Under the pieces are notes generated by a model, which saw nothing but the letters and a program-made list of their open reading frames with translations, ran no database searches and was not told the origin of the DNA. A DNA stretch of 27,278 nt. Origin: Perkinsela sp. CCAP 1560/9 (Eukaryota > Protista > Euglenozoa: Kinetoplastea). The stretch lies in assembly GCA_965644495.1 (NCBI GenBank), contig CBFFSA010000072.1:1-27278 (forward strand), given 5' to 3'. Below, piece after piece: positions 1 to 27,278 of the stretch (positions within the stretch are counted from its first letter, which is position 1; each line of letters begins with the position of its first letter). A program made the translations under genes and the position numbers.

Positions 1-3000
1 TCCTCTTTCTTCCTCTTTCTTCCTCTTTCTTCCTCTTTCTTCCTCTTTCTTCCTCTTTCTTCCTCTTTCTTCCTCTTTCTTCCTCTTCTTCCTCTTTCTT
101 CCTCTTGTCTTCCTCGTTTCTTCCTCTGTCTTCCTCTTTCTTCCGCTTTCTTCCTCTTTCTTCCTCTTTCTTCTCTTTCTTCCTCTTTCTTCCTCTTTCT
201 TCCTCTTTCTCCTCTTCTTCTCTTTCTTCCTCTTTCTTCCTCTTTCTTCCTCTTTCTTCTCTTCTTCCTCTTTCTTCCGCTTCTTCCTCTTTCTTCCTCT
301 TTCTTCCTCTTTCTTCCTCTTTCTTCCTCTTTCTTCCTCTTTCTTCCTCTTTCTTCCTCTTTCTTCCTCTTTCTTCCTCTTTCTTCCTCTTTCTTCCTCT
401 TTCTTCCTCTTTCTTCCTCTTTCTTCCTCTTTCTTCCTCTTTCTTCCTCTTTCTTCCTCTTTCTTCCTCTTTCTTCCTCTTCGTCTCTCTTTCTTCCTCT
501 TTCTTCCTCTTTCTTCCTCTTCTTCCTCTTTCTTCCTCTTTCTTCCTCTTTCTTCCTCTTTCTTCCTCTTTCTTCTTTCTTCTTCTTCCTCTTCTTCCTC
601 TTTCTTCCTCTTTCTTCCTCTTCTCTCTCTTTCTTCCTCTTCTTCCTTCTTCCGCTTTCTTCCTCTTTCTTCTCTTTCTTCCTCTTTCTTCTCTTTCTTC
701 CTCTTTCTTCCTCTTTCTTCCTCTTTCTTCCTCTTTCGTCCTCTTTCTTCTCTTTCTTCCTCTTTCTTCTCTTCTTCTCTTCTTCCTCTTTCTTCCTCTT
801 TCTTCCTCTTTCTTCCTCTTTCTTCCTCTTGCTTCCTCTTTCTTCCTCTTTCTTCCTCTTTCTCCTCTTTCTCCTCTTTCTTCCTCTTCTTCCTCTTTCT
901 TCCTCTTCTTCCTTCTTCCTCTTTCTTCCTCTTTCTTCCTTTTCTTCCTCTTTCTTCCTCTTTCTTCCTCTTTCTTCCTCTTCTTCTCTTCTTCCTCTTT
1001 CTTCCTCTTCTTCCTCTTTCTTCCTCTTTCTTCCTCTTTCTTCCTCTTTCTTCCTTCTTCTCTTTCTTCCTCTTTCTTCCTCTTTCTTCCTCTTTCTTCC
1101 TCTTTCTCCTCTTTCTTCCTCTTTCTTCCTCTTTCTTCCTCTTTCTTCCTCTTTCTTCCTCTTTCTTCCTCTTTCTTCCTCTTTCTTCCTCTTTCTTCCT
1201 CTTTCTTCCTCTTTCTTCCTCTTTCTTCCTCTTTCTTCCTCTTTCTTCCTCTTTCTTCCTCTTTCTCCTTTCTTCCTCTTTCTTCCTCTTTCTTCCTCTT
1301 TCTTCCTCTTTCTCTCTTCTTCCTCTTCTCCTCTTCTTCCTCTTTCTTCCTCTTTCTTCCTCTTTCTTCTCTTTCTTCCTCTTTCTTCCTCTTTCTTCCT
1401 CTTTCTTCCTCTTTCTTCCTCTTTCTTCCTCTTCTCCTCTTTCTTCTCTTTCTTCCTCTTTCTTCTCTTTCTTCCTCTTTCTTCCTCTTCTCCTCTTCTT
1501 CCTCTTTCTTCCTCTTTCTTCCTCTTTCTTCCTCTTTCTTCCTCTTTCTTCCTCTTTCTTCCTCTTTCTTCCTCTTTCTTCCTCTTTCTTCCTCTTTCTT
1601 CCTCTTTCTTCCTCTTCTCTCTTTCTTCCTCTTCTCTTCTTCCTCTTCTTCTCTTTCTTCCTCTTTCTTCTCTTTCTTCCTCTTTCTTCCTCTTCTTCCT
1701 CTTTCTTCCTCTTTCTTCCTCTTTCTTCCTCTTTCTTCCTCTTTCTTCTCTTTCTTCCTCTTTCTTCCTCTTTCTTCCTCTTTCTTCCGCTTTCTTCCCT
1801 CTTTCTTCTCTTTCTTCCTCTTTCTTCCTCTTCTTCCTCTTTCTTCCTCTTTCTTCCTCTTTCTTCCTCTTTCTTCCTCTTTCTTCCTCTTTCTTCCTCT
1901 TTCTTCCTCTTTCTTCCTCTTTCTTCCTCTTCTTCCTCTTTCTTCCTCTTTCTTCCTCTTTCTTCCTCTTTCTTCTCTTTCTTCCTCTTTCTTCCTCTTT
2001 CTTCCTCTTTCTCTCTTCTTCCTCTTTCTTCCTCTTTCTTCCTCTTTCTCCTCTTCTTCCTCTTTCTTCCTCTTTCTTCCTCTTTCCTTCCTCTTTCTTC
2101 CTCTTCTTCCTCTTCTTCCTCTTTCTTCCTCTTTCTTCCTCTTTCTTCCTCTTTCTTCCTCTTTCTTCCTCTTTCTTCCTCTTTCTCTCTTTCTTCCTCT
2201 TTCTTCCTCTTTCTTCCTCTTTCTTCCTCTTTCTTCCTCTTTCTTCCTCTTCTTCCTCTTTCTTCCTCTTCTCCGCTTTCTTCCTCTTTCTTCCTCTTTC
2301 TTCCTCTTTCTTCCTCTTTCTTCCTCTTTCTTCCTCTTTCTCCTCTTCTTCCTCTTTCTTCCTCTTTCTTCCCTCTTTCTTCCTCTTTCTTCCTCTTTCT
2401 TCCTCTTTCTTCCTCTTTCTTCCTCTTTCTTCCTCTTTCTTCCTCTTCTTCCTCTTTCTTCTCTTTCTTCCTCTTTCTTCCTCTTTCTTCCTCTTCTTCC
2501 TCTTTCTTCCTCTTTCTTCCTCTTTCTTCCTCTTCTTCCTCTTTCTTCCTCTTTCTTCCTCTTTCTTCCTCTTTCTTCCTCTTTCTTCCTCTTTCTTCCT
2601 CTTCTTCCTCTTCTTCCTCTTTCTTCCTCTTCTCCTCTTCTTCCTCTTTCTTCCTCTTTCTTCCTCTTTCTTCCTCTTTCTTCCTCTTTCTTCCTCTTTC
2701 TTCCTCTTTCTTCCTCTTTCTTCCTCTTTCTTCCTCTTTCTTCCTCTTCTTCCTCTTCTTCCTCTTTCTTCCTCTTTCTTCCTCTTTCTTCCTCTTTCTT
2801 CCTCTTTCTTCCTCTTTCTTCCTCTTTCTTCCTCTTTCTTCCTCTTTCTTCCTCTTTCTTCCTCTTTCTTCCTCTTTCTTCCTCTTTCTCTCTTCTTCTC
2901 TTCTTCCTCTTCTTCCTCTTTCTTCTCTTTCTTCCTCTTTCTTCCTCTTTCTTCCTCTTTCTTCCTCTTCTTCCTTTCTTCCTCTTTCTTCCTCTTCTTC

Positions 3001-6000
3001 CTCTTTCTTCCTCTTTCTTCCTCTTTCTTCCTCTTTCTTCCTCTTTCTTCCTCTTTCTTCCTCTTTCTTCTCTTTCTTCCTCTTTCTTCCTTCCTCTTCT
3101 TCCTCTTTCTTCCTCTTTCTTCCTCTTTCTTCCTCTTTCTTCCTCTTTCTTCTCCTCTTTCTTCCTCTTTCTTCCTCTTTCTTCCTCTTCTTCCTCTTTC
3201 TTCCTCTTTCTTCCTCTTTCTTCCTCTTCTTCCTCTTTCTTCCTCTTCTTCCTCTTTCTTCCTCTTTCTTCCTCTTCTTCCTCTTTCTTCCTCTTTCTCC
3301 TCTTTCTTCCTCTTTCTTCCTCTTTCTTCCTCTTTCTTCCTCTGTCTTCCTCTTTCTTCCTCTTTCTTCCTCTTTCTTCCTCTTTCTTCCTCTTTCTTCC
3401 TCTTTCTTCCTCTTCTTCCTCTTTCTCCTCTTTCTTCCTCTTTCTTCCTCTTTCTTCCTCTTTCTTCCTCTTTCTTCCTCTTTCTTCCTCTTTCTTCCTC
3501 TTTCTTCCTCTTTCTTCCTCTTTCTTCCTCTTCTTCCTCTTCTTCCTCTTTCTTCCTCTTTCTTCCTCTTTCTTCCTCTTTCTTCCTCTTTCTTCCTCTT
3601 TCTTCCTCTTTCTTCCTCTTCTCCTCTTCTCTCTCTTCCTCTTCTCCTCTTTCTTCCTCTTTCTTCCTCTTTCTTCCTCTTTCTTCCTCTTTCTCCTCTT
3701 TCTTCCTCTTTCTTCCTCTTTCTTCCTCTTTCTTCCTCTTTCTTCCTCTTTCTTCCTCTTTCTTCCTCTTTCTTCCTCTTCGCTTTCTCCTCTTCTTCCT
3801 CTTTCTTCCTCTTTCTTCCTCTTTCTTCCTCTTTCTTCCTCTTTCTTCCTCTTTCTTCCTCTTTCTTCCTCTTTCTTCCTCTTCTTCCTCTTTCTTCCCT
3901 TTCTTCTCTTTCTTCCTCTTTCTTCCTCTTCTTCCTCTTTCTTCCTCTTTCTTCCTCTTTCTTCCTCTTTCTCCTCTTCTTCTCTTTCTTCCTCTTTCTT
4001 CCTCTTTCTTCCTCTTTCTTCCTCTTTCTTCCTCTTTCTTCCTCTTTCTTCCTCTTTCTTCCTCTTTCTTCCTCTTTTCTTCCTCTTTCTTCCTCTTTCT
4101 TCTCTTTCTTCCTCTTTCTTCCTCTTTCTTCCTCTTTCTTCCTCTTTCTTCCTCTTTCTTCCTCTTTCTTCCTCTTTCTTCCTCTTCTTCCTCTTTCTTC
4201 CCTCTTTCTTCCTCTTTCTTCCTCTTCGTCCTCTTTCTTCCTCTTTCTTCCTCTTTCTTCCTCTTTCTTCCTCTTTCTTCCTCTTTCTTCCTCTTTCTTC
4301 CTCTTTCTTCCTCTTTCTTCCTCTTTCTTCCTCTTTCTTCCTCTTTCTTCCTCTTTCTTCCTCTTTCTTCCTCTTTCTTCCTCTTTCTTCCTCTTTCTTC
4401 CTCTTCTTCCTCTTCTTCCTCTTTCTTCCTCTTTCTTCTCTTCTTCCTCTTTCTCCTCTTTCTTCCTCTTTCTTCCTCTTTCTTCCTCTTTCTTCCTCTT
4501 TCTTCCTCTTTCTTCCTCTTTCTTCTCTTTCTTCCTCTTTCTTCCTCTTTCTTCCTCTTTCTCTCTTCTCCTCTTTCTTCCTCTTTCTTCCTCTTTCTTC
4601 CTCTTCTTCCTCTTTCTTCCTCTTTCTTCCTCTTTCTTCCTCTTTCTTCCTCTTTCTTCCTCTTTCTTCCTCTTTCTTCCTCTTTCTTCCTCTTCTTCCT
4701 CTTTCTTCCTCTTTCTTCCTCTTTCTTCCTCTTTCTCCTCTTTCTTCCTCTTTCTTCTCTTTCTTCCTCTTTCTTCCTCTTTCTTCCTCTTTCTTCCTCT
4801 TTCTTCTCTTTCTTCCTCTTTCTCCTCTTTCTTCCTCTTTCTTCCTCTTTCTTCCTCTTTCTTCCTCTTTCTTCCTCTTTCTTCCTCTTTCTTCCTCTTT
4901 CTCCTCTTTCTTCCTCTTTCTTCCTCTTTCTTCCTCTTCTTCCTCTTTCTTCCTCTTCTTCCTCGTTCTTCCTCTTTCTTCCTCTTTCTTCCTCTTCTTC
5001 CTCTTTCTCCTCTTTCTTCCTCTTTCTTCCTCTTTCTTCCTCTTTCTTCCTCTTTCTTCTCTTCTCCTTCTTCCTCTTTCTTCCTCTTTCTCCTCTTCTC
5101 CTCTTTCTTCTCTTTCTTCCTCTTTCTTCCTCTTTCTTCCTCTTCTTCCTCTTTCTTCCTCTTTCTTCCTCTTCTCCTCTTTCTTCCTCTTTCTTCTCTT
5201 TCTTCCTCTTTCTTCCTCTTTCTTCCTCTTTCTTCCTCTTTCTTCCTCTTTCTTCCTCTTTCTTCCTCTTTCTTCCTCTTTCTTCCTCTTTCTTCCTCTT
5301 TCTTCCTCTTTCGTCCTCTTTCTTCCTCTTTCTTCCTCTTTCTTCCTCTTTCTTCCTCTTTCTTCCTCTTCTTCCTCTTTCTTCCTCTTTCTCCTCTTCT
5401 TCTCTTCTCTCTTTCTTCCTCTTTCTTCCTCTTCTTCCTCTTCTTCCTCTTTCTTCCTCTTTCTTCCTCTTTCTTCCTCTTTCTTCCTTCTTCCTCTTCT
5501 TCTCTTTCTTCCTCTTTCTTCCTCTTTCTTCCTCTTTCTTCCTCTTTCTTCCTCTTTCTTCCTCTTTCTTCCTCTTTCTTCCTCTTTCTTCCTCTTTCTT
5601 CCTCTTCTTCTCTTTCTTCCTCTTTCTTCCTCTTTCTTCCTCTTTCTTCCTCTTTCTTCCTCTTTCTCCTCTTTCTTCCTCTTTCTTCCTCTTTCTTCCT
5701 CTTTCTTCCTCTTTCTTCCTCTTTCTTCCTCTTCTTCCTCTTTCTTCCTCTTTCTTCCTCTTTCTTCCTCTTTCTTCCTCTTTCTTCCTCTTTCTTCCTC
5801 TTTCTTCCTCTTTCTTCCTCTTTCTTCCTCTTTCTTCCTCTTTCTTCCTCTTTCTTCCTCTTTCTCTCTTTCTTCTCTTCTTCCTCTTTCTTCCTCTTTC
5901 TTCCTCTTTCTTCCTCTTTCTTCCTCTTTCTTCCTCTTTCTTCCTCTTTCTTCCTCTTTCTTCCTCTTTCTTCCTCTTTCTTCCTCTTTCTTCCTCTTTC

Positions 6001-8870
6001 TTCCTCTTTCTTCCTCTTTCTTCCTCTTCTTCCTCTTTCTTCCTCTTTCTTCCTCTTTCTCCTCTTTCTTCCTCGTCTTCCTCTTCTCCTCTTTCTTCCT
6101 CTTTCTTCCTCTTTCTTCCTCTTCTTCCTCTTCTCCTCTTTCTTCCTCTTTCTCCTCTTTCTTCCTCTTTCTTCCTCTTTCTTCCTCTTTCTTCCTCTTC
6201 CTTTCTTCCTCTTTCTACCTCTTCTTCCTCTTTCTTCCTCTTTCTTCCTCTTTCTTCCTCTTTCTTCCTCTTTCTTCCTCTTTCTTCCTCTTTCTTCCTC
6301 TTTCTTCCTCTTTCTTCCTCTTTCTTCCTCTTTCTTCCTCTTCTCCTCTTTCTTCCTCTTTCTTCCTCTTTCTTCCTCTTCTTCCTCTTTCTTCCTCTTT
6401 CTTCCTCTTTCTTCCTCTTTCTTCCTCTTTCTTCCTCTTTCTTCCTCTTTCTTCCTCTTTCTTCCTCTTTCTTCCTCTTTCTCCTCTTTCTTCCTCTTTC
6501 TTCCTCTTTCTTCTCTTTCTCCTCTTTCTTCCTCTTTCTCCTCTTTCTTCCTCTTCATCCTCTTTCTTCCTCTTTCTTCCTTCTTCTCTTCTTCCTCTTT
6601 CTCCTCTTTCTTCCTCTTTCTTCCTCTTTCTTCCTCTTCTTCCTCTTTCTTCCTCTTTCTTCCTCTTTCTTCCTCTTTCTTCCTCTTCTTCCTCTTCTTC
6701 CTCTTTCTTCCTCTTTCTTCTCTTCTTCCTCTTTCTTCCCTTCTTTCTTCCTCTTTCTTCCTCTTTCTTCCTCTTTCTTCCTCTTTTCTTCCTCTTTCTT
6801 CCTCTTCTTCCTCTTTCTTCCTCTTTCTTCCTCTTTCTTCCTCTTTCTCCTCTTCTTCCTCTTTCTTCCTCTTCTTCCTCTTTCTTCCTCTTTCTTCCTC
6901 TTTCCTCTCTTCCTCTTTCCTCTTCTCCTCTTTCTTCCTCTTCCTTCCTCTTTCTTCCTCTTTCTTCCTCTTTCTTCCTCTTTCTTCCTCTTTCTCCTCT
7001 TTCTTCCTCTTCTCTTCTTCCTCTTTCTTCCTCTTTCTTCCTCTTTCTTCCTCTTTCTTCCTCTTCTTCCTCTTCTCCTCTTTCTTCCTCTTCTTCCTCT
7101 TTCTTCCTCTTTCTTCCTCTTTCTCCTCTTTCTCTTCCTCTTTCTTCCTCTTTCTTCCTCTTCTCCTCTTCTCCTCTTTCTTCCTCTTTCTCCTCTTTCT
7201 TCCTCTTTCTTCCTCTTTCTTCCTCTTTCTTCCTCTTTCTTCCTCTTTCTTCCTCTTTCTTCCTCTTTCTTCCTCTTTCTTCCTCTTCTTCCTCTTTCTT
7301 CCTCTTTCTTCCTCTTTCTTCCTCTTCTTCCTCTTTCTTCCTCTTTCTCCTCTTCCTCTTTCTTCCTCTTTCTCCTCTTCCTCTTTCTTCCTCTTCTTCC
7401 TCTTTCTTCCTCTTTCTCCTCTTTCTTCCTCTTTCTTCCTCTTTCTTCCTCTTCTTCCTCTTTCTCCTCTTCTCCTCTTCTTCTCTTCTTCCTCTTCTTC
7501 CTCTTTCTCCTCTTTCTTCCTCTTTCATCCTCTTTCTTCCTCTTTCTTCCTCTTCCTTCCCTCTTTCTTCCTCTTTCTTCCTCTTTCTTCCTCTTTCTTC
7601 CTCTTTCTTCCTCTTCTTCCTCTTTCTTCCTCTTTCTTCCTCTTTCTTCCTCTTTCTCCTCTCCTCTTTCTTCCTCTTTCTTCCTCTTTCTTCCTCTTTC
7701 TTCCTCTTCTTCCTCTTTCTTCCTCTTTCTTCCTCTTTCTTCCTCTTTCTTCCTCTTATCTTCCTCTTTCTTCCTCTTTCTTCCCTCTTTCTTCCTCTTT
7801 CTTCCTCTTTCTTCCTCTTTCTTCCTCTTTCTTCCTCTTTCTTCCTCTTTCTTCCTCTTTCTTCCTCTTTCTTCCTCTTCTTCCTCTTTCTTCCTCTTTC
7901 TTCCTCTTTCTTCCTCTTCTCCTCTTTCTTCCTCTTTCTTCCTCTTTCTTCCTCTTTCTTCCTCTTCTCCTCTTCTTCCTCTTTCTTCCTCTTTCTTCCT
8001 CTTTCTTCCTCTTTCTTCCTCTTTCTTCCTCTTTCTTCCTCTTTCTTCCTCTTCTCTTTCTTCCTCTTTCTTCCTCTTTCTTCCTCTTTCTTCCTCTTTC
8101 TTCCTCTTTCTTCCTCTTTCTTCCTCTTTCTTCCTCTTTCTTCCTCTTTCTTCCTCTTTCTTCCTCTTTCTTCCTCTTTCTTCCTCTTTCTTCCTCTTTC
8201 TTCCTCTTTCTTCCTCTTTCTTCCTCTTTCTTCCTCTTTCTTCCTCTTTCTTCCTCTTTCTTCCTCTTTCTTCCTCTTTCTTCCTCTTTCTTCCTCTTTC
8301 TTCCTCTTTCTTCCTCTTTCTTCCTCTTTCTTCCTCTTTCTTCCTCTTTCTTCCTCTTTCTTCCTCTTTCTTCCTCTTTCTTCCTCTTTCTTCCTCTTTC
8401 TTCCTCTTTCTTCCTCTTTCTTCCTCTTTCTTCCTCTTTCTTCCTCTTTCTTCCTCTTTCTTCCTCTTTCTTCCTCTTTCTTCCTCTTTCTTCCTCTTTC
8501 TTCCTCTTTCTTCCTCTTTCTTCCTCTTTCTTCCTCTTTCTTCCTCTTTCTTCCTCTTTCTTCCTCTTTCTTCCTCTTTCTTCCTCTTTCTTCCTCTTTC
8601 TTCCTCTTTCTTCCTCTTTCTTCCTCTTTCTTCCTCTTTCTTCCTCTTTCTTCCTCTTTCTTCCTCTTTCTTCCTCTTTCTTCCTCTTTCTTCCTCTTTC
8701 TTCCTCTTTCTTCCTCTTTCTTCCTCTTTCTTCCTCTTTCTTCCTCTTTCTTCCTCTTTCTTCCTCTTTCTTCCTCTTTCTTCCTCTTTCTTCCTCTTTC
8801 TTCCTCTTTCTTCCTCTTTCTTCCTCTTTCTTCCTCTTTCTTCCTCTTTCTTCCTCTTTCTTCCTCTTTC
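1..8870. repeat. Tandem array of 10-mer TTTCTTCCTC (GAGGAAGAAA on minus strand); candidate telomere or terminal satellite
   Basis: Almost purely pyrimidine + strand from base 1. Perfect units over ~8060-8870; frequent short deletion variants further left. The repeat is certain; its telomeric role is inferred. Confidence 0.97.
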
Positions 8871-8941
8871 TTTCGATGAAGCACATTGAAAGTTGTACAC
8901 TTTCGATGAATCTTCATCGAAGGTGTTTTTGACTTTTTTTT
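8870..8941. repeat. Left inverted repeat (72 bp), shorter than the right-hand repeat block
   Basis: Exact reverse complement of 14511-14582 (CTTTCGATGAAGCACATTGAAAGTTGTACACTTTCGATGAATCTTCATCGAAGGTGTTTTTGAC-T8). Confidence 0.95.
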
Positions 8942-9107
8942 TATTTTTTCAAATCTTCACGCAAACGTTTTTCGCGGATCCATATAGACATTTTGACTAT
9001 TTTGGTACTTCATCGAAGTGTTTTGTGAAGGCTCGTAGAGGAATTTCACCGTTTCTTCAGTTTATCTTCATCGAAGCGTTTTTGACTGATCCATATACAT
9101 ATTTTGA
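8902..9107. repeat. Degenerate subterminal repeats with ~55-bp period (CTTCATCGAAG..GTTTT; GATCCATATA..TTTTGA)
   Basis: Motif copies near 8902, 8955 (degenerate), 9009 and 9067; GATCCATATA at 8977 and 9088. Confidence 0.7.
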
Positions 9108-9322
9108 GCGACAATTCTGCGGAAGGGGTAAACACAGGATTTTCGTTGAGTACTCAACGAACGGAAATTCACGGTGGAAATCAAGGACTTTTGCATAAGT
9201 CAAGGACTTTTGTGGAACATCCAAGAATTTTTTTTGATTTTCATTTTCCGTGCGTTCAGTATCCTACACTTCGCTATATACGTTGACAACGCCTGCGTAG
9301 CGAAAACTACGAAATTTAGTGA

Positions 9323-9545
9323 GCTTCGCAAATTGCTTCCCACTAACGACGCACAGGGGAACCCTACGCGGGGTACGGCTCAGGCCCGCTCACGCGGGCC
9401 CTCGCCGTTTCGCGGCCGCGCGCACCCCCGCTCACGCGGGGGCCCCCGCGCGGCCAAAATGGGTACTAAAATTTGTTATCAAGGTAGTTGGGCTTCGCAA
9501 ATTGCTTCCCACGAATGGGTACTAAAATTTGTTATCAAGGTAGTT
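9323..9545 (+). promoter_or_regulatory. 5' leader of the YR element with GC-rich hairpins and direct repeats
   Basis: Hairpin GGCCCGC-TCAC-GCGGGCC (9383-9400) and hairpin CCCCCGC-TCAC-GCGGGGG inside a GGCCGCGCG/CGCGCGGCC stem (9414-9455). 32-bp direct repeat at 9458/9514 and 21-bp direct repeat at 9323/9492. Function inferred. Confidence 0.55.
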
Positions 9546-9759
9546 TAAAAGTTTACGGTAAGAAATTTAGGCGAGGGCTATTTACTTACGTGGCCGGCGG
9601 GCATTGTACGCGCTGTATTTTAAGCTTTTATATGATTACATTTCAAGTGAAATTATTGATAATATGTATGTATTGTTTCTGGTAGAAATATTGTTCTGTT
9701 TGTTGATTTTGTGTTGTGTGAAGGCTATTCTTCAAAGTTTATTTACACGTTTTCGAAGA

Positions 9760-10830
9760 ATGTCACGAATTGTGAGCGCGGTTTCTAGAGCGATATCACT
9801 CGGACGTGCACGCAGCCCTGATCCGGTACCTCCTGAGTCTCCTCGCAGTTCTCCTCGGGCGACCCGTCATACTCTCAACCCTGACCAGGTTGAGGGTATA
9901 TTGCAAGGAGAGGATATAGCGACCCCGCTTAGTGATTCCGCAAAGTCCGATTTTTCGCAAAAAGTCCGTTTTTTACTTACCCGGGGCCACCGCGTATGGA
10001 TTCGCGCTATTTGGGGACACAAGGACGACAACGCGCGCCACACTGTCACGGGACGAGTTTATTTTCTCAATCCCGAAGACCCGGTGGGGAGTGAGTTGAA
10101 GGCCCGGTGGGACGACGAGCCTGATGTTGAGTACGGGTTTCCGTTTCCTGACATACACTATTTCTCCATCGAACTTGCGAAGGTCCAGGCCAGGATGCCC
10201 GGGGGGGAGCATGTGGAAAACCCTGTAACTTCCATCGCGCGTGTACCGGTGTCGGACCCCAAAGATTTTTCCCCGGTGATTCCGAAGACGTGGGGCCCTT
10301 GGGTGGAGTCAGAAGATGAGTTTAAACCGCGTGAGTTGATCCGCGAGTTACGGGACACCCCGGAGTTAGGAGTTCGTTTTAATCCCCCGCCTGCGCGAGA
10401 ACGACTGTTCCAACTTCTGACAAAGTGGATCTACGCAGCTCGTCAGCTGCAAGACTGGTCAACAGGATATTTTTATGAAATTGCAACTGGCTTGATTGAA
10501 GAACTCCGTAATCATTACTGGGCTGCTGCGGGTGCGCCGGTAGAGCGCGTACAGCAAAGACTCCACCAGGTCTCTACCCCCGAAGACGTTTATGGTAAAA
10601 CGATGCTCGAAGAGCAATTGAAGCAAACACGTATAAATCGTCGCCAAGGGCAGCAGCAACTGTTCTATAACTGTCGTGCTCCTGGGCATATACGGGCGAA
10701 CTGTCCCCAGCTACGTCAACCGGTTTTCTCCCGGGGGGTGGCGAGTGGCGCTGCACAGACGCAGACAACGTTCCGTCGCGGCGAAAGACGGACGATCCAA
10801 TATGGAGTATCATTTTATTTATTAAAATGA
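9760..10830 (+). CDS. gag: Gag-like protein of the YR retrotransposon (C-terminus altered by an insertion)
   Basis: Part of the 408-aa ORF; ATG 9760 is preferred because the upstream frame is T-rich and low-complexity. C-terminal knuckle F-YN-C-RAPG-H-IRAN-C matches CX2CX4HX4C with the first Cys replaced by Phe. Confidence 0.8.
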   Translation: MSRIVSAVSRAISLGRARSPDPVPPESPRSSPRATRHTLNPDQVEGILQGEDIATPLSDSAKSDFSQKVRFLLTRGHRVWIRAIWGHKDDNARHTVTGRVYFLNPEDPVGSELKARWDDEPDVEYGFPFPDIHYFSIELAKVQARMPGGEHVENPVTSIARVPVSDPKDFSPVIPKTWGPWVESEDEFKPRELIRELRDTPELGVRFNPPPARERLFQLLTKWIYAARQLQDWSTGYFYEIATGLIEELRNHYWAAAGAPVERVQQRLHQVSTPEDVYGKTMLEEQLKQTRINRRQGQQQLFYNCRAPGHIRANCPQLRQPVFSRGVASGAAQTQTTFRRGERRTIQYGVSFYLLK

Positions 10831-10998
10831 GATCCTTATTAAAAAATAAGGAAAGGTCTTACAATAAGGAAAGGTCTTACAATAAGGAAAGGTCTTACAA
10901 TAAGGAAAGGTCTTACAATAAGGAAAGGTCTTACAATAAGGAAAGGTCTTACAATAAGGAAAGGTCTTACAATAAGGAGAGGTCTTACAATAAGGAAA
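10803..10998 (+). mobile_element. 196-bp insertion carrying 8+ copies of 18-mer AATAAGGAAAGGTCTTAC, flanked by 9-bp TSD GATCCAATA
   Basis: GATCCAATA at 10794-10802 and 10999-11007; array at 10845-10998; removing the insert restores gag ...ATC CAA TAG. Confidence 0.85.
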
Positions 10999-11011
10999 GA
11001 TCCAATAGGGA

Positions 11012-12169
11012 TTGTCCCCCACCCCAAAAATTCCTACTCGTGCTCGAGCCTTGAAGAGGCAGCGAGCGAAATTGCCAGGATATTTGTGCGCTTCGCGCAT
11101 AAAGTTTGTATGGAACGGTGCTCGATATGTGAGCACCGACGGAAATCAGAAGAGGGCCAGGAGGCCGTTACTCGTGACACAGACAAGTCAAAACGCAAGC
11201 TTGACGGATCATATATGTGTGAAGAGAAGTTCGAACCGCGCCGAGTTGCCGATGACAGCAAGAGTGAGACGCGTTATGTTGACAAACAAAATGTTAGGAA
11301 TCCAGACCGAGGACGCGAACGCTCCGGTGTTACGAGACGCAATTCGTCCCATGTGGGCTCACACTACGTGGAGGTCGAGAGAGGCAATATGGAGTCGAAT
11401 GGAGGACTTTTGTCGAGTAAAAATGATACACCCTTCCGCTCTCAACGCCGTTTTATTCCTCGATGCACAAAAATTGGCAATGTCGACAAGATTAGCGTAC
11501 GCCCGCGGGTTGCATACGATGTACACTCTAATGAACGAAAACACAATTCCTCTGAAATTATACTCAAAGGCGCTGCAAGCGCAGGGAGCTCTCGAACCTC
11601 AGCGACAGATGCAACCTCTAACACAGTATCTGCTAACGAAACTTTACAAAAGCGTCACGCCATCACAGGCCATCGCAATCTTGATTTGCTGGAAGGCTGC
11701 AGCGCGCTGGACGGAAGTCGCCGAGCTACAGGCCGACCAATTTCTGAGCATTGCCGAGCAGGAAATCGTGATTTATTGGGGAAGAAGCACAAAGACAACA
11801 CGTCTCAATCCATACCGCCCATACATGCACGCCATAATATCAGGACCGGGGACAGAGCAAATAGCGAATTACTTGAGACGCCTTCCGAAAAACCAAAAAC
11901 TGTGCAGGACCACAGTTCGAGAGATGGACCACGAAATAAGAAGGGTGCTAGGAAACGGGTATGGCACCCACTCTATAAAACGGGGGGCTGTAACGTATCT
12001 ACTTCAGGAAGTCGCCAACGGCCACCTCAACTTGTCGGAGGTGCAAATCCTCACAAAGCATCTGAGCTTAGAGAGTCTTCTCCGATACAATGCTCAGCAG
12101 TTGACGACAGCAAGAGCACTGGGCACGCACCGAGTGTCAGCGCGATTGCCCGGACCCTTTCTCCAGTAG
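11012..12169 (+). CDS. Tyrosine recombinase (retrotransposon integrase)
   Basis: Catalytic residues in order: AAR(WTE), STKT, HSIKRG, LTKH, LLRY. Start codon uncertain. Confidence 0.9.
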   Translation: MSPTPKIPTRARALKRQRAKLPGYLCASRIKFVWNGARYVSTDGNQKRARRPLLVTQTSQNASLTDHICVKRSSNRAELPMTARVRRVMLTNKMLGIQTEDANAPVLRDAIRPMWAHTTWRSREAIWSRMEDFCRVKMIHPSALNAVLFLDAQKLAMSTRLAYARGLHTMYTLMNENTIPLKLYSKALQAQGALEPQRQMQPLTQYLLTKLYKSVTPSQAIAILICWKAAARWTEVAELQADQFLSIAEQEIVIYWGRSTKTTRLNPYRPYMHAIISGPGTEQIANYLRRLPKNQKLCRTTVREMDHEIRRVLGNGYGTHSIKRGAVTYLLQEVANGHLNLSEVQILTKHLSLESLLRYNAQQLTTARALGTHRVSARLPGPFLQ

Positions 12170-13758
12170 AAATGCAAAAGTGTTATAAAGAAGTCCCTTA
12201 CTTAAAACGACATACATTAGTTTGTGCACGCCGGAGTTCTAAGTTAGCAAAGCCGAAGGACTTTCATATTCCGTTACACGTCAAGTCGGGAGTTCCAACT
12301 ATTGACATGAATAAAATTCGAAGCTGGATGTCTACAGCTACCGCCTCAAGATTCGAACAGGTTTGGAAAGAATTATTACGCATGCCATTTTGCCCTGAAA
12401 CATCTCCTCGTATGAAAGGAAGTTTGAGCCATACAGATCACGAACTCTTACTTAAGCATGGTATTATTTCTGCGGTATCCGAAAAGGAAGAAAACAAACG
12501 TCCCTCAATGCAATTTCTGGTTCCTTTCACGGTAATTGAAACGGACGATGAGGGCAAGCAACGTCGACGATTTATTTCTTGGACGCGTTCTGACAACGCT
12601 CGGCTGAGTGAATACGTTCCTCAGGTACCCCTACTACATCCATCTAAATATTTGCATAGAGTTAAGGCGCAGTCAGGTCTGAAGAGGGACCTAGTGTGTG
12701 GTTTTTATCAAATCTCGATTCCGCAGGAATGTCGTCAAAAATTTCGGTTTTATTCAGACACGGGGGTGTTGTATGAAATGCGCGTTTTGCCGATGGGGCA
12801 TCGGTGCGCCCCGGAATTGATGCACACAGTCACGGCTACGATCGCCGGTATGACGGGATACTGTAAATCAACCTTTTCACAAGGCGCATTAGATATCTAC
12901 GTGGACGGTGTACGGTTTGCTGGTACAGATCAGCAGGCCTGTCAGTACAAGAAATGGGTTGATGACCGCGCGCAAGAGACAGGAGCGCGCTTTAAAGACT
13001 CGGGACTCCTTCCCATGAAGGAGTACGTATTTAACGGTGTTAGGTACGACCATCGCGTACACAAGGTCAACCTGGGACCCAAAGTTGTCGCAAAATTGGA
13101 GAAGGATCAATTTACACGTACTACATTTCTGGAGCTCGAGGCGACGGTGGGGCGCCTCCTGTACTGCTCCTCAGTAGTGGGAATTATTATTCCAAAATAC
13201 TATTTCGCCCTTAAAATATGTCAACGCCGCATAAACTTGTTAAACCGCATGCCGGAGATGGCCGAAGAGGTAGTGGATCTACCGAACAAAATACGAGATA
13301 TGCTACGGCAGTGGCGAAATGAACTTGTTAGGAACATACCGGTTGAACCTCTCCCGCATCCTGAAATAGCTCCCCGGGAGCATAATTTGTATACAGACGC
13401 CTCAGCGAAAGGATGGGGAGGCATCCTCTACCTCGATTCAGGCGAAGTGATCATCGTGGGGGGGCAATGGAAATCCTTTTGGCAATACGAAGTAAATAGG
13501 GCAGAAGCGACAGCCGTTAGACTTTCCCTCCAGAAGTTGGAGAGACATTTCACCCGGGGCACGTGCTTGCAATTATGGGTAGATAACACTTCGTGCCAAG
13601 CAGCGCTAAACAGAAAAATTTCAAAATCAGGAGGAATATCAAACCAACTCGGTAAGGTTTTGCAATGGGCGAAGGACCGGGGCGTCTGCATCAAGGCCGA
13701 TTACGTCTCAACGAAAGACAACCCGGCAGACCCGGTCAGTAGGAATTTTGCACGATAG
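11086..13758 (+). CDS. Reverse transcriptase-RNase H (DIRS-type); N-terminal ~360 codons overlap the YR ORF
   Basis: RT motifs KRDLVCGFYQI, LPMGHRCAP, YVDG; RNase H residues YTDAS, NRAE, WVDNTS, NPADPVSR. Alternative start is ATG 12172, just after the YR stop. Confidence 0.92.
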   Translation: MRFAHKVCMERCSICEHRRKSEEGQEAVTRDTDKSKRKLDGSYMCEEKFEPRRVADDSKSETRYVDKQNVRNPDRGRERSGVTRRNSSHVGSHYVEVERGNMESNGGLLSSKNDTPFRSQRRFIPRCTKIGNVDKISVRPRVAYDVHSNERKHNSSEIILKGAASAGSSRTSATDATSNTVSANETLQKRHAITGHRNLDLLEGCSALDGSRRATGRPISEHCRAGNRDLLGKKHKDNTSQSIPPIHARHNIRTGDRANSELLETPSEKPKTVQDHSSRDGPRNKKGARKRVWHPLYKTGGCNVSTSGSRQRPPQLVGGANPHKASELRESSPIQCSAVDDSKSTGHAPSVSAIARTLSPVEMQKCYKEVPYLKRHTLVCARRSSKLAKPKDFHIPLHVKSGVPTIDMNKIRSWMSTATASRFEQVWKELLRMPFCPETSPRMKGSLSHTDHELLLKHGIISAVSEKEENKRPSMQFLVPFTVIETDDEGKQRRRFISWTRSDNARLSEYVPQVPLLHPSKYLHRVKAQSGLKRDLVCGFYQISIPQECRQKFRFYSDTGVLYEMRVLPMGHRCAPELMHTVTATIAGMTGYCKSTFSQGALDIYVDGVRFAGTDQQACQYKKWVDDRAQETGARFKDSGLLPMKEYVFNGVRYDHRVHKVNLGPKVVAKLEKDQFTRTTFLELEATVGRLLYCSSVVGIIIPKYYFALKICQRRINLLNRMPEMAEEVVDLPNKIRDMLRQWRNELVRNIPVEPLPHPEIAPREHNLYTDASAKGWGGILYLDSGEVIIVGGQWKSFWQYEVNRAEATAVRLSLQKLERHFTRGTCLQLWVDNTSCQAALNRKISKSGGISNQLGKVLQWAKDRGVCIKADYVSTKDNPADPVSRNFAR

Positions 13759-14510
13759 TTCGATTCAACCGTATTTATATGAAATTTAGTTTATATAGAA
13801 TAATAATAATAATAAAAAAAAAAAATAATAATTTCGTTTAGGTTTTGGAGACGCTACGAAAGTCTGGTCAATTTTCGAGCATTCTTCATACAGGTAGTGA
13901 TTTTAGTTACCAGTGACAAGGAATTCATTACGAGTGAGCGGGTTGGCGGCTGCGGAGCGTGGGGGGCTAAGCCCCTTCACAAAGTATTCCCTTTTCTTCA
14001 ACATTCTGAGTTTAATTGTGTGGTACCAGGGCCCCTTTTTGAATATTTATACAGCGCGCGTTATTCAGCAATAGGAGAAATCTACTAGCATCATAAGAGG
14101 AACCATAGCATAACGAGAAGTAGACGTTCAATATAAGCTATGTTTTCAATTAGATACTTCTTTACTTTATCATATTCGTGATTTGATTATGTTAATGTCC
14201 GGATGCCCTCGCCGTGGATTTCGGTCAAGATTATCAAGATTATCAAGTAGTTATCAGTTGGGCCTTTCTTTCTCCTCCCTCTAAGGTCCTGCAGATTTTT
14301 TACGTACCCTGTGACCGTTCGTTCGTGTGAACGTTCGTTGAGAAATCAACGAACGTACCCCCAAGCCAAAATGTGAAAGAAAACGGAAAGTCAGAATTCA
14401 GACAAAAAAACAAAAAATTATTGAATTTAAAATGAAATTATATGTTTCATGCAACGTGTTTTCAACAGCCAATGGAAAAATTCGTTCAAAAACAAAAAGT
14501 TAAAAAAGTC

Positions 14511-14612
14511 AAAAAAAAGTCAAAAACACCTTCGATGAAGATTCATCGAAAGTGTACAACTTTCAATGTGCTTCATCGAAAGTGTACAACTTTCGATGAA
14601 GATTCATCGAAG
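14511..14612. repeat. Right inverted repeat block of 30-bp palindromic units
   Basis: 14511-14582 complements 8870-8941. One extra unit completes CTTCATCGAAAG-TGTACAA-CTTTCGATGAAG (14571-14601). Confidence 0.92.
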
Positions 14613-14626
14613 GTCCCCCCTAGCCA

Positions 14627-16033
14627 CGAATCGTACACAAGTTGCGGGACCGCTGGCTTGACGGACACTCAATCCTGACCGTGGATATGCAAAATGCATT
14701 CAACTCACCCTCACGAGAGGAAATTGCAAAGTGCGTTTTTGCTTTCGCTACACTGAAACCCTTTCAAAGGTTCTTTGCGGCCGAATATTCAAATGCTTCC
14801 GAACTTTTATTTTATGGCTCCGATGGCAGCCTGACGGACATTATAATGAGCTCAGCAGGTGTACGGCAAGGGTCCGCTCTGGCTAGTCTTTACTTTTGCG
14901 TATTCTGTCAACCAATACTCGAGACACTGGCCTCCGAATTTCCAGGTATTGAAATAAATGCATACATTGACGATATAACGTTAGTGTCTCGAGATTCAAC
15001 CGAACTGGACAAAGCATTCTTTAGGCTCAAAGGTCTCCTAGAAGAAAAACAGGTGAAACTAGCCGAGGCAAAATGCGTTTGGTTCAGAGGAAAATCCGGA
15101 AATTCCATACCGAATTCGCTGAGCACCCAAGGTGTAAAGTCGGAGGACGAAGCGGTCAAAGTACTCGGAGCGTATGTTGGAGAAAACAACACAATAAGTG
15201 AACGACTTTTGCGTCAACTAGAGAAGCAGGTCACAGCTTTTCGGCGGCTAAAACGAATGGGCATCAATAATATATCGATGATTCTTTTAGCAAAATGTGC
15301 CAATGTTCGTCAACAATACCTGATTCGTGTCCACCCGCCCGAAACAACAGAGAAAGCATCATCACAATTTGATCAAGAGGTTGAAAATGTGGTAGAGTCT
15401 TGGATTGGTCCACTCTCTCCCGATCAAATGAAAATTGTACGATTACCCGTTAAGTTGCACTGGAAGACGGCTATGCCGATCCGGACCGGATCTCGTTATT
15501 TATTGGAACAACGGCGAGGTATACTATGACTTAACCGTAATACACGAGCTTTCGCAGAGCAATAGGTCTAAAAAATGCATCCAACTAATCAACGACGCGA
15601 TCAAAAGGAAACATAACACGTACGTGCAGACGAATATTATACGAGAAGAATGCTTCCAATGCTTGCCTATTCTGTCCGGAGGTTCTTTACATCGCAACAC
15701 GCAAAGTCTGATCCATGCGATAGCAGATGCTGCCGTACTAGACCGGCAGGGGGTTGAACAGGAATTTAAACTACTGGTGCAGGAATTAAATGGTCTAGCA
15801 GTTTATTCCCACCTTCGGAAATACCTAAACGAAGAAAGCGCTACGCAGGAATTCAGTCTATAAATCAGCTCATTAGTTTTTTATATCATAATACGAAATA
15901 TTACACAGCTTGCAAAGTCGCGCAAGCATTATATAAGCCTTATCTCTGATCCGTCATTGTGGCAGAATGCAATGACAGGGGTCTTACAAAAAACGATGGA
16001 TGGGTATTTACTATAGAAAATATGCAATATTCC

Positions 16034-16064
<31 letters not shown>

Positions 16065-17448
16065 ATTAGTACATATGGGAAAAGCGACTATCCTGTGAGG
16101 AACAAAATCAGTACTTAAACCTCATCGTGGGGGGAGCTCAGCGAAAAAATGGTGTATCGGATTACATAACGCACCGGCCGATGTTATATGCCCTGGATGC
16201 TGTGGCCATGAATCGTTAAGAAGGGAGGAATGGGTTTGACAGCGAGCAGCCCCCTTAGGGAGACGGCATATGTGGCATCCCGCTACTCGGTTCTTGAGCG
16301 CCGAAACTCTTTTTCAGCTCGGATCGACAACGCGGTGCCATCACACCCGTCTATTCCTAAGAACTCGACAATGAAAGTCATACCAGTGGACGAAAAAGCT
16401 TCCACCAGCATTCATCATGTCGAAGTATTGAAAGAGTTGCAAACGGATCCCGACATTAAGCCCATTCTACAAGCCACATCCTTCAAAGGAAACAGCGACT
16501 GGATCCTTTCCAACGCGAAGTACATCCCTTCCCATCCCTTCCCATCTCTTCAAACTCGCGATTATGCCACGACTAAATGCCCAACACCCAGATCTACCTA
16601 CCAGTCTATTGTGTCCAGGGTGCGGTATTCTCCTCAATAACCGAAACGCCCTCACCCATATCCCAGGCTGTGCTCAATGTTCAGGTATAAATACGACCGT
16701 GAAACATAACTCACTTGTCGGATTTTTACATCGTCTATGCGTGAAAGCAGGCATCCCATGTGAAACGGAACCTAGAAACTTTTCTACGTGGAAGTGCATC
16801 GCTTGCCGATCTACAATCAGTCCGGAAAACCAGTTGGTACATCAGAAGACTTGTGCAGGAAAAAAACTTTGTCGGTCTGGACCCGATCTCGTGATCTATT
16901 GGAACACGGGTGCGGTCTTCTATGATCTGACAGTTATTCACGAACTCTCAATGTCTAATCGTGGAAAGAAATGCACACAGCTCATGAATGACGCGCTGCA
17001 GCGAAAGTCCAACACATATGTACGTACGAACTTAATTCGTGAAGACTCATTTCAATGTTTACCCGTACTGGCAGGAGGCGCTTTGCACCGCAATACGCAG
17101 AACTTGGTACACTCGCTAGCAGACGCGGCCATGCTAAACAGGAAACAGGTCGAACTCGAAATGAAGCTGACGATTCAGGAGCTTAATGGATTAGGGATTT
17201 ATGCGCAGCTAAAGAAATACTTAGACGGCTGCACGCAAACTCAAGAATATAGTATATAAGTTCTAAACACAATATCACTATAAGCTGAGTCAGCTTATAA
17301 AATCATATAGATTTCATTTTCGTGGATAGTTTCTCTTTGAAAATTGAGAGAAGGGGGGAAGGTGAACATTTCGCCAAATCAAATACCGATTTCGGCTCCA
17401 AAAAAATGTAAAGATCAACCTTTTTAAAAAAAAAAAAAAAAAAAAAAA
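14627..17448 (+). mobile_element. CRE/SLACS-clade non-LTR element A, 5'-truncated, split by an insertion and frameshifted
   Basis: RT motifs VDMQNAFN, GVRQGS, YIDD (14627-15454). The frame ...RLPVK resumes as KGGMGLTAS at 16221. A 10-bp tandem duplication near 16523-16545 shifts the frame. Zinc motif plus restriction-like endonuclease (RLE; GPDLVIYW..YDLTV) ends at 17259; poly(A) at 17426-17448. Confidence 0.9.
15455..16062 (+). mobile_element. Element B: 5'-truncated 3' end of element F, nested in A
   Basis: Identical by eye to 24594-25200, including RLE C-terminus, 3' UTR and A29 tail. The whole insert 15455-16213 is flanked by CGTTAAG (15448-15454 and 16214-16220). Confidence 0.93.
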
Positions 17449-17698
17449 CGGTCGGGTCGACAGAGTCTATGCTCACGCCTAGTCCGTCAGGGCTAGGTAC
17501 CCCAAGTGAGGTAGTACACGGGTAGTGAATCTCCTCCCCGTCGGCCAGCATCCTGTTTCGCGACCGTGTCGCTGTCGACACAGGCCCGCGCCTGCGCCCT
17601 CCTGTATAACAAGGGAAGGGTTCATAAGTCAGGCCGTGGAGAGGTCGAAAGACCCGGTCCGGAACGCGCGAATGGATTGGGCGTAGATTGCTTGTTTT
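17449..17698 (+). ncRNA. Structured non-coding RNA-like retroposon (SINE-like), family unknown
   Basis: 12-bp closing helix 17464-17475/17678-17689 with three G-U pairs; hairpins at 17478-17497, 17566-17581 and GGTC-GAAA-GACC at 17643-17654; followed by T-runs and A-tails. Confidence 0.55.
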
Positions 17699-18443
17699 TA
17701 TTGTTATTGTTTTTATTGTTATTATATTTACGGGAGATCAAAAACAAAAAAAAAAAAAAACTGAGATAAAATTGCTAATTTGATTGAACACAATGCCCTC
17801 GTACGCTATATATATGGGCTGTGCCTCAAAGCAGGATTGCCGGCTGAACGCGAACCACGACAGTTCACATCTTACAAGTGTATGAAGTGCTCCGAAACAG
17901 TCGCCGAACGTCTTAAAAATGAGCACATGCAGAGGTGTACTACGGGCCGCATGCATCGCACCGGGCCAGACCTTGTTGTCTACTGGGCTTCTGGGGAAAA
18001 ATTCTATGACCTCACCGTGGTTCATGAATTGGCCCCATCGCATCAAGGCAAAAAGGCCCCCCAACTCATGCGTGACGCGATCTCCCGCAAGCAAAACACC
18101 TATGTCGCATCAGGTTTGATCGAATCAGGACAATTCGAATGCATACTGATGCTCGCCGGAGGGGCACTTCATAAAAACACACGCAATCTACTATACGCGC
18201 TCGCGGACCGTTGCCAAATGCCTAGAGAAGATGTGATTCAACATTTTATTCTGCATCTCCAGGAACTAAACGGAACAACAACGCATGCTCACATGCGTCC
18301 GTTTCTTTCTTCCAATATGCAGGAAAAGGAATATGGTTTTTAATATGAGAGAGAAGAAGAGAAGTCTGATTTAACTAATGCAGGCAATCCCAATGAATAA
18401 AAAAAAGGAGAAGTGACACGTAAACCCCCTGGAGTTCGACAAG

Positions 18444-18460
18444 GTTTCTGTACCTTGTTG
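18444..18460 (+). other. 3' part of a spliced-leader-like exon (GTTTCTGTACCTTGTTG)
   Basis: Identical to 25222-25238; resembles the kinetoplastid SL 3' half GTTTCTGTACTWTATTG. Confidence 0.6.
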
Positions 18461-18469
18461 TACCTTTAC

Positions 18470-18546
18470 AATAAGGAAAGGTCTTACAATAAGGAAAGGT
18501 CTTACAATAAGGAAAGGTCTTACAATAAGGAAAGGTCTTACAATAA
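18470..18546. repeat. Four copies of 18-mer AATAAGGAAAGGTCTTAC
   Basis: Same unit and orientation as 10845-10998. Confidence 0.95.
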
Positions 18547-18593
18547 AAAAATTTGATTGCTTGTTTTCAAAAAAAAAAAAAAAAAAAAAAAAA

Positions 18594-19030
18594 CCCTAGG
18601 GGCCACAACGCTGATAGAAGATCCCCAAGTCGCCCTCTCCTTAATACGACAATGTGCCGGCTTTTGCCAGATGGTTCACGCTCTAAGGACTACCCCCCCG
18701 CAAGCTCTCGGAGAACTGCCTCAAGAGCTCGACAAACACTTAACAGAGGCTGTCGAAATTGCACTCTTTCCCCTCGATGCTAATGCCAAGGACCAAATAC
18801 AAAGACCCAAACGTCACGGGGGATTCGGCCTCCGATCTTCAGCCCTACATCAGTCGGCCGCCTACGTTTCCTCTGTCGCATTCGCCGCAGAAATAGACAA
18901 ATGGGACCCCACGGAAGCCCAAGGATTTGCCGCTGCTGTTCGCGACGTGAATAATAAGGCAGGAGTCGAGCTGGTCGATGAAAAGACGGGACGTATCCTT
19001 AAACCGCCCTCTCTCATACCGGAACTACTT
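18594..19030 (+). pseudogene. Fragment E1: post-RT (thumb/linker) region of a different CRE subfamily
   Basis: EDPQVALSLIRQCAG...LRTTPP...RPKRHGGFGLRS..AAYVSS is homologous to, but diverged from, the A/F region RLPFKKGGFGL. Boundaries approximate. Confidence 0.7.
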
Positions 19031-19040
19031 TCTACTCTTG

Positions 19041-20165
19041 ATGGGCGTGTTTACGCGCGCCAAGGCGAAAGAAGCAGGTGTAGCACCTGTGATTTTGCCT
19101 CTGCCGGAGACAAAGCGCAAGAAAAAACATCCTCTGCCGCTGCCCGAAGAAGGAATTCAGTTCGGAAAAATACGTCACCCCCCCCTACAGACGAACTCGC
19201 CACAGCTGCGAAACTCCACGAACATGCCTGGAACAAACTCTTTAACGATCCAGAAATAGCACCAATCCTGAGGGCCACTACCACCAAAGGGAGTTACGAC
19301 TGGCTTATGTCACATACGAGATATATTCCACCCCACGTTTTTGAATTAGCCATAATGCCGAGATTGGGGATGGAACATCCGCGCCTGCCGAAAAGCTTGC
19401 TATGCCCAGGATGCCGTTCCATACTCGACAACAGATCAGCTCTCACTCACATCAGTGGATGTGCGCAATGCTCTGGTATCAATGCCTCCGTGAAGCACAA
19501 CATGCTGGTGAAATTCTTGCACGACCTTTGCATGCGCGCAGGGATACCATGTGAGAGTGAACCTCGAGCATTCAGTAACTGGACGTGCACTACGTGTAGA
19601 AATGTGGTAAGCCGAGAAAGCCAACCTACGCACAGCAAAATATGTACAGGACGGCACCTTCATCGATCTGGGCCAGACCTTGTGATATACTGGGACACAG
19701 GAGCTATATTTTATGATCTTACCGTCGTGCACGAGATGACACCTTCCCACATAAATAAGAAAAGCTCTCAATTGATCCGTGACGTCATTCATCGCAAAAT
19801 GGAAACTTACGTCGCAACGGGAATGATCGCCCAAGAATCGTTCTAATGCATTCCGATTCTGTCCTCCGGATCACTACACGCGAACACACGCAATCTGATC
19901 AGAGCCTTGGCAGACGCTTGTCTTCTGAACGCCCGCGAGACGGAACTCTCGTTCAAGCTACTGTTGCAAAACTTCAACGGCCTCGTGGTATACTCCCAAC
20001 TTCGGGAGCACCTCGAAGACAAGTAATAGATTTTAGAAATATTCTATAATGGTGAAATAGCTGAGAGATAATATCCGTTGACATCTAAATATTATATATT
20101 TTCTATTTTATACGGAGATAGTTTCTCTTCGAAAATTGAGAGAAGGGGGGAAGGAGCACATTTCT
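19041..20165 (+). mobile_element. Element E2: internally deleted CRE copy (N-terminus joined to zinc/RLE region), with a nonsense mutation
   Basis: ATG 19041 MGVFTRAKAKEAGVAPVILPLP resembles F's SRAKDTGVAPEVVPLP, then switches near 19175 to the C-terminal region. In-frame TAA at 19844 lies where A/F have Gln; the frame continues to a stop at 20026. 3' UTR motif shared with A; no poly(A). Confidence 0.75.
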
Positions 20166-20388
20166 CATTTTCCTACGTGGTTTCCTGCTGTAGAGAGCTT
20201 ATAGGATTTCACAGGAGAAATGCCTCCTGCCCGCGACGCCATCTCCTGCGGCTGCGCCCCCAGCCGCGCCGCGTTCTCCGCCCGCCGCGTCTCCCCCTCC
20301 CGCCGCGCTTCCGTCTCCTCCCCCCGTCACGCTGCCTTCGCCTCCCGCCGCGCTGCCTTTTCATCCCACCGAGCCTTCTCCTCCCACC

Positions 20389-23300
20389 GTGGAGCCGCCA
20401 TTTCCTCACAGCAGGGCGAAGGACACTGGAGTAGCTCCAGAGGTTGTACCGCTGCCGCCGTCCCGACGAGGGAAGAAGAAAACGCTTGAAGTGGGGCTGC
20501 CGCCCACAACTCCGCAACATTCGCCACCGCTGCAGCAGCGATCGCCACATTCGGGGCAAAAAAAGAAACCTTCTGAGGATTTGCCACAGTCGACGCCACG
20601 GATTATACAATCTGCTGCGTTGCCTCTCTGCGACGTCTGCTCTCCCGCTGCGCCTCCGTTCCCCCCCATTGCGCCGCCGCTGCCGCCTCCCGCTGCACTG
20701 ATGCAGGTCACACCCTCCACGTGCTCAAGCCACCAGCGCCTCCACCACCGCAACAGTCCAGAGCCTCCAGCGACCACAACACCGCAACAGTCGCCGCCGC
20801 CGCCGCAGCGATCGCCACCTTCGCGGCAAAAAAAGAAAGCTCCTGAGACCCTGCCGCCACAGCCGCCGCCGTCCCATTGCGCTGCGCCGCCACCTTTACT
20901 TGCTCCGCCGTCCACTCCAGCTGCACTGGTGCAGGTCACACCCTTTACGCAATCGAGCATGCATGCGCTGTCGCGGAAAGCCCGCGCCAGCGTTACGGCG
21001 ATGCAAACTGAGAGCCATCAACTTTCAGCAATCATCACGACGCAAACTACACGCCCGAGCCCTGAATCGCCAGATTTGCCACCGCCGTTGCAACCGCCGT
21101 CGCTGCCACCTCTGACACCGTTATCAGCTCCAGACCTCCATGATCCACTAAATTCTGCTAAAAATCATACGAGTTCGATGAATCATTCCCCAAGATGTCA
21201 AGACAGATCCAGCGAAGCGCCAAACATGCCACCGAGCGATGGGATGGCCAGCAAAGAAATCGATAAACATTCGAAATCCAACTGCCGTATTCGATTCAAG
21301 AACTCGCTCATCTCGTCCAGCTTTTTTAGTCGACGGAACAAACAGTTGAATTTAGTACAACAAAGTAAAGAACACGAGAACAGCAACCCGACACTTCGAC
21401 ATCCAGAAGGGAGCGTCATGCTAAAAACTAACACTGCAAAAGAAACTGCCTTCACCAACTGTAGTACAGAACCGACTTACGCAGACGCAGCCACCCCCCC
21501 ACCGAAGGATCCGGAAACCCTTAATGAACTTGTCATGCGCCCACTAAATCCATCCTCCTTGATGATGGAAACTCTTCGACGGAGATACAAAGAACAGATA
21601 GACACAGCACAAACCGTTGCCGAGAACGATGTTCCTAGAGAGCAACTAGGAATTCGAAGAAAAACCATGCCAGAACAGCTTCCCGGAAAACCGATGACAC
21701 CATCCCCGGCCGACGATCTCAACAATTACACTGACGCTACCCCGACTCCAATTACGGAAAAGAGCACAGGAGCAGAAGAGTCTATAGACAAAGATGTTGA
21801 ATTTCACGACTGTGAGTCTCCGACTCGCGGCGCAGCCCTTGAAACCCCACTACCACCAATTCCTGTGGACATAGCTGACGAAATACAGAGAGGTTCCGCG
21901 ATCACATTTTGCGATGGAATAAATGGCGAAGTCTTCGAGAACATTATCGGAGCCATAAAACCGGAAACAGAGTTCCCCATCACCTCCAATGACATCATCC
22001 AATCACTATCTCACATCAAAAACGGAGCGACGTGCACTATCGCTTGGACTTTCGACAGGCAAACGAAAATCAACATATCGGAGGGGGTCGTTACAAAAAC
22101 AAATTGCAGAGCTAACAAGAAGAAGATCACTCTTCGGTACAGAGGTATCAAAGGCCATCATGCAAGCGAATATTTCGACGGCTTCCTTCCGCCTCAAGAA
22201 AACGTACGGATCTTTCACCTACGGTGGCACATAACGCCGCCAGAGTTGGATGAAAGCGACGAACAATCACACGAAGATACCACATTCAACAGTTTAGGTT
22301 TCAATGTGAGTGACTGGAAAGGCGACGACGTTGACCACCTTCCGATTCCCACGGCCAAAACAATTAGTCCAGACTTCATTCCGCGAATACTTGCCATATA
22401 TCGAGACATTATGCAACCGTACCATCAAAGCGACTATCCGCAAAGGAACAAAATATGGAACCAAGTTCTGTCTGCTATGAAACTGTCTCTTGCAGAGGTC
22501 CGTCAATCCAGTGTCAGACAAAGACGCCGAAGACCTCTACGAGACCCGTTTAATGACGACAAGGCGGAAGAAGAAGTAGTAGCGAAAGAGGACCGAAGAG
22601 CCATCAAGAGAGTAACACGTCTTGCCTTAGAAGGCTGCGTTTCCAAAGCATGTAAAGTACTTGATCGTTCGTTTCAGAATAAGTCACTTACAGACCAAGA
22701 AACCATACAAAAGCTGCGAGACCTGCATCCGGAACAAAACAGCAAATTTGACGCACCCGTAGATGCACCCATCATAGCTGCAGTTTCGCCGTTCGAAATT
22801 CGCAGCGCCAGCAAACGGTTGGCGAAAGGCGTCAGCCCGGGTCCCACAGGAACAACGGATAGTGTTATTAGACTACTGGTTGACGACGAGCCATGTTGTG
22901 GGAGTATGTGTCACATGATGGGGGACCTGATCAACGGATTTCTTTCACGCCAAGTGATGCAAAGACTTAATCGGGCCCGTCTGGTTGCAATAGCAAAACC
23001 CGACGGAGGAGTTCGGCCTGTAGCGATTGGCGAAATATTTGGTAAGCTAGCCGGCCTGATATTGCTGCAGAGGTATGAAAAAACGCTGGAACCCCTTTTC
23101 TCTCCAATGCAACAGGGGGTGTTTTCGCAGGCGGGGTGTGAAAGAATCGTCCACAAGCTACGCGACCGATATCGAGACGGTCACACGATTCTATCTGTCG
23201 ACATGAGGAATGCATTTAACACCCCTTCAAGGACCGAAATGGCCAAAAGCGTCTTTGCATTTGCAACACTCAAACCTTTCCAGAGGTTCTTCACCGCCGA

Positions 23301-25002
23301 ATACTCCGAACCCTCTGACCTGCTGTATTTCGGTTCTGATGGCAATTTAGCGAGCATTATACCGAGTTCCGCTGGAGTACGACAAGGTTCTGCCTTAGCA
23401 AGTCTATACTTTTGTGTATTTTGTCAGCCGATCCTTGAAACGTTGGCCATGGAATTCCCTGGTGTAGAAATCAACGCTTACATCGACGATATAACTCTGG
23501 TTTCGCGAGACCCTAACGAATTAGAAACGGTGTTTTACCGACTTAGAGATCTTCTCAAGCAGAAACGGGTGAGTCTCGCCGAGACGAAGTGTGTGTGGTT
23601 TCAGGGAATGTCAGGAAACTCCATACCATGGTCTCTTCAACAGCAAGGTCTTAAAACAGAATTCGATGCCATTAAGATACTGGGTGCTCACATAGGTGAA
23701 AACGAGTCGATTAGTGAAAGGCTCCTTCGACAGGTAAACAAACATGATGACGGGTTTAGGCGGCTAAAGAAAATGGGTATAAATAATATTTCTCTTCTGC
23801 TGCTGTCTAAATGCGTAAACATTAGACTGCAATACCTCATGCGCGTTCACGAAGCGGACACCACAGACACTGCTACTGCGGAGTTTGATCAAAAAGTCGA
23901 GGATGTCGTGGAAGCCTGGTTCGGGCCGTTATCATCAAATCAAAAGAAAATCATCCGTCTTCCATTCAAAAAAGGGGGTTTCGGATTAACAGCCAGTAAT
24001 CCCAATAGAGCGAATGCGTACGCTGCTTCGCGTTTTTCAGTTCTTGAGCGCCAAAGATCTTCTTCAGCTCGGACTGTAACAAACACCACAGCTGCACACA
24101 AATGCATTCCAAAGAAATCTAGTCTAAAAATTACACCTGTTGACGACGAAACATCCAACGTGATTCAACATGAAAAGGATTGGAAAGAATTGCTGCTAAA
24201 TCCCGAACTTAAGCCCATACTTCAAGCCACTTCCTTCAAAGGCAACAACGACTGGCTCACGTCACATGTACGAAGTATACCGTCACACCTATTTAAGCTT
24301 GCGGTTATGCCTAGGCTAAATGCTCAACATCAAAATCTTCCGACCAACCTTCTTTGCCCGGGATGTGGCATTGTTCTCGACAATCGGAATGCTCTGTCAC
24401 ATATCCCAGGATGCGTTCAATGCTCAGGATTCAATTCAACGGCGAAGCACAATGCACTTGTTACATTTCTACAGCTACTATGCCACAAAGCTGGATTGCC
24501 ATGTGAAAAGGAACCCAGAGCTTTCTCGTCATGGAAATGTCTGCAGTGCGGAGATATAATTAATCCAAGCAATCACGTAACTCATCAGAAAGTTTGCACT
24601 GGAAGACGGCTATGCCGATCCGGACCGGATCTCGTTATTTATTGGAACAACGGCGAGGTATACTATGACTTAACCGTAATACACGAGCTTTCGCAGAGCA
24701 ATAGGTCTAAAAAATGCATCCAACTAATCAACGACGCGATCAAAAGGAAACATAACACGTACGTGCAGACGAATATTATACGAGAAGAATGCTTCCAATG
24801 CTTGCCTATTCTGTCCGGAGGTTCTTTACATCGCAACACGCAAAGTCTGATCCATGCGATAGCAGATGCTGCCGTACTAGACCGGCAGGGGGTTGAACAG
24901 GAATTTAAACTACTGGTGCAGGAATTAAATGGTCTAGCAGTTTATTCCCACCTTCGGAAATACCTAAACGAAGAAAGCGCTACGCAGGAATTCAGTCTAT
25001 AA
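20389..25002 (+). CDS. Non-LTR retrotransposon protein: Pro-rich N-terminus, RT, zinc motifs, restriction-like endonuclease
   Basis: RARLVAIAKPDGGVRPVAIGE, VDMRNAFN, GVRQGS, YIDD, CPGC..H..C, KHN, E..GPD..YD..K. The frame is open from 20194; the first in-frame ATG is 20701, so the true start is unclear. Confidence 0.93.
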   Translation: MEPPFPHSRAKDTGVAPEVVPLPPSRRGKKKTLEVGLPPTTPQHSPPLQQRSPHSGQKKKPSEDLPQSTPRIIQSAALPLCDVCSPAAPPFPPIAPPLPPPAALMQVTPSTCSSHQRLHHRNSPEPPATTTPQQSPPPPQRSPPSRQKKKAPETLPPQPPPSHCAAPPPLLAPPSTPAALVQVTPFTQSSMHALSRKARASVTAMQTESHQLSAIITTQTTRPSPESPDLPPPLQPPSLPPLTPLSAPDLHDPLNSAKNHTSSMNHSPRCQDRSSEAPNMPPSDGMASKEIDKHSKSNCRIRFKNSLISSSFFSRRNKQLNLVQQSKEHENSNPTLRHPEGSVMLKTNTAKETAFTNCSTEPTYADAATPPPKDPETLNELVMRPLNPSSLMMETLRRRYKEQIDTAQTVAENDVPREQLGIRRKTMPEQLPGKPMTPSPADDLNNYTDATPTPITEKSTGAEESIDKDVEFHDCESPTRGAALETPLPPIPVDIADEIQRGSAITFCDGINGEVFENIIGAIKPETEFPITSNDIIQSLSHIKNGATCTIAWTFDRQTKINISEGVVTKTNCRANKKKITLRYRGIKGHHASEYFDGFLPPQENVRIFHLRWHITPPELDESDEQSHEDTTFNSLGFNVSDWKGDDVDHLPIPTAKTISPDFIPRILAIYRDIMQPYHQSDYPQRNKIWNQVLSAMKLSLAEVRQSSVRQRRRRPLRDPFNDDKAEEEVVAKEDRRAIKRVTRLALEGCVSKACKVLDRSFQNKSLTDQETIQKLRDLHPEQNSKFDAPVDAPIIAAVSPFEIRSASKRLAKGVSPGPTGTTDSVIRLLVDDEPCCGSMCHMMGDLINGFLSRQVMQRLNRARLVAIAKPDGGVRPVAIGEIFGKLAGLILLQRYEKTLEPLFSPMQQGVFSQAGCERIVHKLRDRYRDGHTILSVDMRNAFNTPSRTEMAKSVFAFATLKPFQRFFTAEYSEPSDLLYFGSDGNLASIIPSSAGVRQGSALASLYFCVFCQPILETLAMEFPGVEINAYIDDITLVSRDPNELETVFYRLRDLLKQKRVSLAETKCVWFQGMSGNSIPWSLQQQGLKTEFDAIKILGAHIGENESISERLLRQVNKHDDGFRRLKKMGINNISLLLLSKCVNIRLQYLMRVHEADTTDTATAEFDQKVEDVVEAWFGPLSSNQKKIIRLPFKKGGFGLTASNPNRANAYAASRFSVLERQRSSSARTVTNTTAAHKCIPKKSSLKITPVDDETSNVIQHEKDWKELLLNPELKPILQATSFKGNNDWLTSHVRSIPSHLFKLAVMPRLNAQHQNLPTNLLCPGCGIVLDNRNALSHIPGCVQCSGFNSTAKHNALVTFLQLLCHKAGLPCEKEPRAFSSWKCLQCGDIINPSNHVTHQKVCTGRRLCRSGPDLVIYWNNGEVYYDLTVIHELSQSNRSKKCIQLINDAIKRKHNTYVQTNIIREECFQCLPILSGGSLHRNTQSLIHAIADAAVLDRQGVEQEFKLLVQELNGLAVYSHLRKYLNEESATQEFSL
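20505..20946 (+). repeat. Imperfect internal duplication in F's Pro-rich region
   Basis: TTPQHSPPLQQRSPHSGQKKK...AALMQVTP is repeated as TTPQQSPPPPQRSPPSRQKKK...AALVQVTP. Confidence 0.8.
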
Positions 25003-25201
25003 ATCAGCTCATTAGTTTTTTATATCATAATACGAAATATTACACAGCTTGCAAAGTCGCGCAAGCATTATATAAGCCTTATCTCTGATCCGTCATTGTG
25101 GCAGAATGCAATGACAGGGGTCTTACAAAAAACGATGGATGGGTATTTACTATAGAAAATATGCAATATTCCAAAAAAAAAAAAAAAAAAAAAAAAAAAA
25201 T

Positions 25202-25238
25202 AATTTAACGATAAAGATACAGTTTCTGTACCTTGTTG
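25202..25238 (+). other. Spliced-leader (mini-exon)-like sequence without intron
   Basis: AATTTAACGATAAAGATACAGTTTCTGTACCTTGTTG compared with kinetoplastid SL AACTAACG...GATACAGTTTCTGTACTATATTG; followed by AA rather than a GT donor. Confidence 0.75.
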
Positions 25239-25289
25239 AACCTTTTTTTCCTTTCTTTAGTTACTCCCCGGGGATTAGCGTCCTTCCCC

Positions 25290-27278
25290 ATGAAAAGCGA
25301 TCAAAGTCTTCGATCTCGCGCAAGCCTAGACAAAAATCCACCTTCACCCCACATATTGACTAACACAAACGAAGGTAAGCTCAGCGAAGGCACTTTCACC
25401 GATGAAGAGCGTTCCCACCGACTCGGCAGTTGGGACCAGTTTGAGGGGAACAAACACTTGATCTCCACTGCAAGTACATACAACGAGCAACTTTATACCA
25501 CGCCGATCCCCATGGATATTCCCGCGGAATGGATGGATCACGCACGCCAAATTGCACAGGAGAGGGAAACTCCAGACACGGGCCATACTGAGGCAGAAAA
25601 CGAGGAAATGCAACACTGTGGGGTAAGACGGCAGAGCACAACTCATGAGAACGCACCTGCATCTCGGACCCCCGACAAAACACTGAAGCTTAATGCCGTA
25701 GTACAGGACGTCTCTCCCCGTCTGCTACACAACGTTTCTCCCTCGAAAGGACCCACGAAGACAGACACGAGGCATTCTAAACGAATACCGGCGACAGAGA
25801 AAAACCCTCCCTCACCTCTCCTAGCTGAGGCCAAGGACTCAGCCACCGAAGTTACACAAAACAGAGAAGAATTCCGAGAATGCCCGGCGATGGGATGCAC
25901 TTGGCGGAGCCCGGCGCACGGGGTATCGTGGCAAGCGTTTTATAACCACGTCGCCTGTCGCCACGGTAGCAGCATCCCTGCCGCCTGGTGGGCTACAGAA
26001 GGTAGATTCCTGTGTGCTGCATGCGGGCGCTCTTACGATGTCAATAAAAGGGAAACACACCCACAGTCCTGCAAGGGAAAGATGACAACCCCTCAAAGCC
26101 CATCACACATGTCACACCCAAGCGACGAAAGCCACCCCCCCACAACTCAGATGCATCAACCCGAGCTTCCCTCGTTGGCCTCTATTTCTCAGACACAATT
26201 GAGCACTTGCAAAGACGTCCCCGCCCGATGCCGTCATCTTTGGGGAGAAATCTTAACAAAAACGGCCGAAAACGCAGTCAAGGAAAACTCCCCCGCCGCG
26301 TGGACGTTATTCGCTATGCTCCCGAAGTGTCTCCTACCAGCTCCGCACCGAGGAGGACGCAAGAATCACACAACATACGCATCATTCGTCGAAAAGTGCA
26401 TGAACCGATGGCTGGCGCAAGATTACGTACCCTTGTGGAATGATACAGTAAACAACGCCCTCAAAAAGCAATCCGCAACCCCTAACATAGTTCACGATGA
26501 GGAGGAAAAAGCTGCCATCCGGTCAGAATTGCTGGTTCGACAAGGCGAGTACTCAAGAGGAATGGCAGCACTCACGGCTGACCCAATGGCTCCTGACGAC
26601 GAAGAAACGTATATCAAGCTTCAGAACAAACACCCGTGCCGCCTTTCAGACAGCGACGCCATCGATTACACCCCCCCACCAACAGCGCCCTTACAGGTAG
26701 ATGAAGCGACAGTCGCGAAAACCATCAAAAGCTTTCACCGAGGCTCCTCCGCCGGAACCATGGGCCTACGCCCAGAACACCTACAAGTGGCACTCCTAGC
26801 GCAGGTAGACAACACTACGAAACCTCTCAAAGCTATTACAAACCTCGTAAATCACCTTCTAGCCGGTAAAGCCCCTCTAGAGGTTCAACCGTATTTCGCC
26901 GGAGCCAGACTTTGCGCCTTAGAAAAGGGCGAAAACGACGTCCGACCCATAGCTGCGGGGGAAACTATTCGTCGATTGGTCAGCAAAACTGCGTGCAACG
27001 TAGTTAAAGCCAAGGCAAGCGGCATATTCGCAGGGCTACAGTTCGGAGTGGCGACACCAGTCGGAGCTGAACGCATAATCCACACTTGTCGACAAGCCAT
27101 GGCCATCCACACTGATAACCCTGACTTTGTTCTTTGCAAAGTAGACCTCAGAAACGCCTTTAACAACGTTAGCAGAACCGCCTTCCTGAAGCTTGTAAGC
27201 GAGCACTTCCCAGAATTATTCCCATGGGCAAGCTGGTGCTATACCACCACTAGTGCATTGACTTACCGAACCCACACG
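25290..27278 (+). CDS. CRE-clade element G protein, 5'-complete, runs off the window (absent from the ORF track)
   Basis: Manual translation from ATG 25290 gives zinc fingers CPAMGC..HVACRH and CAAC..H..C; the same frame gives ARLCALEKGENDVRPIAAGETIRRLVSK, QFGV and VDLRNAFN. Confidence 0.9.
   Translation, partial: MKSDQSLRSRASLDKNPPSPHILTNTNEGKLSEGTFTDEERSHRLGSWDQFEGNKHLISTASTYNEQLYTTPIPMDIPAEWMDHARQIAQERETPDTGHTEAENEEMQHCGVRRQSTTHENAPASRTPDKTLKLNAVVQDVSPRLLHNVSPSKGPTKTDTRHSKRIPATEKNPPSPLLAEAKDSATEVTQNREEFRECPAMGCTWRSPAHGVSWQAFYNHVACRHGSSIPAAWWATEGRFLCAACGRSYDVNKRETHPQSCKGKMTTPQSPSHMSHPSDESHPPTTQMHQPELPSLASISQTQLSTCKDVPARCRHLWGEILTKTAENAVKENSPAAWTLFAMLPKCLLPAPHRGGRKNHTTYASFVEKCMNRWLAQDYVPLWNDTVNNALKKQSATPNIVHDEEEKAAIRSELLVRQGEYSRGMAALTADPMAPDDEETYIKLQNKHPCRLSDSDAIDYTPPPTAPLQVDEATVAKTIKSFHRGSSAGTMGLRPEHLQVALLAQVDNTTKPLKAITNLVNHLLAGKAPLEVQPYFAGARLCALEKGENDVRPIAAGETIRRLVSKTACNVVKAKASGIFAGLQFGVATPVGAERIIHTCRQAMAIHTDNPDFVLCKVDLRNAFNNVSRTAFLKLVSEHFPELFPWASWCYTTTSALTYRTHT

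Follow-up and report, generated by a model that had tools for sequence, protein, structure and literature searches.

The short palindrome at which a 10-mer tandem array begins in the window (the whole stretch of 27,278 nt from Perkinsela sp. CCAP 1560/9 analysed here) is part of the terminal inverted repeat (TIR) of a Merlin-superfamily DNA transposon and not of a tyrosine recombinase (YR) retroelement. What the initial annotation described as a 5.7-kb YR element with inverted ends consists in fact of two mobile elements: the partner of the array is a Merlin-type transposon, and the YR retroelement to which the array had been thought to be joined is nested inside it. Truncations at independent loci also fall repeatedly, and not at random, at the centre of the palindrome. 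On balance, the junction is best read as the product of a terminal truncation that fell at a fragile palindrome in the TIR and was followed by capping of the broken end with a terminal repeat.

The array, (CTTCCTCTTT)n, occupies positions 1–8869 (+ strand; read directly, 908 copies by TRF), and its strand facing the contig end is the purine strand AAAGAGGAAG, running 5′ to 3′ outward. The approximately 850 bp nearest the junction are perfect and the distal array is only about 75–80% perfect. The arm CTTTCGATGAAG (8870–8881) directly abuts the array end and, as CTT at 8870–8872 (+; AAG on the opposite strand) fits both the array unit and the arm, the breakpoint is defined to 0–3 nt. This arm opens what is left of the left TIR (8870–8957, +), which continues with a degenerate arm (8882–8892), an inner spacer TTGTACA (8893–8899) and two further arms (8900–8911 and 8912–8923). 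The right end holds, as first reported, the intact 31-bp palindrome CTTCATCGAAAG-TGTACAA-CTTTCGATGAAG (14571–14601, +). When the window copy is aligned with 19 unique full-length left ends of its repeat family, the part missing from its own left end proves to be the outer 44 nt, namely GGGTAGGGGGGA + CCTTCGATGAAG + CTTCATCGAAAG + TGTACAA. The array therefore begins at the expected position of the 7-bp spacer, and the same alignment bears out the original description of a start at the spacer with about 3 nt of microhomology. The statement that exactly one 12-bp arm was left is correct for the outer palindrome, but the complete inner arm–spacer–arm copy (8882–8911) has also been kept. Alone, the position of this break is weak evidence (p ~0.13 for a single break in a 4-nt interval at any of four spacer edges in an end of ~120 nt), and no second junction between the array and the palindrome repeat was found in the assembly, so that the window junction is unique and rests on one contig.

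The Merlin superfamily is defined by target site duplications (TSDs) of 8 or 9 bp, TIRs of 24–462 bp that begin 5′-GG and autonomous members with a DDE_Tnp_IS1595 domain (PMC8101967). The element in the window, about 1.1 kb long and without transposase, consists of a left part (8870–9545, +) and a right part (14223–14625, +) that are contiguous in more than 10 short copies; its right TIR is complete (~14495–14625) with an intact tip TCCCCCCTAGCC at 14614–14625. In 11 independent insertions of the family perfect 8-bp TSDs accompany GG... tips, which read GG[G/C]TAGGGGGGACC..., and the TIRs are ~60–130 bp long. An autonomous relative of 2,910 bp with the same TIRs (C5:15973–18882, TSD GGGAAGCT) carries a 442-aa ORF (L092:1633–2961, − strand; C5:17432–18760, − strand) that matches DDE_Tnp_IS1595 (PF12762) with E 8.3e-14 and a score of 52 bits (cut-off 27), and an ORF of a second subfamily (subfamily 2, L091) matches the same domain with E 5.8e-12. 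The family thus shares with Merlin (IS1016/IS1595-like) elements the 5′-GG TIRs, the 8-bp TSD, a TIR length within range and relatives encoding DDE_Tnp_IS1595. It differs in that its TIRs hold zero, one or two copies of the 31-bp arm–spacer–arm palindrome and in that the whole end of ~95 nt is itself palindromic, and the window copy differs further in its lack of transposase and its one truncated end. The arms covary between subfamilies (GAAG.CTTC versus GAGT.ACTC). The right tip is flanked by a 5′-truncated fragment of a non-LTR (CRE-like) reverse transcriptase (RT) with poly(A) (14626–16062, +), the left counterpart of which is absent from the window; the left flank of the Merlin copy has been lost together with the matching TSD. 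The TSD expected for this copy would be ACGAATCG.

The VIPER/TATE-type YR retroelement (9546–14222, +; A1 9546–9758 ... B1 13947–14222) is inserted without a TSD between ...CAAGGTAGTT and GGTCAAGATT.... The empty site in L016 (...caaggtagtt joined to GGTCAAGATT...) equals the window flanks base for base, and short copies join 9545 directly to 14223. This insertion point (9545/9546) lies 676 nt further inside, outside the palindromes, and the retroelement ends (TAAAAGTTTACGG... and ...CGCCGTGGATTTC) have no similarity to the palindrome arms. Four other copies of 9546–14222 (99–100% identity) are each flanked by different unique sequence and lack inverted ends. The palindrome cannot then be kept as the YR element's own recombination site, since it lies in the Merlin TIR and these four copies are without it. 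That YR retroelements are generally associated with these TIRs was likewise rejected, as the coordinates of the two coincide only at C72 and C25.

Within the retroelement a gag-like ORF (9604–10830, +) with a weak zf-CCHC match has its 3′ end disrupted by an insertion of ~190 bp (10807–10998, +), which holds an 18-mer minisatellite, is flanked by a direct duplication GATCCAATA(T/G)GGA and is missing from the other aligned copies, which in L059 was confirmed at the level of single bases. Next come a tyrosine recombinase ORF (11012–12169, +) with a Cre-like fold and conserved R232, K261, H320-x-x-K323, H350 and Y359, and the RT/RNase H part of an 890-aa ORF (12172–13758, +). A fold search matched the predicted structure of the YR ORF to Cre (E 1e-6, probability 1.0); a sequence search of the PDB with this ORF returned only DARPin noise, and a profile gave weak P2-integrase matches. 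The RT/RNase H part is sub-threshold in Pfam and found no match in the PDB; its homologues carry RVT_1 (PF00078) and RT_RNaseH (PF17917). No named homologue of the retroelement was found, all matches being to anonymous ENA, JGI or Logan proteins. A look-up of the exact gag product returned no match, and that of the RT product returned one anonymous ENA contig of 4.1 kb. The gag-like, YR, RT/RNase H order with overlap, split direct repeats and absence of a TSD are features of VIPER/TATE elements (PMC6681497, PMC12278014). By its ORF order with overlap, its split repeats and its lack of a TSD, 9546–14222 can be classed as a probable VIPER/TATE-like YR retrotransposon akin to those of kinetoplastids. 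The split arrangement A1...B1-A2-B2 is present in three of the four other copies (L059, L060 and L061), whereas the window copy and L058 have only A1...B1. A further difference is that TATE occupies a fixed position in TTAGGG repeats, whereas the retroelement in the window lies outside the terminal repeat. YR-mediated integration into that repeat, one of the two routes first proposed, is unlikely since the other flank is the non-LTR RT fragment and not array; integration of either the Merlin element or the YR retroelement into the array was rejected for the same reason.

A recurrence of the same breakpoint at independent loci had been named as the check on the initial proposal, and at the level of the palindrome it was found. 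Among 10 independent truncations of TIRs, eight have their break no further than about 3 nt from the outer spacer, that is, in a 14-nt interval centred on the spacer out of 85 nt (binomial p ~2e-5, although it should be noted that this interval was defined post hoc; the sample comprised 44 unique full ends and 10 simple truncations). These sites are the window, C2:680k, C9:613k, C64:11k, C4:669k (a local deletion of ~45 nt that reaches the original flank), C32:22k, C1:1522k and C36:46k; at C40:50.8k there is in addition a head-to-head inverted junction centred on the spacer. By the fate of the spacer the breakpoints form two classes, five that keep it and three that have lost it. All five spacer-retaining truncations keep or share exactly AAG, apparently a higher site specificity than expected of a nuclease that recognises structure only. 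No TSDs were found at the truncated ends, so that their use as alternative transposon ends was rejected. The recurrence does not extend to the array, as no other copy of the repeat adjoins it.

Palindromes can form hairpins or cruciforms that are cut by Mre11–Rad50/SbcCD-type nucleases. The TIR breaks resemble palindrome-induced breakage in their concentration at the midpoint of a near-perfect 31-bp palindrome, in the one inverted head-to-head junction on the spacer and in the variable copy number of the palindromic unit, but 31 bp is short for a strongly fragile palindrome and the breakpoints are unusually precise. As single-stranded DNA the 31-bp palindrome is predicted to fold into a hairpin of −11.5 kcal/mol (z −6.7). 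The ends of subfamily 2 fold almost as well (−9.6 kcal/mol) with no spacer breaks in ~19 ends, and hairpin stability alone may therefore not explain the hot spot.

The 10-mer is present at nine of about 62 inspected contig ends (C72-L, C21-L, C28-L, C65-L, C103-L, C8-L, C8-R, C38-R and C16-R), always with the purine strand outward. The arrays reach the last contig base, their partners are unrelated and the repeat phase differs at each end, all of which supports the conclusion that the array behaves like a terminal repeat placed on broken sequence, although the contig ends that bear it are not proven chromosome ends. Chromosome healing by de novo telomere addition at breaks occurs in yeast, Plasmodium and ciliates. 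The junctions here are similar in that terminal repeats and non-telomeric sequence adjoin directly, with 0–3 nt of microhomology, distal DNA is lost and both junction position and repeat phase vary between ends. They differ in that the repeat is a purine-only 10-mer and not of TTAGGG type (a telomerase role being hypothetical here), and in that a second, G-rich 12-mer, (ATCCAGGGGGGG)n, is also found in telomere polarity at two large-contig starts (C6-L and C9-L), so that the 10-mer may not be the true telomere. No (TTAGGG)4 was found anywhere in the genome. A search for Telomerase_RBD (PF12009) gave no match, nor did its positive controls; Pfam searches of ORFs beside the other array junctions gave nothing useful, and a full-text literature search for the two repeat units, 10-mer and 12-mer, brought up no relevant paper. 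At C103, the only other place where the array meets a YR retroelement, it is joined with 0 nt of microhomology to the 3′ end of the RT/RNase H ORF. This is the kind of outcome named beforehand as refuting the proposed targeting by the YR, namely random breakpoints in other copies or no other copy beside the array. Internal arrays of the 10-mer occur at C10:59.3–60.0k (at least 669 bp), at C1:397–409k (111–121 bp each) and elsewhere, and the contig end C8:1–2478 is an odd inverted fold-back of the array.

The favoured reading would place four events in the following order. A non-autonomous Merlin transposon of ~1.1 kb would have inserted into a CRE-like non-LTR element, and the VIPER/TATE-type YR retroelement would then have inserted into the Merlin element without a TSD. 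The chromosome would next have broken inside this subterminal nest, where the outer 31-bp palindrome in the left TIR has its centre; the TIR would thereby have lost its outer 44 nt, and with them would have gone the 8-bp TSD and the CRE-like element's 5′ part. The break would fall at this point because the site is intrinsically breakage-prone in the Merlin-type family, possibly through formation of a hairpin or cruciform and cutting at the loop edges. Finally, the end would have been capped with (AAAGAGGAAG)n via 0–3 nt of microhomology (AAG), the repeats being either added de novo or copied from another end.

Two other explanations concern the array and the contig, and we consider each of them improbable. 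The 10-mer could be an ordinary satellite at which contigs happen to stop, and the junction could have arisen by recombination with an internal array, either ectopic or mediated by microhomology, in which case no chromosome end would be involved; internal arrays do exist (C10, C1 and others) and the G-rich 12-mer resembles a telomerase product more closely, but nine of nine terminal arrays share one polarity where internal arrays would give both (p ~0.002–0.004), and the arrays extend to the last contig base. An assembly or library artefact, such as a chimeric or fold-back long read at the hairpin-forming palindrome, is about as improbable. Palindromes are a known source of chimeric reads, the assembly has this junction only once, on a short contig (27 kb) with a distal array only ~75–80% perfect, and an inverted fold-back of the array is present at C8:1–2478; against this stand the perfect array of ~850 bp beside the junction, the same architecture at eight other contig ends and seven other spacer-edge truncations inside large contigs with ordinary flanks, which indicate that the breakpoint class is biological.

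The remaining explanations concern the agent of the break. That the Merlin transposase made it, by aberrant cleavage at subterminal repeats or through failed repair after excision, with subsequent capping by the array, is somewhat less likely again. The arms are repeated subterminal TIR motifs, they covary as expected of protein-binding or structural sites and the family looks active (perfect TSDs and open transposase ORFs), but the distance from break to next arm is 7–10 nt against 12 nt from tip to arm, the truncated ends lack TSDs and so were not used as transposon ends, and no such breaks are seen in subfamily 2. Least likely of all, in our estimate, is cleavage in trans by the nested YR or another VIPER-like YR at a lox/FRT-like site, followed by healing with repeats or recombination with the array. 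Core sites of tyrosine recombinases consist of inverted binding arms around a crossover spacer of 6–8 bp, and the palindrome, with its 12-7-12 architecture, matches this geometry and has breakpoints at both spacer edges. Spacer retention in five cases and loss in three would be expected of a 7-nt staggered cut that was filled in or trimmed, and intact Cre-fold YRs are encoded in recently active elements of this genome. The differences from lox and FRT are that the palindrome lies in the end of a DDE transposon and that no YR element carries it; recombinase binding and cleavage are hypothetical here. The retroelement ends and insertion sites do not resemble the arms, diverged copies of the YR retroelement do not generally lie next to these TIRs and the array junction at C103 falls elsewhere than at such a site. 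Moreover, the cuts would be 13 nt apart, too far for a YR, if AAG/CTT has been retained. In the initial proposal of YR cleavage followed by repeat addition, the placing of the repeat on broken sequence survives and the ownership of the site by the YR element does not; YR cleavage is neither needed to explain the junction nor excluded by it.

The main value of these results is one of correction, in that what looked like a recombinase site at the end of a chromosome is an inverted end of a Merlin transposon, and the nest of two elements together with the Merlin-owned palindrome removes the proposed mechanism linking YR and telomere. A bolder possibility, which we rate as unlikely, is that the purine-only 10-mer is a genuine non-canonical cap added de novo and that Merlin TIR palindromes are preferred break sites cut by an enzyme (a YR in trans or another site-specific nuclease); transposon ends would then seed new chromosome ends. 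Of further interest is that a short TIR palindrome acts as a precise and recurrent breakpoint. The 10-mer arrays of one polarity, on broken and unrelated sequences at no fewer than nine contig ends in a genome without TTAGGG arrays, make chromosome capping directly testable. The mobilome is very rich in Merlin elements and recently active, and VIPER-like split-repeat elements coexist in it with DDE transposons.

The whole contig C72 (27,278 bp) is covered by the window, in which a (CTTCCTCTTT)n array occupies positions 1–8869 and from 8870 on gives way to CTTTCGATGAAG CACATTGAAAG TTGTACA CTTTCGATGAAT CTTCATCGAAGG TGTTTTTG.... An inverted copy of this left end (88 nt) lies at 14495–14582 and the perfect palindrome CTTCATCGAAAG-TGTACAA-CTTTCGATGAAG at 14571–14601, from where the right end continues to TCCCCCCTAGCC at 14625. 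Direct reading bore out the initial annotation in that the array begins at the expected position of the 7-bp palindrome centre, with CTT/AAG at the junction compatible with both array and arm. The palindrome had been assigned there to the tyrosine-recombinase (YR) element but it is part of the host Merlin element. An inner 20-mer of the palindromic end has 89 matches in the genome (21 Mb, 110 contigs), and the consensus of the full end reads, from the flank inwards, GG[G/C]TAGGGGGGA CCTTCGATGAAG CTTCATCGAAAG TGTACAA CTTTCGATGAAG CACATTGAAAG TTGTACA CTTTCGATGAAT CTTCATCGAAGG...; the 31-bp arm-spacer-arm unit occurs zero, one or two times per full end of the family. Most copies are ~1.0–1.1 kb long, window 8870–9545 being fused directly to 14223–14625, and perfect 8-bp target site duplications (TSDs) were seen at 11 independent insertions. 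An autonomous copy of 2,910 bp (C5:15973–18882) shares these inverted ends, is flanked by the TSD GGGAAGCT and encodes a DDE_Tnp_IS1595 domain (E 8e-14) in a 442-aa ORF. The Merlin superfamily is defined by this transposase domain together with GG tips and 8-bp TSDs (PMC8101967), and the genome holds >100 matches to the transposase. Subfamily 2 (arms GAGT.ACTC, spacer TTGTAGA) also adjoins an ORF with the domain. The two arms of a pair have changed in a compensating way between subfamilies (GATGAAG.CTTCATC in subfamily 1 versus GATGAGT.ACTCATC in subfamily 2; L089:195–290, window 14528–14614), so that the palindromes are kept, which argues for a functional role of the symmetry of the terminal inverted repeat (TIR), in dimer binding or in hairpin formation. 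Tandem repeats often contain or adjoin Merlin-family ends (loci L013, L017, L024, L027 and L090/L095/L106), the types being (GTA)n, a 14-mer, 18-mers to either side of the element, there with a TSD, and a 17-mer that runs up to a truncated arm; contigs C5 and C1 end on the right in 18-mers related to those flanking Merlin ends.

Other copies of the YR retroelement (window 9546–14222; 99–100% identity) lie in C24, C8, C31 and C25, where they start TAAAAGTTTACGG, end CGCCGTGGATTTC and have different unique flanks; none of the four has the inverted ends. The sequences bounding the window copy, ...CAAGGTAGTT and GGTCAAGATT..., adjoin each other in Merlin copies that are uninterrupted; the retroelement therefore went in precisely and without TSD. 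As the other copies lack inverted ends and the insertion in Merlin sequence is precise, what was taken for one gag-YR-RT/RH element with inverted termini turns out to be two nested elements. Three of the four other copies extend into second copies of 9546–9758 and 13947–14222, the same A1...B1-A2-B2 layout of split direct repeats that typifies VIPER/TATE/Ngaro-type elements (PMC6681497, PMC12278014). The 385-aa ORF at 11012–12169 is a tyrosine recombinase: the best Foldseek matches of its AlphaFold model (pLDDT 73 overall, >85–90 across most of two folded domains) are to Cre, with both domains covered (E 1e-6, probability 1.0), and R232, K261, H320-x-x-K323, H350 and Y359 are kept in ten relatives. 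At the second catalytic arginine position (H-x-x-R) this protein and all relatives have a conserved lysine (H320-S-I-K323), then R or H. The RT/RNase H of the window copy is below the Pfam threshold and its homologues carry RVT_1/RT_RNaseH; relatives of the retroelement proteins are anonymous entries. A ~190-bp insertion (10807–10998), flanked by the duplication GATCCAATA(T/G)GGA, carries the 18-mer minisatellite that separates gag from YR; since the other aligned copies skip this segment (L059 reads uninterrupted ...GATCCAATAGGGA TTGTCCCC...), the gag/YR interruption is limited to the window copy.

Targeting of the array by the YR, as first proposed, was not upheld. Nowhere else in the genome do two array units stand within 30 nt of an arm motif, whichever comes first, and the sole other array/YR-retroelement junction (C103:2193/2194, reverse orientation, 0 nt microhomology) is equivalent to window position 13732, the 3' end of the RT/RNase H ORF; this is the outcome that the initial annotation had itself named as counting against targeting. 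The breakpoint itself recurs among independently truncated Merlin ends, with the array joined there only in the window. Unique Merlin-family ends comprised 44 full ends and 10 simple truncations. Three truncations begin at the inner arm (the window, C2:680k and C9:613k), five retain the spacer with AAG directly before it (C64:11k, C4:669k, C32:22k, C1:1522k and C36:46k) and two break elsewhere; eight of the ten breaks fall within a 14-nt stretch of 85 nt (p ~2e-5, for a stretch defined post hoc). No truncated Merlin end has a TSD, and the truncation at C4:669k is a ~45-nt local deletion reaching the original flank at CTT microhomology. At C40:50797–50866 (C40:50.8k; L003/L050) two partial Merlin copies meet head to head and share one arm-spacer-arm site, forming an inverted duplication with the palindrome spacer at its centre. 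Single-strand folding gave −11.5 kcal/mol for the 31-mer and −31.6 kcal/mol for the whole end; the value for subfamily 2 was −9.6 kcal/mol, and spacer breaks were not seen in ~19 of its ends.

The Merlin element of the window is followed, past its right tip, by a 5'-truncated non-LTR RT fragment. Given an intact DNA-transposon tip on one side, target DNA and a TSD must once have been present on the other side too, where they are now missing along with 44 nt of TIR. The simplest account would be a terminal deletion that stopped at the palindrome centre, followed by capping by the terminal repeat, and a hairpin or cruciform cut at the loop edges would be the default source of the break. A YR-type 7-nt staggered cut, making the break at the spacer edges, would also fit and is matched by the two breakpoint classes, but nothing ties a YR to the palindrome site. 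The constant AAG suggests either cuts 13 nt apart or an obligatory 3-nt microhomology.

The 10-mer that would have capped the deleted end forms long arrays at nine contig ends, which are not proven chromosome ends (left ends of C72, C21, C28, C65, C103 and C8; right ends of C8, C38 and C16); their boundaries come from a purine-detecting pattern and from direct reading. All nine have the purine strand pointing 5'→3' towards the contig end; both polarities would be expected of an internal satellite. The array is perfect beside the junctions, and partner and repeat phase differ at each. (TTAGGG)4 was not found anywhere in the genome. Internal 10-mer arrays exist, short ones and one of at least 669 bp; at C1:397–409 kb (L035) each copy of a ~5.1-kb tandem unit has 111–121 bp of 10-mer. 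Among ~62 contig ends inspected for terminal repeats, a G-rich 12-mer in telomere polarity was seen at the left ends of C6 and C9 and 18-mers at two more. These starts of two large contigs (C6:1–600 and C9:1–100; L062, L070) consist of G-rich 12–13-mer arrays, (ATCCAGGGGGGG)n, a second candidate terminal repeat, and an internal copy lies at C60:44.7k. Contig C8 (1–2478; L034) opens with (GGAAGAGGGA)n for ~1 kb (+ strand) and then switches to (CTTTCTTCCT)n. This inverted pair of related arrays has the look of a fold-back and would be either an artefact or a genuine palindromic end. The motif GTTTCTGTACCTTGTTG... (C2:664173–664205 in L036; window 18444–18467 and 25222–25245; C38:71.7k) recurs directly after poly(A) tails, beside 10-mer or 18-mer repeats and near the terminal arrays of C8-L, C21-L and C38-R; the CRE-like elements stacked at ends may have it as their 5' end or use it as their target.
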